The translations under genes were made by a program, and so were the position numbers. From a virus (Duplodnaviria; Caudoviricetes): DNA of 64,000 nt. Below the pieces are notes generated by a model that saw only the letters and a program-made list of their open reading frames with translations, did no database searches and was not told where the DNA came from. Position 1 is the stretch's first letter; each line of letters opens with the position of its first letter. This document shows positions 1 through 64,000 of the stretch, one piece after another. Where the stretch lies: the IMG/VR virus record IMGVR_UViG_3300044652_000032, positions 31,183 to 95,182 of that record. One strand, 5' to 3'.

Positions 1-1
1 C

Positions 2-928
2 GGTCAGTACTATCTACGTAATGGTAACCATCGCGCGCTGGCCGAGATACTCAACGGGGCGAAGAAGGTAAAGTTACACGTCTATGATATTGATACTGAA
101 TCCAAGAAGTCGCTGAAGGCGGCGGACACGACGCTGAAGGAGCGGTTCGACGACTTCCTCGCCCGCGCCGAGCAGGAGGGCTTCCTCACCGCAGACCAGA
201 TTGACGACCTACGCCAGCGCTACGAGGACGGCGACGTAACGGACGAGGATCTGCCCCTCCCGCTGGACGAGGCCATTGATGACGACCTCACGGAGCAGGA
301 CGTTGAGGACGCCAAGCGCAGACTGGGCGCAGCTATACTCCTTGCCACCTTCGCGGGTCGAGCGCTGCTCCGCGACCGATTGCAGACCAAGTTCGAAGAC
401 AGAGCAGCCGCCCGTGCCGCGCAGCCCTCGCTCGCCCAGTGGCAGCGGGACTTCAAAGACGATATTGCACGCTACACGACAGACCAAGCCGTGCTGGGCG
501 ACCGTGGCACGGTGAGCGCGGAGCGGCTGCAATCAATCAGCGACATCGTCCAGCAGCAGCAGGCCTACCTCTCGCGCTTCGCCGATCAGCGGGCCGCCCG
601 CGCCCTCACGGGCGACGAGATGACGGACGCGTACATCGCCGCGCGCAGCCAGCTCTACTCGGGGCAGGGCCGTGCGGAGTGGTTCAAGGGCGCGGAGGAC
701 GAGGAGGCCACACCCGACACCGTCGTGTACTACGAGGCCGTAGGCGATGCGTCCACGTGTGATGCCTGTCTCCACGCCGAGGCCGGGAGTCCTTACTTGC
801 CGGGCGAGGGGCCGTATCCGGGCGAGGTGTGCGACGGCCACGGCTACTGCCGCTGCGAGCGCCGTGCCGTACACGACCCCGAGCTGGCCAAGATATTGCG
901 GGGCGAACCGGACGCTCCTACCGACTAA
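2..928 (+). CDS. MuF/SPP1 gp7-like minor head protein, 5'-partial, preceded in frame by the end of a ParB/Srx-like domain
   Basis: Frame is open from base 2 (GQYYLRNGNHRALAEILNG, ParB-like motif) through a KKSL linker into ORF 380..928; C-terminal TCDAC...HGYCRC Cys pattern typical of MuF; directly upstream of the prohead protease. Confidence 0.7.
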   Translation, partial: GQYYLRNGNHRALAEILNGAKKVKLHVYDIDTESKKSLKAADTTLKERFDDFLARAEQEGFLTADQIDDLRQRYEDGDVTDEDLPLPLDEAIDDDLTEQDVEDAKRRLGAAILLATFAGRALLRDRLQTKFEDRAAARAAQPSLAQWQRDFKDDIARYTTDQAVLGDRGTVSAERLQSISDIVQQQQAYLSRFADQRAARALTGDEMTDAYIAARSQLYSGQGRAEWFKGAEDEEATPDTVVYYEAVGDASTCDACLHAEAGSPYLPGEGPYPGEVCDGHGYCRCERRAVHDPELAKILRGEPDAPTD

Positions 929-1067
929 GACTATATCCGCTGGGCTACTGAAAAGTAACTCGCCTTTTTCGTTCCTCTTCCATAAAAATCCGCTGAATTG
1001 ACGGGCGAACGTATAATCGCGGCGTCGCGTTACGTTTGCAACCGTTTTGCGTCTGCTGCATTCCTAG

Positions 1068-4000
1068 ATGACCACGATGACTACCAGTTCGGGCTACCCT
1101 CCATACCCGAAGGTGACGGGCGTGGAGACCGGCGCGGGCGATGTGGCCCGGATACCCACGGAGCAGGACAAGATGAATCGCTGCCAAGTCTGCGGCCAAA
1201 CCGAGGAAGACAATCCCGCTCACGAGGACGACTACTCCGGGCCGGGCAAGCACAAGTTCCGTCCTGCGGCGGAGGAGAAGTCCTTGGGTGACGACATGTA
1301 CGTCACCACTCCCGCCTCCGGCATGGCCATCAAGTCGCTGGGCGGCGGACGCTTCGCCGGTTACATGATCCGCCACACCTCCGCCGCCGACCCCGACCTG
1401 ACCAACGACTACTTTACCAAGAGCACCGAGCGCTACATCGAGGTCGGAGACACCATCCCCGTCCTCTACGACCACGGATTAGACCCCACGCTCAAGCGCA
1501 CACGAATCGGAAGGGCCACCGTCAAGGACATTGACGACGTCGGCGTCTGGATCGAGGGACAGTTGAAGCTGCGCGACGGCTACGAAAAGAGCGAGCGCGT
1601 GCAAAAGTACCTCGACGCTATTGACACTCAACTCATCCGTCCGGGCAAGGCCGGACTCAGTACGGGCGCGGCCAGTCACATGGTGGAGCGCAAGAAGTCG
1701 GAGCGGAAGGGCGTAAGTGAGATAACGGCGTGGGGCGTGGCCGAGGTCTCGATTACTCCAATGCCCACGGAGCCGCGTGCGGCAGCGATGAGCGTGAAGA
1801 GCCTGCGCGAGTACGCCGTCGAGCCGGAGGCCGACGCCCGCGACTTCCTCAAGGCCGTGTGGAGCGGCAAGCACAAGAACGACCTCCCGGACTCGGCCTT
1901 CGCCTTCATAGAGAGCGGTGGGTCAAAAGACTCGGAGGGCAAGACCACGCCCCGCTCGCTCCGCCACTTCCCGATACGCAATAGCGCAGGCGACCTTGAC
2001 GCTTCACACGTCAGGAACGCACTGGGGCGCATCCCGCAGAGCGACCTGAGCGACGACGACAAGCAGAAGGCGCTCGCCAAGGTGAAGGCTGCCGCGAAGG
2101 AGCTGGGCATCGGCGACGAGGAGCAAAAGAGCCTGATGCTCAAGGGCAGCCCCGACCAGCCGAGGGACGATCATGGGCGTTGGAGTTCTGGCGGCGGTGA
2201 CGAAAGTAGCGTGAAGGTAATTAATCATAGCGACGGGCTTCCTCACATGCGGCCTGAGTATTACCAGAACACAGCGGCTTCGGCAAAGACCGTTGACAGA
2301 GAATCTTGGCGAGATAAGATTAAGGAGGATCGCACTCTCGAGGTTCATAACCACCCTAATGGGGTAGAAATTCACGACAAAGGGTCAAACACTACTCGCA
2401 TTTCAACATTTACACACGAGGGTGCACACGCACTCGGCAACGCATTAAGTCAGGCGGCAAAAAGCGCGTCGGATAATCAGCGCGTCGAATCCAAGCATAC
2501 GACAAACGGATTTCAACATTATATTGAAAACTACAGTAAAGAGGATGCGGCTTCTCTCGGAGCAGCCTTGTCCAATATACGTCCGCCGCGCGAGTCGAAG
2601 AGTGTCGGCAAGATGGTGGAGGAGGGTAACTTCTACCGCTACCGCCTGCGCGACCCCTCCGACTTCGAGCAGGACTCCTTCCGCACCATCACGCTCGGCA
2701 ACGCCGGAGGCAAGGCCAAAGGCCCGAAGATACAGGCCGTCGTAGGCAAGCTGAAGGGCGAGGACGCCATGACGCTCCAGACCTACATGTTCCCCACCGA
2801 CGAGTGGGACGAGGACGACGTCCAGCGGTGGGTGGACGACCACAAGGACAAGAAGTCGCTCGCTTTCCTGGGGTGGTCCGACATCAAGGGTTCGCCTGAT
2901 CAGCCGAGAGATGATCATGGCAGGTGGACGAGCGGGGGAGGGGATGATACGGCTGGCGGTGACTCAGTGTCCGTAGGCAAATTTTCTTCACCGACTCCAG
3001 ACCACTTTGGCACACGTGAGGATAATCCCGAAAAACCCCCCGCAGGATGGTCGCGTACCGCCTCGGATAAATTGCAGCGGTATGTAATGACACCGTCTGG
3101 CGAGTATAAAGTAACCATTACCTACCATAACGGTAACTATGCCAAGGTAGACGCACAACAGTCGGGGCGCAGCATCAATGATAGGTATATTTTCAACGGA
3201 CGGCGACTTGGCGGCAACGAGATGGTAGAGTGGGACAAGTTGCCTTCGTATTTGAACAATCTTAGCCATCAATTGTCTAATTTACCTGATTTATCACGGA
3301 AGAGTATGCCCGGCTCCACGCTCGCTCTGCCGCACAAGCCCCACCAGTACATGGGCGACTCGGACGGGCGGTGCAAGGTGTGCGGCAAGGCGGAGGACGA
3401 CCCCCTGCACGAGGAGGCCGCAAAGCGGCTGAGCCGTCCGCTGAAGACTTTGTTCGAGGAAGAGCTGGCGCAGATATCGCCTTCGGTCTGGACGTTGCAG
3501 AGCGCGCGGGACAACGTGCTGTCCGACATTGCGGCGGCCAAGCTGGTGGAGGGCGTGGCGGGTACGCCTGTGGACGTGCAGGGCAAGGTCACCGAGTGCA
3601 TGACGGAGTACGCCGCGCGATTTATCCCGCTGGCCGTGGCGCAGATAAACGACTGGGTCGAGGATCAGTCGGAGCCGGGTAGCGATTCCTACAACAACGG
3701 CAGGTTCTACCTGCGTAGCATCAACATTCATTCTTTAGCCGACCTTATAAACGACGATGCGACCAAGAGCGAGGGCGTGCCTGCCCTCCGCTTGGCCGAC
3801 CACTCCGCACGGACGGTGTCCGCCGTAGAGGAGTTCGCGACCATTACGACGCGACTGACGGGAGCGGTTAAGGGCTTCCTGCAGCGCGTCTCTGACCGCA
3901 TGGAGTTCCGCCGCAACCAGCCCACGACCAAGAGCGGGCGCGTGCTCAGCAAGGAGAACAGCGACCGCCTGCGGGAGTTGCACGCTTCTCTCGGCTCCGC

Positions 4001-4187
4001 GATAGACGACGCCAAGGAGATGCACGGGCATCTGGGCGACCTGATAGAGCGGGCCAACAGCAAGTACGCCTCCGATAACGACGGTGACGAGCAGAGCAAG
4101 AAGGCTCTGGCCGACGAGTGGGAGACGAGGCTGATGGTGCTCAACGCCGAGGTCGACACCGAGCTGGCGCTGGCCGGAACACACTGA
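1068..4187 (+). CDS. HK97-type prohead maturation protease/scaffold polyprotein with accessory domains (1039 aa)
   Basis: Protease motifs FAGY, PVLYDHG, GLSTG, EVSITPMP; followed by an LPDSAFA...RHFPI...HVRNAL (DUF6582-like) domain, two QPRDDHGRW modules and a helical C-terminus; directly upstream of the major capsid gene. Confidence 0.85.
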   Translation: MTTMTTSSGYPPYPKVTGVETGAGDVARIPTEQDKMNRCQVCGQTEEDNPAHEDDYSGPGKHKFRPAAEEKSLGDDMYVTTPASGMAIKSLGGGRFAGYMIRHTSAADPDLTNDYFTKSTERYIEVGDTIPVLYDHGLDPTLKRTRIGRATVKDIDDVGVWIEGQLKLRDGYEKSERVQKYLDAIDTQLIRPGKAGLSTGAASHMVERKKSERKGVSEITAWGVAEVSITPMPTEPRAAAMSVKSLREYAVEPEADARDFLKAVWSGKHKNDLPDSAFAFIESGGSKDSEGKTTPRSLRHFPIRNSAGDLDASHVRNALGRIPQSDLSDDDKQKALAKVKAAAKELGIGDEEQKSLMLKGSPDQPRDDHGRWSSGGGDESSVKVINHSDGLPHMRPEYYQNTAASAKTVDRESWRDKIKEDRTLEVHNHPNGVEIHDKGSNTTRISTFTHEGAHALGNALSQAAKSASDNQRVESKHTTNGFQHYIENYSKEDAASLGAALSNIRPPRESKSVGKMVEEGNFYRYRLRDPSDFEQDSFRTITLGNAGGKAKGPKIQAVVGKLKGEDAMTLQTYMFPTDEWDEDDVQRWVDDHKDKKSLAFLGWSDIKGSPDQPRDDHGRWTSGGGDDTAGGDSVSVGKFSSPTPDHFGTREDNPEKPPAGWSRTASDKLQRYVMTPSGEYKVTITYHNGNYAKVDAQQSGRSINDRYIFNGRRLGGNEMVEWDKLPSYLNNLSHQLSNLPDLSRKSMPGSTLALPHKPHQYMGDSDGRCKVCGKAEDDPLHEEAAKRLSRPLKTLFEEELAQISPSVWTLQSARDNVLSDIAAAKLVEGVAGTPVDVQGKVTECMTEYAARFIPLAVAQINDWVEDQSEPGSDSYNNGRFYLRSINIHSLADLINDDATKSEGVPALRLADHSARTVSAVEEFATITTRLTGAVKGFLQRVSDRMEFRRNQPTTKSGRVLSKENSDRLRELHASLGSAIDDAKEMHGHLGDLIERANSKYASDNDGDEQSKKALADEWETRLMVLNAEVDTELALAGTH

Positions 4188-4206
4188 CCCACTACGGAGA
4201 ACTACG

Positions 4207-5547
4207 ATGGCAGAAGAACCCAAAGTTTATGAGCGCGAACGGGACGTCGAGGCGATGAATTACGACGCCATCAAGTCCTTTGTCAAGGACAAGCGCGAGG
4301 AGATGAGCAAGTTCTACAAGGAGGAGGTGCAGGGCAAGGCTCCGCACTCCAACGTCCTCAAATCGCTGCAGGTGCGCGAGGCCGAAATCAAGGCCGCCAA
4401 CGAGCGCATGACGCTGCTCCGCGAGGCCGACGAGGCCGAAAAGCGCAACCGCGACGAGTACAAGTCCACGTTCGGCACCGCACGGCTGCCCGTCCCGCAC
4501 GAGGGCGGGCGCGGCAACGGTAACGGCGCTGACGACCACGGCGACATGGCCGTTGCCAAGTCGATCGGCCAGATGTTCGTGGACAGCCGCGAGTACGAGA
4601 AGGCGGCCAGCAAGGGGCTTAAGAGCTGGGACGCGCGCTACGACGGCACGCTCATCGCCGAGCTGGACGAGGCCTCGATAAAGTCGTGGGATCCCTACGC
4701 CGTCAAGACCACGATGACGACCTCGGCGGGCTGGGCACCGTACCCCGCGCTCTCGCCGCGTCCTCCGGTCATGACGGCGCTGCAGCAGCCCGTGGTCAGC
4801 GACCTCATCCCGCAGGACGACACCACGCAGCCCGCTATCCTCTACTACGAGGAGACGGCCTTCTCCGACGCCGCAGCGCCGACCGCCGAGGGCGGCGTCA
4901 AGCCCGAGCAGCAGCTCGCCCTCACGCTCCGCACGCAGCCCATCTGCAAGATCGCCGCCACGCTCCCCATCACCGACGAGCAGCTGATGGACGTTCCGGC
5001 GGTGCGCGGTTACATCGACCAGCGGCTGACGTTGATGGTGCGTCGGGCGGAGGACTCGCAGCTGCTGACGGGCAACGGCACGTCGCCCAACTTGCAGGGC
5101 TTCCACACCAAGAGCGGCATCGGCTCGATCGCCCGCGCCTCCAACGAGGACAACGCGGACACGATTCTGCGCGCCATCACGGACGTGAACTCCATCTACG
5201 GGTTCGCGAACGCCTCGGGCATCATCCTGCACCCGCTCAACTGGCTGGCCATACGGCTCATCCGCACCACGACCGGCGACTACATCTGGGGTCACCCGGC
5301 CACGGTCGGCCCCGCCACGCTGTGGGGTCTGCCCGTGGTGCAGACGGCCATGGAGACGAGCGGCAAGGGCTTGGTCGGCGACTTCCAGATGTACTCGCAC
5401 ATCTCGCGCCGTCTGGGTCTGAAGATCGACGTCGGCTACATCAACGACGACTTCCAGCGCGACATCCAGCGCATCCGCTTGGAGGAGCGCCTCTCGCTCG
5501 AGATCTACAGGGCGCGGGCGTTCGAAGAGGTGACCAGCCTCCAGTAA
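4207..5547 (+). CDS. Major capsid protein, HK97 fold, with N-terminal delta domain
   Basis: Coiled-coil N-terminus; AEGGVKP, KIAATLPITDEQLMD, EDSQLLTGNGT, LWGLPVV, GDF motifs. Confidence 0.95.
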   Translation: MAEEPKVYERERDVEAMNYDAIKSFVKDKREEMSKFYKEEVQGKAPHSNVLKSLQVREAEIKAANERMTLLREADEAEKRNRDEYKSTFGTARLPVPHEGGRGNGNGADDHGDMAVAKSIGQMFVDSREYEKAASKGLKSWDARYDGTLIAELDEASIKSWDPYAVKTTMTTSAGWAPYPALSPRPPVMTALQQPVVSDLIPQDDTTQPAILYYEETAFSDAAAPTAEGGVKPEQQLALTLRTQPICKIAATLPITDEQLMDVPAVRGYIDQRLTLMVRRAEDSQLLTGNGTSPNLQGFHTKSGIGSIARASNEDNADTILRAITDVNSIYGFANASGIILHPLNWLAIRLIRTTTGDYIWGHPATVGPATLWGLPVVQTAMETSGKGLVGDFQMYSHISRRLGLKIDVGYINDDFQRDIQRIRLEERLSLEIYRARAFEEVTSLQ

Positions 5548-5572
5548 CTGGACGGCTGATGTTCTTTTCAAC

Positions 5573-5713
5573 GAGTGGGTTGACGTAGGGCGATTCCGGC
5601 AGAAACGTCGGGCGTCAACGCTCTGTGGGTGCCGGTCTTTTGACCGCGCCACGGCTCCGCGCGAAGGGGAGAGCGCGCGGACTGCTGGCCCTCAACGGGG
5701 TCGGCACCCACAG
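5573..5713 (+). ncRNA. Candidate structured RNA element between the capsid and decoration genes
   Basis: Perfect 12-bp stem 5623-5634/5702-5713 enclosing three hairpins; second stem 5579-5585/5613-5619. Confidence 0.45.
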
Positions 5714-5743
5714 TACAACTTCTTTAGGTAGGAGATTACGACG

Positions 5744-6310
5744 ATGCCAGTAACCAACGGCGGATTCGCCACGGCTGTTCAGTCGCAGGATCCCGTGCGT
5801 CGGCACAAGACGCTCGCCAGCCCCGCGCTCGGCGCGGCGGCGTCGGTGCTCCCGGCGCAGACGCTGCCCGCCTCCGGCACCACGACGGTGACGGCGGGCA
5901 TCACCAACCCGGACGTGCCGCGCAACCTGACCGTGACGGGCAACCAGGCCACGGCCACGGGCAACGTCGTCGCCACCGGTACCAGCGAGGACAACACGAC
6001 CATCACCGAGACCATTGTGGCCAACGGCACGGCCACCGTGGCGGGCAACAAGGCGTTCAAGACCGTGGCGCAGGTCGTGTTTCCCGCGCGCGGCGCTTCC
6101 GGCGACACCATCAGCGTCGGCACGGGCGCAAAGCTCGGTCTGGGCGACAAGCTGGCGCGCGACACCGTGCGTAGCGCCTATCTGAACAACGTGCGCGAGG
6201 GCACGGCCCCGACCGTCACCACGAGCGCCACGGCTGTGGAGAGCAACACCGTCCAGCTCAACTCGGCGCTCAACGGCAATCAGGTGGACATCTACTACGA
6301 CCGCGGCTAG
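5744..6310 (+). CDS. Putative capsid decoration protein (beta-rich, T/A/G-rich)
   Basis: Position after the capsid gene; PDVPRNLTVT and TGT...ITETI...GNKAFKTV patterns; good RBS. Confidence 0.6.
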   Translation: MPVTNGGFATAVQSQDPVRRHKTLASPALGAAASVLPAQTLPASGTTTVTAGITNPDVPRNLTVTGNQATATGNVVATGTSEDNTTITETIVANGTATVAGNKAFKTVAQVVFPARGASGDTISVGTGAKLGLGDKLARDTVRSAYLNNVREGTAPTVTTSATAVESNTVQLNSALNGNQVDIYYDRG

Positions 6311-6349
6311 GCGCACGCGGCAACTTTTTACGGGGCAGGAGAACGAGCA

Positions 6350-6808
6350 ATGCTAAGAGCCAGTAAGGACATCTACGTTGACGCCGAGGGCAACGTCGTC
6401 AGCGAGCCGAGCACCAAGGGCGGAACCTTCAAGGTGGCCGCCGAGGGCGCTACCGTCAACGAGGCCGACCTCGAGCGCTACGGCATCAAGACCGACACCT
6501 TCGACCAGCACGGGCTGACCGTACTGACCGCGGAGGACGTCGCGCGCGAGCAGGCCGAGGAGGACGCGCGCCGCGCCGCCGCCGTGCGGCGTTCGGGTTT
6601 CAGTCAGACGTCGGTTGCCGGTGCCGCGCCCGTCACGGCGCAACGCCCGCGTGCGGCGGACGGCGCGATCGAGAGCGAGGCACCAGCGCCTGCACCCGCA
6701 GGGGTGCCGCCGGGCGTGGGCGTGACCGCCGCCGTTACGCCGCAGGGTAAGGCCGCCAAGAGCGACTACGTGCCTCCGGCGGACAACGTGACCGACGCCG
6801 CGAAGTAA
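6350..6808 (+). CDS. Hypothetical head-region protein
   Basis: RBS AGGAG; genome-typical codon usage; synteny. Confidence 0.6.
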   Translation: MLRASKDIYVDAEGNVVSEPSTKGGTFKVAAEGATVNEADLERYGIKTDTFDQHGLTVLTAEDVAREQAEEDARRAAAVRRSGFSQTSVAGAAPVTAQRPRAADGAIESEAPAPAPAGVPPGVGVTAAVTPQGKAAKSDYVPPADNVTDAAK

Positions 6809-6826
6809 CCGGCGCGGAGGTAGCGC

Positions 6827-7351
6827 GTGAGCGACTTCACGGACGCACTCGCCGTGGTCAAGCGGGCGTGCCAGCCCGACGACGTGCCCACGTTGACCTA
6901 CTCGGCAACGGGAGGGCCGACCGCCGGGCTTGACCTCGACGACATCATCGTCGCGTGCCAGCGCGGCGCTGTTTGGACGGCGAGCACGGCGCTCCACTAC
7001 GGCCAGATCGTCTTCCCGACCACGGTCAACGGGCAGGAGTACGAGGTCGTCCGCGCGGGCACGAGCGGCACCGTGGAGCCGACATGGTCGGTGGCCATAG
7101 GTAGCTACTATGGCCCGTACGACTACGGGCAGGCTCTGGTGATGGACGGCTCGGCAGTGCTGAAGGCGCGGGGCTTCTACGCCGGTATGTACGACGTGCG
7201 CGAGGCCTGCCGTCAGGCCTGCCTCTTGAAGTCGCGCCGGGCGGCCAAGTGCCCGGATTTTTCGGCTGATGGCGCGAGCATAAAGAAGTCGCAGGTGCGC
7301 GACTTCTGGCACGCCGAGGCCGAGCAGTTCGACCCGGTCTTTGTGGCCTGA
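6827..7351 (+). CDS. Head-tail connector/adaptor with an inserted small beta domain
   Basis: Synteny; YDVREAC...DFSADGASIKKSQ C-terminus; WTAST...NGQEY...AGTSGTVEPTW insert. Confidence 0.6.
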   Translation: MSDFTDALAVVKRACQPDDVPTLTYSATGGPTAGLDLDDIIVACQRGAVWTASTALHYGQIVFPTTVNGQEYEVVRAGTSGTVEPTWSVAIGSYYGPYDYGQALVMDGSAVLKARGFYAGMYDVREACRQACLLKSRRAAKCPDFSADGASIKKSQVRDFWHAEAEQFDPVFVA

Positions 7352-7355
7352 AACG

Positions 7356-7760
7356 ATGAGCGCTTGCCTCGACCTGCAGACGTTGCGCGCCGAGTACCTG
7401 CAGACGCTGACGCGCACCTGCACGGTGCCGGGGCTGCCGCGCACCGTAGCCGTCAACGACGAGACCACGGGCGTCGGCGGCACGACCCAGACGACGCTCG
7501 CCACCCCGACCACGGGCGTGCCCTGCGCTTTTTCGGTAGTGGGCGGCAGCACCCCGGCAGTGGAGGGAGCGCAGCTGGAGATAGGCACGGTGGTTATGCG
7601 CTTCGGGTGGAACGTGGCTCTGCGGTCGGGGATGACAATAGTGGTTGACGCGGGGCCGAACGGCGAACCCAGCCGCACGTTCCAACTCGTCGCGCAGATG
7701 TCCACCTCGCTGCTGATAGGCCAGCGATGGACGGCCATAGAGTACGGGCAGGAGGTTTAA
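7356..7760 (+). CDS. Head closure/stopper protein
   Basis: Synteny, size, beta-strand pattern. Confidence 0.55.
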   Translation: MSACLDLQTLRAEYLQTLTRTCTVPGLPRTVAVNDETTGVGGTTQTTLATPTTGVPCAFSVVGGSTPAVEGAQLEIGTVVMRFGWNVALRSGMTIVVDAGPNGEPSRTFQLVAQMSTSLLIGQRWTAIEYGQEV

Positions 7761-7764
7761 CCGA

Positions 7765-8172
7765 GTGGCAAAGTACAACGTCAAGATTACGCGCGAGCAC
7801 GGCTCCAACACCAAGGAGGTGCGCTTCGAACCCCTCGAGGGCGCTCCGCGTCTGCGCTCCATCTACTGCCGTCTGGACGAGATGGAGGACATCAGCGAGG
7901 GCGAGCAGGAAGTCTCCGCCGAGGAGCACGCCGCCTTGTTCGAGGAGGCGCAGTCCCTCCGCGAGACCGAGCAGGCCGCCGCGCAGGCCGAGAGCATGAG
8001 CACTCTAGGCGTAGCCGAGGAGGGTTCGGACGGTGTGGCCACGCCCGGAACGGCTGCACATCCAAAGAAGAGCACGCTGCTCACGCCCTCGGAGACCTCG
8101 CGCAAGCCCACGCCGCCGCCGACGAGCGACGCGGCAAAGCAGGCTACGGAGACTAGCAGCGGTGCCAGTTGA
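7765..8172 (+). CDS. Hypothetical neck-region protein
   Basis: Closely packed ORF in the structural operon. Confidence 0.5.
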   Translation: MAKYNVKITREHGSNTKEVRFEPLEGAPRLRSIYCRLDEMEDISEGEQEVSAEEHAALFEEAQSLRETEQAAAQAESMSTLGVAEEGSDGVATPGTAAHPKKSTLLTPSETSRKPTPPPTSDAAKQATETSSGAS

Positions 8173-8653
8173 GCACACCAGCAACATGGACGCCGTGCAA
8201 GCGGCCATCCGCGCCCGCCGCGCCGCCGACATCAATCAAGCGGCCACGGCGCAGCTCAACTACGCCGACTTCCGCGTCCCCGTGGATACCGGGGCATTGA
8301 AAGGCTCTTTGAAGCAGACGGTCGTTGCTACGGAAGACAGTTTACGCGCCGAGGTGCAGGCCGGAGGCACGACCACCGTGGGCGGCGAGCCAGTCACTTA
8401 CGCCCCGGCAGTCAACTTCGGCAGTCACCACATCAGCTCTTTGGGCAACGAGTACGATATAGCGCCCGACCCCTTCTGGACGGAAGCGGAGGACGTCGGG
8501 CGCGAGAGCTGGCGCAGGTTGTGCCGCATCCGCACCTTCGAGGGCCGCCAGCAGGCACACATGCAGACAGGCAAGCGCACGTCGGCGCAGGACTTCGAGA
8601 CCTTCGAGGAGTCCGAGGAACTCGACCTGTTCGGCACGGGCGGAGGAGAGTAG
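8162..8653 (+). CDS. HK97 gp10-like neck/tail-completion protein
   Basis: VPVDTGALKGS, YAPAVNFG, PDPFW motifs. Confidence 0.8.
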   Translation: MPVEHTSNMDAVQAAIRARRAADINQAATAQLNYADFRVPVDTGALKGSLKQTVVATEDSLRAEVQAGGTTTVGGEPVTYAPAVNFGSHHISSLGNEYDIAPDPFWTEAEDVGRESWRRLCRIRTFEGRQQAHMQTGKRTSAQDFETFEESEELDLFGTGGGE

Positions 8654-8660
8654 GTAGTGA

Positions 8661-9107
8661 ATGGCCGACGAGATCAGCGAGGCTTTCAACTACACGTTCG
8701 GCGCGCTCAAGACCGCGCTCGCCTCGTACGTAGGCGGAACGCCGCCGCGCATCTACCAGATGACGGCCCCGAACAACCCGTGGGAGCTGGGCGACCGTTA
8801 CCTGCTGGGCGTCCTGATGTCGCCGGGACAGGACTTCGTCGGCGCGGGCGGCGTCCGGCTGCAGGTGAATCCGCTGATAGCGTGGTACTTCGTCAAGAAG
8901 GGCGACATTGACGTCGCGCTGCGTAACGCGGACAAGGCTATGGACAACGTGCTGACCAACGTCCGTGCCACCATCAGCAACGGCTACGTCTTCAGCGTGG
9001 TGCGCGAGCAGGGCTGGTACCGCACGCCGCGCGATCCTCGGCAGACAAAATTTTCAGAGTTGGGCGGTGCGTATCGCTACTACATCAGAAAGCAGGACGG
9101 AACCTAG
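8661..9107 (+). CDS. Tail terminator protein
   Basis: Located between the gp10-like gene and the tail tube; ~150 aa. Confidence 0.6.
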   Translation: MADEISEAFNYTFGALKTALASYVGGTPPRIYQMTAPNNPWELGDRYLLGVLMSPGQDFVGAGGVRLQVNPLIAWYFVKKGDIDVALRNADKAMDNVLTNVRATISNGYVFSVVREQGWYRTPRDPRQTKFSELGGAYRYYIRKQDGT

Positions 9108-9210
9108 TACTGTTAGTTTGTCGGTGGTCGGTACAACTTAACAGCGGCAGGCCGCGCAGTAGAACGTCGCGCCGAACGTCCGTCTCCCGCATCGGCGGAG
9201 GAGCACGCAG

Positions 9211-10209
9211 ATGACTATCCGTTCATCCATTGATCGTGGCGTACAGATCGGGGTGGAGACAACCCCCGGCACACAGGTCGCAGGCAACCGCAAGTTGACC
9301 TCGCTGGACGTCCAGTGGTCGCCCAACGTCATCCATCAGGAGTTCCGCGCCGCCGGACGCAAGTATCCGGGCGCGAGCGTAGTCCACGGCATCGATGCGA
9401 AGGGGACGTGGAACTGCATCGCGGACTTCAACGCGCTGGTGTACCCCTTCAGCGGCTACGTCGGCGGCGTAATAACCACACCGAGCGGCGGCACGCTCTC
9501 GCGCAACTGGGCCTTCACGCCCGTGATGGTGGGCCGCGACACGAACCAGAAGACGTTCACCGCCGAGCGCGGGGACGCCGTCGCCGCGCAGGTCGTCACC
9601 TTCCTTCAGTTCAACAGCATCACCTGCCGCTGGCAGCGCACGCCGACATCCGCCGACCTCTCCTTCAACGGCGACGTCTTCGCCCGCTCGGCCACGGACG
9701 GCCAGACCCTTACGGCCTCGCCCACGACCATCGCGCAGTCCGTCGCCAGCGCACCGCAGATCCGCATCTACATTGACACAACTTACGGTGGCATCGGGAC
9801 AACGCCCGTCACCGCCGCGTACGAGGGAGGCTTCTCGCTGGGCGCGAAGTTCTCTCCGTTCTACGCCTTCGACAACACCTCGACGTTTCAGGACACGGCG
9901 GAGCTGGCCCCGCCCGTTACGTTCAACTTCCACACGGCGCACAACGCGCAGTCGCGCGCCTTCTTCGCCAACATCAACTCCAACGCCACGTACTTCACGC
10001 GCTTCGAGGTCATCGGCCCGATACTGGAAGGCTCGATCCACGCCAAGTTCGTGCTGGACATCGCGGGGCGCTACATTGCCGCCGCCGAGGAGGACGCCTC
10101 GGGCGTGTACGGCTACAACTACACGCTGCAGGCCTTGGAGGACTCGACCTTCAACACCACGGGCGGCATCTGGCTGGCGAATATCGTTAACTTGTTGACC
10201 AGCTTATAG
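9211..10209 (+). CDS. Major tail tube protein
   Basis: N-terminal QIGVETTPGT motif; T-rich; upstream of chaperone and tape measure. Confidence 0.85.
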   Translation: MTIRSSIDRGVQIGVETTPGTQVAGNRKLTSLDVQWSPNVIHQEFRAAGRKYPGASVVHGIDAKGTWNCIADFNALVYPFSGYVGGVITTPSGGTLSRNWAFTPVMVGRDTNQKTFTAERGDAVAAQVVTFLQFNSITCRWQRTPTSADLSFNGDVFARSATDGQTLTASPTTIAQSVASAPQIRIYIDTTYGGIGTTPVTAAYEGGFSLGAKFSPFYAFDNTSTFQDTAELAPPVTFNFHTAHNAQSRAFFANINSNATYFTRFEVIGPILEGSIHAKFVLDIAGRYIAAAEEDASGVYGYNYTLQALEDSTFNTTGGIWLANIVNLLTSL

Positions 10210-10221
10210 TTAGGAGCGTTT

Positions 10222-10818
10222 ATGGAACTGGATCTCCTCGACGAGTACCCCGTCACCTGTGAGATGGAAGTCATCCACCCCGTGACCGAAGAGGTGGTCG
10301 GCGTACTGACCCTCACCTTCGACGCCAACAAGTTCACGGGCGACTACGACCGGCGCAAGGCCCGCAGCTACGAGGATCGCATCCTCGAGCTGGACACGCG
10401 TGCGCGCCGCAAGATGTTGTCCGCCACCACGGACGGTCAGGAGGAGGCGGGCGCGTCCGCCGAAGACGACGACCCTACGGGCTGGCGCGCCATCGCCCGC
10501 AATTACACGGAGGAGCGGGAGACCGACGCCATCATCCACGACATCGGGCGCGAGGTGATGGCCTCGGCGCTGGCGAAGGATCGCGGCGGCCCGATTATGG
10601 CGTGGTCGGGCACACGCAACGGCCAGCCCGTGGAGCCTAACTACGAGGAGTTGGTGAGCAAGCCCGTGCCCTTCCTTGTGGACTTGGAGTTCACGATGCG
10701 CCAGCGCGTGCTCCCAAAAGGAGTCCGGACGGTGAGGGTGAGGACGACGTCCGACAATACCGACGCTACCTCACCCTCGGAGCCGGACACCCCGACAGCC
10801 GACTCCCCGATTATGTGA
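10222..10818 (+). CDS. Tail assembly chaperone (lambda gpG analogue)
   Basis: Acidic protein between tube and tape measure; contains an in-frame slippery heptamer. Confidence 0.75.
   Translation: MELDLLDEYPVTCEMEVIHPVTEEVVGVLTLTFDANKFTGDYDRRKARSYEDRILELDTRARRKMLSATTDGQEEAGASAEDDDPTGWRAIARNYTEERETDAIIHDIGREVMASALAKDRGGPIMAWSGTRNGQPVEPNYEELVSKPVPFLVDLEFTMRQRVLPKGVRTVRVRTTSDNTDATSPSEPDTPTADSPIM
10713..10719 (+). other. Programmed -1 frameshift site C CCA AAA
   Basis: XXXYYYZ heptamer in correct phase; -1 frame open from here to the stop at 11018. Confidence 0.75.
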
Positions 10819-11018
10819 ACGACCACCGCGTCGCTCGCTTCTTGCGTAAGGACGTTGACCGCCTCAGCCACGTGCCCGAGCACCGCATAGCCGAGGCGAT
10901 GGTCATCCTGACGGCGCGGCAGCAGGCGGCGGTCGAGAAGTTGAACAAGTTGCTGCGCGACAGCAAGGGCGCTCTGCAGGTCGTGCTGGACATAGACCTG
11001 CTGCTAGGAGAGTTTTAA
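10713..11018 (+). CDS. Frameshift extension of the tail chaperone (gpGT analogue)
   Basis: -1 frame reads PKRSPDGEGEDDVRQYRRYL... into ORF 10815..11018. Confidence 0.7.
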   Translation, partial: PKRSPDGEGEDDVRQYRRYLTLGAGHPDSRLPDYVNDHRVARFLRKDVDRLSHVPEHRIAEAMVILTARQQAAVEKLNKLLRDSKGALQVVLDIDLLLGEF

Positions 11019-11021
11019 GAT

Positions 11022-11360
11022 ATGGGAAAGCGCGTTGGGGTAGAGGTTGTGCGACGGATGAGGCCTTCTTTTGTCCACAAAGAATTTTACCAAAGTCTCG
11101 CCGATAAAAACATTGACGAAATACCTATACTCTGCCCTTGGTGTGGGGCGAAGCAATTTGTCATTTCGGATGAGCGACGCATCTGGTATTGCTTTGGGTG
11201 CGGCAAAGGCGGTAATTCGCTGACATATGTCAAAGCCCAGTTGCAATGGTCAGTTCGCCAATGTTTAGCGTGGCTGCGTGCGACTCTTCCCAAGGAGTAC
11301 AATCACGCCTACTACGAACTGAAGAAAAGTACACCTCTGGTTTCTGACGCTGTGAATTGA
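11022..11360 (+). CDS. Stand-alone primase-type zinc-binding domain protein (CHC2-like)
   Basis: CPWC...IWYCFGCGKGGN motif; visibly lower GC than neighbours. Confidence 0.7.
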   Translation: MGKRVGVEVVRRMRPSFVHKEFYQSLADKNIDEIPILCPWCGAKQFVISDERRIWYCFGCGKGGNSLTYVKAQLQWSVRQCLAWLRATLPKEYNHAYYELKKSTPLVSDAVN

Positions 11361-11369
11361 TGTGTTTTA

Positions 11370-14300
11370 ATGGACGTTGACGTACTCACTACCGTTTACG
11401 AGGGTCGGGACACCGCCGACCGCGAGACCGCCGAGCGCGTAAAGAGCCGCGCCCGCGAGACCACCACCACCTTAGAGCAGGAGGAGCGCAAGCGCAACGC
11501 CGCCGCCGAGAGCCTGCAACGCCAGCGCTCCGCCGCCGTCCTCCAGCAACTTCAGAAGGAGGAGCAGGAGCGCGTCCGCGTTATGCAGCAGGGCGCGCAG
11601 GCGCAGCAGAACCTCCTGGGTCGCTTTCTGCCCGCCGGTCTGCAGTCCAGCATTTTCAACCTACAAGGGCTGGCCAACGACATCCGGGCCATCTCCGCCG
11701 CAGAGCAGGCGGCGGGCGAAGCCGGAGGCGACCTTACAAAGGTGAGCGCAGGAGCAGCCGGAGCGCTGGGCGGGCTCGCCGAGGTGGCGGGGCCGCTGGC
11801 CGTGGCGCTGGCCGTGGTCGCGGCGGAGGAGGCCGTGCTCGTCGGAGCCTTTATCGCTGGCGGCGCGGCCATCTACGAGCTGACGAGCACGGCTGGCGAG
11901 GCCGGGGAGAAGTTGTACGAGCTGCACGTCAAGACCGGACTCTCGGTAGAGACCCTCTCGGCCCTCGACTCCGGCGCACGGTTGACGGGCGGCTCGGTCG
12001 AGCGGCTGGGAATGGGTCTGGTCATCTTCAACCGCAACCTCGAGGCCGCACGGCAGGGCACGGGCCGACAGAAGGACGCCTTCAAAGACCTCAACGTCGA
12101 TCTCCGCGACCACGAGGCCGTCCTCGGCGCGCTGTTTGAAAAACTCCGTGCCGCCCAGCTACAAGGCAACGGCACCGCCGTGGCCATGCAGTACTTCGGG
12201 CGGTCGGGAGCGGAGATGCTCAAGATTGTGGAGGCCTCGGGCGGCAGTCTGGAGAAGTTCAAGCAGCAACTGGCCGGGGCGGACGAACTCATCACCGGGG
12301 AGCAGGCCACAGCCGCGCACGAGTACGAGGAAAGTTGGCGGCGCATCGGCCTGCAGCTCACGGCCATCGAGCGTCAGCTAGGCTTCCGACTATTGCCCGC
12401 CGTTGAGGAGGTCGCCAAAGGCACGAACGACGCGCTGAAGGAGTCGGAGGGCGCGTGGGAGGCGTTCGGCTTCGTTGTGGACGGCGTGGGCCGCTTTATC
12501 AAAGGTAACGTCGGCACCATCATCGAGCAGATGAACGAACTGCGCGCCGCCATCGTTCTGGTTAACGAGGCGGCCACAGGACTGCCGCACCCCGTCTCCA
12601 CCGCGCAGAGTTACCTCGTTGCTCCGGGCGAGGAGGCCGTGCCCGCTCCGAAAATGCCCTCTATGAAGGACATGGCCGCCGGTCTGCCGGAGGTGACGGA
12701 CGAGGAGACCGCCAAGGGCGTGGCCGCACAGGCCCAGCACGACTTCGCCGAGGCACAGCGCAAGCTCGAAGCGGCCAAGGCCGAGCTGGCGCGCGTACAG
12801 GCCGTAACGCCCTCGATGACGTCGGAAGCCTTCCAGAACATGCAGCAGGCCGCCGCCGACGCCACCCGCGCGCAGCTCACCTACCTGCAGGCGCAGATTC
12901 AGGCCAAGGAGTTCGAGCGCAAGGCCGTTGTGGAGACAGACGACCCCAAGAAGGTGCGCGAGCAGCGCGAAAAGGTCAACGACGAGATCACCAAGCTGGA
13001 AGACCAGAAGCGCTCCGTCCGGCAGAAGGCCGACGACGAGGCGCTCCAGCAGCAACAGCAGTTCCAGCAGAAGCAACTGCAACTCCAGCGTGACGCCATC
13101 AACTCCACGGCGCAGATGGCCGCGCGCGAGGCGCAGAGCGTTTACCAGTACCGCCTGCACGCCGCGCAGCAGTCCTACGAGGAGGGGCTGTCCTCGCTCG
13201 CCACCTACGTCAAGGCCGAGCACGACCTTCTCGCGCAGCACCACGAGCAGACGCTCGAAGCGCTGGGACGTGAGCTGACAGCCGCAGGAACGGTCACCGA
13301 CCCGCAGCAGCGCGCAAAGCAGCAGGCCGAGGTCAACGCTAAGATAACGGAGGAGAACCGCAAATTCCAGCAGCAGTCGGACGACATAGACTTCAAACGG
13401 CGCGAGCAGGAGCGGACGGCGCTGAAGGCGCACAACGAGGCGCTCATTGCACTGCACGAGCAGGCCGACCAGCGCGAGCTGGAGGAGATGAAGTTGACTG
13501 GGGCGACCGCAACGGAGATCGAGGAGGAGCGGGCGCGACGCGAACTCCTGATCATGCACAACCGCATGCTCCTCGCTTACCAAGAGCGCGACCGCTTCCA
13601 GCGGGACGACCCGCGCTACCGTGCCGCGCAGGACGAAGTGGATAAGTTGATGGAGGAGGCCTCCCGCCAGTCGGACGAGCACTTCCAGAAGATGGCGGAC
13701 GCCCGCATGGAGGACACGCGTAACGCCCAGCAGTACGCGGAGACGTTGCGCGCCGTCAACAAGCAGATAGAAGAGTCCAACCAGTCGGTGCGCCAGAGCC
13801 AGATAGAAGCCCTGCGGGCCTTCCCCGCCTCGGACGACGCGGCCCGCGCCATGCAAACGGCGCTGGACCTTGCCAAGGAGCAGACGCGCTCCGCCGCCGA
13901 GCTGGCCGCCCTCTACAACCAGCGCACGCTTGCCGGCGTTACGCGCGACACGGACACCGACCCTATTAAACGCCGCGAGGCCGCCAATCAGTACGACGCG
14001 CTCAGTCGCGAGATCGAGGCTAAGGAGCGTGAGCACCAGCAGCGCATGACCGATATCCGGCACAAAGCGGCGGAAGAGGAGCGACAGGACAGACTGAAGA
14101 AGGAGGAAGACATCAGCAAGATCCTCATCGCCGGGTTGGACGCCTTCGACGGTCACTGGGGCAACATCTGGAAGGCGATGGCGCAGACCGCGATAGGCGA
14201 AGTGCGGCAGATAGCCGACGAGCTGGCGAAGTCGGGGTTGGAGGCCATCCTCGACCCCAACCACAAGACGCGCGGCTCGGCGGCGGGTGGTCTGGTCGGT

Positions 14301-14831
14301 AGCATCACCAACATGATCCTCAAGCAGTTCGGTCTGCTGGACACGGGTATGCAGGCTGCGGACGTCGCGGCCACCACGGCCAACACCACCGCCACCGTAG
14401 CCAACACCGCCGCGCTGCTGGACGTGGCCGCCGCGATAGGCGTAAGCGGAGGCGGTACGGGCGGCGGGGCCGTGGGGCTGGGCGTTAGCCTTCTCACGGG
14501 CCTGTTGGGCGGCATCGGCGGCGGCTTTATGAAGGGCGGCATCGGCGGCGGAACGATCGGCAAGGTGACGCCGCACGCCACAGGCGGGCGCGGCTATAGC
14601 GGGCTGATGGAGGTGGGCGAGCAGGGGCCGGAGTTAATTGACCTGCTCGGCTCCGGCGACATTTATACCGCAGCACAAACCAACGACATCGTGATGAAGG
14701 GCGGCCGCGGCGGCGACACCATCAACATCGTGATGCCCCGAATGCAGTCGCGCAGCTACGTCCAGCGTCGCGCGATGCGCGAGGGCGCTGAGATGGTCTC
14801 GTCGCTGGTCGGCCAGAGGAGAAAACATTGA
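11370..14831 (+). CDS. Tape measure protein
   Basis: 1153 aa, A/Q/E-rich coiled coil, hydrophobic segments, C-terminal HATGG...VGEQGPE motif. Confidence 0.93.
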   Translation: MDVDVLTTVYEGRDTADRETAERVKSRARETTTTLEQEERKRNAAAESLQRQRSAAVLQQLQKEEQERVRVMQQGAQAQQNLLGRFLPAGLQSSIFNLQGLANDIRAISAAEQAAGEAGGDLTKVSAGAAGALGGLAEVAGPLAVALAVVAAEEAVLVGAFIAGGAAIYELTSTAGEAGEKLYELHVKTGLSVETLSALDSGARLTGGSVERLGMGLVIFNRNLEAARQGTGRQKDAFKDLNVDLRDHEAVLGALFEKLRAAQLQGNGTAVAMQYFGRSGAEMLKIVEASGGSLEKFKQQLAGADELITGEQATAAHEYEESWRRIGLQLTAIERQLGFRLLPAVEEVAKGTNDALKESEGAWEAFGFVVDGVGRFIKGNVGTIIEQMNELRAAIVLVNEAATGLPHPVSTAQSYLVAPGEEAVPAPKMPSMKDMAAGLPEVTDEETAKGVAAQAQHDFAEAQRKLEAAKAELARVQAVTPSMTSEAFQNMQQAAADATRAQLTYLQAQIQAKEFERKAVVETDDPKKVREQREKVNDEITKLEDQKRSVRQKADDEALQQQQQFQQKQLQLQRDAINSTAQMAAREAQSVYQYRLHAAQQSYEEGLSSLATYVKAEHDLLAQHHEQTLEALGRELTAAGTVTDPQQRAKQQAEVNAKITEENRKFQQQSDDIDFKRREQERTALKAHNEALIALHEQADQRELEEMKLTGATATEIEEERARRELLIMHNRMLLAYQERDRFQRDDPRYRAAQDEVDKLMEEASRQSDEHFQKMADARMEDTRNAQQYAETLRAVNKQIEESNQSVRQSQIEALRAFPASDDAARAMQTALDLAKEQTRSAAELAALYNQRTLAGVTRDTDTDPIKRREAANQYDALSREIEAKEREHQQRMTDIRHKAAEEERQDRLKKEEDISKILIAGLDAFDGHWGNIWKAMAQTAIGEVRQIADELAKSGLEAILDPNHKTRGSAAGGLVGSITNMILKQFGLLDTGMQAADVAATTANTTATVANTAALLDVAAAIGVSGGGTGGGAVGLGVSLLTGLLGGIGGGFMKGGIGGGTIGKVTPHATGGRGYSGLMEVGEQGPELIDLLGSGDIYTAAQTNDIVMKGGRGGDTINIVMPRMQSRSYVQRRAMREGAEMVSSLVGQRRKH

Positions 14832-14863
14832 AGCCTCCCGCGCGTTGAAACGCGGAGATTCCT

Positions 14864-15109
14864 ATGGCGCAAGAAGACAGCCGCAAGTGGAAGCGACGCC
14901 CCAGATTCGTGGGGACGCGGCACTACCAGCTTACAGGCACGGGCGCGAGTGCGTGTTACCTCCGCGATGTCGAAGGTAAAACTTTTCAGGCAATCGCGGA
15001 CATGCTCAGCTTAACCCGCCAAGCTGCATGGCAGCATTACTGGCGTCACAAGAATCTGCTTCGTCTCCGGCAACCGGAGCAATTTAGCGAGCAGTCGGAC
15101 GGCGCTTGA
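14864..15109 (+). CDS. Small HTH protein (sigma70 region 4-like)
   Basis: LRDVEGKTFQAIADMLSLTRQAAWQ. Confidence 0.6.
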   Translation: MAQEDSRKWKRRPRFVGTRHYQLTGTGASACYLRDVEGKTFQAIADMLSLTRQAAWQHYWRHKNLLRLRQPEQFSEQSDGA

Positions 15110-15175
15110 AAACGCGCCTCCGGTGGCTACGCATTCCTCCTCAGCTTTTAAGCTGAGGTCTCCTGCGAGGATTTG

Positions 15176-15799
15176 ATGAAGACACTTTTCTTAACCCTTT
15201 TGTTCTGCCTCTTAGCGTGTACGACGGTCGCGGCGCAGAACCAGACGCCCGAAACTCCGAACGCAGCCTTGTTCGGCACGGTGACGCCCGGTAACAACGG
15301 CGGCAGCTTCGTCGGGCAGGTGTGGGGCGGCGGCGCGGGCGTTACTCTAACCGACCGCCACTTCGCCTTTCAGTTGGACGGCGAGCTACAGCACGCCGCG
15401 AAGTCTAACACGGGCACGAACTTCAACGTCGGGTTGCACGGCACGGCACGTCGCTACATTAGTCAACACTTCTTCGGCGCGCTGGGCTTCGACTACTACG
15501 ACCAGACGGGTTTGAAGTCCGCGCTGTTGCCGCGCGCCGGGGCGGGTGTGGGCGGCAAGCAGGCACGCTTCGGCGTGGCTTGGCTGTTCCAGAACAGGCT
15601 GTCCGTCAACCACGAGCACGGAGTCGAGGCCGACTTCTACTACGCGCCCAAGCCCTCGGGCCTGTTTACGGAAATCTTTGTGGACTACATCAAGTTCCAA
15701 AGCTTCTGCTCGCGCGGCGACGCGGGTGTGTGCCGCAAGATGTCGGGCTGGTCGCCCACGTTCCGCGTAGGCTACCGCTGGGGATTGAAGACGAAGTAG
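15176..15799 (+). CDS. Putative outer-membrane beta-barrel protein with signal peptide
   Basis: Sec signal (MKTLFLTLLFCLLACTTVAA), amphipathic beta strands, terminal FRVGYRW strand. Confidence 0.6.
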   Translation: MKTLFLTLLFCLLACTTVAAQNQTPETPNAALFGTVTPGNNGGSFVGQVWGGGAGVTLTDRHFAFQLDGELQHAAKSNTGTNFNVGLHGTARRYISQHFFGALGFDYYDQTGLKSALLPRAGAGVGGKQARFGVAWLFQNRLSVNHEHGVEADFYYAPKPSGLFTEIFVDYIKFQSFCSRGDAGVCRKMSGWSPTFRVGYRWGLKTK

Positions 15800-15813
15800 C
15801 GAGGTAACAAGCC

Positions 15814-16563
15814 GTGGCCGCACTCTTCGACGAACTGCTGTTCCGCCCCGACCTGTTCCGCAAAAAGGACACGGAGAACTTTCCCGTGACCGCACAGCTG
15901 GAGTGGGCCAACAGCCAGCCCCGCAACGCGCAGACGGGTGTCCGTACCACCAGCGTGGGAAGACTTGACCCCGTCAACACCTTTACGATGAGCGTGGGGC
16001 TGCTCAACCCGACGGACATGGACTACGTCAACACCTTCCTGCGCGGCGGGTATGGCTCGGCCTACGGCTGCCGGATGTACCTGCCGCATGACCACACTCT
16101 GACGCTCAACCCAATAGCCACCGCCGACGGGGTCAAGACCTCGTTCCCGATAGTCCGCCTCTACGCACGTCCGGGTGATAACTCTCACGTCTATACGCGG
16201 CGGATATTCAAGCCCGTGGTACAGGTGGCCGTGGAGAAGAACGGCTTTCAGCTCACGCAGCCCGGAGACGGCGTGACAGCTCGGGTGGTAGGGGCAGGAA
16301 CGCCCAACTACTTCGACTCCGCCTTCCGCGTCTTCTTCAACGACGGCGCGCACGAGCAACTGTCAGGCTGGACGGTGGACGCCAAGACCGGGATAGTTTA
16401 CTTCTCCGCCGCACCGGCCAACGGAACCGTCATACTCGTGACCTGCGTCTTCGATACGCCGATGGCCTTCGACGGCAATCAGTTTCAGATGATGTACGAC
16501 TACCCCTCCGAGGTGCAGTATCAGGTACGCGAACTGCTCGGCGCAGAACTGGGGCTGACCTAA
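15814..16563 (+). CDS. Distal tail protein (DUF2460/GTA-like)
   Basis: ADGVKTSFPI, RRIFKP, WTVDAKTGIVYFSAAP, FDTPMAF motifs. Confidence 0.85.
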   Translation: MAALFDELLFRPDLFRKKDTENFPVTAQLEWANSQPRNAQTGVRTTSVGRLDPVNTFTMSVGLLNPTDMDYVNTFLRGGYGSAYGCRMYLPHDHTLTLNPIATADGVKTSFPIVRLYARPGDNSHVYTRRIFKPVVQVAVEKNGFQLTQPGDGVTARVVGAGTPNYFDSAFRVFFNDGAHEQLSGWTVDAKTGIVYFSAAPANGTVILVTCVFDTPMAFDGNQFQMMYDYPSEVQYQVRELLGAELGLT

Positions 16564-16802
16564 TGCAGAAGGAAAGCTTCTTCAAGCGTTATCAGGGCTA
16601 CATCAGCGCCGTGCTGGTGAGCGGGAGCGTTCTGTACGCAGCCTTTAACGTCGGGCGGAGCATCGGTGAGGGCGTGCAGAAGGTGTCTGGCCAACACGAA
16701 CAGATTATCAACGCGCAGACCGAACAGCAAAAGGAGATTGACAAGATACTGGAGCAGCAGAACCGGCTGATAGACATCTACCTGAAAGGTTGTGGTAAGT
16801 AA
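16563..16802 (+). CDS. Small membrane protein (one TM helix plus coiled coil; holin-like?)
   Basis: TAATG-coupled start; hydrophobic YISAVLVSGSVLYAAF. Confidence 0.4.
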   Translation: MQKESFFKRYQGYISAVLVSGSVLYAAFNVGRSIGEGVQKVSGQHEQIINAQTEQQKEIDKILEQQNRLIDIYLKGCGK

Positions 16803-17664
16803 CGGTATGGGCGCACCCGGCGCATCGATGTTGGCGCACTTGCAAGGAAGCCCTCGCTTCCTTTTTGACGTGTGGAAGATCACGGCGCAGGACGGTGCCG
16901 TGGCGGCCTACGCCAACTGCACGCGCGACATTGTGTACGGCGGGGTGACGTACAAGGCGGCGGCCTCCGAACCCACGCGCGCCACGCGCAAGAAGGGTCT
17001 GAGTCCGGACTCGGCGGAACTCGCGGGCGTGTACGACTCCGTTATCAATCGCGCCGACATCCACGGGCGACGTTGGGCCGATGCCGCCATCCAAATTGAT
17101 CGCGTCAACTTTTTCAATCCCGATGCGTGGGGCAGCGCATTAACACAACGCGGATTCGCCGGCAAGTGGAGTCCGGGCCTCTACAACTTCACAGTCGAGT
17201 TCCTCGGCCTCAGCTCGTGGCTGCACCAGCCTATAGGCAAGTTGACCAGCCCGATAGACCGCACGCGCCGCGCCGACCAGACGGGCGTCTCGATGACCGG
17301 ATTCATCCACGCGACGACCGTTACCGCCGTCGTCACGCAGCGCAGAATCTTCAAGGTGGGCTACGTGCAGCCCTCCGCGGACTACTTCAAGTACGGGATA
17401 GTGACGTGGACGTCGGGCGGTAACAACGGTCTGGCGCAGGGCGAGGGCAAGACCTCCACGACCACGGACTCCGGCACGCGCACGCAGATCGAGTTGCAGC
17501 GCCCCACGCTGCGGGACATCACCGTGGGCGACTCGGTGACGCTCGTAATAGGCTACGACGGCACTCTCAACGCGGCAAAGGCTTTGGGCGCTAACGCCGT
17601 GCTCAACTTCGACGGAGATCCATTCATGCCATTACCGGATGACCCGCTGCGTTATCAGCCATGA
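16792..17664 (+). CDS. Baseplate hub protein (DUF2163/BR0599-like)
   Basis: WKITAQDG, YFKYGIVTWTSGGNNG, VGDSVTLVIGYD, NFDGDPFMP motifs; the usual Fe-S cysteines are absent. Confidence 0.85.
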   Translation: MVSNGMGAPGASMLAHLQGSPRFLFDVWKITAQDGAVAAYANCTRDIVYGGVTYKAAASEPTRATRKKGLSPDSAELAGVYDSVINRADIHGRRWADAAIQIDRVNFFNPDAWGSALTQRGFAGKWSPGLYNFTVEFLGLSSWLHQPIGKLTSPIDRTRRADQTGVSMTGFIHATTVTAVVTQRRIFKVGYVQPSADYFKYGIVTWTSGGNNGLAQGEGKTSTTTDSGTRTQIELQRPTLRDITVGDSVTLVIGYDGTLNAAKALGANAVLNFDGDPFMPLPDDPLRYQP

Positions 17665-18146
17665 GCCAAGTATTAACAGAACCGACGTTCGTCAAGCCCG
17701 AGGGGTGGGGCGCGCTACCCTGCGGCGAGCGCATAGTCGTAGCCGCGCGCTCGTTTATAGGTGTTCCGTGGGAGCATCAGGGACGGTCGTGGCAAGGGAT
17801 AGACTGCTGCGGCTACATAGCCGAGGTTGCGCTTTTGAGCGAGGCCGTTCCGGACGTCAACTTCGAGCGCGACTACCGCCGGAGCGAGAACGGCGAGCGG
17901 ATGCTGGCGCTGCTCCGGCGGTACCTCGACCCCGTGGAGCCGGGGGACGAGCAGGTGGGCGATATCCTTGCGCTGTGCGACGAGCAGTTGCGCGAGCCAC
18001 TGAAGCCCGTGCACCTCAGCATCCTGACGCAGACCGACCCATACTGGATGATGATCCACGCCTCGGCGCACGGCGTGCGAGAGCACCGCATGGATGTAAG
18101 GTTCCGCCAGCGCGTAGTGAGCGCGTGGCGCGCGAGGCGACGCTGA
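17661..18146 (+). CDS. NlpC/P60 tail-associated peptidase
   Basis: ARSFIGVPWEHQGR...GIDCCG, HLSI, MIHA. Confidence 0.92.
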   Translation: MSQVLTEPTFVKPEGWGALPCGERIVVAARSFIGVPWEHQGRSWQGIDCCGYIAEVALLSEAVPDVNFERDYRRSENGERMLALLRRYLDPVEPGDEQVGDILALCDEQLREPLKPVHLSILTQTDPYWMMIHASAHGVREHRMDVRFRQRVVSAWRARRR

Positions 18147-18216
18147 GAGCGGTTTTTGCGCCGAAAAGGTAGACGCCTCCGCCCCCGAACGGAAAAACCC
18201 CGCAGAGGACGATTTT
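18143..18216 (+). repeat. Dispersed ~75-bp element, copy A (intergenic)
   Basis: 26-bp exact match (18173-18198) to 48424-48449; colinear similarity to the reverse complement of 33771-33850. Confidence 0.8.
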
Positions 18217-21200
18217 GGACGTTAAACAGCCAGACCCTTACGCGCTCGCGCTCCGCCCGTACCTCGGCGCGGAGGAACGCCGCCGTATGCTCCGGGAGCA
18301 GCTGGAGCGCGGCGAGGTGGGCGACCCCATCACCACCACGCTGCTGGGCGTCACGTTCTGGCACGCGCTGGCGGGCGTGGCCATCTCGGCTGGTCTTTCC
18401 ATCGGCGCTGGCTACCTGATGGCGGCGCTCAACCGGCGGCACATGGTGTCGGGCTACCGGGGTAACGAGGAGGTGGCCGTCCAGCGCTCGGCGCAAGGCA
18501 CGCCCATACCCGACATCTTCGGCGGCGACCCCGGCGACGGCAAGGGCGGAGGCATAAAGTTCGCGCCAATAGTGGCGTGGCTGAGTAAGGACTCGCAGGG
18601 CTACGTCGCGCGCAAGCACTCGTTCAAGTCGGGCGGGTCGGGCGGCAAGGGCCACCTGTTCAGCCCCGCGCAGCAGAGCGTAACGCAGTACAGTTACGAC
18701 CTCGACGCTCTGCTGTTGTGGTGTCGCGGCCCCGCGCAGTTGCGCGAGCTGTGGGCCGGGCCGGATATCCTCTACCGCGCGGACTTCGTCGGCACGGACG
18801 CCTACTACGAGGCCGAGGTCGGTACGAACATACTGGCCGGAGGCGCAGCCGTTATTTCGGACGTGGCGGCCAGTGGGGGGCAAGCGGTCGCCATTCCGCC
18901 GGGAGGCTCGCTGACGTTCACCCTTGTGGCGGGTGACGGCTCGGCCTCCCAGCTGGACTTCTTCTACAAGTCGTCGGCACCGATCCTCGTCCAGTTCACG
19001 TGGATAGGCGGGCTGGGCACCGCCGTTTTCAACGACACGCTCAACAGTACAGCGGGCACATACACGCGGGGCTACAACTCCGCGCCCTTCGTGCTGGGCA
19101 ACGGCACGGGCAACTCCGTCAAGATTAAGAACCTCGACTCCACCAACACGCTGACCTTCGATAGACTCGGCGTACTGCTCGCCGACGGCCCCGTGGGTGT
19201 ACCCAACCCGTCGGTACCGACCGACCCGAGTTACGACCCCTACGCCCCGCCGCCGCCGCGTAACGCCAACGGCCAGCCCGTCGTCCGCTTGCAGGGTATG
19301 CTTAGTATTGACCCGACGACCAACGCGCTGGTCGGTCAACTCGGAGGCGGTAACTACGCCAACGTCGCCATGTACGAGGGCAACGGCACGGAACTGCCCG
19401 ACCCCGTGGTGCAGGCGCAGGAGGACGCCAACCGCGGGAGCGGGAGCACGATCGCCTACCGCGGCTTTTGTACAACGCGGCTCTCCAACTTCTTCCTCGA
19501 CCGCTACCAGATGGCCTTCCCGCCGATGTGGGGGCTGCTGCAGAGCAAGACGCTCCGCACCCTGAAGGACATCTGCGAGTGGCTCTGCGGGCAGTGCGGG
19601 TTGCAGCCGTCGGACTACGACTTTACCGACCTCGCAGGGATTTACGTGCGCGGCTGCATCGCCAACCCGCCCTACGCGCCCGCCGACCTCATGGAGACGC
19701 TGGCCGAGGTGTACGACTGCTACTTCTACGAGAGTGACAAGATTTACGGCAAGCGAATAAGTTCCGCACCCGTGGTCGCGCTGACGGACGCCGACCTGGC
19801 ATGGACGGACGACGACCGCGAGGACGACCAGCAGTTCGTGCAGGTGTTGGACGCCGGGCTGCCCGCCGCCTCGGACGTGGCGCGGCGCGTGACGGTGCGT
19901 TACGTCTCGCCCGCGCGCAACTTCGACCAGCAGCAGCAGAACGAGTACCGCATGATCTCCACCTCCAACAAGGAGGACGTGTGGGACATACAGGTCTGCC
20001 TTGCGGACGACGAGGCTCGTGCGCTTGCGGCCCGGCGGCTGTACAACGACGAAGTGCGCAACGTGCCGTACAACTTCACGCTGACGGACGCGCGCCTGTA
20101 CGACGACCCCGGTACAATCTACCAGATCACCAACGCGGACGGCAGCACCCACTTTTGCACGTTGGAGACCATCAAGCCGACGCTAGGCGTGTGTGACTGC
20201 ACGGCCCTCGAGTACGACTCTGCGGTCTTTACGCAAGTCGGCCCCGCTCCGGGCATCGTGCTCACCACTCCGCCCGTGCGTGCCTACGGCAGCTCCATAC
20301 TCGGCATCTACGACGGCATCGCGCTGCGCGTGAACGACGAGGGCATGGTGGGTTTCTACGCGTGGGTCACGCAGCAGACCGGAAGTGGCGAGTGGACGAA
20401 CGCCGCACTTTACAAGGAGGTGCAGGGCGTCCCCGACCGCATAGCCAGTTTCAACGCGCAGGCTACAGCAGGCGCGACCGTCACGGCCCTCGGCTCGTAC
20501 CCGATCGCCAGTATCGGCACGGAGGACGGCACACAATCCTTCACAGTGAGTGGCAGCACCATCACTCCAACCACGAACTACTACGCCAACGGTGAGACCG
20601 TCATGTTCAGCGGCAGCGGTACGCTCCCCTCACCCTTGAATAGTACGACGCTCTACTACGTCATCTCTAGCGGCGGCAACACGTTGCAGGTCTCGCTGAC
20701 GGCGGGCGGCTCTGCCGTTACGCTGACCACCAGCGGCTCGGGTCAACGACTCATCCAGCGTGTTATTGATGTTGACCTCTACGGCACTACGGCCACGCTC
20801 GCATCCGTAACGTCGGCGCAGATAGCCACGGGCGCAAACGCCGCCTTGTTCAACAACGAGGTGGTCTTCGTGCGGACGTGGCAACGCGTTGTGGGCTACG
20901 CCAACCGCTGGCGCGGCAGTAATTTCACGCGCGGCCAGCGTAACACGCAGACTATGATGGCGGCGCACACCGCCGGGGAACGCTTTGTGCAACTCGACAG
21001 CGCAGTCCAGTTCGTGGAGCAGGCCGTCAATCAACTAGGAGTGAACCTGCAACTGCGCGCAGTCTCCGAGGGTCAGGTTTACGCTGACGCCGCCTTGGTG
21101 CAGCACACACTGGTGGGCGGCTCGCTGCAATATCCGCCGCCCACGATCGACGCCACCCTCGACCCGTCTTTAATATGGAGAATCTTGGTCAGCGGAGTAC

Positions 21201-21949
21201 CCACGACGGATCCGATGGGAGATCGCTACAAGGTGTGGATAAACGGTAGCCCCCGGCCCGCATGGATACTACGCGGAGGACTGTCGCGTCCGGTGTCGCT
21301 CAGCGTCGGCCCGAAGTCTGGCATCCACACGACGATCACGGGGAACTCCATCGGCGGTGTTAACAGCACGGTGTACGCATACCCGCAAATTACATCTGAG
21401 AGATCGGTCGCGTCGTTCACCTACCTCGCCGACCCCTTGTTGTCAACGCTCACTCCTCTCTTTATGCCGATGGCGTTTATCTTGGGCGAGTCCGGGGCGT
21501 CGGCTCACCGACTCAGTGTAATTATCCAACCTCAGACCGCCGCGGCATCAGCATATTTTAAGGTAACTGTTGACGCGACCACGCTTCTCTTGGATAACAC
21601 GCCGGGTGGCGAAGCCTCCGGGACGAGGTATTCCGTCGAATTTCGGGACGGCAAGGCTAATTTCTACCGCAATCGTCAAAGGGGCGGCTCGCCCTTTTTG
21701 GTTTACACCCTGCCTTCGGACTGGGTCTATCCTGTATCGATCACAATGACCGTCGGTAACTTCGCGGGTAGCACACAGTTTTCAAACATTCAAATCGAAG
21801 ACGAGAAAGGCTCCGTGCTTTATTATCCGGCTGACCAGATAGCCGATTTCGGATCGACACAATCGTCGCTGACCATACAGGCGTGTCAGCAAAGAGTAGT
21901 TCAAGGTGTAGTAGTGGACGGCGTCGTTACGCAGGTTACTCTCCCATAG
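18215..21949 (+). CDS. Tail tip/central fibre (GTA megatron / lambda J-like) with CBM6/35-like insert
   Basis: GTPIPDIFG, AYRG, GANAALFNNE, RGQRNT...HTAGERFV motifs; YYEAE...ASGGQAV CBM signature; start uncertain. Confidence 0.85.
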   Translation: MDVKQPDPYALALRPYLGAEERRRMLREQLERGEVGDPITTTLLGVTFWHALAGVAISAGLSIGAGYLMAALNRRHMVSGYRGNEEVAVQRSAQGTPIPDIFGGDPGDGKGGGIKFAPIVAWLSKDSQGYVARKHSFKSGGSGGKGHLFSPAQQSVTQYSYDLDALLLWCRGPAQLRELWAGPDILYRADFVGTDAYYEAEVGTNILAGGAAVISDVAASGGQAVAIPPGGSLTFTLVAGDGSASQLDFFYKSSAPILVQFTWIGGLGTAVFNDTLNSTAGTYTRGYNSAPFVLGNGTGNSVKIKNLDSTNTLTFDRLGVLLADGPVGVPNPSVPTDPSYDPYAPPPPRNANGQPVVRLQGMLSIDPTTNALVGQLGGGNYANVAMYEGNGTELPDPVVQAQEDANRGSGSTIAYRGFCTTRLSNFFLDRYQMAFPPMWGLLQSKTLRTLKDICEWLCGQCGLQPSDYDFTDLAGIYVRGCIANPPYAPADLMETLAEVYDCYFYESDKIYGKRISSAPVVALTDADLAWTDDDREDDQQFVQVLDAGLPAASDVARRVTVRYVSPARNFDQQQQNEYRMISTSNKEDVWDIQVCLADDEARALAARRLYNDEVRNVPYNFTLTDARLYDDPGTIYQITNADGSTHFCTLETIKPTLGVCDCTALEYDSAVFTQVGPAPGIVLTTPPVRAYGSSILGIYDGIALRVNDEGMVGFYAWVTQQTGSGEWTNAALYKEVQGVPDRIASFNAQATAGATVTALGSYPIASIGTEDGTQSFTVSGSTITPTTNYYANGETVMFSGSGTLPSPLNSTTLYYVISSGGNTLQVSLTAGGSAVTLTTSGSGQRLIQRVIDVDLYGTTATLASVTSAQIATGANAALFNNEVVFVRTWQRVVGYANRWRGSNFTRGQRNTQTMMAAHTAGERFVQLDSAVQFVEQAVNQLGVNLQLRAVSEGQVYADAALVQHTLVGGSLQYPPPTIDATLDPSLIWRILVSGVPTTDPMGDRYKVWINGSPRPAWILRGGLSRPVSLSVGPKSGIHTTITGNSIGGVNSTVYAYPQITSERSVASFTYLADPLLSTLTPLFMPMAFILGESGASAHRLSVIIQPQTAAASAYFKVTVDATTLLLDNTPGGEASGTRYSVEFRDGKANFYRNRQRGGSPFLVYTLPSDWVYPVSITMTVGNFAGSTQFSNIQIEDEKGSVLYYPADQIADFGSTQSSLTIQACQQRVVQGVVVDGVVTQVTLP

Positions 21950-21978
21950 GCGTTTTTTTTTTAACGAAGGAGTTTGTA

Positions 21979-22140
21979 ATGAAATTAATCTTTATCCTAA
22001 TCTTGGCCATCACGGCTACCGTGGCTCAGTGCGATCGCGGGGTGGAACGTCCTCAGGACGGCCCGAGCGCTCCACCTACGTCGGAGACCCATTGCCCTCC
22101 GACCGGCATAGCCACGAAGTGCCAACGCAAGCCATTGTAA
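21979..22140 (+). CDS. Small putative lipoprotein
   Basis: Strong RBS; MKLIFILILAITATVAQC followed by a Pro-rich, Cys-containing tail. Confidence 0.5.
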   Translation: MKLIFILILAITATVAQCDRGVERPQDGPSAPPTSETHCPPTGIATKCQRKPL

Positions 22141-22155
22141 ATTGAAGGTACTATC

Positions 22156-24348
22156 ATGAGTACACCTAGCTCGCTTATTCGCGTCGAGGATCCCACAGGC
22201 AACTTGTTGGGCACGGCCAGCACGCTGCGGGCGTCGGGTGCCGCGCCGGTCAACGGCGTACTGACGATCGGGGGCTTAGTCCCTGCGCCTACGGCCTATG
22301 CCTCGCTGCCCACGGGCGTGCTGGTAGGCACGCTGGCGCGCGTCACCGACAAGCTGCGCGGCTTCTACTACTACGACGGCACGCGCTGGGTGAGCCTGAC
22401 GGGTGTGGCCGCCGCGAAGGACTTCGGCGCGCTAGGTGACGGCATCTACCTGACGGACGTCACGACCACGGCCAGTTCTGCCACGCTGACTTCGGCCTCG
22501 GCGGCCTTCACCTCCGCCGACGTCGGCAAGGTCGTCAGCGTACAGGGCGCGGGTGCAGCGGGCGCGCAGTTCACCACGACTATCTCCGCGGTCGTCAGCG
22601 GTACGCAGGTAACGATGGCCGCGTCGGCTTCGACGTCGGTCAGCAGCGCCAACGCGGTGTACGGGACGGACGACACTTCGGCCATACAAGCGGCGATGAA
22701 CGCCTCGCCGCTCGGCTTAGGGGTCTTCTTCGCGGACGGCGTGTACATCATCAACGGCGCGCTGCAGGACACGTCCAACTCCAACGCGCAGTTGTTGCTT
22801 CCGAAGGTCAACAACTTCGAGAACGCTGTGACCATCCGTCTGTTCGGCACGACCTCACCGATCACGACGTGGACGACCCGGAGCGGAGCCATTCTACAGT
22901 CCACACTGGCGAGCGGCAACGGGCAGTTGATCGGCGTGAAGAACCCGCACGGCACGCCCAACTCCGACAACCACTACAACGGATCGGTGGTCAACTTCTT
23001 TGCCGAGCGGATGACCTTCCGCTTGCCGCAGAACCCGACCAACTCGTGTCTGGACTTCTCGTGGATATACGACGTCTTTCTGCGCGACTGTCGTATTGAT
23101 GTGATGGGCGGCGTGGCGACCGACACCACGACCATCGCGGGGCTGACGCTCCCGCTTGTGACCGTGGCACAGCCGACCACCTCGACCAGCTACGGCGTCA
23201 AGATGGGAATGCCGGGGCTGGGCGTCTCGTACAAGATGGACAACTGCGCCGTCTTCGGCTACTACACGGACGTTCGCACGTCGGAGTTGATGCAGGGCGA
23301 CAGGCTCATGCTCTTCGGGAGCAAGCGCGTGCTGGAGTTGATGGGTTCGTCCATACCCGGTTACACGCCCTACCCGAACACGTTCCGCTATCTGCTGACA
23401 ACAAACTCTCCGGGCGGCATTGTCGCCACGGTCGGGCCGTCCGCGCTGATCATCGAGCAGTGGGACGTCGAGCACGATACGCCCACGCCCGGCAGCGGCC
23501 CGTCGTGGGCCACGCCGCGCACCTACGACGTTGATGACGCCAATAACTACGTGACGGGGTGGTACCAGTACCACATGCACGACGCCGCGCCGTGGTCGGT
23601 GAACGGGGCGGCCAACCTCGTCCCTTACGACGCCGCGCAACCCTACAACGGACGCGCCTTCTACCCTGAGATATTCCCCGGCTTCACGGCACAGAATAAT
23701 GCCGTCGAGATGGTCAAGCGCGGCCTGCCCGTGAGCGGCGGGTCGGGTCACGCCGCGTTCCGTCTGCACGTTACGAGCGCGACGGGCACGAGCGACCCCA
23801 TCGGCGGTATCGTCTTCGCCAACGACGCCAGCGGCAGTTCTGACATGCGCACCGCAGAAATCTACTCGGCGTTGGACGGCGCGGCGAATAGTGGCAACTT
23901 CGGCATCTACACGGCCAACGCCGGGGCGCTCTTGCAGGCTCTGGCCATCAACCACCTGCAACAACTCCAACTCAACGCCTACGGCGCGGGTACGCTCACC
24001 ACGGATGCCAGCGGCCACGTCACGGCTACGTCGGACGAGCGATTGAAGACCGAGGTCGGCGTGTTCGAGCGCGGTCTGGCGGCACTGCGGCACCTACGCC
24101 CGCGCTTGTACCGCTGGAACGAGCGCTCGGGTATGGAGACCGAGGGCGTGTACGCCGGGCTGTTCGCCGGAGAGGTAGGTGCTGTGATACCCGAGGCTGT
24201 GGGTGCGGGGCCGGGCGGCTACCGCACCCTGAGCGACCGCGCCTTGATATCCGTTCTCATCAACGCCGTACAGGAACTCGACCGGGACGTGCGCGGATTG
24301 GAACGACGGTGGTGGCGTCGGCTACTCGGTTGGCTCCGTCGCCGTTGA
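22156..24348 (+). CDS. Tail spike/fibre: pectate-lyase-like beta-helix plus C-terminal S74 intramolecular chaperone
   Basis: KDFGALGDG...TDDTSAIQAA...FADGVY; SDERLKT...LINAVQEL. Confidence 0.88.
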   Translation: MSTPSSLIRVEDPTGNLLGTASTLRASGAAPVNGVLTIGGLVPAPTAYASLPTGVLVGTLARVTDKLRGFYYYDGTRWVSLTGVAAAKDFGALGDGIYLTDVTTTASSATLTSASAAFTSADVGKVVSVQGAGAAGAQFTTTISAVVSGTQVTMAASASTSVSSANAVYGTDDTSAIQAAMNASPLGLGVFFADGVYIINGALQDTSNSNAQLLLPKVNNFENAVTIRLFGTTSPITTWTTRSGAILQSTLASGNGQLIGVKNPHGTPNSDNHYNGSVVNFFAERMTFRLPQNPTNSCLDFSWIYDVFLRDCRIDVMGGVATDTTTIAGLTLPLVTVAQPTTSTSYGVKMGMPGLGVSYKMDNCAVFGYYTDVRTSELMQGDRLMLFGSKRVLELMGSSIPGYTPYPNTFRYLLTTNSPGGIVATVGPSALIIEQWDVEHDTPTPGSGPSWATPRTYDVDDANNYVTGWYQYHMHDAAPWSVNGAANLVPYDAAQPYNGRAFYPEIFPGFTAQNNAVEMVKRGLPVSGGSGHAAFRLHVTSATGTSDPIGGIVFANDASGSSDMRTAEIYSALDGAANSGNFGIYTANAGALLQALAINHLQQLQLNAYGAGTLTTDASGHVTATSDERLKTEVGVFERGLAALRHLRPRLYRWNERSGMETEGVYAGLFAGEVGAVIPEAVGAGPGGYRTLSDRALISVLINAVQELDRDVRGLERRWWRRLLGWLRRR

Positions 24349-24702
24349 CGCTTCTTCCTCTTCAGGGTCGGCGTCGCCCAACGTCGGACGCCCCTCGATC
24401 AAGTCTTCGATCTGGAGGAAGACGGTCGTCTCCATCGTCGCACCCGCCACGTCCAGAGTGAACTTGGCGTCGTCAACGGTCAGCGCCAGTTCCTTCTTCT
24501 TACGCAGCGAGTGGTTGAGCAGTTTGAGCAGTCGGCCCTTCTTGCTCTTCTGCTCGCGAGTGTCGCCCTGTACGGTCGAGGCGTAAACGGCCCTCAGCAC
24601 GTCGCCCACGGTGACGTACACCTCCGTGCCGTCCTCCTTCTTCTCCTTGAGCCGAGGCGTCTCCTCAGCCGTGTAGATGGTTCGGTTCAAGTCAAGTTTC
24701 AT
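24322..24702 (-). CDS. Hypothetical protein
   Basis: RBS AGGAG; typical codon usage; converges on the tail spike gene. Confidence 0.6.
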   Translation of the reverse strand: MKLDLNRTIYTAEETPRLKEKKEDGTEVYVTVGDVLRAVYASTVQGDTREQKSKKGRLLKLLNHSLRKKKELALTVDDAKFTLDVAGATMETTVFLQIEDLIEGRPTLGDADPEEEEASTATEPTE

Positions 24703-24802
24703 CGTTGCGTTCTCCTGTTTTGTGCGGGAGTGATATACCGCTAAACGGCAGCGGCATCGCGTAGCCTATCTATCTCCTTAACGGTGTACGCTCGTTCCGG
24801 CA

Positions 24803-26170
24803 TTACCCCCTCCACATATCCTCAAACTTAGTGAACTCTGCGAGCCACGTCAGTCGCACGGTGCCGCACGCCCCGTTGCGGTGCTTGGCCACTATGAAGT
24901 CCGCCGTCCCAGCGTTCTCCTCTGTCCGCTTGTACTGCTCCTCCCGGAAGATGAAGCAGACGACGTCCGCGTCTTGTTCCAATCCACCTGACTCCCTCAG
25001 ATCGCTCAACTGCGGACGGTGATCGCTGCGGCCTTCGGACGCGCGGTTCATCTGCGAGAGCGCCAGCACCGGAACGCAGAACTCCTTGGCCACGGCCTTC
25101 AGGTCGCGGCTGACGGCGCTGACCTCCTGCTCGCGCGACGTGCCCCGTTGCGGCTTGACGTTGCCGAACAGCTGGACGTAGTCAACCACTATCAGGTCTA
25201 GACCGCCCAGCTCCCGCGCTATACGCCGCGCCTTGGCGCGCAGCTGCAGCGTGTTGATGCCCGGTTGGTCGTCTATACAGAGCGGCGCGTCCTCCACGCG
25301 ACGGTACGCCTCCGTCAGCCGCTCCCACTCGTCCGGCCCCAAGTAGCCGCTGCGCATCTTGTAGGTGTCCACGTGCGCCTCGGCGCAGGCGGCGCGCATC
25401 GCCAGCGCCCGACGGCTCATCTCCAGCGAGAAGAAGGCCACGCGCCGCCGCTCCACCACAGCCGCGTGCACCGCCGCGCCCAAGGCGAGTGCCGACTTTC
25501 CCATCCCCGGCCTCGCGGCGAGTATTATCAGGTCTTCGGGCTGCAACCCCAGCAGCAGAGTGTCCACGTCGCGCAGACCCGTGGCCACGCCCGTCACGGC
25601 TGCGGCACCGCGCTCGGCCCGCTCGGCGGTCTCGGCCAGCACGCCCTTGACCAAGCGGCCCAGCCGGTCGGACGTGCCCGCGCCCGCGCCGTCCGCCAGC
25701 GCAAAGACCATCCGGCTGTGGTCGTCCAGCACGGCGGCGGAGTCGTCCTCGTCCTCGAGGCAGGCGCTCGTCGTCTTCTGGCACGCCTTTATCAGCTCGC
25801 GCTTTTTGGCCTTGTCCAGTATCAACTTGGCGTAGGCCGCAAGGTTCGTGCGGTGCGGCAGGCCGTAGGTCAGTTCGCTGACGTAGGTGATGCCGCCGGT
25901 CTGCTCCAGCGCGCCCTCGCGCCGTAGCTCTTCGCCGAGGAGGATGGGGTTGATCTCGGAGCCGCGCTCGCAGAGTGCGGTCATCGCGCGAAAGACCGAC
26001 TGGTGCGCGCGGGTGTAGAAGTCCTCGGGCGTGAGCAACTCCACGGCGTCGTTGACCAAGGCGTTGTCCAGTATGATGCTACCGAGCACGGCTCGTTCCG
26101 CCTCCGCCGCGTGCGGCAGCGCACGCTCGAGCATGGAGTCGCGTGTGTTGTCTTCGGGGTAGCGAGTCAT
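24803..26170 (-). CDS. dnaB: Replicative DNA helicase
   Basis: AERAVLG, AARPGMGKS, FFSLEM, VDYVQL, LSDLRESGGLEQDAD, KHRNG. Confidence 0.97.
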   Translation of the reverse strand: MTRYPEDNTRDSMLERALPHAAEAERAVLGSIILDNALVNDAVELLTPEDFYTRAHQSVFRAMTALCERGSEINPILLGEELRREGALEQTGGITYVSELTYGLPHRTNLAAYAKLILDKAKKRELIKACQKTTSACLEDEDDSAAVLDDHSRMVFALADGAGAGTSDRLGRLVKGVLAETAERAERGAAAVTGVATGLRDVDTLLLGLQPEDLIILAARPGMGKSALALGAAVHAAVVERRRVAFFSLEMSRRALAMRAACAEAHVDTYKMRSGYLGPDEWERLTEAYRRVEDAPLCIDDQPGINTLQLRAKARRIARELGGLDLIVVDYVQLFGNVKPQRGTSREQEVSAVSRDLKAVAKEFCVPVLALSQMNRASEGRSDHRPQLSDLRESGGLEQDADVVCFIFREEQYKRTEENAGTADFIVAKHRNGACGTVRLTWLAEFTKFEDMWRG

Positions 26171-26171
26171 G

Positions 26172-26546
26172 CTAGCTCAGCACCTTGCCCGTCTCGATGA
26201 TGTGGTTGATGTAGTCAGCAGCCGCTTGCGCCATGCCCGCGTGCGAGTGTTCCTTCTCGGCGGTTTTGTACGCCGAACTGTAAGGCTCAGGCCAGTCGCC
26301 GTTGGCGTCAAAGAGCACCATTGCCTCGTCATTAGATAGTCCCAACAGTTCCTGCGCGTCGTACATACAGGAGTTGAACCTCGGATCCCTGCCCGTCCCG
26401 AAGAAGTAAGTCCATCCCGCTATGCAGGCACGGGTGCCGCACGGCACGGACTCCTCATACTCGCCTGTGGTCAACTGGTCGTAGCGGCGCGGCTCCTCCA
26501 GAATGTGGTCGCGCACTCGCGCCAGCAACTCCTTGTTAATCGCCAT
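26172..26546 (-). CDS. Hypothetical protein, paralog of 28734..29216
   Basis: ILEEPRR...CGTRACIAG...AQELLGL shared motifs. Confidence 0.65.
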   Translation of the reverse strand: MAINKELLARVRDHILEEPRRYDQLTTGEYEESVPCGTRACIAGWTYFFGTGRDPRFNSCMYDAQELLGLSNDEAMVLFDANGDWPEPYSSAYKTAEKEHSHAGMAQAAADYINHIIETGKVLS

Positions 26547-27036
26547 CGGTTTTCTCCTTTTCGTTGATATTTCGCAGCAGGTCGGCCAACTGCTTGGCGG
26601 CATCCTGCAGTTGAAACAGGCAGCGACGCAGACGCTCGTTCTCCGCCTCCAGCTCGGCGTAGGTCTTCCACGCGCCGCCCTCCACGCAGCGCCGTTCCAG
26701 AAAGCGCTCGCAGTTCTTGAGCATCTCCGCCTTGCTGCCTACGGTCGCGTCGTGCGGGACGGGCAGCCCCGCCGCCACGTACAGCTCGACGTCGTCCATC
26801 CAACACCGGTCGTCGGCTCGCTGCTCGTAGTGCTTGCGGATGGCCGCCACAATGTGGTTGACCTGCCGAGCGGCGAGGTCGCACACAGGCAGCCCCATCT
26901 CCCCCACACGCTGATGCGGACAGTCTAAGTTCAGGTTCGCCTGCCCTACCTCCCAAGCCCTCTTGGCAAAGTGCTTGAGATTTACGTCATTCGGATTCGC
27001 GCCCGTCAGTCGCGTCCACCATTCTTCGAACGTCAT
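26536..27036 (-). CDS. Hypothetical protein
   Basis: Coupled ORF; DDRCWMDD...MLKNCERF. Confidence 0.55.
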   Translation of the reverse strand: MTFEEWWTRLTGANPNDVNLKHFAKRAWEVGQANLNLDCPHQRVGEMGLPVCDLAARQVNHIVAAIRKHYEQRADDRCWMDDVELYVAAGLPVPHDATVGSKAEMLKNCERFLERRCVEGGAWKTYAELEAENERLRRCLFQLQDAAKQLADLLRNINEKEKTDGD

Positions 27037-27509
27037 CAGGCACCTCCGTCCATAAAGCCGAGCACGACGTCGCACGTGGGCTGTGCCGTCACGTCGCCCC
27101 GGCGTGCTATAAGTTCGTCCACGCAGCGGTCGTTAAAACCGAGCGCCGCAGCCAGTGCGTCCTGTAGCGGCTTGATTCCGCCGTCAACGTCGCGCTGCGC
27201 GCTCATATGCCAAGTGACGTGCAGGTAGAGGCGCTGGCCCTCAGTGTAGTACCACGCCTGCTTGCGCGCCTCCAGCGTGACGGCCATCGTAGCCGACTGT
27301 TTCCAGCGCCGCGCCTCCTCCGTCAGCACGCGCCCCTTGCCCGCCACGTTCGCGTACATCTGGTTGACGCCCACGGGGCACGGCAGCGTCAGCACGAGCC
27401 GAGGCGCGGACGGGGCGCAGCCCGCCAAGGTGCGTCCCTCCGCCTGCGCCGTGCCCACCCCTCGGCGGCGCAGGAACTCTTGGTACTGCTGCTCGGTCCA
27501 GCGCGTCAT
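27036..27509 (-). CDS. rusA: RusA-family Holliday junction resolvase
   Basis: RDVDGGIKPLQDAL...FNDRCV (DxDNxxKxxxD-like). Confidence 0.8.
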   Translation of the reverse strand: MTRWTEQQYQEFLRRRGVGTAQAEGRTLAGCAPSAPRLVLTLPCPVGVNQMYANVAGKGRVLTEEARRWKQSATMAVTLEARKQAWYYTEGQRLYLHVTWHMSAQRDVDGGIKPLQDALAAALGFNDRCVDELIARRGDVTAQPTCDVVLGFMDGGA

Positions 27510-28129
27510 CGGCAAGCGTACCCCAGCCAGCCGTTGAAGAATCCGCCCCACCACAGCAGCGCTACGCTTATTAGGGACGTTAACAACGCCAGCCAGAAGT
27601 TATCCTTGCCCGTCTTGGGCTTGCCGTGGTCGTGTGCATACAGTAACAGGCTGACGAGGTTCAGCAGCACAACTATCGTCTGCGGCATCCATTCGCTTAT
27701 TCGCATCAGTCCCCCTCCGGCGCGGGGTGCGCCTCACGGTGTGCAGGTGGTGACTGCCGCAGAACCTGCAGTGGTACGGCTCCATCAGCGTGAGGCCGTC
27801 GCTCTCCTCCTCTATCTGCCGTGCGCGGAACAGCGCGGCCTGCCGCGAGCGGAAGCGCGCCTTGCGCCCGCACGACCGCTCCTCCACCCTCGTCTGGGCC
27901 TCGCGGCGGTGCGGCCTCATCGCAGTCCTCCGCAGGCCAAAAAGAGCGTGACGGAAACCACGGCCACGAGCACGAAGAGCGCGGCGACGGCGGCCTCGTG
28001 CCGCGAACGGCGCTCGCGCTCGAGGTAGAAGTGGTACTCCGAGGGCTGAGGGTAGTAGCGGGGCGCGGTGCTCTCGCGGTACTTGTACCCGTACTCGTCG
28101 TTGTATCCGGTTTTCATCCCTGTTCCTCC

Positions 28130-28729
28130 TTAGAAGACCGTCTCCTCGGTCACGTTCTTGGGCAGCGCCTTCAGGTGGTCTATGAAGCCGGAGGCCGCGC
28201 GCTTGCTCAACTCCTCGGTGCGGATCTGATTGACGAGGATGCACTCCTCGTCGGCGTCCACGCCTGCCTCGCGTGCCAGCGCACGTATCATACCCAGCTG
28301 CTTGGGCGTTACGAGGTCGGCCATAGATTGCGCCTGCACGTTCTGCGGCGACGAGGGCTGCTGGGGCGGAGCGACGTGCCCCGCGTACTCGGCCTTGGCC
28401 GCGCTGCGCACCACCTCCTCCCGCGAGGCTATCCCGCGCGTGGTCTCGAAGCCCAGCAGCGCCAGCGCGCGGCCCACCGCCGACGTCTCGCACACCTCGA
28501 CGTAGCTGCCCTGCTGAACGTGCCCCGCGCTCCGTAGCTCGTAGGCGTGGCCCGTGCTGGCGGGCAGAGCGTCGTCCTTCTGGCGGTAGGCCTCGGCCCT
28601 CACGAGCACGAAGCCTGTCTCCGCGTCGTGCTCCACAATGGCCGTGAGCAGCCGCCCTTCGGGGAACTTCTGGTAGAACTTCTCTACACGCTCCGCCACC
28701 GTAACGTACTCGTCCGGATTGAACCTCAT
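28130..28729 (-). CDS. Putative single-strand annealing protein (Rad52/ERF-like)
   Basis: YVTVAERV, TGHAYE, CETSAVGRAL, IASREEV. Confidence 0.55.
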   Translation of the reverse strand: MRFNPDEYVTVAERVEKFYQKFPEGRLLTAIVEHDAETGFVLVRAEAYRQKDDALPASTGHAYELRSAGHVQQGSYVEVCETSAVGRALALLGFETTRGIASREEVVRSAAKAEYAGHVAPPQQPSSPQNVQAQSMADLVTPKQLGMIRALAREAGVDADEECILVNQIRTEELSKRAASGFIDHLKALPKNVTEETVF

Positions 28730-28733
28730 GCTT

Positions 28734-29216
28734 CTACTCCTTGCCCTTGGTGCGGATAAAGTGCTCGATGCGCCGGGCCGTGGCCTGCGCGCGCTGGCGG
28801 GGCGTCTTGGCGCGGTAGTAAGCCTCGGCGAACTGGTCGGGCCAGCCCACCTGCGGGCTGAAAATGTCCCACCCCTTGAAGTAAAAGAGGCGGTGCGCCT
28901 CGGTCTCCGTCAGGCCGAGCAGACGCTGCGCCTCGCCGTGTGCCGCGTTGTTGATGCGATGGACGACCGTGCGCGTGAACCGCTTGCGGAAGATGCCGCG
29001 CTCGCGCTCGTCGGCGAGGATGGTGTGCCCGGCCACGCACATCACTGCGCCGCACGGCGGACGCTCCTCCAGCGTGGGCTGGTGGCTCTCGTGACGGCTG
29101 ACGTACTGCTCGGGACGATCTTCCTTGGTGAACATCGCGGCGAAGTGCGCCATGTTCAACCGGCGCGGCTCCTCCAGTATCATGCGCTTTACGGCGCGCA
29201 ACAGTTTCACGTTCAT
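28734..29216 (-). CDS. Hypothetical protein, paralog of 26172..26546
   Basis: ILEEPRR...CGAVMCVAG...AQRLLGL. Confidence 0.65.
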   Translation of the reverse strand: MNVKLLRAVKRMILEEPRRLNMAHFAAMFTKEDRPEQYVSRHESHQPTLEERPPCGAVMCVAGHTILADERERGIFRKRFTRTVVHRINNAAHGEAQRLLGLTETEAHRLFYFKGWDIFSPQVGWPDQFAEAYYRAKTPRQRAQATARRIEHFIRTKGKE

Positions 29217-29716
29217 CAGACGGTTCCTCCTTCTAGTATGTAGTACCCATACACAGCCCTATCGCTTACGTGGTCAACAACGGCGCGACCGTCCGGGCCT
29301 GCCTTCATGTACGCCGTCCGGCGCTGCGGGTCGTACGTATCGTGGATCGTGCCGTCAATAACGGCGGTGTAGTGCTTGCTCACCTGCACGACCAGTCGTC
29401 CGTCGGGCAACTCGCCGTCCGCGAGGTGCACGCGCGTGCCCGTGCCTATCGCCATCGTGGGCACCCAGCGGAAGCCCAGCTCGCGCATGTAGTCCTTGAA
29501 CCACTTGCGCCCGACGCAGATGCCGCTGCGGGCCGTACGACCGCGCTTGGGCGTGCGCGCGGTGGCGCGCTGCGCGGCGTTGCCCTCGGCCAGACGGACG
29601 TAAACCTCGCGGTACGGTCGGCCCGATGCTATTGCGACGGCCCGCGCCACGCAGTCGCCCGTGTGCCCACGGAAGCCCGCCTCGGCGCGTCCGCCGTCGT
29701 CGTATATCCAATTCAT
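29216..29716 (-). CDS. Conserved phage hypothetical protein (possible Cys-His dyad)
   Basis: GDCVARAVAIA...KHYTAVIDGTIHDT. Confidence 0.6.
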   Translation of the reverse strand: MNWIYDDGGRAEAGFRGHTGDCVARAVAIASGRPYREVYVRLAEGNAAQRATARTPKRGRTARSGICVGRKWFKDYMRELGFRWVPTMAIGTGTRVHLADGELPDGRLVVQVSKHYTAVIDGTIHDTYDPQRRTAYMKAGPDGRAVVDHVSDRAVYGYYILEGGTV

Positions 29717-29785
29717 TAGGTAACATCCTCCTTCTTAGTTGATGAGAGGGGCTGGCTCGTCGGCCCCTCTGTCCCGTTGACTGTG

Positions 29786-30958
29786 TTAGACGGTGACGGC
29801 CTCGGTCTTGAGCGACGACGGCACCAGCTCCCCGGCCAGCCTGTCCAGCGCCATGCGCTCGTCTGCGGGTTTGCGCTGCGCCACCCACGACACGGCGTTG
29901 CTCAGCCGGTAGCGGGTGTTGCCGGGCGGGAGCATCTCGACGTCGGGCGACCGGAACGCGGAGGCCACCTCCTCGGTCAGTTCCTTGCTCAGCTTGCGCC
30001 GCAGCAGTTCGACGGCCTTGTCCGGATCCAGCTTGGCGGCGTGCGCCGCGCGGATGTCCTCCATCATCTGGTTGACGGGCGCGGGGCCGAGTGCCGCCCG
30101 CACGACGTCGCCCAAGGCCGAGGCGTTGGCCGCGTTGTCCAGCCGGACGGTCTCGGTGCTCATCTCGACGTTGTCGGGCAGCCGTGCGCCGAGGTGCACT
30201 TGGCGCAGCACCTCGTCGCGGATGGCCGTGTTCGTGCACCACACGCGCATGAAGAAGACCGAGACGGTGTGCCCGCCGTCGCCGAAGTCCGACGTGCCCC
30301 ACTGCAGTCCGGGGAGTATGACCTCGTTCGGCACGGGTTCGAACACGCGCGGGAGCACGGCGCGGATGCGCACCTTGGTGTCCAGCGCCCAGCCCTCCAC
30401 CGGCACGAGTCCGACGTCCTGCGCGGCGGACGCAAAAGCCTCGACCATCAGCCGCGAGTCTATGCGCCGATACTTGTCACTGACTATGCCTCGCGCCTCG
30501 TCCGTCACGGCGCGCACGAGGTAGCGGCGCGCCGTCTGGTGCGCCATCAGTCGGTTCAGGTTGGTGGCCAGCAGGTCGAGGCCGTCCGCGCCGTGCGACT
30601 CCATCAGGCGGATGAACTGTCCGGCGTGCGGGATGCCCGTCCAACTGGCCGCCCCGCGCAGAGCGTGCTCGTGCAGACGGAGGCTGCGCCCGTCCTCCAC
30701 GTCCAGAACCACGCGGGCGCGGTTGACGGCCTCGGCGGTGGCCGGGCCTTCCACGACCTCGGGCACCAGCGGCTCGGCGCGGAAGCGCATGGCCGGGGCG
30801 CGGACTATGCGGTCGGTGATGATGGTGTCCTCGATCTGGCGGATGACTTCGGCGGCGCGCTCCTGCCCACGGTGGATGATCTCCTCCATCTTGACGCGCC
30901 CTGCCTGTGCCGCCTCACTGGCGGCGGTCTCATAGTCTCTGTCGTCGTGATGAATCAT
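29786..30958 (-). CDS. DUF932-like protein
   Basis: RGIVSDKYRRID, SDFGDG, RVWCTN, RQVHLG motifs. Confidence 0.65.
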   Translation of the reverse strand: MIHHDDRDYETAASEAAQAGRVKMEEIIHRGQERAAEVIRQIEDTIITDRIVRAPAMRFRAEPLVPEVVEGPATAEAVNRARVVLDVEDGRSLRLHEHALRGAASWTGIPHAGQFIRLMESHGADGLDLLATNLNRLMAHQTARRYLVRAVTDEARGIVSDKYRRIDSRLMVEAFASAAQDVGLVPVEGWALDTKVRIRAVLPRVFEPVPNEVILPGLQWGTSDFGDGGHTVSVFFMRVWCTNTAIRDEVLRQVHLGARLPDNVEMSTETVRLDNAANASALGDVVRAALGPAPVNQMMEDIRAAHAAKLDPDKAVELLRRKLSKELTEEVASAFRSPDVEMLPPGNTRYRLSNAVSWVAQRKPADERMALDRLAGELVPSSLKTEAVTV

Positions 30959-31220
30959 TAGGTGTCTCTCCTTTCAAGAGAAGGGTTCGTAGCCGGTTGA
31001 AGGTTTTAGAGAACGCCGTAAAACTCGGCCAATCTCTGGTTGAGACGTGTTTGCTCCCGTAGATTCAGCAGCGCGGCCCACTCTTCCGCGTGCTGGACAT
31101 AAACATACGTCCCGTCAAGAAGTTCCCCGTAGTGTTGTCTATAACCCGGTAACCGCACTTGAACACCACTGTGTAGCGGACGAAATCTTTTTTCTGCTCA
31201 GTCATCTTCGTTCTCCTTTC

Positions 31221-31295
31221 TAACCAACACGGATACTATACAACATCTTCTCATAAAAAACAAGTCTTTTTTATAAAATAGTAGAAATTATTTTT
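31221..31295 (-). promoter_or_regulatory. Repeated early promoter (TTGTTT-17-TATAGT, AT-rich UP element)
   Basis: -35 at 31263-31258, -10 at 31240-31235; homologous to five other sites. Confidence 0.8.
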
Positions 31296-31626
31296 AGCAG
31301 GGCTAACACGTTCAAAACAAAGACGTTACTTTGTTAGCACGGTCAACCCTCCTTCCAGCGCAGTCCTTTTTATCCACCTTGACCACTGGGCCGCGCATCC
31401 CACCCGGACAAGCGCAGTCCCCGGCCTGCTCCAGCACGGCGGCGCTCACCTGCTCGGCCAGTGCCATCTCGGCCTCCGGTGTGCTCTGCCTCCGCTCACG
31501 CGGCTCCTGCTGCGCCTTGCTCTTGCCCATCAGCGTAGTCCTCCGTTCAATAGAATTAGCAGAGCGAAGAAGGCTACGATTGCGAGCAGTCCCGCCGCCC
31601 CTCCGGCTACGAACGCTCCTACGATC

Positions 31627-31896
31627 TTAACTGCGTTCTTCACGGTTAACCTCCCTCAGCCTTCGTATCAGCCTTACAAGGTCGTGACGGTTGACCTCGA
31701 TGGCTCCGAGTCTCACGGCCAGCGCCCGCTTGCTCTGGCAGATGTCGTAGTGCGACGTGCCGTGCTGTTGGAAGTGACGGCGATCCACACCGACGGCGAA
31801 GGCCATAGCGTGCAACTCCTCCTCGGTGTCGGCCAGCATGTGCGACATCAGCATCCGCCCCAGCGGGTTGCGCGCTCCGTCCACGTACACGGCCAT
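31627..31896 (-). CDS. DUF4031-like protein
   Basis: MAVYVD...SHMLADTEEELHAMA...HYDI...KRALAV. Confidence 0.8.
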   Translation of the reverse strand: MAVYVDGARNPLGRMLMSHMLADTEEELHAMAFAVGVDRRHFQQHGTSHYDICQSKRALAVRLGAIEVNRHDLVRLIRRLREVNREERS

Positions 31897-32338
31897 CACT
31901 CGTCCTCCGTACCACCCACGATGTCCGCCACACCCCACTTGCCCGGAGCGCACTGGTGGACGTCGTGGTCGTCGAGGATGATTCCCCAGTCACGTGGCTG
32001 GCTCATGAAGTCGAACACAGCACACTGGACAGCCAGCAGCACGTCCGGCGCGTGGGCGCGGACGTAGGTAACGCCGCAAGAGCGACAGCGGTAATAAATG
32101 TCTCCACCTTTAGGCATTGTCTTCTTCCCACTTGTAAACACGGATGGCCGTGTACGTGTTCTGACGCACGGTGCGACCGCACGCGCCGATAATCTGCCGC
32201 GTCACCTTCAGGCTCATGAGGGCGCGGCGCACCTCCTCGCGACTCGTGCCCGCCCACTCCGAGGGCAAACGGTCGCGCACATCTCGCTCCGTCAGGCGTG
32301 CGCCGTTAGCCGCGTTGACCGCCAGCAGACACGCCTGT

Positions 32339-32704
32339 TCAAGTTCTAGGTTTCTCATACAGCAACGTCTTCGGGTACAGCGACAACAGCCGACGAGCTA
32401 CGGGCATCAACCTTTGCATTGCGTCATAGGGTACAGCGGGGTAAGCGGCCTGCCGCCGCGTCTCTTCCTCGTCGTGAAACATGCCGTACTCGCTGATGAA
32501 GAGATAGGTAGCAATTTGGGAGGCTGTTTTGCCTCCCACTATCATGCGGATGACCTCGCGCTCGTAGGTCTCGTACTCGTCCTCGGGCAGCCCCTCCGTG
32601 CCGATGGGATCCCAGTCCTCCCACAGTATGCGGTGCGCTGCCGCGAGCACGGGATCTTCCGCGTACATTTGCTTGATGTCTTCCGCCGTCCTTCGCTTCG
32701 CCAT
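32339..32704 (-). CDS. Hypothetical protein (WDPIG...DEY family)
   Basis: LWEDWDPIGTEGLPEDEYETY. Confidence 0.55.
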   Translation of the reverse strand: MAKRRTAEDIKQMYAEDPVLAAAHRILWEDWDPIGTEGLPEDEYETYEREVIRMIVGGKTASQIATYLFISEYGMFHDEEETRRQAAYPAVPYDAMQRLMPVARRLLSLYPKTLLYEKPRT

Positions 32705-32720
32705 TACTACGCCCTCATTA

Positions 32721-33260
32721 CTACACCCTCGCCAGCAGGCCGTCCAAATACAGCCACATAGACCAAACGCGACTGTGGAAGTTCGACACGGTTAGGCTAG
32801 CCGCGTACAGCGTCTCACGAAAGTGGGCGTGCTCCTTGCGGTACATATCTAGCAGCCCGACGCGTGTGTTGTTGTCGTACAGACACGACTCAACATTGGC
32901 GGTGCGGTCGGCCAACTTGAGCGCGATGGCTTTCGGCGTATCTAGCATCTTGCTGTACGACGCCTGCTTGCGCTCCGCGCGGTTGCGCCCCTCGCCGTCG
33001 GTCACGGCTTCCACCAGCGCGGCCACGCCGTCGCCGCAGTAGCGACGCACGTCCTCCATGGTTACGCTGGCGTTGTCCTCCACGGCGTCGTGCAGCCAAG
33101 CGGCGGCGTGCATCTCGTCGTCGTAGACGCCGAAGCGCGATAGCACGTTTTCCACGTGCGCTAGATGGCGCGTGTAGGGTAGCGCGCCGTACCGCTGCTC
33201 GGCGTGGGCGATGTGCCCTAATCTCACAGCCTCGAGGTAGGTTTTGACGTCGTACTTCAT
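32721..33260 (-). CDS. Stand-alone RelA/SpoT-type HD hydrolase (small alarmone hydrolase-like)
   Basis: HAEQRY..LPYTRH, AAWLHDAVED, VEAVTD, KLADRTAN. Confidence 0.85.
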   Translation of the reverse strand: MKYDVKTYLEAVRLGHIAHAEQRYGALPYTRHLAHVENVLSRFGVYDDEMHAAAWLHDAVEDNASVTMEDVRRYCGDGVAALVEAVTDGEGRNRAERKQASYSKMLDTPKAIALKLADRTANVESCLYDNNTRVGLLDMYRKEHAHFRETLYAASLTVSNFHSRVWSMWLYLDGLLARV

Positions 33261-33264
33261 AGCG

Positions 33265-34101
33265 TTACCCTTTACTCCTCAGCCAGTCCCAGAACAACTG
33301 GGCCTCGGCGGTGTGCCCCTGCCAGCGTGCGTGATTGAACGAGCGCAGCGCCACGACCATGGCCTCGTGCTGCCCCGCGCGGTCGGCCAGCCGCTCGAAG
33401 TAGTTGTACAGCCTCTCCAGCCGCGCCACGCTCTCCCTCGTCTGCTCCGGGGTAGCGTACCGCTGCGTACCGGCGAAGAAGCGGCGGTAGAACGCCGGGA
33501 CGACCCTCGCGTCGTCCACGAGGTGCCCGGCGCGTTGCAGCGTGCGTATGACCACGGACGGGCGCAGCTTTACGCGGCGCACCAGCTCGGCCACGTCGCG
33601 CACGCCCTCGTCCCACAGCCGCAGTACCTGCTCCTGCTTGGCCAGAGGATTATCCGTGTGTAGGACGGCGTCCTCTGGCAGCGGGCGGGAGACTGCGCAG
33701 GCAGCCTCCACCTCCGCCGTTATCTTTTCCGTGATGTTGGGAACGGCAGGAACGTCCGCCTCGAGGGCAGAAACGTCCTCAGACGACGTTTTACCCTCCG
33801 GGGCGGAGCGCGTTACCTTTTCCGCAGACCGAACGCTCTCAGACGATTCTCGCGCGCCCTCGTCGTCCAAGCATCCGCAGCTAATAAGCTGACCGCCGCA
33901 CACGGAGCAGCGCTCCACGTCGCAGCCGAAGTGGTGTACGTTGCCGTGGCGGATGCCGCAGTCGTTGCAGCGTCCGTCGGCCTCCTCGAAGTGGTAGCGC
34001 GACGCCGGAAAGCGCTCGCCGTTCGGGAAGGTGCGGTGCGTCTCCGTACAGCCGTGCGCCTTGAGCATGTCCTGTCCGCAATCTTCGCAGCGTGCCATCA
34101 C
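33265..34101 (-). CDS. Cys-rich zinc-binding domain fused to a helical/HTH domain
   Basis: [31 protein letters not shown]; linker derives from the dispersed repeat. Confidence 0.6.
33771..33850 (-). repeat. Dispersed ~75-bp element, copy C (in frame within a CDS)
   Basis: CTGAGAGCG...GAAAAGGTA...TCCGCCCC...AAAAC...GAGGACG colinear with copy A. Confidence 0.7.
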
Positions 34102-35129
34102 TCGCCTCCTTCCACGTCCACGCCGAAGGCCGACTTGAGGAAAGCGTTGATGCGACGCTGGCTCTGCTCCAAGTACTCCAGCACGCCCGCGTACTCGTCC
34201 TCGTTGCGCGCGGGCGCGGTGGCCAACTGCTTGACTATGGACTCCAGCGACGCCACGCGCTCCTGCAACTCCTTGATGAGTTGGCGCAGCAGGTCATTGC
34301 TGCCCTCAAGGGCCAGCACACGGTCTTCCAGCCTTCCGACCTTGACCATGGCGCGTCCGGCCATCAGCCCGACCTCGCTGGACGGCTTGGCGTCCGCCGC
34401 GCGCTCCGCTCGCTCGTTGGCGGGGTTGACCTTGATTGCCTCGGCGGGTACGGCAGCAGGCGGAGGTACGAGGACGGGCGCGGCCTTGCGCCGTTGCTCC
34501 TCGGCGGCCTGCCGAGCGAGCACCGCACGCGCCTTGACCGCGCTCGGCAGTTCGGGCATCTCGCGCACGTAGCAGAGGGCGTCACCTATGGGAATGTTGA
34601 AACCATAAGTGTTGCCACTTCCCTGAGTGCCGCCCTTGCTGTGGTCAAGCAGGATTATCCAACCGACGGCCATGAACTGCCGCAGGTAATTCTCGGCCTG
34701 ACTTTTACTGACGCCCACGCGCCTGCCCAGCTGCGCGGACGTTATACTGAAGACGCCGTCCTTGTCCGCCGCCTCGCAGCATGCGGCCATGGCGCGCTGT
34801 GCGCCTGTTTGACCTTGGTTGACCGTAGGAGGCGGCCCCTTCTGTTGCTTGCTCCGTTCCACGCCCGCCTTGACTGTCGGAGCCTTCTCGGCTTGGCGGA
34901 CGCCGGTAATCATGGCGTCGCGCTCCTTGTTGAGGTACTGCCTGCAGAACGAGACGACCTTGGTCATGGTGGTCGCGCGCCCGACCTCGCGCTCGGGCGT
35001 CTTGCTCTGCGCGTCGAAGATGTAGAAGTCGTGGTGGCCGTTGCGCTGCTCGTGCCGCAGCAGGAAGCGTCCGTCGCGCGACTTGAATCGGTCGCGACCG
35101 ACCTCATCAAAGTGTAGATGGTGTGCCAT
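34098..35129 (-). CDS. Winged-helix/coiled-coil protein
   Basis: [24 protein letters not shown]...GWI HTH; C-terminal coiled coil. Confidence 0.6.
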
Positions 35130-35671
35130 TAGGGAATCTGTCCTCCTCTACTTGGTGTTGGGTTGTTGCAGGGCGCGGCGTAACTTCTCGGCGAAGTCGG
35201 AGAAGGGTGCGCGATCCGCTGCGGGTTGCTCCGTGCGACGGTCGGGTCTCACATCGGCCATCGCCTCCGCGAACGCACGCTCGTCCTTGCGCGGGTCGGT
35301 CTGTTGGTCAAGATGTTGCTTCACGGTTGCCCTCCCGCAGATAGGTTGCGCGCTCTAAAAGTAACGGCGCAGTTGAAATACTGTCGTGCACGCCTTCGGA
35401 TATTTTCGAGTGTGCGCGACATACCGCCGCCCTCAGAGCAGCACCACTTACCAAACCGAGAATCGTAGTGAATAATGTCCAAAACTTCGCCTGAATCGGC
35501 GTTCAGCAACTCGAGGTGCGTAGGATAGTAGCCTTTGTGTCCCTGCGCTATAGCCTGAACGTCCGTCACGCCGAGGGGCGCAACGTATTGAGCGCACGCA
35601 GGACCACCGGGCACGACGGCTAACTCACCAGCGTGTGGATTCCATCCGAGAATTTTCACTAGGTTGCCTCC

Positions 35672-36067
35672 TTACTTCTCAAGCAGTTGAGCCATGGCCC
35701 ACACCGCGGTCTGCTCGTCGCCGCAGTCGGGCTGCATCCGGAAGTGGTGGCCCACGTCGCCGAGCCACAGTTGCACGGCGGCCACCGCCGACTCGACCAG
35801 TTCCGCGCTCGGCAGACCCTGCTCGGCCAGCAGCGCGCGCAGATCGCGGGCCTTGATGTCCAGCCGCTGGCGGGTGGCCTGCTCCTGCCGGGCCTTGGCC
35901 TCCGCGCCGAAGCCGCGCTGCACGGTCTTGCGCACCTTGCGCTTGGGTTCGGCGTGTTCCATGTTGAAGTGATGGTTGAGCAGTTGCTCCGCCGTGTAGG
36001 TTCCGGCGTCCTTGAAGGTGCGCCCGCACTCGGGGCACGGGATTGAGTCCGTCATCATCACGCTCAC
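35672..36067 (-). CDS. C2H2 zinc-finger-containing protein
   Basis: CPECGRTF...LNHHFNMEH. Confidence 0.55.
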   Translation of the reverse strand: MSVMMTDSIPCPECGRTFKDAGTYTAEQLLNHHFNMEHAEPKRKVRKTVQRGFGAEAKARQEQATRQRLDIKARDLRALLAEQGLPSAELVESAVAAVQLWLGDVGHHFRMQPDCGDEQTAVWAMAQLLEK

Positions 36068-36426
36068 AACGCCACCTCCGCTTCCACGGGCACCCCCGCC
36101 TCGGTCAACGCACGCCGCACGAGTTCAACGGCGAAGGCGCTGCGCCCGCCGATGTGCCAGTCGCGCTGCTGCCCCTCGAAGCGCTCACGTGCCTCGTCGC
36201 TGCGGAGACCGTGATAGTTAGGGCCGTCCTTGTAGTTGTATATGGTGGCCACGACCTCGCCCTCGAAGAGCAGCGCCCAGTGCGCGTCGCACTTGTAGCC
36301 GTCGAACTCCGTAGGCGGCCCGAACGTCTCGACGAGGTCTTGGTAGAAGCATCGCACGTAACCCTTGAGGCTCGTGCCGGTGGCGCGCTCCGCAGCAACG
36401 CGCTCGAACTTAGTTTGCGGGATCAT
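36064..36426 (-). CDS. Conserved phage hypothetical protein
   Basis: GTSLKG...LVETFGPP...TIYNYK...WHIGG. Confidence 0.6.
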   Translation of the reverse strand: MIPQTKFERVAAERATGTSLKGYVRCFYQDLVETFGPPTEFDGYKCDAHWALLFEGEVVATIYNYKDGPNYHGLRSDEARERFEGQQRDWHIGGRSAFAVELVRRALTEAGVPVEAEVAL

Positions 36427-36722
36427 TAGGTTCTGTTCCTCCTCATCCGAAGTAGTACTCGAACATCCGCTGGTTGACGGCCTGCCGCGCCTCGGCGGTC
36501 TGCTCCGCAGGAACGAAGGGCGGCTGCGCGGGGCGCTCGTGAACGATGTCGAAGCCGCCGAGCCGCGCCACGGCGTCTTGGTCATAGCTGTACTGGCCGC
36601 GACCGTCGTCCACGGTGTAGTAGCGGCCCATGAACATCTGCTCGCTTATCTTGACGAGCGTGGCCACGCGCCCCTCTATCGTGTATCGTTTGCCGATTTC
36701 CAGTGCCATCTTCCGTCTCCTT

Positions 36723-36800
36723 TTCAACCAACACGGATACTATACACTACTTCTCTATAAAAAACAAGTCTTTTTTATGAATAAGTGAAAATAAATTTTA
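36723..36800 (-). promoter_or_regulatory. Repeated early promoter (TTGTTT-17-TATAGT)
   Basis: -35 at 36767-36762, -10 at 36744-36739; same leader CCGTGTTGGTT as the 31221 copy. Confidence 0.8.
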
Positions 36801-37408
36801 GGCAAGGTAAACATAAGCACATAAAGCCTTTGACTCGTTAAAGGGAGTTCGTCCCAGTAAAACGTGCCCTTTTTAAGTATCTTCTATACGGCTGACGTTG
36901 CATTCTTCTATCTTGATGACGGTCAGCGGGCACGTTCCGTCAATGCACACAAGATGCAGGATGCGATGTGTACACTCGTTCTGCAACCCTCCCGGCTCGT
37001 ACTCGGGCGGATCCCACCATCCACCGGGGAAGTTGTTGGGCGCGTAGTAGGTGCCCGTCTTGTTAAAGTGCCAGTCTATGACTTCAAACGTCACGCCGCG
37101 CGCACGCTCGTCCGTCATAGTGTAAATCCGGCGCTCGCGTCCGCCGAAGCCCGTGTTAGCGATGTGCTGCGCCGTGAGCGCCCGCGCAGCCATATTGAAG
37201 GCCGGGCCGTAGAGCCAGTCGCCGAGGCTGTTCTCCTCGGCTACGTCCCGCGCACCGTCTATACGCAGGAACTCGCGTATGCGGTCACGGTATTGCGTCT
37301 TGTAGGACTCGGTTATGGCAGCAGGGTCGGCGGGGTACCCGCAGCGGACGAACAACTCCGGCACTACCACGCGGACGCGGTCGCCTCGTTTCCACTTGGC
37401 TCTGCTCA

Positions 37409-37849
37409 TTAGGATACTCCCTTCTCGTAAAACAGGTCGCTCGGCAGCGGATTGATGTCGGCCCACTTTTGCACGAAGACCGTGCAGTCGTCTATGTACT
37501 GGCTGAACTCGTCAACGTCCATGTCGTGCGTGGTTGGCGTCAGCTCTATCTCCTCGCCCGCCTTGTTGCGGAGCACGTCGGTGCCGAGCACGGCGCGCTT
37601 CAATACCTCGTGCGCCTGCTCCAGCGTGATGCTGCTCTTGCCCCACTCCCTCCGCAGCCACTGCGCCCAAGGCGATACTATCGCTGCCCAATAGTAAGAG
37701 TTCTGCTGCAGCGAGCGGGTGGGGCGTCGACGTTTAATCGCTACGTCGTACAGGCCGGGCGGCAGCGTGTTGACGTGCTCCATGAGCCGACGCCGCTCGC
37801 CACGGTCGGCCAGATTATACACGACGGTCTCCTGCCGCTTACTGGCCAC
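37409..37849 (-). CDS. NinB/YbcN-like recombination protein
   Basis: RSLQQNSYYW, HEVLK, TTHDMDVDEFSQYID. Confidence 0.75.
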   Translation of the reverse strand: MASKRQETVVYNLADRGERRRLMEHVNTLPPGLYDVAIKRRRPTRSLQQNSYYWAAIVSPWAQWLRREWGKSSITLEQAHEVLKRAVLGTDVLRNKAGEEIELTPTTHDMDVDEFSQYIDDCTVFVQKWADINPLPSDLFYEKGVS

Positions 37850-38693
37850 GGCGCTTCTCCCACTCGCGCATCTCCGCCGCCAAGTCCTCCATCTGGCTGA
37901 CCATAGCGTCCCTCTGCGCCCGCCACAGCTTCGGCGGCAGGGCCGCGCGGTTCTGCTCGTCACGGTCGAAGTCGGCCAACGCCTTGCTAAAGCGCTCGTA
38001 GGCGCGCAGCGTGACGCGGTACTGCCCGTCGTTCTCTATCGTCATCAGTGTCCTCTCCCTTTGCCCACTACCTGCAGAAAGACGGGCGCGTTGGGCGCGG
38101 CGGGCAAGATGCCGATGTTGCGCAGCGATGCGATGTCCGAGGCCAGCCGCACGCGCCCACCGTCCTCCGCCGGGTACAGCTCGGCCATGTGCTCCTGTAA
38201 CCGATCGGCCACGTCGGCCTGCGCTTCGTACAGACGGCAGAAGGCGGCGTCGGTCGCCTCGTCCTCGGTCCCGGCCTCGATGAGAGCGGCGTCCTCCGGG
38301 GTCATCTCCGCGAAGGGGCGCGCCACCTCGGTGGCCGTGGCCTCCAGCAAGGCGGCGCACCGCTCCAGCATCTGCTTGAGGACGAGCGCGTCCTCCTCGC
38401 AGTGAACGACGACTATGCCGGTGCGCGGCGGCGGGACTGGCACCATCACGGTGCGGCTCACGGCTTCCTACCACGCGGCAGACCCGTGCCGCGTGGTAGG
38501 AAGCCCATGCGCGTCAGCATGCTGGTGACGGGACTCACCGTCGGCTCCTGCCACTCGTCGCGCGGGGCGTCCGCAAAGGTGTAGTCGCCCGACCACTCCC
38601 ACGCCTCGCGCTCGTTGACGCGCACGGCGGTGGCGTCCACATAGACGTCCGAGGTCAGCCCCGGCCCTATCCGTTCGTCGCGATACCTGATGC

Positions 38694-38810
38694 TCATCTA
38701 TCGTACTCCTCCTCGTCGTCGTAGAAGTCATCATCACAGACGCACTCGTCCAGCGGGTATCCACATTCCTCGCACGTCTCGTCCTCGTCGTAGTCAACCC
38801 TGTTACTCAT
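38694..38810 (-). CDS. 38-aa highly acidic Cys4 microprotein (absent from ORF track)
   Basis: MSNRVDYDEDETCEECGYPLDECVCDDDFYDDEEEYDR; RBS GGAGG; overlaps both neighbours. Confidence 0.6.
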   Translation of the reverse strand: MSNRVDYDEDETCEECGYPLDECVCDDDFYDDEEEYDR

Positions 38811-40269
38811 AAAGATCCTCCACGTTGTAGCTGCCGTCCCTTATTCCGGCGAGGAACTCGTCGTCCGGTATGCCGAGCCGCGCCCTCGCTCTTCGCATGC
38901 AGATGCTCCGGCTCGTGCCGTTAATCTGCTCCCAAGTCTGACCAGCAGGCCAGTCGTTAGGCTCCGTGCGCTCGGCGTTCATCCGCGCCAGTTCGTCCTT
39001 GGCCACCTCCGCCACGGCACGGTATGCCCAGCGGAAGTTGCGCTCCTCGTTGTCCACGCCGTCGGTAGAAGCGAGGCTCTGCAGCGACTCTAGGGCCAGC
39101 GTGAAGTGGTTGGGCGTCGCGCGGCCCTCGCGCTCGCCCTTAAGAAGGTTGATGGCTATCTGCAACTCCACGCGCTCACGATTGTTCATGTTCACTCTCC
39201 GTTCGGGTAGTAGTCTATAAGCATGAAAACGTCGGCGACGGTTTGACCTCCCTCACGCACGAGTTTATCTATAGCGAGTTCGCACTCGGCCATCTCGTCA
39301 TTACAGGCGGCGACTATCTTGCTCAGGTCGCTGGAGTGCGCGTCTTTAACCATAGCGTCGCGGTAGCGCTTTATGGCTTGCCGCTTGTTATACCAGTGCG
39401 ACATTTGACCGTTGACCGCCATACGACCTCCGATACTCCTCATCGTTCTCCATAAGCCACGCCACCACCTCGCCGAAGTTGAGCCAGCGCAGGTAGAGGC
39501 TCTTGTCGCCACACCACGGACACCACACCGTTCGCTCCGTCACGGACTGGCGGAAGTGGCGCGAGCAGCGCGTGCACTGGTAACGTCCTTCTGGCATCAG
39601 AACTCCAAGCCGTCCTTGTCCAGCTTGGCGTCCGCCGCGCGCACGGCCTCGACCACCTGCTCCCACGTCATCGGCTGCTCCAAAGTACCGCACGGCGTGC
39701 ACGTGCCTATATTATTGTTCATTGCGGAAGATATCGCTTTGCGCGCAACGGCGGACTCTTCGGCAGTATAGTACTCATACAGTTGACAGCCGTCGGCTAC
39801 GGCCTCGAAGTAGCAGCGGACGCCGTAGCCCTTGAGGTACTGCTGGTAGGGCACGTACAAGTCCGGTTCGTTGTTGGCCGAGGCGTCCAGCTGACCCCAG
39901 TATTCCGGCACGTACAACTCGACGTGCGTCACGCGGTCGAGATTCAACACCCTGTTGCCTATTCTCACAAGGTACATCACGATCTCCTTTCTCAGTCCAC
40001 CAGCAGTATGAGACGTTCGCGGTACATCATCTTGTCCGCGTCCTCGTGCGAGTCCAAGTAGCAGAGTATCCATCCCTCGCAGCTGTCGCGCTTCCACATC
40101 TTGCCGACGTACTGTCCCGTGGGTTCGCTGTGCGTGTAATCCAGCAGCGTGCGGAAGTCCGCCGCCGTCATCAGCGCGTGCGTCTCGTCAAGGAGTATGC
40201 GCTCGCGGTCGGGCTGTTGCCAGTGGCGGCCCAGTGGATCGGTCATCACGGGTATATGGAACGTCTGGC

Positions 40270-40521
40270 TCATTCCTGTCTCCATCCTGCGCCTTTTTTA
40301 GCTGCCGCCTCGAGCGCGGGCATCTCCAGCTCGCGGTAAGAATTGTTCCGCTCGTCTAAGCTGGCGACCGTCCGGCCCTCACGACGCTGGCGCACTGCCC
40401 AAGCGAACAGTGTCAGTGCGGAATTGAACAAGTCTTTCTTCGTAGCCAGTCCGCATTCCAGCCTCAGTTGCTCCAACTCCTCCAGACGCTCGTTTGGCAA
40501 ATCGAACTGTATACGCTTCAT
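40270..40521 (-). CDS. Ribbon-helix-helix-like regulator
   Basis: KRIQFDLP..RLEELEQL...TKKDLFNSAL. Confidence 0.55.
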   Translation of the reverse strand: MKRIQFDLPNERLEELEQLRLECGLATKKDLFNSALTLFAWAVRQRREGRTVASLDERNNSYRELEMPALEAAAKKGAGWRQE

Positions 40522-40687
40522 CAGGTCTTCCTCCTTCGCGCCCGTAGCGCCTTCTCTATCCAGACAATCTGCTGCCGTCGCTGCGCCTCGTGCTCACGAC
40601 ATACGGGCATACCTCGCAGCACGGTTACAGCCCTCGCCCCGCACGGCACTCCCGCCCCTCCGTAGCCGAAGCCACGGAACTTGCAGC

Positions 40688-41158
40688 TCAAAGTGTTGCG
40701 GGCTGGATGCGGAATCGTACGCCCCTTTCTACCAGTACGTCCTTGCTCAACTCGTCGGCGCGCTCGTTCTGCTCGCGAGGCACCCACTCGAACTTCAGCG
40801 CGCCATCGGCGAATGCCCGTGCCAGTAGCACGGCCTGACGGTAGTAAGGCGTGTACAATCCACGCTTGACGTGCCACAGCCCCTTCATTTGCATGACAAC
40901 CAACTTGCTATCGCCGCGTATGGTGACGGGCACTTGACAGGTGATTACGGCGAACAGAGTGCTACCAGTTAGATGCTCCAGCAGAGCTATAAGGCCACTG
41001 TATTCCGCCACGTTGTTGCTCATGGTGGGGCCGTGGCCGACGTAGCCTGAGCGTGCCCACACCTCGCCGCCGTTAAGGTAAACAACAGCTCCCCACGAGG
41101 CGTGACCTCCGGGATTCTTTGGCTCACAAGCGCCATCAAAGTAGGCTTCAATTTTCAT
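40688..41158 (-). CDS. rnhA: Ribonuclease HI
   Basis: YFDGAC..NPG, NNVAEY, GDSKLV, WVPREQNERADELS. Confidence 0.92.
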   Translation of the reverse strand: MKIEAYFDGACEPKNPGGHASWGAVVYLNGGEVWARSGYVGHGPTMSNNVAEYSGLIALLEHLTGSTLFAVITCQVPVTIRGDSKLVVMQMKGLWHVKRGLYTPYYRQAVLLARAFADGALKFEWVPREQNERADELSKDVLVERGVRFRIQPATL

Positions 41159-41193
41159 GATAAGACTTCACCACTTATTGCCGTTGGGAGCGT

Positions 41194-41370
41194 CGGCGTG
41201 GTTGAAAAGTTTTCAACCACGCCGCTACTACTCGCTATCGCTCGTAGTAGCGTTCTTTTGAAGGAGCTTTTTTGTAGTTATTCTTTTGTATATATGAGCA
41301 AGTTGGGAAACCCAATCCGTGCAAAGCGGGAAGCCCAATTTGCAGCAAGTTGGGAAACCCAATTTGCAGG
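41194..41370. repeat. Iteron-like repeats, AT-rich tract and palindrome (candidate replication origin)
   Basis: GCAAGTTGGGAAACCCAAT x2 plus a GGGAAGCCCAAT variant; inverted repeat CGGCGTGGTTGAAAA-G-TTTTCAACCACGCCG. Confidence 0.6.
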
Positions 41371-41398
41371 AGTGCTCCGTTGCTCATATTACGCCTAA

Positions 41399-41875
41399 TC
41401 ACTGCGCGCCTCCGAGGTCGAGCGTCGAGTCGTCTGCCGTAGCGGTGGCGCGGCGCGCAATCTCGTCCAGAACCTTATCGACCAGCGGGTGATTGCGGAA
41501 GTACCACGTCGCGCCCGTCTGGTTGTCGTGGTAGGAGCAGTAGAACGCCTCGGTGCCGTCCCGCCGCGTGAACGCCTCGCCGCGGTCGTTGGCGCGGCGC
41601 AGCGCCGACTTGGACTTGTGGCGCACGCCCAGCCGGTCGAAGGCCGAGCGGAACTCGTCCTTGCTGAAGGCCAGTTCCTCGCACCAGCTGTCGCCCTCGC
41701 GGTAGCGCTGGTTCGTGCACGGCTCCAAGAACTTGAAGAAGCCGTTGGGCCGCGCGTTGAACCGGAAGTCCAGCTGCTGCATGAGCAGGCAGGCCGTGAC
41801 GCTCCCGCAGTAGGGGCGCAGCTCCTTAACGTAGGGGACGGAGTTGCGCGTGACGCAGAGGATTTTGTTTTTCAC
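41399..41875 (-). CDS. Putative replication initiator N-terminal (winged-helix) protein
   Basis: GSVTACLLMQQLDF...SWCEELAFSKDEFRSA; followed by iterons. Confidence 0.55.
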   Translation of the reverse strand: MKNKILCVTRNSVPYVKELRPYCGSVTACLLMQQLDFRFNARPNGFFKFLEPCTNQRYREGDSWCEELAFSKDEFRSAFDRLGVRHKSKSALRRANDRGEAFTRRDGTEAFYCSYHDNQTGATWYFRNHPLVDKVLDEIARRATATADDSTLDLGGAQ

Positions 41876-42049
41876 CGTGGATCCCGTCCGGGAGAGCCAA
41901 CAAAGCAATGACCGCTGCTGCCCCCGTGGTTACGACACGAAAAGCAGCAGCGGTCAAGCCCTAGCGGATTCAGTTGTCGATGGGATCCAGTCCCGTAACG
42001 ACTGAACCCGCTGAAATCCTTCTCATGGACGCGAGCAAGGACGACCGCA

Positions 42050-42090
42050 ACTATACGCGCTTTTGTGCAAAAAAACAAGTCCCTTTTTTT
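42050..42090 (-). promoter_or_regulatory. Repeated promoter (TTGTTT-17-TATAGT)
   Basis: -35 at 42078-42073, -10 at 42055-42050. Confidence 0.75.
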
Positions 42091-42128
42091 AGATTGTCAA
42101 AGAACCGACGGCAAAACCGTTGACTGCC

Positions 42129-42398
42129 TTAGCCGTTAACCTCGTACACGTGGAAGACCATCTCCATCTGCACAAGCTGGAACGTGCCGATGTAGACGCG
42201 CTGCTCCCCCTCGGCCATGGGATGGCCCGTACCGTAGATGCGCAGCGTCCGATCCTCGGACGCTGCCTGCGGATCGACCTCGGCCCAGAGGCAGGGCACG
42301 CCACCCTGCACCTGTACGCAGAGGATACGCGCTCCGCGTGGCATCCTCACGCTCTGCACGTCCGTCACTTCCAGCGGGAATTTCCATATCGTCTTCAT
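42129..42398 (-). CDS. Conserved phage hypothetical protein
   Basis: TIWKFPL...LWAEVD...GTGHP...YIGT...VFHVYE. Confidence 0.65.
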   Translation of the reverse strand: MKTIWKFPLEVTDVQSVRMPRGARILCVQVQGGVPCLWAEVDPQAASEDRTLRIYGTGHPMAEGEQRVYIGTFQLVQMEMVFHVYEVNG

Positions 42399-42729
42399 TA
42401 TTTATCCTCCGATTGATGCTTGAGCCAGTTCTCGTTCCACAGCCTGCGCCCCTCATTGACGGCGATGGCCAACTCCGTAGGCGTTATGTCCTGAGTGAGC
42501 GCTTCATCGCCTAGGCCCGTGACTAGGCCGCCGAAATTTTCGTAAACTAAAGCCAGTGCCAAGCGTATTCCGTGCTCGCGGGCGTGCTCGGCCAACCGGC
42601 GCATCTCTTCCAGGTCACCCGTGAAGGGCACACGCGGATTTACGGCTTCACGTAGCACGGCGGCCAGTGCGTTGACCGTGCCTACGTCCGTCGCGACAGC
42701 GTGGTGGTCGCCCAGCAGTTCTTCCTTTA

Positions 42730-43101
42730 TCATGATGTCTCCTTCGCCACGGCGCGGTACGCCGCGCGCATCATGTCGGACAGGCGCGTAGCCTGCTCGA
42801 AGGTTATGGTCGCGTCGCGCATCAGCACCCACTCGATGGCGTCCAGCGTCTCGGCGGGCGGAACCTGCTGCGAGGGCATAAACGTCTGCAGCGGGACGCC
42901 CAGCCAGCGGCACACGGCCAGCACCGTCTCCGACTCCACCTTGGGTACGCCCGTCCGCACAGCCGAGGTCTTGTTGTTCGCTATGCGACTGAACGTGGAC
43001 TCAGATAGTCCGCACTCGTAGGCGCACTTCCACTGTGGACGCCCTTGCATCTTAACGCGGACGGCACGCGCCAGCGCAGCGTAGTCAATCGGTGCGGTCA
43101 T
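42730..43101 (-). CDS. XRE-family HTH regulator
   Basis: AYECGLSESTFSRI...VLAVCRWLGVP. Confidence 0.75.
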   Translation of the reverse strand: MTAPIDYAALARAVRVKMQGRPQWKCAYECGLSESTFSRIANNKTSAVRTGVPKVESETVLAVCRWLGVPLQTFMPSQQVPPAETLDAIEWVLMRDATITFEQATRLSDMMRAAYRAVAKETS

Positions 43102-44265
43102 GACGCGTCCTCGATTCGGTGGAAGTTCGCCCAGCCGGTGTAAACCCACTCCGTTCCGAGGATGCCGCCGCGTCGCTTCTCGCGTCGCACCAGCACGGTC
43201 AGCGAGTCGTGGTCGGCGCTGCTGTGCGTCAGGTGGACGCGCTCCACCGTGCCGACGAACATACGTCGCGCGCTCAGCTTGGACGTTATTTGGTAGCGTC
43301 CGCCGACGACGATGCCCTCGCGTTTAGAGAGCAGCGCAACGATCGCCTCCTCCGTCTTCTCTATCTGCTTGTCCAGCGTCTTGACCGCCCGCTCCTTCTT
43401 ACTCCGCAGGTTAGTCAACTTGCGCATCAGCAGACCGTGCCGCTGATTGTGTGTCAGTCTTGACATAATCGTCCTCCCACTCGACGTAGTCCTCGTCGCA
43501 AAGGCGCAGCAGGTCATCACGCTCGCCTCGGCGATACTTCCTGTCCACGCGCACCCACACTCGGAATGGCTCTTGAGCGGGGCCGAGCAGCACGCCCCGC
43601 TCCTCCGTCGTGCCCTCAGGCTTGCCCTCTGGAAGCACAACGCGCCGCTGCACGTCCGAATCCTTGAATCGCTGCATCAGCCCTGCTCCTTGGTTAACGC
43701 ACGCAGGTCTTTGGCCGTCAACTTGTGCTGTGAAATCAGGCGACGGATATCGTCCAGCGCGTCGGCCTTTGCCTTGGCGCGTTGCGTCGCGGCGTAGTTG
43801 CTAGCCCACGCGTCAAACTCCGCCGCCCTCGGCTCGTCACGCAGCAGCCACGAGGGCACGAGCAAGTCAGCGTTCGTGGCCTGCACGGGCGCGTCGGGGC
43901 AACCCTCGGCCTCGTCGAACGTGCTGACGTCGGTGTGGACATAGTCGAGAGAGAGGACGAGCAGCACCTCGCCGGGTGTGCTGTACGGCTCGTAGGCGTC
44001 CACGAGATCGCAGCGCGGCCCTGTTCCCCGGTACTGCCGCAGACGCGGATATTCCTCGGACGGCGGCAAGATGACCGGACGGCTGCCACGTAGATTCTCC
44101 AGCAGGAGGTGACGAAACTTGCCGAGTCGCCAGAAGTCATCGCGGGCCTTTTTAGCCTCGCGGAACGTCACGATGGCGTCGTACAAACTGATACGCGATG
44201 CGCTCTCGATGTTGCTCTTATCTAAGGCGATTCTGCCCGTGATTGTATCTTTATCGTGCGTGTTC

Positions 44266-44964
44266 TTACTCATCAGGGAACATCTCCTTTCTCACTACGA
44301 CCTTCACCTGCTCGACCAGCTTGCGCGTGTCGTCGGCGAAAAAGGCTTCCGACGCCGTGGCCGGGTAGCGCACGGCATAGCGGGCGTAAGCGGGCGCGTC
44401 CGGATGGTAGCGGGCGTTGCGCTGCACATACGGTACGGCCTGCGCCTCGGCCAGTTCGTCGCGCAATCGGTTGACCAGTACACGGCTGTACCGCCCGTTG
44501 TGCGCGTACCAGCCCGCGCCGTCGTCCGTAGAACCGTCCGGCCAGATGATGACGACCGGCTTGTCGGCGCGCAGCGCCATGCGAATGGTCGTCCACGTTC
44601 CGGATCGCAACTCCTCCTCAAAGTTGGCGGGGCACGCCAGCAACTCCTCGCTTTCGAAGACGATGTCGGCGTCACGCGCCAAGTACGCCTTTGGCTCGCG
44701 CGTGGCGTGATAGTTGCAGTGGGCAGCAGCATTATTGTCTAGCGGCGGGTGTCCTACGAGGTAGAACATGGGCTGCTTAACGCCGCCCTGCCAGCAGTCC
44801 AGCCACAGCGCGATGGCGTGGCACTCGGCGTCCGCGTGTATGCAGTCGCCGAGGTGGAGGGTAGCCGGGCCGCGCTGCTCCAACTGTGAGAGCAACTGGT
44901 GACGTTGCGCCTGCCGCAAGGGGACGCGCCCCGTTCCGGTAAAGCCTATGTGACGGTCGTACAC
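44266..44964 (-). CDS. SLOG-superfamily nucleotide-processing protein
   Basis: IGFTGT, HLGDCIHAD, LARDADIV, RSGTWTTIRMA. Confidence 0.7.
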   Translation of the reverse strand: MYDRHIGFTGTGRVPLRQAQRHQLLSQLEQRGPATLHLGDCIHADAECHAIALWLDCWQGGVKQPMFYLVGHPPLDNNAAAHCNYHATREPKAYLARDADIVFESEELLACPANFEEELRSGTWTTIRMALRADKPVVIIWPDGSTDDGAGWYAHNGRYSRVLVNRLRDELAEAQAVPYVQRNARYHPDAPAYARYAVRYPATASEAFFADDTRKLVEQVKVVVRKEMFPDE

Positions 44965-45412
44965 TAGGGTAACTCCTTTCTCAGTTTGAGAAGTACTCCA
45001 AGATGGGCAGGTTCGTGGTCAACGCGCGCCACTTCACGGAATCCAAGGCGCGGTACTCCGGCTCGTCCCAGTGCACCATGCCCGCGCCTTGCCACTCCTC
45101 CAGCACCTTCTGCTGCCGACGGCTGAACGGCCCGACGGCCTCGACCATGCCGCGACGCAGCAGCGCACTGATGACCTCCTCCGTGGCGTAGCTGAGCGTG
45201 CCGTCGTCGTCGTACGAGCCTTCGCTGGCCTGCACCTTCTGCTTGCGACGCTTCAACTCGCGGACGATCTGCCTGACCGAGACGCGGTCGCTGACCAGCA
45301 TACTGTTGACTACTTCGCTAATATTGCGTAGATTTGCGTGTCCCACTAGCACAGCCTCCTTTCTGACGATAAAAACCCGTCCTACGTCCTGCAAACGCTC
45401 GAGACGAGCACT

Positions 45413-45901
45413 TTACAGGTTGTTGCGGCGCAGCACGGCTCGGTTGCGCTCCGCCAGCAGATCGGCGTCGTCCTCGGCTTCGGCCAACAAGTCCGCCACA
45501 TCAACGCCCTCCACAGGCCACTCGCGCATGGCGTCCCACGCCCCGTCCGCCGAGCGTTCCGCCGCGAGTTCGCCGTAGTAGTCCTGCGCGGCGGCGTAGC
45601 GGTCGGTCACCGTTTGCAGCACCAAGGCCAGCGCGGCCTCGGTCGCCGTGCGGTACTCGCCGAACTCCTCGACGTCGGTGTCGGGCGGATCCCAGAAGGT
45701 GCCGGAGTACGTTACGAGCCTGCCGAGCGCCCAGCCGCCGTCGCCGGAGTCGTAGAGCAGGAGGTCGTCAACGCGCAGCCCGTCGCCGTACTCGTCCTTG
45801 GTAATGTCCGAGGCCGGACGCCCCACGCAGCGCAGCGCCTCCTGCAGCCAGAAGACCAGCTCGGCCTCGCGCGCCGTCAGGTTAGTGTCCAATAGGTTCA
45901 C
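45413..45901 (-). CDS. Acidic hypothetical early protein
   Basis: D/E-rich ORF with RBS. Confidence 0.55.
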   Translation of the reverse strand: MNLLDTNLTAREAELVFWLQEALRCVGRPASDITKDEYGDGLRVDDLLLYDSGDGGWALGRLVTYSGTFWDPPDTDVEEFGEYRTATEAALALVLQTVTDRYAAAQDYYGELAAERSADGAWDAMREWPVEGVDVADLLAEAEDDADLLAERNRAVLRRNNL

Positions 45902-46027
45902 GTCGTCCTCCTTACCACAGCCGCCGGTTGAAGATTGTGTACCGCCAGCGCCTGCCGAAGTAGGCGAAGAGGCGGAAGCGCGTGCCCCACAAACTGGGCA
46001 CGATGCGGAAAAAGCTGCGTCGTCTGG

Positions 46028-46294
46028 TCATGACTCCTCCTCGTCCTCGTAGTCGTCCGCCTCGAGGTCGTCGGCGCGGTACAGCGTAACCACCGCGCCG
46101 AACTCGCGGTCGAACACCCGGAGCAGGTGCTCGTAGTCGGACTGCTTCATCTCCGCAGCGATGGCGTCCGCGTCCTTGTCCATCTGCTGCGCCAGCTTGC
46201 GCGCCAACCCCAGCAGGTAGAAGGCGTTGCCCTGCGGCCCGCCGAGGTCTATCTCGATGCCGCGCGGCATCTCGCGTCGTGACTTGATAGCCAT
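46028..46294 (-). CDS. Conserved phage hypothetical protein
   Basis: IDLGGPQGNAFYLLG...SDYEHLL..FDREFG. Confidence 0.65.
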   Translation of the reverse strand: MAIKSRREMPRGIEIDLGGPQGNAFYLLGLARKLAQQMDKDADAIAAEMKQSDYEHLLRVFDREFGAVVTLYRADDLEADDYEDEEES

Positions 46295-47550
46295 TAGGTT
46301 CCTCCTCAGTACGCGACGGCTATCGTGCCGTCGTCGGCTATGGACTCCGGAATCTGCTCGGCGTCGAGCACGTCGTTGTCCCCGGCGGTAGCGAGAACGT
46401 CGGCGGGGTACCACGCCACGCCCGCGCACCGGCTGCGCCCGCGTATGGCCGTACCCAACTGCTCCTCCATCTCCAACGCTGTCTCCAGCGCGGCGCGGTA
46501 GCGCCCCGCGTAGCTCCGTGCCGCCCCGCGCAGGCAGTAGGCCAAGTACGTTCCGGGCGTGACGCCCTGCCCCAGCCCGCGCCTTGCGTTCTCGGCCAAG
46601 TAACCCGCCAGATATTGCGACGATCCTTTCCGTGCCATTAAGCCTGCCCTCCTTCCGTGATGAGTCCGCAGCGGCGCAGGGCGCGCACGGCGAACAGGTT
46701 GCAGTTAAGGTTCAACGACTGCTTGGCCATCTGAAGGCCGCAGGCGTCCAGCGCCGCCTTGCTCTCCGCCGCGGCCTCGTCGTAGCCCGCCACAATCTCC
46801 TCGCGCATGGCGGCTATCAGCTCCGCCGTCTGCCCGTCCGTCGGACGCACGCCCCGCTCGCCGAGCATCTTGGCGGCGGCGCGCATCGTTCCCTTGCTGA
46901 TGACTTCGGCCAAATCCATTAGAACAGTTCTCCTTCCTCGGCGACGGCGGCCAGCGCCGGAGGCAGCCGGTCGTCGTCGTTGAAGAGTTCGACCTGAACG
47001 CGGTACATGGTGGCGTCGGCCAGCGGCACGTGGACGGTGCACGACCCCCACCCCGACGCGCCAGCGCCGCCCTGAAGCACGAACACCGGACGCCCCTGCT
47101 GCCCGAATTCAGGCACTTGGATAGAACACATGGCGTCCCATGGCAGCGGATACTCGCTGCGGTCGTCGCAGTCGAACATGATCTGCACATCGCTGTCGTC
47201 GAGCATGTCTTCCAGCTCGGCCACGGCGTTCACGGTCAGTCGGTCGCAGCGCACGTTGTAGGTCTTCATTAGGTTTCTCCTCTCGTCTTTGGGTTCGTAG
47301 CCGTTAATAAAGTCCGAACGCGCGGGAAACGAAGTTGTCCTCCGCGAGTACGGCGTTCCAGCTCTTGCTCAACTGCGCTTGCGTCAGCAGGTAATTAACG
47401 AAGTCCTCCTGCCGCCAGCCAGCGTGGCCGCCCGCCTGCACCTTGCGCCCGTCAACCGTGGCGGAGTAGGTAACGCTGTAGCGCGTGCGCTTAACTTCTC
47501 TTATTCCGGTGACTGTCATCAGGTAATCTCCTTTGTTTTTCAAGTCTTCC

Positions 47551-47638
47551 TAACCAACAAGGGCATTATACGCCCTTCCGAGACAAAAAACAAGTCTTTT
47601 TTATGAAATAGTTAAAAATAATTTTGAGCAAGTTAAAC
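47551..47638 (-). promoter_or_regulatory. Leftward promoter of a divergent pair (TTGTTT-17-TATAAT)
   Basis: -35 at 47593-47588, -10 at 47570-47565. Confidence 0.85.
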
Positions 47639-47691
47639 CCTCTGTTTTGAATAATTTAATTTGTAAGCACGTGCCGGAGCGCCGCGTCAAC

Positions 47692-47733
47692 TTAAAAAAG
47701 GGACTTGTTTTTTACGTCTGACTTTTGTATAAT
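47692..47733 (+). promoter_or_regulatory. Rightward promoter of a divergent pair (TTGTTT-17-TATAAT)
   Basis: -35 at 47705-47710, -10 at 47728-47733. Confidence 0.85.
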
Positions 47734-47790
47734 GCCTCCCGTCGGAGGCAAGGAGGACGACGGAGGGCAGACGGTATGGGAGTGGGGACG

Positions 47791-48126
47791 ATGTACGGAG
47801 GAGGGTTGACCGTGCGGGCCAACGGTGCGCGCTTCCGCGCGTTGCGCGAGGAGCGTAGCCGGGCCGCCGGGCGCGAGCTGCGCCAGTACGAGGTGGAGCG
47901 CGAAGCGGGCGTGGGCGCTGGGCAGCTTACGCGGTACGAGCGCGGGCTGACCATCAACCTCAATGATCTCGAGAGGATGGCCAACTACTACGGCGTGACG
48001 CCGCGCGACCTGACCGACCCCTCGAGCCTGAGCGTTATGCTGGGCATCCGCGCCCGCATAGACGAACTCTTCAGCGGCGGTATGCTGCTGCCGACGGCTC
48101 CTGCTCCGCAGGAAGCACGCACTTAA
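47791..48126 (+). CDS. XRE/Cro-like HTH regulator (start uncertain)
   Basis: RALREER...QYEVEREAGVGAGQLTRYERG...LERMANYYGV. Confidence 0.8.
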   Translation: MYGGGLTVRANGARFRALREERSRAAGRELRQYEVEREAGVGAGQLTRYERGLTINLNDLERMANYYGVTPRDLTDPSSLSVMLGIRARIDELFSGGMLLPTAPAPQEART

Positions 48127-48149
48127 CCGTTATACCAGCGAGGGACACA

Positions 48150-49022
48150 ATGGCTACTCCGGAAGTGGGCGAAGAAGCTTTCGCCGTCGTTGTCGCGGCA
48201 GACTCTGACGTCACATGGTACGGCGACGAGCGTGAGGCCGTGGAAGACGCACTCGCCATCGTCAACACCGTGGGTGGACGCCTCGCCGTGGTCAAGATAA
48301 TCGGGTGGGTAGCGCCGCCTGTCAACTCGGCTCGCTACTCGCCCGTCAACTCTTTTGATAAGGTGGCCGATGCCGTGCGGACGTTTAACGACGCCGTAGA
48401 AAGCGCGGCACCGCAAAACGGACACGCCTCCGCCCCCGAACGGAAAAACTCGTCTGAGGCCGTGCAGACGCCCGCAACCGTGGTCTCAGAAGCTGTCGCG
48501 AAGAGCAAGGCGATTAAGGCCGTCGAGTTCTCGGAGAAGTTCGTCGAGGCGCAGACGGACTGGACACGAGTGGCGCACCCCTTCGAGCGTTACCCCGGCG
48601 GGCTAAGTTGCCGACGGTGCGACCGCGACGCCGACGACCCGCTGCACGGCAAGAGCTACCACGCCGACCGCCAAGCCGATCTCGTAGCTGCTCCGCTCGC
48701 GGTGGCGATGGTGGGCGAGTCGCTTTTGCAGGATAAGGCAGCACAGTCGTTGCCCTTCGACGCCCCGTCGCCCCGTGCGCCCAAGCACCCGGCCTTCCGC
48801 GGCGTTGACCTGCCCGCGCACTGGAACATCACGGCCACGGACGGTGACGCCGGGCCTTCCACGTCCGTGCAGCACGGCATGATTATGACGGGCTTTGCGG
48901 CCACGAACACCAAGATGGAGCCGACGCTGAAGGCCATCGTGGCCGACGACGTCACGCTCAAGGCGCTGAACTACGGCACGGCGGAGGCCATCCTGAAGAT
49001 TCTGAACAGCATCAAGCGATAG
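48150..49022 (+). CDS. Hypothetical protein with H-CxxC-H zinc motif and an embedded repeat
   Basis: HPF...CRRCDRDADDPLH; contains repeat copy B. Confidence 0.6.
   Translation: MATPEVGEEAFAVVVAADSDVTWYGDEREAVEDALAIVNTVGGRLAVVKIIGWVAPPVNSARYSPVNSFDKVADAVRTFNDAVESAAPQNGHASAPERKNSSEAVQTPATVVSEAVAKSKAIKAVEFSEKFVEAQTDWTRVAHPFERYPGGLSCRRCDRDADDPLHGKSYHADRQADLVAAPLAVAMVGESLLQDKAAQSLPFDAPSPRAPKHPAFRGVDLPAHWNITATDGDAGPSTSVQHGMIMTGFAATNTKMEPTLKAIVADDVTLKALNYGTAEAILKILNSIKR
48405..48460 (+). repeat. Dispersed element, copy B (in frame within a CDS)
   Basis: 26-bp identity with copy A; CGTCTGAGG end shared with copy C. Confidence 0.8.
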
Positions 49023-49024
49023 GA

Positions 49025-49708
49025 GTGAGACAGATGAAGAAGGACAAGACGTTCATAGGCTTCGTGTTGGACCGCAGCGGGAGCATGGAGTCCATCCGCG
49101 ACGACACCATCGGCGGGTTCAACGCCTTCGTCGAGGAGCAGAAGAGGGTGGCGGGCGAGTGCACGATGACGCTCCTTCAGTTTGACGACCGATTTGAGAC
49201 GCCGTTCGCCGACCAGCCCATACACAAGGTGCGCCCGCTCACGCGCGACAGCTACGTTCCGCGCGCCAGCACCGCACTGCTAGACGCCATTGGCAAGATG
49301 ATTACGGAGACGGGCGCGCGGCTCAAGGCTCTGCCCGAAGACGAGCGTCCGGAGAAGGTCGTCATCGTCATCCTGACCGACGGCTACGAGAACGCGAGCC
49401 GCGAGTACACGGCGGCGAGGATCAACGAGATGATCGCGCACCAGCGCGACGTGTACCGTTGGGAGTTCACGTTCCTCGGTGCGAATCAAGATGCCATCAC
49501 GAGCGCCGCGGCGCTCGGCATACCCGCGCACTCCTCGGTTTCGTTCGCGTCGTCGGGCGCGGGCGTGAGCAACGTCGTGCGATCTATGTCCGCGAACATA
49601 GCCTCGTACCGCTTCGGCACGTCCGCCAACGTCAGCTACTCGGACGAGGATCGCGATGCAGCCATGTCCGACGCCGACGAGCAGTGGGCCAATTCGTCGT
49701 CCAAGTAG
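49025..49708 (+). CDS. von Willebrand factor A domain protein
   Basis: MIDAS DRSGS, TALLDAIG, ILTDGYENAS. Confidence 0.9.
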   Translation: MRQMKKDKTFIGFVLDRSGSMESIRDDTIGGFNAFVEEQKRVAGECTMTLLQFDDRFETPFADQPIHKVRPLTRDSYVPRASTALLDAIGKMITETGARLKALPEDERPEKVVIVILTDGYENASREYTAARINEMIAHQRDVYRWEFTFLGANQDAITSAAALGIPAHSSVSFASSGAGVSNVVRSMSANIASYRFGTSANVSYSDEDRDAAMSDADEQWANSSSK

Positions 49709-49723
49709 TTCCGTTCTTTGAGA

Positions 49724-49998
49724 TGCCAGACCGCGGCCATTGAGGGCGAACGGCTCGGCGTCGAAGGCCAACGGCGGTTGGCTGACCCGACGTAAACGGT
49801 AGGGCGTCGCGCTGACTGGGACGCCGACCGTTTGAGCGACCTGAAGCCGCGGTCTGGTAACGATGTGCGGGGCGTGCGGCCTCGGGTCGCGTAATGAGCG
49901 CCGGTCGGGGTGTCGGAACCTACTTGCCTCGTGAATTGAGCGCGACGACCTAAGCTTGCCGGCGCGTCTTTCGGGTCCAGCCGAGGCCAGCCCCGCAC
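49724..49998 (+). ncRNA. Candidate two-domain structured ncRNA (~275 nt; strand assumed)
   Basis: Nested stems 49724-49737/49846-49859, 49865-49885/49981-49998, 49898-49904/49959-49965. Confidence 0.5.
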
Positions 49999-50048
49999 GC
50001 CACAAACTTTGAGAAGGAGGACGATGTCCTAATAGTCGTTACACCGCT

Positions 50049-50465
50049 ATGCCACACAAACAGTCAGATGCGACGCCGCCCACGGCCATGCTGCCCTTTA
50101 TGGAGCAGGAGCGCGCGGTGGACTACGCCGACGCCGACCGCAAGGCCGCGAATCCGTCGGGGTACGCTGCCACGAAGCCGAGCCGTCCGGCCTTCCCCGG
50201 CCCCGCCTACCGTGAAGAGTTCGACTACGAGCGGCTGACGGGGCAGATGGCGGCGGTGTACCGCGTGATGAAGGACGGGCGCAAGCGGACTATTCGTGAG
50301 GTGCGCGACGAAGTAGGTAAAGGCTCGGAGACGGGAATAGCGGCGGCAATACGCGCCTTGCGCAAGCCGGAGTACGGCTCGCACCGTATTGAGAAGGAGC
50401 GCGTGGGCGACCCGCGCAGCGGATTGTGGGCCTATTACATGATAGTGGAAGGAGAGAAAGCCTGA
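50049..50465 (+). CDS. Winged-helix protein
   Basis: VYRVMKDGRKRTIREV...SETGIAAAIRALRK. Confidence 0.6.
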   Translation: MPHKQSDATPPTAMLPFMEQERAVDYADADRKAANPSGYAATKPSRPAFPGPAYREEFDYERLTGQMAAVYRVMKDGRKRTIREVRDEVGKGSETGIAAAIRALRKPEYGSHRIEKERVGDPRSGLWAYYMIVEGEKA

Positions 50466-51598
50466 TGGAGTTTTCAATAAAGAGAGACAACCTGAGTCGT
50501 GAGCTGGGCGCGCTGGCAGCCGTCCCTCTCAAGAACTCGCCGCTACCGATCCTCGAGTGCGTGCACATCGAGGCGCTGGCCGGGCACCGTTTGCGGCTGA
50601 CGGCCACCAGCCTGCAGTCCACGCTGACCTGCGAGGTGCAGGCCGACTCCGTCGTGGAGGAGGGTGCCGTGTGCGTCACAGTCCGGCGACTGGCCGACCT
50701 CGTGCGGCTGATGCCCGAGGGGCTGCTCACCGTGAGCACGGACGCGCAGGACTACCTCGTGGTCAAGGGCCAGCGCAGCCGCCACCGTCTCCCCGCCATG
50801 AGCGCGGACGCTTGGCCGCCGCAGGCCGTGCCCGCCCCGGACGCACTGTGGACGGAGGTGCCCGCCGGACGGCTCCGCGCCTTGCTCAAGGGCGTGGAGT
50901 TCGCCGTCGCCCCCGAGGAGGACAGCAAGTTCAACCTGCGCGGCGTCAAGATGGAGATAGAGGGCAATCGGATGCGGATGGTGGCCACGGACGGCCACCG
51001 TCTATCGATGGCCGAGTCGGGGCTGGACGTGCTGACGCTGGCGGACGCCGATGTGCTGGTGCCGGAGCACGGCACGCAAGACCTCGCGCGTCTGCTGGGC
51101 GACGAGGAGCCTGAGCAGATGGTAGGCGTTGCGGCGTCGGCCAACAAGCTGTTCTTCCGCGCCGGAGCGCGCCTGCTGGCCGTCACGCTGCTGGTGGGCG
51201 AGTTCCCGGAATACCGTGGCATCCTCAAAGAGTACGGCAAGTACACGTCGGCGGCCAACTTCCCCGCCGACGACCTCAACGGTGCCGTCAGGCGCGCGCT
51301 GTTGGCTGCGGACGGCAAGAGCGCTGCGGTGCGCTTCCGCTTCGACGCCGGCATGCTGGTCATAAGGGCGCAGACGCAGGAGAGCGGCGAGGCCGAGGAG
51401 TTCTTGGTCTCGGACTGGACGGGCGAGGACGGCGCGCACCTCTCGGTCAACGCCAAGTTCCTTTTGGAGTTCCTCTCGGCGGTGCAGGACGTGCGCTGGG
51501 AGTGCGGCGGGCCGCGCGACGCCCTCCACCTCGTCGGCACGAACAAGGAGGGTCTGCAGGTGCGGTATGTGCTCATGCCGCTGGACGTTCCGGAATAG
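50465..51598 (+). CDS. dnaN: DNA polymerase sliding clamp (beta subunit)
   Basis: LPILECV, MVATDGHRL, GEFPEYR, NAKFLLEFL, YVLMPL; 377 aa. Confidence 0.93.
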   Translation: MEFSIKRDNLSRELGALAAVPLKNSPLPILECVHIEALAGHRLRLTATSLQSTLTCEVQADSVVEEGAVCVTVRRLADLVRLMPEGLLTVSTDAQDYLVVKGQRSRHRLPAMSADAWPPQAVPAPDALWTEVPAGRLRALLKGVEFAVAPEEDSKFNLRGVKMEIEGNRMRMVATDGHRLSMAESGLDVLTLADADVLVPEHGTQDLARLLGDEEPEQMVGVAASANKLFFRAGARLLAVTLLVGEFPEYRGILKEYGKYTSAANFPADDLNGAVRRALLAADGKSAAVRFRFDAGMLVIRAQTQESGEAEEFLVSDWTGEDGAHLSVNAKFLLEFLSAVQDVRWECGGPRDALHLVGTNKEGLQVRYVLMPLDVPE

Positions 51599-51605
51599 GA
51601 GGCTG

Positions 51606-52031
51606 ATGATGACGCTGGAGATAACGGCGGAGAGCGCGGGGCCGGACGTGGACGCCCTCGTCCACAAGCACGTGATGGGCGTCGTGGTGGACGAGGCGCG
51701 CTGCCGCGAGTGCGGGTGGTACATGGCCGAACGCCCCGAAGAGGGGTGCGTGCCCGGCAACTGCAGTATGCGCCCGAAGCCGTGCGGCTACGGCCAGCCT
51801 CCGCCCTACACGGCAGACCTGCGCCTCGACCACGAGGTCTTGAAGCACGTGACCGCGACGTGGGCGTTGGAGCAGCGGGCGCTATTCTGGACGGCGCTGG
51901 AGCAGAGTCTGTACGCACGTATGGGCCTCGGCAACTTGAACGAAGCCTTCGCGCCACTGCCCTTGATCAGCTACTATCAACCGGGCGACTTTTCACGGGC
52001 GGCACTCCGAGCCTTAGGAAAAAACGAGTGA
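51606..52031 (+). CDS. Phage ABA-sandwich-like protein
   Basis: AGPDVDALVHKHVMG...PPYTAD...SRAAL. Confidence 0.5.
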   Translation: MMTLEITAESAGPDVDALVHKHVMGVVVDEARCRECGWYMAERPEEGCVPGNCSMRPKPCGYGQPPPYTADLRLDHEVLKHVTATWALEQRALFWTALEQSLYARMGLGNLNEAFAPLPLISYYQPGDFSRAALRALGKNE

Positions 52032-53389
52032 GCCAGCAGAGCACAGAACTGGAGTGGTACGGGTGCTTCGACCGCCCGTGGGCGCGCGACCGCGATATCG
52101 TGGCCGAGGCATTCGCGCACCCGGCGAAGTACGCGCGCAACCTCATCTTCAAGATTTACGAGCACGCCCACGCCAAGAACTGGCTCCGTGCAGGAGATTC
52201 GGTACTCGACCCCTTCGGCGGAGTGGCCATGGGCGGGCTGCCCGCCTACCTGCTCGGCGCACACTGGACGGGCGTGGAACTCGAAGAGAAGTTCGTGCGT
52301 CTGGGCGAGCGCAACATCCAGTTGTGGATGGGCCAGTACTCCATGCTCGGCACGGTCGGCTCGGCAAGGTTGCTGCGGGGCGACTCCCGCTGCCTGTTGG
52401 ACGTTATCGGCAACGACTACTCGCTGGCAGCGAGTAGTCCTCCTTACACCGCCAACGTCAAGGGCGACTACGACCCCGAAGGCCGTGACGATCGCCGCGA
52501 AGCTGAGCAAGGGCGCGGCTGCTTCCGAGGCAGCGAGAGTTATGGCGAGTCCGAGGGGCAGATGGGGCGCATGACCGAAGGCGACTTCGGTATGGCGGTA
52601 AGTTCACCGCCATACAACGGCGACGCCGAATCGGGTGAGCGCCACCGCGAACGCGAGGAGCGTCGTGCGGCTGTGGGGCACCGCAATAGACTCGATGAAA
52701 ATTCGTCCGGCGGTTTTAACGGCGGCAGGGATTACGGCACGGAGGGTGGTCAACTCGGGACGATGTCGGAGGGGTCGTTCAGCGCCGCCGTGTCGAGTCC
52801 GCCGTATGCCGACGGCTGCCGGCACACGGGAGGCGAGGACACAGCCCCCGCGCACATCGAGGGGAGCAAGACTACGGCGTACGGTGCCGACTACGGGGTG
52901 GCGATTTCATCGCCACCCTACGATAAGAGCGGGACGCACCCTAATCTAGTTAAGGACGACGAGTGGGGCAAAGCCGGAAGCGATATCATGGCGCGTCAGC
53001 CGGAAGATCGTCGCGAGGGCTACGTCGGTTCGGAGGGGCAGATGGGCGGAGCCGACGACTTCTGGAGCGCTGCGCGCCTCGTGCTGGAGCAGACCTACGC
53101 CGCGCTGAAGCCCAACGGCCACGCCATCTTCGTCTGCAAGCGTTACGTCCGTAACCGTGAGATTGTGGAGTTCCCGCAGCAGTGGGCCGAGCTGTGCCGC
53201 GCCGTGGGCTTCAAGGACGAGTGCTGGCACCGTGCGTGGTTCACGCGCGAGCACGGCACGCAGCTCGGCTTGCTCGGCGAGGATAAGGAGATCCGCACGC
53301 AGAAGAAGTCGTTCTTCAGGGCGTTAGCCGAGAAGCACGGAAGCCCCAGAATTGACTGGGAAGACGTGATGTGTTTTAGTAAGGATTGA
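52028..53389 (+). CDS. Amino (N4-C/N6-A) DNA methyltransferase with four tandem SSPPY modules
   Basis: HPAK, VLDPFGG (motif I), GVELE, GDSR, SSPPY x4, LKPNG. Confidence 0.85.
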   Translation: MSQQSTELEWYGCFDRPWARDRDIVAEAFAHPAKYARNLIFKIYEHAHAKNWLRAGDSVLDPFGGVAMGGLPAYLLGAHWTGVELEEKFVRLGERNIQLWMGQYSMLGTVGSARLLRGDSRCLLDVIGNDYSLAASSPPYTANVKGDYDPEGRDDRREAEQGRGCFRGSESYGESEGQMGRMTEGDFGMAVSSPPYNGDAESGERHREREERRAAVGHRNRLDENSSGGFNGGRDYGTEGGQLGTMSEGSFSAAVSSPPYADGCRHTGGEDTAPAHIEGSKTTAYGADYGVAISSPPYDKSGTHPNLVKDDEWGKAGSDIMARQPEDRREGYVGSEGQMGGADDFWSAARLVLEQTYAALKPNGHAIFVCKRYVRNREIVEFPQQWAELCRAVGFKDECWHRAWFTREHGTQLGLLGEDKEIRTQKKSFFRALAEKHGSPRIDWEDVMCFSKD

Positions 53390-53411
53390 TACTTCAAAAG
53401 GAGGACAAAGG

Positions 53412-54176
53412 ATGAGTACGAACGTAGAGCAACCGAAGCAGGGCACGCTGGCTCTCAACGTCGAGGTCAAGTCCGCCAAGGACTTGAAGTTCAAGGAAAA
53501 CAACACGCGCCTCCACGATAAAAAGAATCTGGAGGCGATAGAGAAGTCCGTGGAGGAGACGGGCTTCAACCGCAGCATCTTCATAGACGAGGACGGCACG
53601 GCACTGGCCGGTAACGGCACGCTGCAGATAGCGCAGAAGCGCGACGCCAAGGTCATCATCGTTGACGTCGAGGACGAGAACACGGTGGTGGCCGTCCGCA
53701 AGCGCGGAATGACCCCGCTGGAGAAGGAGCGCGCCGGGCTGTGGGACAACCGTGCGTCCGATTTGAGCAAGAACGACAAGAAGGCGATTGCCCGTCTCAC
53801 GCAGCAGCAGCCCGCGCAGATGCTGCTCGGCGGCATCTTCACCGAGAAGGAGCAGGAGAAGCTGCTCAAGGCGCAGGCCGACGCCCTGCCCCTCGGCGCT
53901 GGCGGCAAGGACGACGCCGAGCGGGAGACGCAGAACGCGGCGGTGCGCGGCGACAGCACTGTACGCATGGTCAGTCTCTTCCTGACGACCGCCGAGGGCG
54001 AGCTGAACCACGGCGACTTCGTCCGGCGGGTGCGCGCCCTGCAGTCCTCGCTCTTCCCCGAAGCCAAGACCATTACGGACGCCGTCGTGGCGATAGTCAA
54101 CCGCGCGCGCGACGAGTGGCTGCGTAAGGACTCGGAGGAGAACGTCGCCGCCGAAGCGGAAGGCGCGGCTGTCTAA
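53412..54176 (+). CDS. ParB/Srx-like domain protein
   Basis: NTRLH...IEKSVEETGF..SIFIDED..ALAGNG. Confidence 0.75.
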   Translation: MSTNVEQPKQGTLALNVEVKSAKDLKFKENNTRLHDKKNLEAIEKSVEETGFNRSIFIDEDGTALAGNGTLQIAQKRDAKVIIVDVEDENTVVAVRKRGMTPLEKERAGLWDNRASDLSKNDKKAIARLTQQQPAQMLLGGIFTEKEQEKLLKAQADALPLGAGGKDDAERETQNAAVRGDSTVRMVSLFLTTAEGELNHGDFVRRVRALQSSLFPEAKTITDAVVAIVNRARDEWLRKDSEENVAAEAEGAAV

Positions 54177-54188
54177 GGGAGGCACGGG

Positions 54189-55160
54189 ATGCGTACTATT
54201 ACGGTAGAGGCGGCGTTGACCGACCGCGAGTGCGAGGCGCGGCTGGGTACCTTCGTTGACGAGCACGACTACGACCACGTTGTCACGGGCGAGAGCGTGA
54301 CGGTGCTCAAGCCGGACGGACGACCCTTGCTCGTGTACGTGCACGACGTTTTGCCCCGCTCGCTGTGCGAGGCCGCGTTCGCTGTCTTCAAGACCGTGGA
54401 CTATGAGGGCGGCGGGAGCAACCGCGGGTACGCCTCCGGCATACTGACGAACGATGACCTCGACCGCACGGAGGGTGCACCCGACACCGTCCTCATCCGC
54501 GAGGGGAGCACCCGCTACGTCAAAATCAAGCAGGACGGCACCGTCAGCAACACGACGCGCGCAGCGGACAGCCCTACGGCCATCGTCGGCTACTTCGACC
54601 GCGCCGCGCGTTTCCCCTACTGCCGCCAGACTGCCTTTACGATGGAGAACCCGGAGCGCTGGGCCGAGGCCGTCCCGTTCATCCGCGCTGTCAGTGAAGT
54701 CTTCCGTAACTACGCCCCGGAGCAGTACGAGGCGCAGCGCCAGTTCGTGGAGATGTGCCACCCCGACTTCATCATCCCCGGAACAATCTTCTCGACGCTG
54801 ACGCTCAACCGCAACTGGACTACGGCAATTCACAAAGATTCCGGAGATTATTCCTCCGGATTAGGCTGTATGTCCGTCCTTCATGCCGGCGAGTACACGG
54901 GCGGCCTGCTGTGCTTCCCGAAGTACAAGGTGGCGGCGGACATGCGCACCGGAGGAGTCCTGCTCGCGGACGTACATGAGGCCCACGGCAATACGAAAAT
55001 CATCGGTGTACCGGGGCGTCACCTCCGCCTCTCCTGCGTCTTTTATGCACGCACCAACATTATAGAGTGCGGTTCGATGGAGTTCGAGCTGGAGCGTGCC
55101 AAGCGCGTGGGCGACCGTCTGGCAACCGAACACGCCACGGAGCAGCCCAAGTTATTCTGA
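54189..55160 (+). CDS. TET/JBP-family 2OG-Fe(II) dioxygenase
   Basis: GYFDR...CRQTAF, FSTLTLNRN..TAIHKD (HxD), DVHEAHGNT, RLSCVFY. Confidence 0.88.
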   Translation: MRTITVEAALTDRECEARLGTFVDEHDYDHVVTGESVTVLKPDGRPLLVYVHDVLPRSLCEAAFAVFKTVDYEGGGSNRGYASGILTNDDLDRTEGAPDTVLIREGSTRYVKIKQDGTVSNTTRAADSPTAIVGYFDRAARFPYCRQTAFTMENPERWAEAVPFIRAVSEVFRNYAPEQYEAQRQFVEMCHPDFIIPGTIFSTLTLNRNWTTAIHKDSGDYSSGLGCMSVLHAGEYTGGLLCFPKYKVAADMRTGGVLLADVHEAHGNTKIIGVPGRHLRLSCVFYARTNIIECGSMEFELERAKRVGDRLATEHATEQPKLF

Positions 55161-55861
55161 TGCAAAAGACAATCATGCCAGAGCTAACGGTGGACAGACG
55201 CACCGGACTCGTAATTCGGAGTGACCCCGCCTTCCACGACCGCGAGATACTCCGCGAGGTGCGCCACGCCTACCGCAGCGTGCCCGTCCGCCTCGACGAC
55301 GTCATACTCGATCTCGGCGCACACATCGGGGCCAGCGCCTGCTTCTTCGTAGGGCAGGGTGCTCGCCGCGTCGTTGCGGTGGAAGCCAGTCCCGAAAACT
55401 TCGCGCTGCTCGAGCGCAACGCCGAGGGCTGCGCCATCCTTCCCATACACGCCGCCGTGAACGACGACGGATCGCCTGTCACCTTTCACCTCCATCCCAA
55501 GGGCCACGCTGCGATGAACAGCGTGGTGCCGAGTCGCCGACCGCACCGCGAAGTGACGGTGCCCGGCGTGGCGCTGGATTATCTGCTCACGACTTACGAG
55601 CCGACCGTGCTCAAGATGGATATCGAGTGGGCAGAGTACGGACTCTCCGCGCTGCATCGTCTGCCCGACCGCGTCCGTGTTATAGCCGCTGAACTGCACA
55701 TGCTCATGTGGGGTACGAACGAGCGGCGGGAGGAGGCACAGCAACGCGGCTTGGCCTTAGAGGAATCCTTCCTGCGGCAAGGATTCCGATCCTTGTGGCG
55801 CGAGGAGAAGCGCGGACGCTGGAATAGGGTGTACGCCGTATGTGGGACATACGAACGATGA
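55160..55861 (+). CDS. FkbM-family SAM methyltransferase
   Basis: ILDLGAHIG, VAVEA.PEN, LKMDIE.AE. Confidence 0.88.
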   Translation: MQKTIMPELTVDRRTGLVIRSDPAFHDREILREVRHAYRSVPVRLDDVILDLGAHIGASACFFVGQGARRVVAVEASPENFALLERNAEGCAILPIHAAVNDDGSPVTFHLHPKGHAAMNSVVPSRRPHREVTVPGVALDYLLTTYEPTVLKMDIEWAEYGLSALHRLPDRVRVIAAELHMLMWGTNERREEAQQRGLALEESFLRQGFRSLWREEKRGRWNRVYAVCGTYER

Positions 55862-56865
55862 CTATGACGGTTGACCACTGGAAGGGCTTCGTGGACTTCG
55901 CTCGGCTGGACAAGGCGGCGGGCGGCCCCGACTCGCATATGAAGACGGTGGTGCATCTCTCGCACGACGTCTCCGTTGAGGAAAAGGTGTGGCGTGCGGG
56001 GCTGTACGCCGGAACGGTTTACAACGTACCGACTGCCGAGGTTCTTTGGCAACACTGGCCGTGGCACCGCGTCCGTCACATAGACGGGCTGGCGGGGCTG
56101 GAAGCGTGGATAAAGACAAACTGGGACGGCTTCGGCTTCCGCCGCGAGCGGCGTGCCGTCCGCTCCCCGGCCAAGATGGCCGAGAACATCCGTTCGTTGC
56201 GCGACGCGGTGACGGATATCGTCCGGGCGCTGGAGCGCGGGGCGGATTACGGCGGGGTGTGGGACGCGTGCTCACGCGTGAAGTACGTGGGGCGCTACGC
56301 TCTGCTGAAGATGACGGAGACGCTGCGGCAGATGCGGCTGACGGACGCCATAATTCCCGACCTGCGTCCGGAGGGGGGCTGGTCGCCGCGCGAGGGCTTG
56401 AGCCTGTTGTGGACGGATTCTGCGTCCGTGGCGCTCCTCACAGCCGACGGGCCGGACACCGCCGAGCGCCTCCACCGTATCAACCACCTCGCCGCCTCCA
56501 CACAGCACCGCATAGCCGCCGAGTACGGGGTGGAACTGGACAACTACGAGTTCCAAGTCTTCTGCTGCGACTACAAGCAGGCGTGGGCCGGACGGCAGTA
56601 TCCCGGACGCTCCCTCGACTCCGAGCTGGAGTACGCCGCCAAGGTCTGCTCGCACCCTTGGGCCGGGGACTTCGCGCTGGGGATGTGGGAGGCGCGCGCA
56701 GCGCTCTTCCCCGCATGGTCGTTGGGCGAGCGGCAGGGGTGGTCGGGCGTGCGCCCGGAGTTGGGCGAATGCTGGCGACGGCATGGTTATCTTTGGGATG
56801 GTAGTTCCTATGACTACGTTACTACTAGGTCTCTCGCTGAACCGGAGCGGTATGCGGCTGTATAA
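55858..56865 (+). CDS. Amino acid:DNA transferase / aGPT-pyrophosphorylase-like (HhH glycosylase fold)
   Basis: VGRYALLK..E, CDYK, QYPGRSLD, WEARAALFP...GE motifs; context of TET and kinase. Confidence 0.7.
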   Translation: MTMTVDHWKGFVDFARLDKAAGGPDSHMKTVVHLSHDVSVEEKVWRAGLYAGTVYNVPTAEVLWQHWPWHRVRHIDGLAGLEAWIKTNWDGFGFRRERRAVRSPAKMAENIRSLRDAVTDIVRALERGADYGGVWDACSRVKYVGRYALLKMTETLRQMRLTDAIIPDLRPEGGWSPREGLSLLWTDSASVALLTADGPDTAERLHRINHLAASTQHRIAAEYGVELDNYEFQVFCCDYKQAWAGRQYPGRSLDSELEYAAKVCSHPWAGDFALGMWEARAALFPAWSLGERQGWSGVRPELGECWRRHGYLWDGSSYDYVTTRSLAEPERYAAV

Positions 56866-57298
56866 CATCACGCCCGGACTCTTCCTTCGCGGGCACACCC
56901 GACGGCTCGACCCCGAGGTCGTGGTCGTCGCGCTGCGCGAGGCCAACGTGGGGCGCGTGGTCTGCGTGGCACCGACAGCCGACGCGGCACTGCGCGCCCG
57001 CTTGAAGACCACGGACATCGCCTACGAGCACGTCCCGTTTGCGGATGGCGCGCTCGTGCCCGAACATGTGCTCGTTCCGCTGACACGTCGTTTGGCAGAT
57101 GAGCTAAAGACGACGCAGCGGGGCGTACTCGTGCATTGCAACGCGGGACGCAACCGCGGGGCGCTCGTTGCGGCGATGGTGCTGGTGCGATTGGGATGGA
57201 CGGCTGATGCTGCGCTCGCGCAAGTCCGACGGGTGCGTCCCGGCGCACTGGCCAACACCGCCTTCGCGGATTACTTGGCTTCGGGGTGCATCTGGTGA
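56852..57298 (+). CDS. Dual-specificity/PTP-family phosphatase
   Basis: VLVHCNAGRNR (CX5R). Confidence 0.88.
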   Translation: MRLYNITPGLFLRGHTRRLDPEVVVVALREANVGRVVCVAPTADAALRARLKTTDIAYEHVPFADGALVPEHVLVPLTRRLADELKTTQRGVLVHCNAGRNRGALVAAMVLVRLGWTADAALAQVRRVRPGALANTAFADYLASGCIW

Positions 57299-57591
57299 GG
57301 AGGTAATGATGACGGACGTACCGAAAGTGCGCTCGCTCGTTGTAGGCGCTGCGCTGGTGTTAACCCTTTTGATTCTGGCTTGGAGGTGAACCTTATGTTG
57401 ATAGACACGGACAGGATTCGCGAGGTGCGAACCGTTAACGAAAACGGCCACATCACCGTGCGCCTCGGTATGGACGACGGCACGTGGCTCGAGCTGGGCG
57501 CGAAGGGTAGCGTGCACAACTACGTACGCTTCGACGGTCAGCCCGCCGAGCACCGCCGCAGCTTCGATTTCAAACAGGAGGAGCAGCCCGT

Positions 57592-58194
57592 ATGACCCGC
57601 GTGCTCGCCATTACGGGTGTTCCGGGCGTCGGCAAGAGCACCTGCATGCTCAACGTGATAGCCGCTCTCGGCGGACAGGACAGGCGCTCGCGCTACGGCC
57701 TGCTGGACTACGCTGTGTGCCGCAACGTGGCGGTACTCGGCGTGTACGACGACTCGTCTCCATTTGGGGGAACCGATAAATTAGCGATGAACGTGCAGCA
57801 GCACGCCGAGGACTTCGTCCGGCAGGTGGACGCCAACGCCGTCCCGCTCGTGGACGCCATAGCCTTCGAGGGCGACAGGCTCTGCGGGTCAAAATTCCTT
57901 ACGCTCTGCCGCGCCCGTGCCGACACGCGCATCGTCGTGCTGGAGACGGACTCGGCGTTGCTGAAAGACCGGCGCGACCTCCGCTCGTTCGAAGTCGGCA
58001 AGGAGCAGGACGCCACGTGGCTGCGCGGGCGCGAGAGTAAGGTGGCTGGTGTAATAGCCGAGTTCGCAGCCGAGCGTCGCACGGTCAACACGCTCGCGGA
58101 GAACACGACGCTGGCCGGGGAGCTGGCCGCGTGGCTGCGCTACGAGACCACGGTGGAGATACCTCAGCCCGTCAAGACACTACGCCTTTTCTGA
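57592..58194 (+). CDS. P-loop nucleotide kinase (DNA-modification-associated)
   Basis: GVPGVGKST, LGVY, FGGTDKLAMNVQ, FEGDRL. Confidence 0.8.
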   Translation: MTRVLAITGVPGVGKSTCMLNVIAALGGQDRRSRYGLLDYAVCRNVAVLGVYDDSSPFGGTDKLAMNVQQHAEDFVRQVDANAVPLVDAIAFEGDRLCGSKFLTLCRARADTRIVVLETDSALLKDRRDLRSFEVGKEQDATWLRGRESKVAGVIAEFAAERRTVNTLAENTTLAGELAAWLRYETTVEIPQPVKTLRLF

Positions 58195-58671
58195 GGGGAG
58201 GACACTGATGAAACGAGAAGGACTTGCTACCGCGCTCGCCGAAACGGACGCTTTGGGGCGCGACGTGGCCGAACTGGTAATCAACGGCGACATTCTGAAG
58301 TTCGGCGTCGTTGACGCCACGAACTTTCTGCGTGTAGGCAGGGACGCCGTCATCGCGCGGCTCAACTGGCTGGCGCGTCGTGGACTAATAACGCTGCGCG
58401 GGGGCCTGCCCTACTGGGCTGCAGGGCCGGTGTCGGACTTCTTCGCCGTAAGGATAGCGGAGAACTGGAGTTGAACGATGGACATTAACGAGATTCGCGA
58501 GCGCCGCGAGCAGTTGGAGAAGGCCGTCCTGAAGTTGATCCAAGACTTCGAGGAGCAGGCGGACATACAGGTGAAGGAAGTCCGTCTGGACGACCAGCAG
58601 CGGTACCTCGGCGTGGGGCAGTTCCGACGTCGCACGGGGCGCGTACGCATCAGCGCCGGACTGGAGGACAG

Positions 58672-59238
58672 ATGAGCGACGAACTGTGGATGCAGACGGC
58701 CAACGGGCGCAAGTTCCCGCTGTTGGATCCGCGCCCCGAGCACGTCTTCGCCGACGACATTATCTCGGCGCTGCCGCTGATACCGTGCTTCACTGGCGCG
58801 CAGAAGGCCGGAAAGTGGGACTGGCCGTACAGCGTAGCGCAGCACTGCACTCTGGTCTCGCGGCTGGTAGCACCCGAGCTGGCGCTGGACGCGCTGCTGC
58901 ACGACGCGTGGAAGGTTTACGTCGGCGACCTCACGCGCCCGCTCAACCACCTGCTCAACGACATCAGCAACGGACGCTGGGGCGACGTCCGCAACCGCAT
59001 CCGTCAGGCCGTGGCCGTGCGGTTCGGCGTTCGATGGCCGCTGCCCGACGCCGTGGAGGAAGCCGACCGACTGGCGCGTGCCATAGAACTGCGCGACGTT
59101 ATGCCCAAGGTGCCGGAACTTTGGGACTTAGTGCTACCGGATCCGCCCGCCAACCGCGACATCTTCGTCTGGTCGCCCGATACGACTCGTAAGACCTTCG
59201 CCGCACGCTGGCGTGAGTTACAGCCGGAGATATTTTGA
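58672..59238 (+). CDS. HD-domain 5'-deoxynucleotidase (YfbR-like), atypical active site
   Basis: YSVAQHC, LLHDAWKVYVGD, EADR. Confidence 0.8.
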   Translation: MSDELWMQTANGRKFPLLDPRPEHVFADDIISALPLIPCFTGAQKAGKWDWPYSVAQHCTLVSRLVAPELALDALLHDAWKVYVGDLTRPLNHLLNDISNGRWGDVRNRIRQAVAVRFGVRWPLPDAVEEADRLARAIELRDVMPKVPELWDLVLPDPPANRDIFVWSPDTTRKTFAARWRELQPEIF

Positions 59239-61109
59239 TGCAGCTATCCTTACTGACCAAGCCCGCTCCCACGCCCGACGCCGCGCCGCGTTGGCAACCG
59301 CCGCGCACGCTTCCGTCGTTGCAGGGTGTCAAGCGGATTTCTTGGGACTGTGAGACGTCAGGACTGAATCCCTTCAGCGACCGTGCGGTCGGTTTCAGTC
59401 TGGCACTGCGTCGCGGCGGGGATGTCGAGCAGCACTACTTGCCCGTGGGGCACAGCGAAGGCAACCTGCCGCTGGCGCTGGTGCAGGAGTGGGCGGCGCG
59501 TGAGCTGCCGGGTAAGGACGTCGTCTTCGCCAACGCAAAGTTCGACGTGCATTTTGCGCTCCGCGCCGGTATAGACTTTGAGGCCATAGGCGTCCGCCCG
59601 CACGACGTCGCCTTCAAGGATGCTCTGTTGGACGACGAGCGCGTCGCGGGGCACGGCCTCGACCAGATGGCGGCTCGCTACTGCGGCGAGGGCAAGATGC
59701 CCTTCCCCGGCGCGCACATGGACGCCATGCCCTCGTGGCGGGTTGCGCCCTACGCCATGCACGACGCCCGCGTGACGCTGCTCGTGGACGAGGCTACGGA
59801 TCCGCTGATACGCGAGCAGGGTCTGGAGCGGGTGTTGGCGCTTGAGGACGCGCTCATCTACTGCACCTGCCATATTGAGCGGGTAGGCTCGCGAATTGAC
59901 GTAGAGAAGTTGGACAGGTGGCGACGTGAAGCTCATCAGGCGTTGGAGGGATGTCTGTGGCAGCTGCACAGCATGACGGGGCTGCAGATTAACCCCACCA
60001 GCCCCGAAGACCTTATGCGCCTCTGCCGTCAGACGGGCGTACCTATCCCGAAGGAACGGACGGGGGCAACGGCGCGTCACCCGCAGGGGCAGGTCAGCTT
60101 CACGGACGAGGTGGTGGAACGCCTTGCCGCCGGTAACCCGGCATTCGCCGTCGCGTTGCGCGCCCGCCGCGTAAAGAGTCTGCTGGTCAAATTCTTGGAC
60201 AAGTTCTGGGACTCGCTGGACGGTGACGTACTTCGCGCGCAGTACCACCAGATGAAGACCGATGACGAGTCGGGCACGGTCTCGGGGCGCTACTCCTCCG
60301 CGGGAGGCGGTGCGGAGGACAACGGTTACAGCTTCAACGCGCAACAGACAATCAAGCCCTCGGCGCAAAAGAAGGACGGCACGGACAGGTGGACAATCCG
60401 CCGACTGTTCATCCCCGCCGACGGGATGCGGTACTTCGCCGTGGACGCCAAGCAGATTGAGTACCGATTGTTCGGCCACTTCGCCGGAGCGCAACGCATT
60501 ATAGACGCCTACAACAACGACGAGCTGACCGACATGCACCAAGTGGCCACCGATATCGCGGCACAGCACGCACCGCAGATGGCCGCGCAGTGGGGCGCGA
60601 AGTTCCGCGACCACGTTAAGAACGTCAACTTCGCCCGGCTCTACGGCGCGCGGCCCAAGAAGATAGCCTCCATGCTGGGCATTACCGAGCGGGACGCCGA
60701 AGCGTTCGTCGCCGTGCTGGACAAGGTCTTCCCCGAGGCCGCGCCCTACCTGCGGCGCAAGGCTGCCGAGGCGGAGCAGCGCGGCTTCGTCACCACGCTG
60801 CTGGGACGCCGCGCCCGCTTCACCAGCGAGCAGAACCGGCGCGGCACGCACTCGGCGGTGAACAGAGTCATACAGGGTACGGCAGCCGACCTCATGAAGT
60901 TGAAGATGCTGCGGGTGTACAACGAGCGCAAGACGCTGGGCATTACGGCCATCCGCCAGACCATCCACGACGAGCTGGACGGCGACGTGCTGCCCGACCC
61001 CGTGTACGAGCGGCGGATGGCGGAGTGCTTCGCCGTGCAGGAGGTCAAGCTCAAGGTGCCTCTGGCGTGGTCGTTGGCTCTTGCGGATAACTGGTTGGAG
61101 GCGAAATGA
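59238..61109 (+). CDS. polA: Family A DNA polymerase with 3'-5' exonuclease
   Basis: DCETSGL, NAKFD, YAMHD; DAKQIEYR, KNVNFARLYG, NRVIQGTAAD, HDE. Confidence 0.95.
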   Translation: MQLSLLTKPAPTPDAAPRWQPPRTLPSLQGVKRISWDCETSGLNPFSDRAVGFSLALRRGGDVEQHYLPVGHSEGNLPLALVQEWAARELPGKDVVFANAKFDVHFALRAGIDFEAIGVRPHDVAFKDALLDDERVAGHGLDQMAARYCGEGKMPFPGAHMDAMPSWRVAPYAMHDARVTLLVDEATDPLIREQGLERVLALEDALIYCTCHIERVGSRIDVEKLDRWRREAHQALEGCLWQLHSMTGLQINPTSPEDLMRLCRQTGVPIPKERTGATARHPQGQVSFTDEVVERLAAGNPAFAVALRARRVKSLLVKFLDKFWDSLDGDVLRAQYHQMKTDDESGTVSGRYSSAGGGAEDNGYSFNAQQTIKPSAQKKDGTDRWTIRRLFIPADGMRYFAVDAKQIEYRLFGHFAGAQRIIDAYNNDELTDMHQVATDIAAQHAPQMAAQWGAKFRDHVKNVNFARLYGARPKKIASMLGITERDAEAFVAVLDKVFPEAAPYLRRKAAEAEQRGFVTTLLGRRARFTSEQNRRGTHSAVNRVIQGTAADLMKLKMLRVYNERKTLGITAIRQTIHDELDGDVLPDPVYERRMAECFAVQEVKLKVPLAWSLALADNWLEAK

Positions 61110-61266
61110 GCAAGAAAAAGAAAACTCGCGAGGCCGTGAAGGCAGCAGATGAGGCTGTGACAGCGTTGAAGGACGCGGGCGTCATCGCGCCCGACGCTAA
61201 GGTGGAGGTCCGCGTTCACGGCCAGCGACGCAAGGTCAAAAAGCAGCAGCGCAAGCCGCGATAGCT

Positions 61267-61725
61267 ATGGCCGTCAATATCCGAGACGAGGTTTATGCGC
61301 CCAGCCACCATCGTCGGTGGAACAAGGTGCTGCGCTCGAACAAGCCTGTGGTGCTGGCCGAGGAGCGATGCTTCTACTGTGACGCGGAGACGCCGCCCGA
61401 CGAGCGCAGCGTTGACCATGTCATCTCCCGTTCGGTTGGCGGCACGGACGACTACATAAACCTCGTGATGGCCTGCCGGCGCTGCAACACTTTGAAGGAA
61501 AAGTTCCGCGAGCAGAAGCGCACCCGCAAGCACGGTGCGCTCGGGGCGTTCGAGGCTTTTCTTGCTCACCTTTGCAACGACCATGGAGTAAGCGCGCAAC
61601 TGGCCGAGCGTGCGCGCACGCGGTACTTGGCCGCCACCGATTACCTGCGCTGGCTGAGCGGCGCTGACTCCCGGCTGGTCGTTATTTCAGACTTAACGAA
61701 CGCACTGAGGATGGCGCGATTATGA
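61267..61725 (+). CDS. HNH endonuclease
   Basis: CFYC...VDHVI.RS.GG...NLVMACRRCN..K. Confidence 0.9.
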   Translation: MAVNIRDEVYAPSHHRRWNKVLRSNKPVVLAEERCFYCDAETPPDERSVDHVISRSVGGTDDYINLVMACRRCNTLKEKFREQKRTRKHGALGAFEAFLAHLCNDHGVSAQLAERARTRYLAATDYLRWLSGADSRLVVISDLTNALRMARL

Positions 61726-62171
61726 GCGAGAAGTTAACGGCAGGCCCGAAAACGGATAGGCTCGTCGGCGAGCGCGTGATGCGCTGGACGGTTGTGTACT
61801 TCGACCGACTGTACAACCCGCGCCACTCGGACGAGTGGTCGCAGGATGGGCCGCACAAGACGCCGCAGGAGTGCCGACATACTGCTGTCGCATACTGGCA
61901 GGATGAGGAGGGCTATTATCCTGCGGAGGTTGAAGCGTGGAAGCCTTCGTATGAATCGGCTGCCGCGTTCGACGTCATAGAGGAGTTGAACAGGCAGGGC
62001 TACATGGTCAGCGTTGACTTCTGCCCTACACAGGAGCGCGGCCCGTGGTACGCCGTGAGCGCACTGCGCGAAGATGGCGAGCACTGCTTTAAGGTCGAGG
62101 CTATTGAGGCCGACACCTCCTTCCCGCTAGCCGTGTGCCGCGTGGCACTGGCCCTCGTAGTAGAGAAATGA
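61722..62171 (+). CDS. Phage ABA-sandwich-like protein
   Basis: AGPKTDRLVGERVM.W...PSYESAAAFDVIE...PLAVCRVAL. Confidence 0.6.
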   Translation: MSEKLTAGPKTDRLVGERVMRWTVVYFDRLYNPRHSDEWSQDGPHKTPQECRHTAVAYWQDEEGYYPAEVEAWKPSYESAAAFDVIEELNRQGYMVSVDFCPTQERGPWYAVSALREDGEHCFKVEAIEADTSFPLAVCRVALALVVEK

Positions 62172-63595
62172 TTGAGGAGGTAGTCACAGCCGATTGGAGG
62201 AGTACGCCCGTCACGGTGGTGTGGAACGACGATATGCGCTTCGACGCTATGGCGCGTATTTTGAGAGAAACGGAGTCCGTGCGCGTCGAGCCGCTTATAG
62301 ACGGCAGCGTCAGAAAGACGAGGACGGGCGAGCGTCGCGTTACAGGCTACGTGCGCTTTCAGGACTCCGTGCTGCACAAGTTGCGCGCCGAGGATATAAC
62401 CATGTACCTCGGCGGCAACTACGTCACGCTGTTCATCAACCCGGACGTGGAGCTACGCGGCGAGTTTGAAGAGGCGGTCGTGCCGTGGACGGACGAACTG
62501 TGGTTCAAAGGCGAGAGGATATTCAAGCCATGAGTAAAGACATTACAAGGCGCACGTCCGAAGACTACGAGGTCGTCCGCGTGCCAAAGGATTGCATACC
62601 CGAGGGCGCACGGCTGGTCGAGGCCTACGAGACCGCGACGGAGGTAGTGGTCTGCGGCGACCCACCTCCAGAGCCGGAGGGCTTGGACGAGGAGCAGTAC
62701 GTGGCCTACTACCAGACGGCGCACAACTGCGACCTGATGGGCTGCGGCACGCTGTCGCACGTCGTGTACCGCTTCCGCAAGGGTGAGGCCGAGAAAGCCT
62801 TCGATCTGTTGGAGCGTGCCGTGGGAATGATGGAGCACGCTGCGCCAGACAAGACGTGGTTCGAGGAGTACTTCGCACTCACGGGTGAGCACATGATCCT
62901 GACCGAAGACGGGTGGACGGAGGGCGCAGCCAAGCCGGATTACCTTCCGGAAGAAATTCTGGCCGAGGTCAACGCTCCTCAGAACGGAGATGAACGATGA
63001 TAGAACAGAAGCGTAGCGCCAGCGCAGCCGAGCGCATAGCGCACTTGGAGGCCGGAGGGTTGCTGGTCACGGGCGACCCCGACCACATCGAGTTCCTCCG
63101 CTACGAGATATGGCGCTTCGCCAAGGACAAGCCGCTCGCTAAGCACCTCGGCGGTTACGGCTGGGGCAGCGCACTGGGGTTGCCGAAGGATCGGCTAGCC
63201 GATATCCTGAACGAGCCATGGAAGTGGGTCTGTGTGCCGAGGTGTACCACGACCGAGGAGGCCGAGCAGTCGGCTCGCAAAGCGCTGGAGGCCGTAGGCC
63301 ACTACGAGGATTACGAGTGGGTGTGGGACGTCGGCGAGGAGCGGGAGCCGAACGTGACGCCATGAATCAGCGACGACCGATGGCCTTCAGGAACGAACAG
63401 GGGGCGCACCGTCTGCCTGCTGAACACGGACGGCACGCTCGTAAGGGGCGCGGGCTTCACGTGGCGGGAGGTGGCCGAGCACCTGCTGCGCTGCTACCAG
63501 AGCGCGTTGGACGGGCAGACCGCCCTGCGCTCCGAGTTCCTGAGCGATCTCGAGCAGCTACGCGAGGGCATGGCGCACGGGCGCTCGGACGGCAG

Positions 63596-63635
63596 TTAAA
63601 AAATACTTGTTTTTATGCGCATCACGTTTTATAGT
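63596..63635 (+). promoter_or_regulatory. Repeated promoter (TTGTTT-17-TATAGT)
   Basis: -35 at 63607-63612, -10 at 63630-63635. Confidence 0.75.
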
Positions 63636-63821
63636 TATGTCACTCCACGCGCGTCCGTAGGCCACGGAATGTCGCATTCAACCGGCGGTTCGGTGCCCAG
63701 AGCGCTGAACTCGCTCCGAAAACCGAATCCGCTGGTGGCATCCGCTGCCGCTTACCAACTCTGGGAAGGTAAGTGCGCGGCGGTTTTGCTTTTAAGGCTC
63801 TTCCCGAACAGGACGAATCGT

Positions 63822-64000
63822 ATGGCGCAGGGACATCCGCCCTCCTTCCCGTTTTACCCGAACGACTTCGCCGCCGATGGTAAAGTTGAGGCCATGACGA
63901 CGGAAGAGGTGGGTGCCTACATCCTGCTGCTGTGCAAGGCGTGGTGGGAAAACCCCGCAGGCAGCATTCCAAACGACGACCGCACGCTCGCGCGTTGGGC
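63822..64000 (+). CDS. DUF1376/YdaU-like replication protein, 3'-partial
   Basis: PSFPFYPNDFAAD...MTTEEVGAYILLLC..W...SIPNDD..LAR. Confidence 0.8.
   Translation, partial: MAQGHPPSFPFYPNDFAADGKVEAMTTEEVGAYILLLCKAWWENPAGSIPNDDRTLARW

Follow-up and report, generated by a model that had tools for sequence, protein, structure and literature searches.

Phage proteins that travel in the head and are injected are known for only a few model phages. According to PMC9024508, in T4 and P1 a short peptide directs proteins into the capsid, namely the capsid-targeting sequence of the T4 internal proteins and Alt and the N-terminal signal of P1 DarB; the T4 head protease processes its passengers, and the passengers of both phages enter the host with the DNA. 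The same source treats as established that the HK97 protease removes the N-terminal ~103-104 residues of the capsid protein (PMC9024508). For phage-type polyvalent proteins and for effectors fused to portal or MuF, packaging and injection have been predicted (Iyer et al. 2017, PMC5512222), and MuF polymorphic toxins have also been described (Zhang et al. 2012, PMC3482391; Jamet et al. 2017, PMC5576092). The present study concerns P0001, a head protease gene in the 95-kb genome of an uncultured phage, which belongs to this polyvalent and MuF-toxin theme. The gene probably loads passenger proteins into the capsid in the form of cargo cassettes bounded by Lys-Ser sites, the kind of bond at which HK97-type proteases cut, and the short peptide tag that heads each cassette is a widespread and apparently undescribed mark of phage-head cargo. 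Coordinates refer to the window, that is, the whole 64,000-nucleotide stretch of DNA that was analyzed.

Results

P0001 lies in a head module with the gene order portal, MuF-like gene, P0001, capsid gene, and the same synteny surrounds the protease gene in four relatives (L078, L081, L164, and L165). It is one open reading frame encoding 1039 aa, as an earlier note on this DNA had claimed, and its start is supported by the relative P0002, which begins with the same MTTMTTS...PPYPKVTG. Delimited by Pfam, homology, and indels, the protein comprises seven modules, with at least two unrelated domains in one head-module polypeptide. The features are as follows.

2..928, + strand: 3' part of a 443-aa MuF-like gene (genome 30779-32110); phrog_24776; MuF-typical CxxC...CRC motif in the sequence
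1068..4187, + strand: protease-cargo-scaffold polyprotein gene P0001; single ORF, 1039 aa; major capsid gene directly downstream
1068..1280, + strand: N-terminal region with CxxC-x9-H motif 1, aa 1-71; ends AEEK|SLG; motif also in P0002
1335..1799, + strand: S78 (HK97-type) prohead protease domain, aa 90-244; PF04586; ends SVK|SLR, kept in relatives
1800..2129, + strand: DUF6582-like domain, aa 245-354; weak PF20223 match; ends EEQK|SLM
2130..2600, + strand: cassette 1 (tag 1, Gly-rich linker, cargo 1), aa 355-511; low GC3; ends RESK|SV
2142-2201, + strand: tag 1, heading cassette 1
2601..2855, + strand: "YRLRD" domain, an ~80-aa accessory domain, aa 512-596; defined by homology; ends HKDKK|SL
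2850..3296, + strand: cassette 2 (tag 2, linker, cargo 2), aa 597-745; 447-bp in-frame indel; low GC3
2886-2945, + strand: tag 2, heading cassette 2
3303..4184, + strand: CxxC-x8-H motif 2 and C-terminal scaffold-like helical domain, aa 746-1039; defined by alignment to relatives
4207..5547, + strand: major capsid protein (HK97 fold) with N-terminal helical region; PF05065, E 1e-32

The S78 assignment made in the earlier note holds for the domain in isolation: scanned alone, aa 89-245 score 24.5 bits against PF04586 (cut-off 21), whereas the whole protein scores 20.1 bits, slightly short of it. The Pfam match starts at residue 96, PHROG head-maturation-protease families give weak matches, and the candidate catalytic residues His136 and Ser198, which we take to be His65 and Ser114 of HK97 gp4, are invariant in an alignment of five homologs. 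This is the sole peptidase in P0001, where no embedded zincin-like (MPTase) processing peptidase was found, and Pfam detects no MuF domain; PHROGs and NCBIfam gave nothing for the protein as a whole. The DUF6582-like label is backed by 50-60% identity to many phage head-gene fusions but not by the family itself (PF20223, 21.6 bits vs. a cut-off of 27.3), and the domain is absent from P0002. Most of the 150 listed matches from an exhaustive search map to the YRLRD domain, usually adjacent to a protease domain, after or before it; no Pfam family matched it, and a PDB sequence search found nothing significant. For the C-terminal domain, homology to the corresponding domains of relatives and its position favor the "scaffold" label, but no family matches it; it carries a K-(S/A)-G-R-V-L-S motif kept across P0002, P0003/4, P0065, P0068, P0071, and L164, and its role as a scaffold or capsid-targeting part is putative. 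The CxxC-x8/9-H strings earlier labeled Zn motifs are present, their zinc-binding identity being only putative. A nested scaffold gene starting at internal Met747 was considered and rejected, L081 having Leu at that position.

Alignment of the homologous protease genes reveals variable insert content between the protease and scaffold-like domains, in a slot that measures 70 aa in L164, 112 in P0002, 199 in P0003/4, 519 in P0065, and 559 in P0001, and this variation bears out the earlier description of the gene as modular. Of the five full-length relatives compared, four have only 70-200 aa where P0001 has ~560 aa. P0065 represents an independent second case, with the order protease-tag-X-2H/Acb1-like-scaffold, encoded between the portal and capsid genes; no tag was found within 21 kb around the protease gene of P0002.

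The inserts in the P0001 slot have a foreign composition: a two-state HMM on GC3 delimits two low blocks, aa 368-505 (0.46) and aa 608-746 (0.51), compared with 0.84-0.93 elsewhere, in agreement with the earlier description of AT-richer domains behind the tags, and the fall in GC3 starts at or within each tag. Moreover, cassette 2, that is, tag 2 and cargo 2, is exactly missing from the ~92%-identical contig L081 through a 447-bp in-frame indel. Across the site L081 reads ...HKDDRKSL|PGSTLALPHK; the variable cassette starts 10 residues upstream of its tag and has K-S-L at its left edge and K-S-M at its right. Cassette 1 is left without such a with/without comparison because no close relatives spanning the 5' half of the gene were found in IMG/VR or the JGI metagenomes. 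The indel supports the exchange of inserts that the earlier note had described as swappable cargo behind a constant tag, but the tag is not resident and moves with the cargo: because the indel and the GC3 drop both take in the tag, and many synonymous sites differ between the two copies, the mobile unit is tag plus cargo plus the trailing Lys-Ser-hydrophobic (K-S-h) site.

A slot so clearly permissive might simply have collected neutral or selfish insertions in a flexible linker, with the polyprotein degraded and expelled like the HK97 protease and nothing delivered. HK97-type proteases normally self-digest and exit the capsid, and passengers could go the same way; cargo 1, in addition, is an orphan domain of ~130 aa with an internal repeat. 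We nevertheless consider this explanation highly improbable, given that the frame is intact over 1039 codons, that the tag peptide is constant despite many synonymous changes, that the tag-cargo-KSL layout is repeated in the neighboring MuF-like gene, and that a distant genome encodes a free-standing counterpart of cargo 2 with 46% identity (P0082, on a 44%-GC contig, the one homolog found).

The predicted products of cassettes 1 and 2 are 17.3 kDa and 16.5 kDa (aa 597-745), respectively, and P0082 naturally ends ...SRKK at the same point as the right boundary of cargo 2. Pfam, PHROGs, and NCBIfam hold no family for either cargo, and no recognized effector domain (ART, 2H, PBECR, nuclease etc.) was found in them. 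For cargo 1, an exhaustive search, a word-index search for shorter homologs, and a PDB sequence search found no sequence relatives; for cargo 2, the word-index and PDB searches gave nothing significant. An ESM Atlas feature search returned no usable match for cargo 1 and sub-threshold matches only for cargo 2. The low-confidence model of cargo 1 (pLDDT 58.8) has a beta-beta-beta-alpha / beta-beta-alpha core, with a best Foldseek E of 0.1 and a best VIA Z of 5.6 (PH-like or Pur-alpha). That of cargo 2 (pLDDT 75.9) has a best VIA Z of 5.3 (RWD, Csm1, Rhs immunity protein, T3SS chaperones) and an Atlas TM of about 0.5 to YbjN/CesT-like proteins, its BFVD matches all being uncharacterised proteins; Foldseek pointed to E2/UBC folds at an E of about 0.1, but there is no Cys in cargo 2. 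The fold scores of both cargos fall below the level at which a match exceeds a shared common arrangement. Because neither has a family or a convincing fold match, the term "effector" applied to them in the earlier note is not sustained by the domains themselves and rests on analogy with other tagged proteins. Tagged or K-S-L genes near P0001 carry 2H, DRAT-like, and ParB-like parts.

The cargo domains, without catalytic motifs and weakly like small binding folds (RWD/YbjN/chaperone-like, PH/PUR-like), could also serve in the structure or assembly of the head from within, for example as extra scaffold mass or in DNA organization or pressure control in a 95-kb capsid, rather than being directed at the host. 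Their location within a scaffold-bearing protein would suit such a role, as would the company of the DUF6582-like and YRLRD domains, which are common in proteases of this kind and have no known effector role. However, the inserts are dispensable for assembly, since the 92%-identical relative lacks cassette 2 and other relatives lack both; their composition is foreign, and the same tag elsewhere heads toxins and anti-defense-type enzymes. A structural role is thus distinctly unlikely.

The tag, KGSPDQPRDDHGRW, is present in P0001 as two near-identical copies (aa 359-372 and 607-620) that match the tag profile with E values of 2e-15 and 2e-13. Over 24 codons, 19 residues are common to tags 1 and 2, 13 of them via different codons, with 62% of bases common, just as the earlier report of two near-identical, recoded tags implied. 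The genome has four tags, all within the head module, and when these are compared 18-19 of 24 residues are the same, with 7-13 synonymous codon differences and 62-72% of bases shared; judged by their sequences, the tags are under peptide-level selection. The fourth lies in the 5' part of the MuF-like gene, outside the window, together with a low-GC3 ParB-like (NGNHR) cargo that ends ESKK|SL. Upstream of the tags, Lys occupies position -6 and Ser -4, and Gly replaces the usual aromatic residue at -5 in three of the four, as it does in L008 and L015. The present analysis lends no support to the retention, ejection, or DNA-binding role that the earlier note proposed for the tag, and its core, being net neutral, does not point to DNA binding.

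Built from 90 independent copies, the tag profile has the core Q-P-R-D-D-H-G-R-(W/F), with a Gly-rich run behind it and a (K/R)-(Y/F)-(S/D/N) flank before it. Exact matches to the core are present in 73 other viral contigs and in 74 bacterial-genome DNA stretches from many phyla (one genome per species), and the flanks beyond the search-constrained residues are likewise conserved. The tag nearly always stands between a head anchor (portal, MuF, or protease) and a domain of effector or toxin type, and these domains are unrelated to one another, as the cassette proposal of the earlier note would have it: PBECR3, ART, Gln-amidase, SprT, 2H, zeta toxin, RNase A-type toxin, and Ntox50. The tag is absent from Pfam, a PDB search with its profile found nothing significant, and searching the literature for several spellings of the motif gave nothing. 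A tblastn search of cultured phage records with a 29-aa tag query gave no match, a weak test because of the short query and low-complexity filtering. Text searches of PMC5512222, PMC3482391, and PMC5576092 turned up no description of the tag.

In polymorphic portal- and MuF-toxin fusions the variable part begins at the tag, and the cassette that differs between relatives here begins 10 residues before it, which would fit a tag acting mainly as a recombination junction for cassette exchange between head genes, like the VENN / DPxGL boundaries of polymorphic toxins. We regard this as very unlikely: the bases shared by tags within the genome (62-72%) are too few for homologous recombination, the indel has a K-S-h site rather than a tag at its right edge, it is the peptide that is conserved, and some tags are free-standing or C-terminal.

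Lys-Ser sites are enriched in P0001, with 13 K-S dipeptides vs. 6.1 expected (P=0.005) and 7 K-S-[LVMI] sites vs. 1.1 expected (P=5e-5; 20,000 shuffles). All five homology-defined internal junctions carry K-S-(L/V/M), at aa 244, 354, 511, 596, and 745. The K-S-h sites at backbone junctions (after the protease, DUF6582-like, and YRLRD domains and before the scaffold) recur in L164, P0071, P0002, P0003/4, and P0068, and K-S-L at the end of the DUF6582-like domain is kept in P0003/P0004. The earlier claim of such a site at nearly every boundary therefore holds for the five module junctions, but not every K-S-h is a boundary; K89-S90 is at the extreme N-terminal edge of the protease domain, and K118, K174, and K210 of P0001 lie inside that domain. 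The rule is also not universal in the family, because K-S occurs inside folded domains and P0065 has few K-S-h sites. The capsid protein has a candidate maturation site, VAK118|SIGQM, at its N-terminal-domain junction, which aligns with EYK|SLGQM of the L164 capsid protein. Collectively, five lines of comparative evidence make K|S cleavage by P0001's own protease plausible.

Might the tag itself be a recognition element for the protease, with a cut after the conserved Lys/Arg at -6 or -7 and no role in addressing or ejection? Of 74 independent tags, 49 have K/R at one of these positions, where the background is 12% per position, and the tag is always at domain junctions. Among free-standing tagged proteins, one of which is encoded between the terminase and portal genes, four begin with Met exactly at the fusion K/R position -6, resembling a mature N-terminus. 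This reading is unlikely, however. The tag is not simply a cleavage site or N-terminal leader, because 16 of the 74 (22%) have no basic residue just upstream and nine are at the C-terminal end; its nine near-invariant residues go far beyond known prohead-protease site needs; it is kept across phages with S78, XkdF-type, DUF2213, and Mu-type protease families; and P0001 has separate K-S-h sites 4-10 residues upstream of its tags.

Discussion

Taken as a whole, the best explanation, to which we assign a probability of about 0.55, is that the protease-scaffold linker of P0001 serves as a loading bay for two tagged passengers, the tag being a pan-bacterial signature of phage-head cargo units that travels with the cargo. 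In this model, a prohead protease is fused to a scaffold-like, putative capsid-entry domain, and the linker between them would have received two foreign cassettes, inserted in frame beside the DUF6582-like and YRLRD accessory domains. Each cassette would consist of a short helix, a Lys, the ~20-aa tag, a Gly-rich linker, a domain of ~120-130 aa, and K-S-(L/V/M). The polyprotein would enter the prohead by co-assembly via its C-terminal domain, where the S78 domain would cleave the K-S-h junctions behind their Lys, the type of site predicted for capsid protein maturation, and free two ~17-kDa passengers with the tag near each new N-terminus. The folded passengers would remain in the capsid and probably exit with the DNA at infection, and might then act on the host.

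The ~92%-identical phage pair that differs by one in-frame cassette shows that the cassette is the exchange unit. The prohead protease-scaffold would represent a third cargo anchor in addition to portal and MuF, probably with far more copies in each capsid, and the layout, if confirmed, suggests a general route for loading proteins into phage capsids. The combination of tag and junction site would let cargo be recognized in any phage genome, and such cargo could include anti-defense factors and toxins. More tentatively, (K/R)-(Y/F)-S-P-D-Q-P-R-D-D-H-G-R-(W/F)-x-x-G-G-G may be a universal address or handling signal, with the protease-scaffold as a high-copy loader releasing passengers at Lys-Ser, a proposal that is possible but on balance doubtful. 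If this is true, then the signal works across host phyla and head-gene families, injected phage proteins would be readable from sequence, and capsids would be loadable via the tag and a K-S-h site.

Encapsulin cargo-loading peptides are short conserved peptides that, on a flexible Gly-rich tether, mark either end of unrelated cargo for an HK97-fold shell; the P0001 tag differs in having no sequence similarity to them, and its binding to the capsid protein is putative. In lambda C/Nu3 and P2 gpO, protease and scaffold are likewise in one reading frame and self-process during head assembly, but we know of no foreign passenger domains or tag in either. The T4 capsid-targeting sequence is removed at L/I-x-E sites, and the P0001 tag has no sequence likeness to it. 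Moreover, the signals of T4 and P1 are N-terminal and specific to their lineages, whereas tags of the P0001 type, for which targeting is a putative role, span bacterial phyla and head-gene families and can also be internal or C-terminal. HK97 gp4 and P0001 share the S78 His and Ser and a gene position next to the capsid gene; the capsid protein of each phage combines a helical N-terminal region with a K|S(I/L)G site. The C-terminal part of the HK97 protease reportedly directs capsid entry, as Duda and colleagues are said to have found in 2013. However, gp4 has about 225 aa and no passengers, whereas P0001 has 1039 aa, ends in a scaffold-like domain, and contains inserted modules totaling about 490 aa.

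The closest likeness in organization is to polyvalent and MuF systems. As in polyvalent proteins, several unrelated domains are present in one head-gene polypeptide, and the tag joins ART, 2H, PBECR, InPase, zeta toxin, and NUDIX domains, which are listed in PMC5512222, PMC3482391, and PMC5576092, to MuF or portal anchors. In a MuF polymorphic toxin, the MuF domain is N-terminal and the toxin, at least 100 aa long, is C-terminal; the 443-aa gene upstream of P0001 is reversed, with its cargo N-terminal and its MuF-like part C-terminal. Unlike in these systems, the cargo domains of P0001 belong to no known family, its predicted processing is by the S78 domain at K-S-h sites and not by an embedded zincin or papain-like peptidase of the polyvalent type, and its anchor is a prohead protease-scaffold rather than MuF or portal.

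Results

The virus record behind the window is complete (95,182 bp, with terminal repeats) and derives from an uncultured virus. Its head module runs in the order terminase, 2H-phosphoesterase/DRAT-like protein, 310-aa tagged protein, portal, 443-aa MuF-like tagged protein, protease gene and HK97-fold capsid protein.

Features of the head module
Genome 22213-23724 (contig L004:7213-8721): 503-aa protein, 2H phosphoesterase domain plus DRAT-like ADP-ribosyltransferase part
Genome 23724-24656 (L004:8724-9653): 310-aa tagged protein
Genome 30779-32110 (window -403 to 928): 443-aa MuF-like tagged protein
Window 1068-4187, plus strand: protease gene, one uninterrupted ORF of 1039 aa
Window 1182-1250: motif C-x2-C-G-x3-(E/D)-D-x-P-x-H-(E/D), first copy, before the protease
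aa 96-246: S78 prohead-protease domain (Pfam)
aa 359 and aa 607: tags 1 and 2, KGSPDQPRDDHGRW
aa 368-505 and aa 608-746: low-GC3 blocks (0.46 and 0.51)
Window 2601-2855: YRLRD domain, ~80 aa
Window 3372-3416: same C-x2-C-G motif, second copy, before the scaffold-like domain
Window 3676-3750 (aa 871-900, ...RFYLRSINIHSLADLIN...): brief GC dip, about 0.48-0.55, within the scaffold-like domain

The S78 domain passes its cut-off only when the segment is scanned alone, and the candidate catalytic residues His136 and Ser198 do not vary across homologs in a five-sequence alignment. The earlier note had described two tag copies, near-identical in peptide and recoded in DNA, each followed by an AT-richer insert, and all of this holds: 19 of 24 residues are common to the copies, 13 of those 19 being specified by different codons, and a two-state model places two low-GC3 blocks, each starting in or at a tag, the remainder of the gene having a GC3 of 0.84-0.93. 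The C-x2-C-G motif is retained in the relatives P0002 and P0068, with only three obvious metal ligands visible. The GC dip at aa 871-900 is not a recent insert, because P0068, a near-identical relative, has the same peptide.

Among relatives, the protease domain and the C-terminal scaffold-like domain are conserved and the segment between them is variable.

Content of the variable segment in related prohead proteases
Protein; length; middle segment
L164 (encoded on this contig); 441 aa; linker of 70 aa only
P0071; 479 aa; YRLRD domain
P0002; 582 aa; CxxC motifs as in the 1039-aa protein, nothing more
P0003 / P0004; ~600 aa; DUF6582-like domain
P0065; 877 aa; tag, then unknown domain, then 2H/Acb1-like domain
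Window gene (P0001); 1039 aa; DUF6582-like domain, cassette 1, YRLRD domain, cassette 2

The P0065 gene is flanked by a portal gene and a capsid gene, and is therefore an independent second protease-tag-cargo-scaffold gene. The portal gene of that phage (L165:1976-5224) is split by an intein, with an Intein_splicing match and a faint LAGLIDADG match. The YRLRD domain, for which a Pfam family was not found, has the pattern FRT...GKLKGE...FP...W...W; among the matches listed it is very common beside prohead protease domains, on either side, and also occurs as a small free-standing protein.

A natural presence/absence pair defines the limits of one cassette. On either side of cassette 2, contig L081 and the window share about 92% identity, and L081 lacks exactly nt 2850-3296, 447 bp or 149 codons, in frame. 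The junction reads HKDKK-SL[...tag 2...cargo 2...LSRK-SM]PGSTLALPHK in the window and HKDDRK-SL-PGSTLALPHK in L081. The missing segment takes in tag 2, and the fall in GC3 begins at the tag. The sole homolog of cargo 2 among the matches listed, P0082 (46% identity), is encoded by a free-standing gene on a contig of 44% GC, and its C-terminus, ...SRKK, coincides with the cargo 2 end point. Thus, tag, cargo and trailing K-S-h site (h, hydrophobic) move together, and the cassette is the unit of exchange. P0082 lacks the PRD tag but carries an N-terminal domain of its own (~45 aa), together with two K-S-L sites and a Gly-rich linker, a layout that points to another address system for this cargo.

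Neither cargo gave a match in family searches. Cargo 1 is an orphan in sequence searches, with a weak internal repeat and a predicted model of low confidence. Cargo 2, which lacks Cys, is predicted with moderate confidence to fold as a beta-meander plus helix, and its model weakly resembles RWD, UBC, YbjN and chaperone-like folds. As modeled, the two look more like small binding proteins than enzymes; an effector role for them would rest on analogy.

K-S-hydrophobic motifs, which the earlier note placed at nearly every module boundary, are in excess in the gene (K-S-[LVMI], 7 observed versus 1.1 expected, P=5e-5). K-S-(L/V/M) stands at all five internal junctions set by homology or indels, after aa 244, 354, 511, 596 and 745. 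At the backbone junctions, which follow the protease and the DUF6582-like and YRLRD domains and precede the scaffold, distant relatives have such sites as well: PMK-SF and ATK-SM in L164, PLK-SY and KDKK-SV in P0071, VEVK-SL in P0002 and NK-SL in P0003. The HK97 capsid protein is cut at a Lys-Ser bond. In the capsid protein of the present phage, VAK-SIGQM ends the N-terminal helical region; its positional counterpart in L164 is EYK-SLGQM. The HK97 protease is known to cut an N-terminal domain of about 103-104 residues off the capsid protein (PMC9024508). Cuts at the K-S-h sites of the polyprotein would yield tag 1 plus cargo 1 (17.3 kDa) and tag 2 plus cargo 2 (16.5 kDa). Certain K-S dipeptides in the polyprotein fall within folded domains. 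Release of cargo by K|S cleavage is plausible.

The genome holds exactly four tag copies, every one in head-module genes. In the upstream MuF-like gene, which repeats the cassette plan of the protease gene, tag (VKSYDPDEPRDERGRW) and cargo are N-terminal: the tag is followed by a low-GC3 ParB-like domain (ParB/Srx-like NGNHR motif), ESKK-SL and a high-GC3 MuF-like part (CxxC...CRC). The 310-aa protein opens with KHCGHPERHVDGD...PLKP, resembling KHCGNPDDHVDGDPELPLK, a short stretch of P0002 at the site where the window gene holds its inserts; the likeness hints at shuffling between head genes. The 503-aa protein carries ERK-SL at aa 30, behind a low-GC3 leader, and is probably another processed head passenger.

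The exact tag core occurs in 73 IMG/VR contigs, where we estimate about one by chance, and in 74 DNA stretches of bacterial genomes (one genome per species) from Alpha- and Gammaproteobacteria, Actinomycetota, Bacillota, Planctomycetota, Cyanobacteria, Myxococcota and others; about 2% of 300 alphaproteobacterial species sampled have it. Conservation beyond the positions constrained by the search covers K/R at -6, Y/F at -5, S/D/N at -4, D at -2 and the Gly run after W/F. The tag lies between an anchor and a variable domain, in portals, MuF proteins, ADP-ribosyltransferases, zeta toxins, 2H enzymes, PBECR3, RNase A-type toxins, Ntox50 and similar proteins, and giant proteins have 4-9 copies, one per gap between neighboring domains. 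Free-standing tagged proteins (L013, L021, L035, L036) start M-(F/A/S)-N-(P/A)-D-Q-P-R-D, with Met exactly at the K/R -6 position of the fusions; one such gene sits between terminase and portal genes. Two subfamilies of small proteins (L007, L037, L041 and L049; L012, L039 and L054) end with the tag (...YNPDLRTPQPRDDHGRFTRRED and ...HRVTRRQPRDDHGRWLAV), the usual upstream flank being absent. The tag falls in no Pfam family and in no PDB chain, and the literature searched, including by motif string, makes no mention of it.

Discussion

The tag is conserved among phages whose portal, capsid and protease families differ, which argues for a universal partner or a self-sufficient peptide. We tentatively lean, at somewhat under even odds, toward an address or handling peptide for capsid-internal cargo. 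A protease-recognition element is a rather doubtful reading. Upstream basic residues are frequent, yet 22% of copies lack one; the tag therefore cannot serve generally as a cut site. A leader-only model does not fit the two subfamilies that end with the tag. A recombination junction or something else takes up the remainder; these weights are rough, not mutually exclusive, and separate from our confidence in whole explanations. DNA binding is not favored, because the tag core is net neutral. An N-terminal Tyr or Phe is an N-degron in many bacteria, and a cut after K/R at -6 in the fusions would often expose one, which could limit the lifetime of injected proteins. In YD/RHS repeats, which fold as beta-hairpins, the core is Y-D-x-x-G-R-L, and the tag core R-D-x-x-G-R-(W/F) (window 2160-2183 and 2904-2927) looks similar.

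Of the proposal that the gene is a cassette system, capture of cassettes into a protease-scaffold gene stands, while the mobile unit takes in the tag rather than the cargo alone. Collectively, cassette capture into this protease-scaffold "loading bay" is well supported. In described MuF toxins the order is the reverse of that in the 443-aa MuF-like protein, in which the cargo is N-terminal. To the known theme of polyvalent proteins and MuF toxins, the present analysis contributes the use of the prohead protease as an anchor, together with a natural pair of genomes with and without a single cassette.

Follow-up and report, generated by a model that had tools for sequence, protein, structure and literature searches.

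In the multispecific C5-cytosine methyltransferases of the Bacillus phages SPR, phi3T, rho11s and H2, each module confers one target specificity. These phage-encoded orphan enzymes join one core to tandem modules of ~40–60 aa that differ between phages; the modules serve recognition only and there is one catalytic loop. The beta-class PF01555 DNA enzymes with SPPY, SPPF or DPPY motifs, among them M.PvuII (PDB 1boo), CcrM (6pbd) and the N4C-MTases 8s9m and 8s9n, methylate exocyclic amino groups and carry motif IV before motif I; their members CcrM, M.RsrI and M.MboIIA act as dimers. A further SPPY enzyme of this class, TTHA0409 of Thermus thermophilus (PDB 2zie/2zif/2zig), has a single unit after beta3, composed of the beta4 strand, SPPY, a short loop, Y..TPGQLG and helix D, and its sequence SPPYW..KRYEDTPGQLG represents one ancestral unit. 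The tRNA m2G methyltransferases Trm11, Trm14 and TrmN (PDB 6zxv, 3tlj, 3tma) are likewise amino-methyltransferases, with a (D/N)PPY motif IV placed after motif I. Finally, in engineered proteins with "alternate frame folding", a duplicated segment competes for one place in the fold and the unused copy loops out; these proteins are man-made and have two frames.

The gene analyzed here lies in a 64,000-nt window (positions 31,183 to 95,182 of IMG/VR record IMGVR_UViG_3300044652_000032) of the complete, 95-kb genome of an uncultured phage. Like the Bacillus phage enzymes, it encodes an orphan protein with one core and tandem modules, but it belongs to another enzyme class and repeats the catalytic strand and motif in each module. 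It has in common with TTHA0409 the HPAxF...DPFGG segment and the GD of motif III, but it has four motif IV units, with loops of 20–45 aa between SPPY and YG..GQLG. In contrast to the beta-class enzymes, motif I precedes motif IV and there is no separate target-recognition domain. Methylation of an exocyclic amino group is expected here too. Literature on tandem or multiple SPPY, DPPY or NPPY motifs, on SSPPY and on repeats in phage SPPY methyltransferases did not describe this layout.

A permuted methyltransferase core with four SSPPY cassettes

Translation of positions 52028–53386 yields the 453-aa protein. The GTG start overlaps the stop codon of the upstream ORF (GTGA), an AGGA lies 10 nt upstream, and the alignment to homologues begins at residue ~6–10. 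Coordinates and supporting evidence for all features are collected in Table 1.

Table 1. Features of the putative methyltransferase gene, in window positions
Feature	Position	Strand	Evidence
Whole gene, putative cassette-array amino-methyltransferase, 453 aa (P0001)	52028–53389	+	PF01555 match 4.8e-7 over aa 29–93; >2,300 relatives
HPAKY motif (aa 31–35) and motif I VLDPFGGVAMGG (aa 59–70), only SAM-binding site	52118–52237	+	aligns with C-terminal HPxxFP...DPFxGxG part of TTHA0409, CcrM and M.PvuII
Motif III LLRGDSR (aa 115–121), end of beta3, single copy	52370–52390	+	G118, D119, S120 invariant; model strand E112–117
Cassette 1: strand YSLAA, SSPPY (52433–52447), loop type 5 (..GRGCFRGSE..), linker YGESEGQMG	52418–52567	+	modelled as beta4 (E131–136, pLDDT >90)
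Cassette 2: strand FGMAV, SSPPY (52601–52615), 59-aa loop without recurring type, linker YGTEGGQLG	52586–52759	+	pLDDT <50
Cassette 3: strand FSAAV, SSPPY (52793–52807), short loop type 1 (ADGCRHTGGED..), without GQLG linker	52778–52891	+	loop typing
Cassette 4: strand YGVAI, SSPPY (52907–52921), loop of GHPSLG..NDNWG-like type, linker YVGSEGQMG	52892–53047	+	loop comparison (component 3)
C-terminal half of core: helix D (DDFWSAAR..), beta5–beta7, conserved C-terminal KSFFRxLAExxGSPRIDWE element	53054–53386	+	pLDDT >90 at aa 341–453

Judging from sequence comparison and the structure model, the core has all seven strands of a Rossmann fold and is related in sequence to the beta-class PF01555 enzymes TTHA0409, M.PvuII and CcrM. 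The PF01555 match scores 30.4 bits (cut-off 26.7) and covers only the C-terminal 60 profile positions (160–219), which include the SAM-binding segment HPxxxP...DPFxGxG of motifs X and I. TTHA0409 is the nearest solved structure by sequence (3e-12), accompanied by CcrM, two N4C-MTases and M.PvuII; DpnA is also among the matches to DNA enzymes. In the family profile, GDS..L..(strand)SPPY lines up with TTHA0409 and M.PvuII. Motif IV, (D/N/S)PP(Y/F) after a hydrophobic strand, is recognized four times in the protein, each time in the N4-cytosine-type form SPP(Y/F) rather than as D/NPPY. SPPY is the catalytic motif in most N4C-MTases, and its change to APPA abolishes 4mC formation (PMC8885841). The beta-class order (IV–VIII, target-recognition domain, X–I–III) is absent from the protein: motif I precedes every motif IV (aa 136–298), giving the permuted order X–I–II–III, then IV–VIII. 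Residues H31, P32, A33, K34, D61, F63 and G65 in the N-terminal half of the core, and F345, W346, K371, F430 and E445 in its C-terminal half, are invariant in family alignment A1. DNA is the most likely substrate, with N4-cytosine or N6-adenine as the methylated base to judge from SPPY; both assignments derive solely from the motif and from membership in the family. The C5-MTase core, PF00145, found no match in the protein or in the entire 95-kb phage.

A first-pass annotation of the DNA had proposed one SAM-binding motif I and four copies of motif IV, each followed by a different variable loop. The translation bears this out: DPFGG occurs once, SSPPY starts at aa 136, 192, 256 and 294, and the loops of the four cassettes are all distinct. 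The motif positions agree with the annotated ones (~52433, 52600, 52793 and 52907). Linkers of the form Y-x4-G-Q-(M/L)-G close three of the four units (aa 172–180, 236–244 and 332–340), again as annotated, the third cassette being a short type without one. Since SSPPY has a chance frequency of ~1e-7 per position, four copies are not a chance occurrence. The motif is spelled with different codons in the four copies (AGTAGTCCTCCTTAC, AGTTCACCGCCATAC, TCGAGTCCGCCGTAT and TCATCGCCACCCTAC), and neither TRF nor a repeat finder detected a tandem repeat at DNA level within the gene; the diverged codons and the missing DNA-level repeat indicate that selection on the protein, rather than gene conversion or a recent duplication, maintains SSPPY. 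The gene was also rejected as a tandem repeat at DNA level or a substrate for recombination, since TRF detected nothing and the longest direct repeat is 34 nt at 79% identity.

In the AlphaFold (AF2) model (mean pLDDT 72.9) the cassette array forms an insertion after beta4. Residues 1–145 and 341–453 exceed a pLDDT of 90, and the strand of cassette 1 serves as beta4 of a complete Rossmann core; residues 146–340 lie mostly below 50. Structure prediction, suggested earlier as a check, thus places the first cassette and leaves cassettes 2–4 at low confidence. This low confidence counts only weakly against alternative seating of the cassettes, because they are not positionally homologous and the alignment is uninformative there.

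Loop types, shuffling and genomic context across the family

Searches among 50%-identity representatives returned 2,323 relatives at E≤1e-3 and 967 at 1e-30, which are metagenomic, mostly viral, and make up a large viral family with no name so far. No GenBank phage gave a tblastn match, and matches in GTDB genomes were on MAG contigs only; all members found come from metagenomes or MAGs. Variation of repeat number in homologues, which had been anticipated, is extensive: members carry between 1 and 11 motifs (mode 4, usually 3–5), and protein length follows ~268 + 57n, where n is the motif count (r = 0.84). A query restricted to cassette 1 recovered eight matches, the shortest of which (312 aa) is a truncated multi-cassette ORF.

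Cassettes were compared in 324 family members. At least 129 loop types recur, accounting for 79% of 1,311 loops; type 1, as in cassette 3, occurs 53 times across 53 proteins. The same loop type appeared twice in one protein in 17 cases against 34.0 ± 5.5 expected. First, middle and last slots draw on the same pool of types, both orders were seen for 34 of 37 frequent loop-type pairs, and 308 proteins contained 291 distinct arrays. Proteins whose cores are ≥90% identical have only about one third of their loop types in common. In one pair with cores 99.5% identical (P0030 and P0103), five cassettes are found in one protein and four in the other, with the breakpoint inside the conserved linker. 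These family-wide sequence patterns show that the units are individually conserved and are drawn from a pool of discrete loop types, from which they are shuffled, gained and lost. The view of a cassette as a putative specificity module is well supported by this comparison, and the loops behave as exchangeable specificity cassettes would, the types being discrete, non-redundant within a protein, free to occupy any position and swapped between near-identical cores. "Recombinationally tunable", as the enzyme had been called, applies on the evolutionary time scale only: the gene lacks DNA repeats able to drive a rapid switch.

The tetrapeptide SPP[YFW] is intact in 282/291 first (97%), 612/652 middle (94%) and 287/291 last cassettes (99%). 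Degenerate motifs are therefore more frequent in middle (6.1%) than in first (3.1%) or last cassettes (1.4%), which could reflect a somewhat weaker constraint there. In a non-circular check, a motif followed the linker in 763 of 855 cases, and its second residue was Ser in 757 of these 763. A beta4-like hydrophobic strand (consensus F-D-A-A-V/I) precedes every motif copy. The loops themselves are charge-neutral and rich in Gly, Asn, Ser and Asp. Binding to a clamp and mimicry of DNA were both rejected as roles of the loops, the linker not being of the QL[SD]LF type and the loops lacking net charge. The first motif is degenerate in nine members and the last in four, all their other motifs being intact. 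In a further member, P0210, the first unit is lost and the sole motif, SSPPW, is preceded by a YG..GQLG linker in the manner of a middle cassette and is modelled as beta4. By alignment and model, P0210 and the members with a degenerate first or last motif indicate that the catalytic seat is not bound to one cassette position.

In the phage genome the gene adjoins a ParB/Tet_JBP/FkbM/ADDT thymine-hypermodification operon. A functional tie to this operon was rejected at family level: relatives of its genes were found by tblastn at 0 of 80 related viral loci, and the Tet_JBP domain in 0 of 50 related viral records, of which 23 reach at least 90% completeness (positive control in the phage's own genome, 2.3e-25). 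No conserved neighbor of the family genes was found at related viral loci; their surroundings consist of generic phage replication genes (VapE, DnaB, HNH, DUF5131) and a C5-MTase.

Proposed alternative seating of cassettes and competing explanations

The explanation we favor, tentatively and at somewhat less than an even chance, is a phage "orphan" SAM-dependent amino-methyltransferase whose cassettes are alternately seated in one core and thereby address several DNA targets. As to the mechanism, we infer that every cassette joins its own catalytic strand to its own target-recognition loop and is complete in itself. A given molecule would seat one of them between beta1 and beta5 while the rest loop out as flexible segments, so that several different targets would be methylated, either across a population of molecules or by one molecule in the course of time. 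This in turn may protect the phage genome from several host restriction systems. Among amino-methyltransferases, the protein would then correspond to the multispecific Bacillus phage enzymes, with a mechanism resembling alternate frame folding, here natural and with up to 11 frames. The first-pass annotation had suggested that alternative strand-plus-loop units plug into one Rossmann core; one core and several complete units of beta4 strand, SPPY and variable loop are indeed found, but AlphaFold seats only the first with confidence.

The leading alternative, which we consider unlikely though worth weighing, is that one cassette alone, the first or a terminal one, is catalytic and the enzyme has a single specificity. 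The others would be flexible accessory segments that might grip DNA, bind the flipped or a neighboring base, tune affinity or processivity, or mediate oligomerization. The confident placement of strand 131–136 as beta4 next to a mostly low-confidence array is in line with this, as are the terminal motifs, which are the least degenerate. Moreover, exchange of a central beta-strand is not known to us from any natural enzyme, and the unfolding and refolding that it entails could be costly. What a single catalytic cassette leaves unexplained is the 94% integrity of a complete half-site (buried-type strand, S-P-P-Y/F, YG..GQLG), the common pool of loop types in first, middle and last units, and the survival in the family of proteins whose first unit is degenerate or missing or whose last unit is degenerate.

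All cassettes might instead be used in trans, in a strand-swapped oligomer where protomers complete each other's cores with their cassettes and so form mixed active sites. The evidence of conservation and shuffling applies here as well, and the dimeric beta-class relatives offer a parallel; we nevertheless judge this improbable, as each protomer has its own cassettes and hence no vacant core.

Similarly low is the probability that the substrate is not DNA and that the cassettes recognize different RNAs or proteins, as an m2G-type RNA or a Gln/Lys protein methyltransferase would. The best fold matches do come from tRNA enzymes, Trm14 (Z 19.6, rmsd 1.9 over 173 residues), TrmN and Trm11 (overall Z 18.6–19.6, rmsd 1.9–3.0 over ~175 residues), although similarity in sequence is marginal; there are weak TIGR01177 matches, and PF01170 is co-annotated in the nearest Atlas clusters. 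Sequence matches, however, favor DNA enzymes, with PF01555 over its cut-off, and the TIGR01177 score of the protein is 15.8 bits, far under the cut-off of 316.55. Unlike Trm11, Trm14 and TrmN, which have a THUMP domain and a single motif IV, the protein contains neither THUMP nor another RNA-binding domain, the model leaving ~30 residues before the Rossmann fold, and the usual gene neighbors, phage replication genes and C5 DNA methylases, likewise speak for DNA.

That the extra cassettes are functionless debris left behind where a surface loop tolerated slippage or duplication, as the disordered model and the Gly-, Asn-, Ser- and Asp-rich loops would allow, is very improbable and hard to hold against motif integrity of 94–99% in spite of cores only about 45% identical and diverged codons, loop types conserved over hundreds of proteins and the depletion of within-protein duplicates.

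Possible significance for phages and enzyme engineering

Returning to alternative seating, its widest form would be a natural "alternate-frame" enzyme, whose core folds round any of its tandem cassettes (beta4, SPPY, recognition loop) and so acts as several methyltransferases, with spectra of protection evolving by cassette shuffling. We regard this version as less likely than not and as somewhat less probable than the favored explanation. Were catalysis confined to one cassette, the other cassettes are so strictly conserved that a further function for a look-alike of the catalytic site would still be indicated. The more than 100 conserved loop types would offer a ready library of recognition modules for the engineering of 4mC/6mA methyltransferases and for epigenetic tools. 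If several cassettes are used, a natural enzyme that selects among copies of a buried catalytic strand would be without known precedent, multispecificity would be encoded in one small gene in a new way, and the ability of many uncultured phages to evade multiple restriction systems would have an explanation.

Four active-site cassettes on one methyltransferase core

P0001, a phage amino-methyltransferase, has a core bearing four tandem active-site cassettes, each intact and different from the others (see table). The first-pass annotation had reported a single SAM-binding motif I, four SSPPY copies and three Y..GQ(M/L)G endings, and translation of the ORF recovered all of them, the SSPPY copies where it had placed them. 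The four SSPPY copies differ in codon usage, and neither Tandem Repeats Finder nor a repeat finder detected a DNA-level repeat in the gene beyond 34 nt at 79% identity, indicating an old repetition that is maintained in the protein. The stop codon of the preceding Cys-rich ORF and the GTG start of P0001 overlap (GTGA), which suggests translational coupling; alignment of homologues begins at residue ~6-10.

Features of the methyltransferase gene and its surroundings (nucleotides of the window unless marked aa)
Feature	Position	Strand	Remark
Protein, 227 aa	49025-49708	+	phrog_7371 (function unknown), 7.9e-68
KfrA_N-like small DNA-binding protein, then sliding clamp	50049-51598	+	KfrA_N score below Pfam cut-off
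DNA polymerase III beta sliding clamp	50426-51598	+	phage-encoded
Cys-rich ORF, 154 aa	51567-52031	+	CRECGW...C..GNC....C; no Pfam or PHROG match
Methyltransferase P0001, 453 aa	52028-53389	+	
HPAKY	aa 31-35	+	N-terminal to motif I
SAM-binding motif I, VLDPFGGVAMGG	aa 59-70	+	single copy
Motif III, LLRGDSR	aa 115-121	+	single copy
SSPPY, cassette 1	aa 136; nt 52433	+	loop type 5 (..GRGCFRGSE..)
SSPPY, cassette 2	aa 192; nt 52601	+	loop of no recurring type
SSPPY, cassette 3	aa 256; nt 52793	+	short loop type 1 (ADGCRHTGGED..), found 53 times in 53 proteins
SSPPY, cassette 4	aa 294; nt 52907	+	loop resembling GHPSLG..NDNWG type
Y-x4-G-Q-(M/L)-G, n = 3	aa 172-180, 236-244, 332-340	+	
ParB/Tet_JBP/FkbM/transferase operon	53412-56865, reaching ~58194		
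ParB-like protein	53412-54176	+	directly downstream of methyltransferase
Tet_JBP dioxygenase	54189-55160	+	
FkbM methyltransferase	between Tet_JBP dioxygenase and amino-acid:DNA transferase	+	
Amino-acid:DNA transferase	55840-56865	+	PF18724
Family-A DNA polymerase	59235-61109	+	with 3'-5' exonuclease

Given 71 aligned sequences of four-cassette members, AlphaFold2 (mean pLDDT 72.9) modelled residues 1-145 and 341-453 (>90) as a complete class-I Rossmann methyltransferase with the first cassette strand (131-136) as beta4; residues 146-340 were mostly below 50. The earlier proposal that the cassettes plug into one Rossmann core thus held in part: there are four intact, different cassettes and one core, but the model confidently seats only cassette 1. 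The best structural matches were Trm14 (Z 19.6, rmsd 1.9 over 173 residues), TrmN (Z 18.8) and Trm11 (Z 18.6), which have a (D/N)PPY motif and share the I-to-IV order with P0001. By sequence, the family profile is closest to beta-class DNA enzymes; among solved relatives TTHA0409 came first (3e-12), and CcrM (2e-7), M.PvuII (9e-6), two N4C-methyltransferases and DpnA also matched. The N-terminus of P0001 aligns with the C-terminal HPAxF...DPFGG segment of these enzymes and the region around motif IV with their N-terminus, so relative to the beta-class order P0001 is circularly permuted. Just one such unit, its loop minimal, is present in TTHA0409 (...SPPYW..KRYEDTPGQLG..., then helix D). What is repeated in P0001 is therefore the subfamily's usual 'beta4 - motif IV - active-site loop' segment, enlarged by a long variable stretch inserted after SPPY and before YG..GQLG. 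In CcrM, the loop following DPPY touches target DNA. SPPY favours N4-cytosine as the predicted target base (PMC8885841).

Cassette conservation and turnover across the family

A word-indexed search returned more than 1,292 relatives, with best non-self matches at 35-43% identity, and an exhaustive search of 50%-identity representatives gave 2,323 matches at E<=1e-3 and 967 at E<=1e-30 (lengths 326-900 aa). There were 101 relatives on IMG/VR viral contigs and others on MAG contigs assigned to Phycisphaerae, Pirellulales, Nitrospirales, Desulfobacterales and Chloroflexota; none occurred among 50,697 GenBank phage records. The ESM Atlas places P0001 in viral 'DNA methylase domain' clusters with PF01555, less often PF01170. 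Repeat number in homologues, a check the first-pass annotation had asked for, varies from 1 to 11 xSPP[YFW] motifs among 248 retrieved proteins: one, two, three and four motifs in 1, 10, 55 and 90 proteins, five to eight in 45, 21, 10 and 12, and 9-11 in 3. Protein length follows 268 + 57n for n motifs (r = 0.84), and the unit consensus is Y-G-x-T/S-x-G-Q-L-G-x-M-P/K-E-G-x-F-D-A-A-V/I-S-S-P-P-Y/F, then the variable loop. Some members have extra small domains, as with the CxxC...CxxC zinc-ribbon-like C-terminal end of P0245 (532 aa; two middle cassettes have SSAPF in place of SSPP[YF]) and the Cys-rich N-terminal extension of P0210.

Judged from their sequences, the cassettes of this large family are individually conserved, non-redundant and shuffled without positional constraint. 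From 324 non-identical proteins we extracted 1,333 cassettes, whose loops fall into at least 129 sequence types (79% of 1,311 typed); in these loops Asn, Ser, Thr, Gly, Asp and Gln are over-represented and hydrophobic residues scarce. Same-type duplicates within a protein numbered 17, whereas 2,000 label shuffles gave an expectation of 34.0 +/- 5.5. Loop types occupy first, middle and last slots alike, both orders were seen for 34 of 37 frequently co-occurring type pairs, and 308 proteins contain 291 distinct arrays. Cassette content turns over far faster than the core, with a mean Jaccard index of 0.33 between pairs whose cores are >=90% identical. For example, family members P0030 and P0103, with cores 99.5% identical, carry five and four cassettes respectively, the breakpoint falling inside the conserved linker, and P0025 and P0090 (cores 96% identical) have no typed cassette in common. 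The termini are highly conserved, and no variable region fit to be a target-recognition domain was found in the family outside the cassettes.

Motif integrity was checked from the linker rather than the motif: xxPP[YFW] lay within 22 residues of 763 of 855 linkers, with Ser second in 757 of the 763. With slots loosely defined and sorted by position, SPP[YFW] was intact in 282/291 first (96.9%), 612/652 middle (93.9%) and 287/291 last slots (98.6%). All copies of the catalytic motif are under selection. The first motif is degenerate in nine members (e.g. SSLPY, SSRPY, SSPPH) and the last motif in four, with the remaining motifs of these proteins intact. P0210, a relative of family member P0189, has lost the first unit; a YG..GQLG linker comes before its sole SSPPW, as in middle cassettes, and in the AlphaFold model this strand (240-245) serves as beta4 within a complete core. 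A 'non-first' cassette can, on this model, be the only catalytic strand, and together these variants imply that neither array end is uniquely indispensable across the family.

Genomic setting

The virus record is complete (95,182 bp, direct terminal repeats; the window is its bases 31183-95182), and the gene lies in a tightly packed co-directional block. The adjacent operon, with its ParB-like protein, dioxygenase and transferase, corresponds to the ParB-dependent phage T-dioxygenase pathways reported in PMC13229309, here for thymine hypermodification. We rejected a link between that operon and the cassette family: relatives of its genes were found in 0/80 related viral loci and the Tet_JBP domain in 0/50 related viral records (own-genome positive control, 2.3e-25). 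The association is peculiar to this phage, which lacks any further PF01555 or PF00145 methyltransferase. The family usually keeps company with replication genes (VapE, DnaB, HNH, DUF5131) and C5 DNA methylases. PF00145 genes lie within 5 kb of members in 9/80 viral loci (e.g. 8178-9323 of L013), so some phages pair the cassette enzyme with ordinary methyltransferases. In another related locus, L047, a relative of the phrog_7371-matching protein lies ~6 kb downstream of the family methyltransferase.

Proposed alternative seating of cassettes

We propose, tentatively, that each cassette would supply both catalytic strand and target-recognition loop, and that one at a time would occupy the place between beta1 and beta5, the rest being looped out; alternative seating could then let one gene encode several specificities. 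The topology allows this: looped-out Gly/Asp/Asn-rich neighbours can flank any cassette. We consider it rather unlikely that there is one catalytic seat only, with the remaining cassettes accessory, a reading favoured by the confident seating of the first cassette alone in P0001; also, exchange of a central strand is not known to us from any natural enzyme. Less weight falls on oligomers with cassettes swapped in trans and on a substrate other than DNA, and the view of extra cassettes as functionless debris fits the conservation data poorly.

Full-text literature searches turned up no account of tandem SPPY/DPPY/NPPY cassettes. Among published concepts, the multispecific C5 methyltransferases of Bacillus phages come nearest; they are a different enzyme class, in which recognition domains alone are repeated. 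New here are a four-cassette member in a complete phage, adjoining a thymine-hypermodification operon; a model with the first cassette as the seated one; motif conservation resolved by position; and natural single-cassette, degenerate-first and degenerate-last variants.

Follow-up and report, generated by a model that had tools for sequence, protein, structure and literature searches.

A compact gene cluster in a phage of the Caudoviricetes raises the question of which DNA base it makes, and from which donor. Hypermodified thymidines shield phage DNA against restriction and CRISPR nucleases, and the enzymes responsible are being developed as DNA labelling and sequencing tools. The window examined here is a 64,000-nucleotide stretch (positions 31,183 to 95,182) of IMG/VR record IMGVR_UViG_3300044652_000032, a complete phage genome of 95,182 bp with terminal repeats. 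The tail genes suggest an alphaproteobacterial host. An earlier sequence-only reading had proposed that the cluster converts thymine (T) after replication to 5-hydroxymethyluracil (5hmU), then to phospho-hmU, and finally to an adduct that FkbM methylates further and the phosphatase possibly edits.

Cluster layout and the source of 5hmU

The cluster genes are translationally coupled, all lie on the + strand, and are flanked by clamp/methyltransferase genes and PolA. Gene starts were revised using the sequence and homologue alignments. Upstream is an N6/N4 methyltransferase-like gene (51710-53389); downstream are three small ORFs, a dNMP phosphatase and PolA (59235-61109). Start/stop overlaps and coupled + strand genes bear out the tight linkage, from methyltransferase to PolA, that had been described. 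The six domain calls of the sequence-only reading also held in Pfam and PHROG scans, five above Pfam's own cut-offs and ParB via PHROGs.

The first gene (53412..54176, +, 254 aa; phrog_620/723) encodes a ParB-like protein, the predicted dioxygenase activator. It matches phrog_620 at 3e-17 and has no Pfam match, including Pfam ParB_N. In alignment A8, R33, S46, G51 and D112-N113 are kept, while box II reads GNGT in place of GERR/GHxR and has no arginine. The gene ends 12 nt upstream of the dioxygenase gene, and ParB lies directly upstream of TET in 44/85 TET loci. Such ParBs activate their cognate T-dioxygenase (O'Toole et al. 2026, PNAS, PMC13229309).

The TET/JBP 5-methylpyrimidine dioxygenase (54189..55160, +, 323 aa) matches Tet_JBP (PF12851) at 2.4e-23 (82.6 bits, cut-off 34.9). 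The 2OG/Fe(II) triad HxD...H and the 2OG-binding arginine are intact, and H215-x-D217, H263/H266 and R280 are invariant among 43 homologues (alignment A1). Approximately 29 residues follow the conserved C294, resembling the C-terminal extension of the ParB-dependent subclass. Adjacent ParB, absent C5-methyltransferase and C-terminal extension fit clade C1 of O'Toole et al. (2026), an assignment made by features. The enzyme is predicted from its sequence to be a ParB-dependent thymine dioxygenase.

ThyA-like hydroxymethylase (PF00303), ThyX (PF02511), C5-methyltransferase (PF00145) and myo-inositol-1-phosphate synthase (MIPS, PF01658) genes were not found in the complete genome. A Pfam sweep of 88 further ORFs contained no glycosyltransferase, PLP or radical-SAM enzymes. 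The lack of dUMP hydroxymethylase, C5-methyltransferase and glycosyltransferase first noticed in the window thus extends to the entire 95,182 bp. The absence of hydroxymethylase, ThyX, C5-methyltransferase, glycosyltransferase and MIPS genes makes a post-replicative path from T through 5hmU and 5-phosphomethyl-U to an adduct the best reading.

The genes that accompany the window's type of DNA transferase (below) bear on the same point. In the 48 records with this transferase subfamily, a ThyA-like gene occurs in 30 and TET in 12, but never the two together (Fisher p 2.7e-7, with records that are not independent). Since the two genes are mutually exclusive, TET takes the place of the hydroxymethylase. 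It is very improbable that the dioxygenase targets 5-methylcytosine, like phage clade A/B TETs, and that the cluster hypermodifies cytosine. PF12851 does not tell T and 5mC enzymes apart and a methyltransferase gene lies just upstream. However, that methyltransferase matches only the N6/N4 amino-methyltransferase family, the genome has no C5-methyltransferase, ParB linkage and a C-terminal extension characterise T-dioxygenase clade C1, and the enzyme is interchangeable with dUMP-hydroxymethylase-like genes.

The last cluster gene (57592..58194, +, 200 aa) encodes a P-loop kinase with the Walker A motif GVPGVGKST. It matches Ploopntkinase3 (PF18751) at 3.2e-10, with 40.3 bits against a cut-off of 27, and is predicted from this family membership to be a 5-hmU DNA kinase. 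The kinase is found with TET in 38/85 TET loci and in all TET-type modules in which the transferase is paired with a phosphatase. Its ATG at 57592 is overlapped by the stop of a small conserved ORF (57380..57595, +, 71 aa) located between phosphatase and kinase, which has homologues at the same position in loci L086/L087 (phmmer 1e-7).

A transferase subfamily and its phosphatase

The gene at 55858..56865 (+, 335 aa) encodes an ADDT/AADT-family (aGPT-Pplase2) DNA transferase. Its match to PF18724 (1.9e-8, 34.8 bits against a cut-off of 26.2) is modest; together with PF18751 it answers the profile searches that the earlier reading had called for, both above cut-off. The start at ATG 55858 is upheld by an ATGA overlap with the preceding methyltransferase gene. 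An AlphaFold model (pLDDT 92.3) superimposes on PaMx11 gp46/PUGT (8Z2M) with Z 17.4 and rmsd 3.1 Å over 246 residues (VIA), and the next structural matches are HhH glycosylases (Z 5-9). The protein accordingly has a PUGT-like, all-alpha, HhH-glycosylase-like fold, in keeping with the HhH fold that had been anticipated for it. Intact catalytic residues, the PUGT match, TET/ThyA-like exclusivity and the lack of any other hmU or 5mC source together sustain the proposed route from T through 5hmU and phospho-hmU to an adduct.

The transferase has 342 representative relatives. Cys243 is invariant within the motif LLCDYKQ, lines up with LC(K/D) in the solved AADT and is followed by an invariant aspartate. 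Four residues before the cysteine the solved AADT has glutamate, which is essential in clade-2 AADT enzymes; the window's ADDT has glutamine, and its subfamily Q or E. Both this glutamine and the modest Pfam score count against the pathway proposed below. The succession of a kinase and an HhH-glycosylase-like transferase, the latter with a cysteine in its active site, recalls the Pseudomonas phages PaMx11 and M6 (5-HMUDK + AADT gp46/PUGT; PMC8989533, PMC11472151). In those phages, however, hmU is made before replication by dUMP hydroxymethylase rather than by TET, glycine serves as donor, and tailoring is carried out by flavin, PLP, radical-SAM or acetyl enzymes; in the window the transferase has a Cys phosphatase as partner. 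The window's ADDT is only about 13% identical to PUGT and its subfamily has different motifs (GGPDxHM, LLCDYKQ, RQYPGRSxDSE). It is also of another ADDT subfamily than in syntenic relatives, and this is new.

The partner of the transferase is a Cys-based dual-specificity-type phosphatase (DSP; 56852..57298, +, 148 aa), whose ATG at 56852 lies within a 14-nt overlap with the ADDT gene. It matches DSPc (PF00782) at 3.1e-9, with 37.2 bits against a cut-off of 33.5, and carries the HCX5R P-loop HCNAGRNRG. Across 46 homologues, conservation is 100% at C119 and R125 and 95% at the general-acid aspartate D88. The model (pLDDT 96.2) has a DUSP fold with TM about 0.8 to DUSP7, DUSP10 and PRL.

A Cys phosphatase directly follows this ADDT subfamily in 51/55 loci. 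The two are fused in ORFs of L098/L099 and in 8/10 long database proteins, and one locus (L115) has a DSP-kinase fusion. DSP is missing where the ADDT is of another subfamily, as it is in the syntenic relatives L001, L003 and L005. The phosphatase is therefore not the optional editor it had been taken for but a near-obligate, sometimes fused, partner of the transferase. This partnership is new, and a transferase subfamily with its own phosphatase points to chemistry that nobody has described. As the phosphatase's substrate, the DNA adduct, the free donor and unreacted 5-phosphomethyl-U all fit the gene order, which does not tell them apart.

The donor and the methyltransferase

Neighbouring genes of relatives suggest what the donor may be. 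MIPS (PF01658, E 1e-34 to 1e-40) is present in 24/48 records with the DSP-linked ADDT subfamily, nearly always immediately upstream of ADDT. This link in half of the related phage records is new. Neighbours of the subfamily are MIPS or radical-SAM/SPASM genes; tailoring enzymes of the PLP, flavin or acetyl kind are absent. MIPS was found neither in the 12 TET-type records nor in a control Caulobacter genome. As the window's genome also lacks it, the donor may differ from that of MIPS-linked relatives. These absences, the Caulobacter one in view of the alphaproteobacterial host that the tail genes suggest, count against the pathway proposed below. The MIPS-less TET-type ADDTs nonetheless keep 75 of the 79 columns on which MIPS-linked ADDTs agree.

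The DSP partnership and the MIPS link in relatives suggest that the donor is not an amino acid but a polyol or cyclitol bearing a phosphate. Our tentative proposal is that the subfamily may be a phospho-polyol:DNA transferase that ether-links a cyclitol or polyol to activated 5hmU, after which DSP would strip the phosphate on DNA and FkbM would O-methylate the ring. The donor would be myo-inositol phosphate where the phage has the synthase and a host phospho-metabolite in the window phage. While the sequence-only reading is upheld in its route from T to an adduct, the amino-acid nature of that adduct is doubtful, because relatives of the ADDT-DSP pair adjoin inositol-phosphate synthase without amino-acid tailoring enzymes.

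We consider it unlikely that the same pathway attaches one of the ordinary amino acids, as happens in M6, ViI and PaMx11, with DSP as an eraser returning unreacted 5-phosphomethyl-U (or pyrophosphoryl-U) to 5hmU and FkbM methylating the amino-acid carboxylate or amine. Every characterised AADT takes an amino acid or a polyamine as donor (PMC8989533, PMC11472151, PMC13458397); the genome has no donor-making enzyme, and the L115 DSP-kinase fusion also fits a kinase/phosphatase cycle. An eraser, however, would be expected alongside the kinase whichever transferase is present. DSP instead keeps to one ADDT subfamily, whether the kinase is Ploopntkinase3 or the unrelated AAA_33/HMUDK + HMUDK_hel type, and is missing from other ADDT + kinase loci. 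The MIPS or radical-SAM/SPASM neighbours, in place of PLP, flavin or acetyl tailoring enzymes, also argue against an amino acid.

The FkbM-family SAM methyltransferase (55160..55861, +, 233 aa) matches PF05050 at 4.7e-12, with 46.8 bits against a cut-off of 22.7, and has a motif-I-like, glycine-rich SAM motif, LDLGAHIG. Its ATG at 55160 overlaps the TET stop (TGATG). This position directly after TET would suit two parallel fates of 5hmU, in which FkbM makes 5-methoxymethyluracil directly and kinase, ADDT and DSP make a second adduct at other sites. Ten AT-rich loci that carry only ParB_N-TET-FkbM beside terminase, without kinase or ADDT, also fit two fates, but they are a single lineage rather than ten independent cases. 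The nearest relatives of the window's FkbM instead lie between ADDT and DSP, in the TET-ADDT-FkbM-DSP-kinase modules L105, L108 and L134 (E 1e-18 to 6e-20), and FkbMs of the minimal modules are more distant (1e-7 to 1e-10, except L051 at 6e-15). FkbM also recurs inside ADDT-DSP modules (7/55 loci) and sits between MIPS and ADDT in the ThyA-type modules L092, L094, L110 and L115. Two separate fates are quite unlikely on this evidence. An FkbM enzyme can nevertheless work with TET alone, as the ParB-TET-FkbM modules of the L073 lineage, without kinase or ADDT, indicate, and this counts against the pathway proposed below.

Proposed pathway and related systems

Judged from gene content, the cluster is probably a coupled operon for post-replicative thymine hypermodification of the phage's own DNA, with TET, kinase, ADDT, DSP and FkbM steps and an O-methylated polyol or cyclitol product. 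By homology with enzymes shown in the literature, the ParB-activated TET/JBP would hydroxylate a subset of duplex-DNA thymines to 5hmU. The new hydroxyl would then be phosphorylated by the P-loop kinase to give 5-phosphomethyl-U. ADDT would flip out the base and Cys243 would attack C6; the phosphate would leave and the nucleophile join the exocyclic methylene. Gene linkage suggests that the nucleophile carries a phosphate, and that the fused or adjacent Cys phosphatase dephosphorylates the DNA-bound adduct. For half of the relatives, phage-made myo-inositol phosphate is the most likely nucleophile; in the window phage, which has no MIPS, it would have to be a host metabolite. Finally, FkbM may O-methylate one of the adduct's hydroxyls. 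The pathway would end in an uncharacterised thymine derivative bearing an O-methylated polyol or cyclitol, probably through an ether link, which would shield the DNA against host nucleases.

The post-replicative route itself is not new as a concept. Lee et al. 2021 (PMC8989533) had already inferred it for TET_JBP + kinase + AADT contigs and explained how kinase and AADT work together, with a hydroxyl as the nucleophile in ViI. O'Toole et al. (2026) described ParB-dependent phage T-dioxygenases linked to P-loop kinases and AADTs. Compared by features, the window resembles their 5mYOX176/ParB176 system in its ParB-like gene directly upstream of TET/JBP, absent C5-methyltransferase, linked kinase and AADT, and C-terminal extension past the last conserved cysteine. 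It differs in its ParB without the box-II arginine, and their account ends at 5hmU without mention of a phosphatase or FkbM.

For 5-NeOmdU of Salmonella phage ViI, the serine:DNA transferase gp247 gives precedent for attack on the exocyclic methylene by a hydroxyl, not an amine, leaving an ether-linked adduct; there the donor is serine, PLP decarboxylation follows, and no phosphatase or methyltransferase takes part. Kinetoplastid base J (JBP1/2 + JGT) is likewise made post-replicatively from thymine through 5hmU, whose hydroxyl then bears a polyhydroxylated ring. It differs in that a glycosyltransferase uses UDP-glucose to modify 5hmU directly; kinase, ADDT and phosphatase play no part. The MIPS-ADDT-DSP-kinase modules of uncultured phages share the ADDT subfamily and DSP partner with the window but have the MIPS that it lacks. 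The cultured Caulobacter phage Cr30 encodes TET (gp129), ADDT (gp123), MIPS (gp121) and a Ploopntkinase3-like P-loop kinase (gp114). Unlike the window's, its ADDT is a canonical Pfam-type enzyme (179 bits), and a search with the A7 profile revealed no DSP.

Published donors are amino acids or polyamines, and the phosphatase-linked ADDT subfamily would extend this repertoire by a further class of donor and by a new enzyme activity on DNA. If the phospho-polyol proposal is true, a methylated cyclitol- or polyol-thymine would be a class of DNA base never described. Either TET or dUMP hydroxymethylase serves the subfamily, and inositol-phosphate synthase often does too; the window phage presents the fully post-replicative version in a complete genome. 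As every gene is in one operon, the cluster lends itself, as a compact set, to heterologous reconstitution.

In syntenic relatives this site is occupied by other cassettes, either a PLP enzyme with radical SAM or an N6-methyltransferase with Mom. The site is thus a hot spot for swapping DNA chemistries between phages.

The predicted hypermodification operon

The virus record is complete (95,182 bp, with direct terminal repeats); the window, with about 63% GC, is its final 64 kb. Between the sliding clamp (50426-51598) and PolA (59235-61109), which flank the operon on the left and right, every gene lies on the + strand and gaps are tiny or replaced by overlaps. A ParB-like gene (53412-54176, +) precedes Tet_JBP (TET; 54189-55160, +). 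FkbM begins at ATG 55160 (+), where TGATG holds both its start and the stop of TET, an ADDT/AADT-family DNA transferase (ADDT, PF18724) at ATG 55858 (+) in an ATGA overlap, and a DSPc Cys phosphatase (DSP) at ATG 56852 (+) with a 14-nt overlap with ADDT. These three starts were placed from the junctions and from alignments of homologues. A conserved 71-codon ORF (57380-57595, +) overlaps the start of Ploopntkinase3 (57592-58194, +). Because starts and stops overlap along the array, translation looks coupled. All six domains named in a sequence-only reading of this DNA were recovered, five by Pfam above curated cut-offs and ParB-like by a PHROG match only. That reading had proposed profile searches for the ADDT and P-loop kinase families, and both are among the five Pfam assignments.

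TET residues H215-x-D217, H263/H266 and R280 are invariant among 43 homologues, and the kinase has a Walker A motif. The phosphatase has the motif HCNAGRNRG, of which Cys and Arg are 100% conserved among 46 distinct homologues; its candidate general acid D88 is 95% conserved, and the predicted structure (pLDDT 96.2) has a standard DUSP fold. The predicted ADDT structure (pLDDT 92.3) superposes on PaMx11 gp46/PUGT, the only solved AADT (Z 17.4, rmsd 3.1 A, 246 residues), and its next structural neighbours are HhH DNA glycosylases (Z 5-9). Since the model fits PUGT with these glycosylases next, the HhH-fold transferase on which the sequence-only reading depended is upheld at the level of predicted structure. 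ADDT C243 is invariant within LLCDYKQ and falls on the Leu-Cys motif when aligned with the sequence of the solved AADT, the Cys of which is essential in clade-2 AADTs (Lee 2021, PMC8989533).

Elsewhere in the genome (bases 1-31182 of the complete record and window 24300-47300), Pfam matched a DRAT-like ADP-ribosyltransferase (4e-5), the 2'-5' RNA ligase superfamily, a DnaJ domain, several HNH endonucleases, HD_4 and DnaB helicase. About 25 early-region ORFs had no Pfam match.

Predicted source of 5hmU

It is likely that these enzymes form the core route T -> 5hmU -> phospho-hmU -> adduct. The sequence-only reading was right in outline but its pathway is not new, since it is preceded by two publications. 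Some AADT/kinase contigs carry TET_JBP instead of a dUMP hydroxymethylase, and in-DNA conversion of T to hmU was inferred as the first step of hypermodification (Lee 2021, PMC8989533); T oxidation and its ParB dependence were then demonstrated (O'Toole 2026, PMC13229309).

The ThyA family, which would cover dUMP/dCMP hydroxymethylases, ThyX and C5 cytosine methyltransferase are all absent from the complete genome, and Pfam, applied to 88 further ORFs genome-wide, found no glycosyltransferase, PLP, radical-SAM or sugar/cyclitol enzyme. The lack of a dUMP hydroxymethylase, C5-MTase and glycosyltransferase first noticed in the window thus extends to the whole genome. 5mC was rejected as the dioxygenase substrate because the genome has no C5-MTase.

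Across 48 IMG/VR records whose ADDT is of the window's subfamily, a ThyA-like gene occurs in 30 and TET in 12, and the two never occur together (Fisher p 2.7e-7, for records that are not phylogenetically independent). TET thus takes the place of the pre-replicative hydroxymethylase, which is direct comparative support for T -> 5hmU within DNA. TET has a 29-residue tail beyond its last conserved Cys and ParB lies directly upstream, two features shared with the ParB-dependent T-dioxygenase subclass (O'Toole 2026, PMC13229309). The window ParB keeps R33, S46, G51 and D112-N113 and has GNGT at the canonical GERR/GHxR arginine position. This substitution fits the published dispensability of the NTP-contact residues for dioxygenase activation (O'Toole 2026, PMC13229309).

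The transferase and its phosphatase partner

The window ADDT belongs to a subfamily of 342 representative clusters with the motifs GGPDxHM, LLCDYKQ and RQYPGRSxDSE. Its nearest relatives (54% and 45% identity) lie in the gene order TET-ADDT-DSPc-small ORF-kinase, and a homologue of the window phosphatase is directly 3' of ADDT in 51/55 subfamily loci. ADDT-DSPc fusions make up eight of ten long database relatives; among the loci gathered for comparison (numbered L###), ADDT and DSP are fused in a single frame in L098 and L099, and DSP and kinase in L115. DSP accompanies the subfamily under both hmU sources, TET or ThyA-like, and with either kinase type (Ploopntkinase3, or AAA_33/HMUDK plus HMUDK_hel), and loci with other-subfamily ADDTs and a kinase are without DSP. 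The phosphatase therefore belongs to the transferase chemistry and is not a kinase accessory. The fusions also led us to reject the idea that DSP is a protein phosphatase directed at the host and unconnected with the pathway. Because its fusion partners are DNA-acting enzymes, DSP more probably acts on the DNA-bound adduct than on the free donor.

A radical-SAM/SPASM gene adjoins the ADDT-DSP pair in L096 (9396-10385), L101, L103, L116, L124, L125 and L130. In some loci it replaces the gene for myo-inositol-1-phosphate synthase (MIPS, PF01658) and in others it coexists with it. The best PDB match of the DSP profile was 25xa_A ('Dual specificity protein phosphatase family protein', E 6.5e-20). 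25xa_A and 25qc_A have neighbouring PDB codes, are both missing from the Foldseek lists shown, and may both derive from a single recent study on a pair of this kind.

MIPS is present in 24/48 records (E 1e-34 to 1e-40, 350-450 aa), almost always directly 5' of ADDT, and a typical module reads MIPS-[FkbM]-ADDT-DSP-kinase-HMUDK_hel-ThyA-like. On the simplest reading of this gene order, the donor in MIPS-linked phages would be inositol phosphate, joined via a hydroxyl. The O-linked serine of ViI is a precedent for a hydroxyl nucleophile (Lee 2021, PMC8989533). In these phages DSP would strip the phosphate from the attached inositol phosphate. Among enzymes with the Cys-phosphatase fold are phosphatases that act on inositol phosphates and on phosphoinositides. 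In FK506 the hydroxyl O-methylated by FkbM itself sits on a cyclohexyl ring, and sugars are O-methylated by other members of the family. A cyclitol or polyol adduct suits both the phosphatase fold and FkbM chemistry better than an amino acid does. Together with FkbM, the pairing of ADDT and DSP marks an uncharacterised variant that probably does not end in an amino-acid adduct. Our search found no relevant paper connecting phage DNA hypermodification with a phosphatase or with inositol, which is not proof of absence from the literature.

MIPS was found neither in the window's genome nor in any of the 12 TET-type records (p 7.8e-5). In a quick ML tree, TET-type ADDTs fall into several separate groups interleaved with ThyA/MIPS-type ADDTs: one TET-type clade lies inside a MIPS-linked clade, and the window ADDT groups with that of L086, their sister being a ThyA-type fragment. 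The idea that specificity switched between ADDTs with and without a linked MIPS was unsupported. MIPS-less ADDTs retain 75 of the 79 columns that are conserved among the MIPS-linked ones, so there is no sign of an altered donor pocket, and changes in the other 4/79 are mostly conservative. Possible explanations for the absence of MIPS from the window phage are lower demand, host supply or a different phospho-metabolite. Lower demand is conceivable because TET modifies only some thymines, 1-35% in assays (O'Toole 2026, PMC13229309).

The closest FkbM relatives are in the TET-type modules L105, L108 and L134, in the order ADDT-FkbM-DSP (E about 1e-19), and FkbM lies between MIPS and ADDT in four ThyA-type modules. 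Alternatively, FkbM could O-methylate 5hmU directly in the window phage, as a rival or parallel branch. This is possible because a separate AT-rich lineage (31% GC) has a minimal ParB_N-TET-FkbM module adjoining terminase, without kinase or ADDT (L073, 9369-11597; L025, L035, L051, L052, L055, L068, L074, L083 and L085). That module is a candidate route to 5-methoxymethyluracil. Phosphatase trimming and FkbM methylation of the adduct, as read here, are slightly less likely than not.

Relatives, host and cassette exchange

Megablast against 50,697 phage records found no nucleotide relatives of the cluster. By tblastn (E <= 1e-5), ADDT had only weak partial matches in cultured phages, to Microbacterium and Gordonia phages; DSP had only P-loop-level tblastn matches to actinophage PTPs, and PolA matches (28-30% identity) were spread over many unrelated phages. 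When viral contigs were searched for loci with a single protein, neither TET nor ADDT gave a match. No relative was found in 185,579 prokaryote genomes with the tail hub protein or with the ADDT alignment, so that neither a prophage copy nor a name for the host emerged. An alphaproteobacterial host is hinted at by GTA-like tail domains (DUF2460, Phage_BR0599, Rcc01698_C, phiJL001 gp84); a control Caulobacter genome lacks MIPS.

Caulobacter phage Cr30 (L143) encodes TET, ADDT, MIPS and a P-loop kinase; its ADDT is canonical and no DSP was found. Its gp129 (709-2037), annotated 'putative SNF2 DNA repair protein' (NC_025422), matches Tet_JBP at 8e-21; gp123 is the ADDT and gp121 MIPS. The Ploopntkinase3-like gp114 (9057-9602), similar to the window kinase (6e-16), is annotated 'terminase small subunit', as is phrog_800, the family matched by the window kinase; this annotation is probably mistaken. 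Among cultured phages, Cr30 offers a tractable related system.

In syntenic phages (about 93 kb; TET 55-60% identical) the frame clamp-ParB-TET-...-ADDT-...-kinase-PolA is conserved, and the accessory genes within it vary. L001 (8991-13608) has a PALP (PLP) enzyme, ADDT and a 579-aa radical SAM protein; L003 (8984-14503) combines an N6-MTase and two unknown genes with ADDT, and a gene for a Mom-family protein (PF25680) precedes its PolA; L005 (8990-12621) has three unknown genes and ADDT. The TET-to-kinase site is a cassette hot spot in these phages. By phmmer their ADDTs have no detected similarity to the window ADDT, and therefore the transferase itself was exchanged. A 559-aa ORF (51710-53389, +), with an N6/N4 DNA methylase family match confined to residues 135-199, is an insertion when compared with the syntenic phages, in which the clamp, or one small gene, directly precedes ParB.
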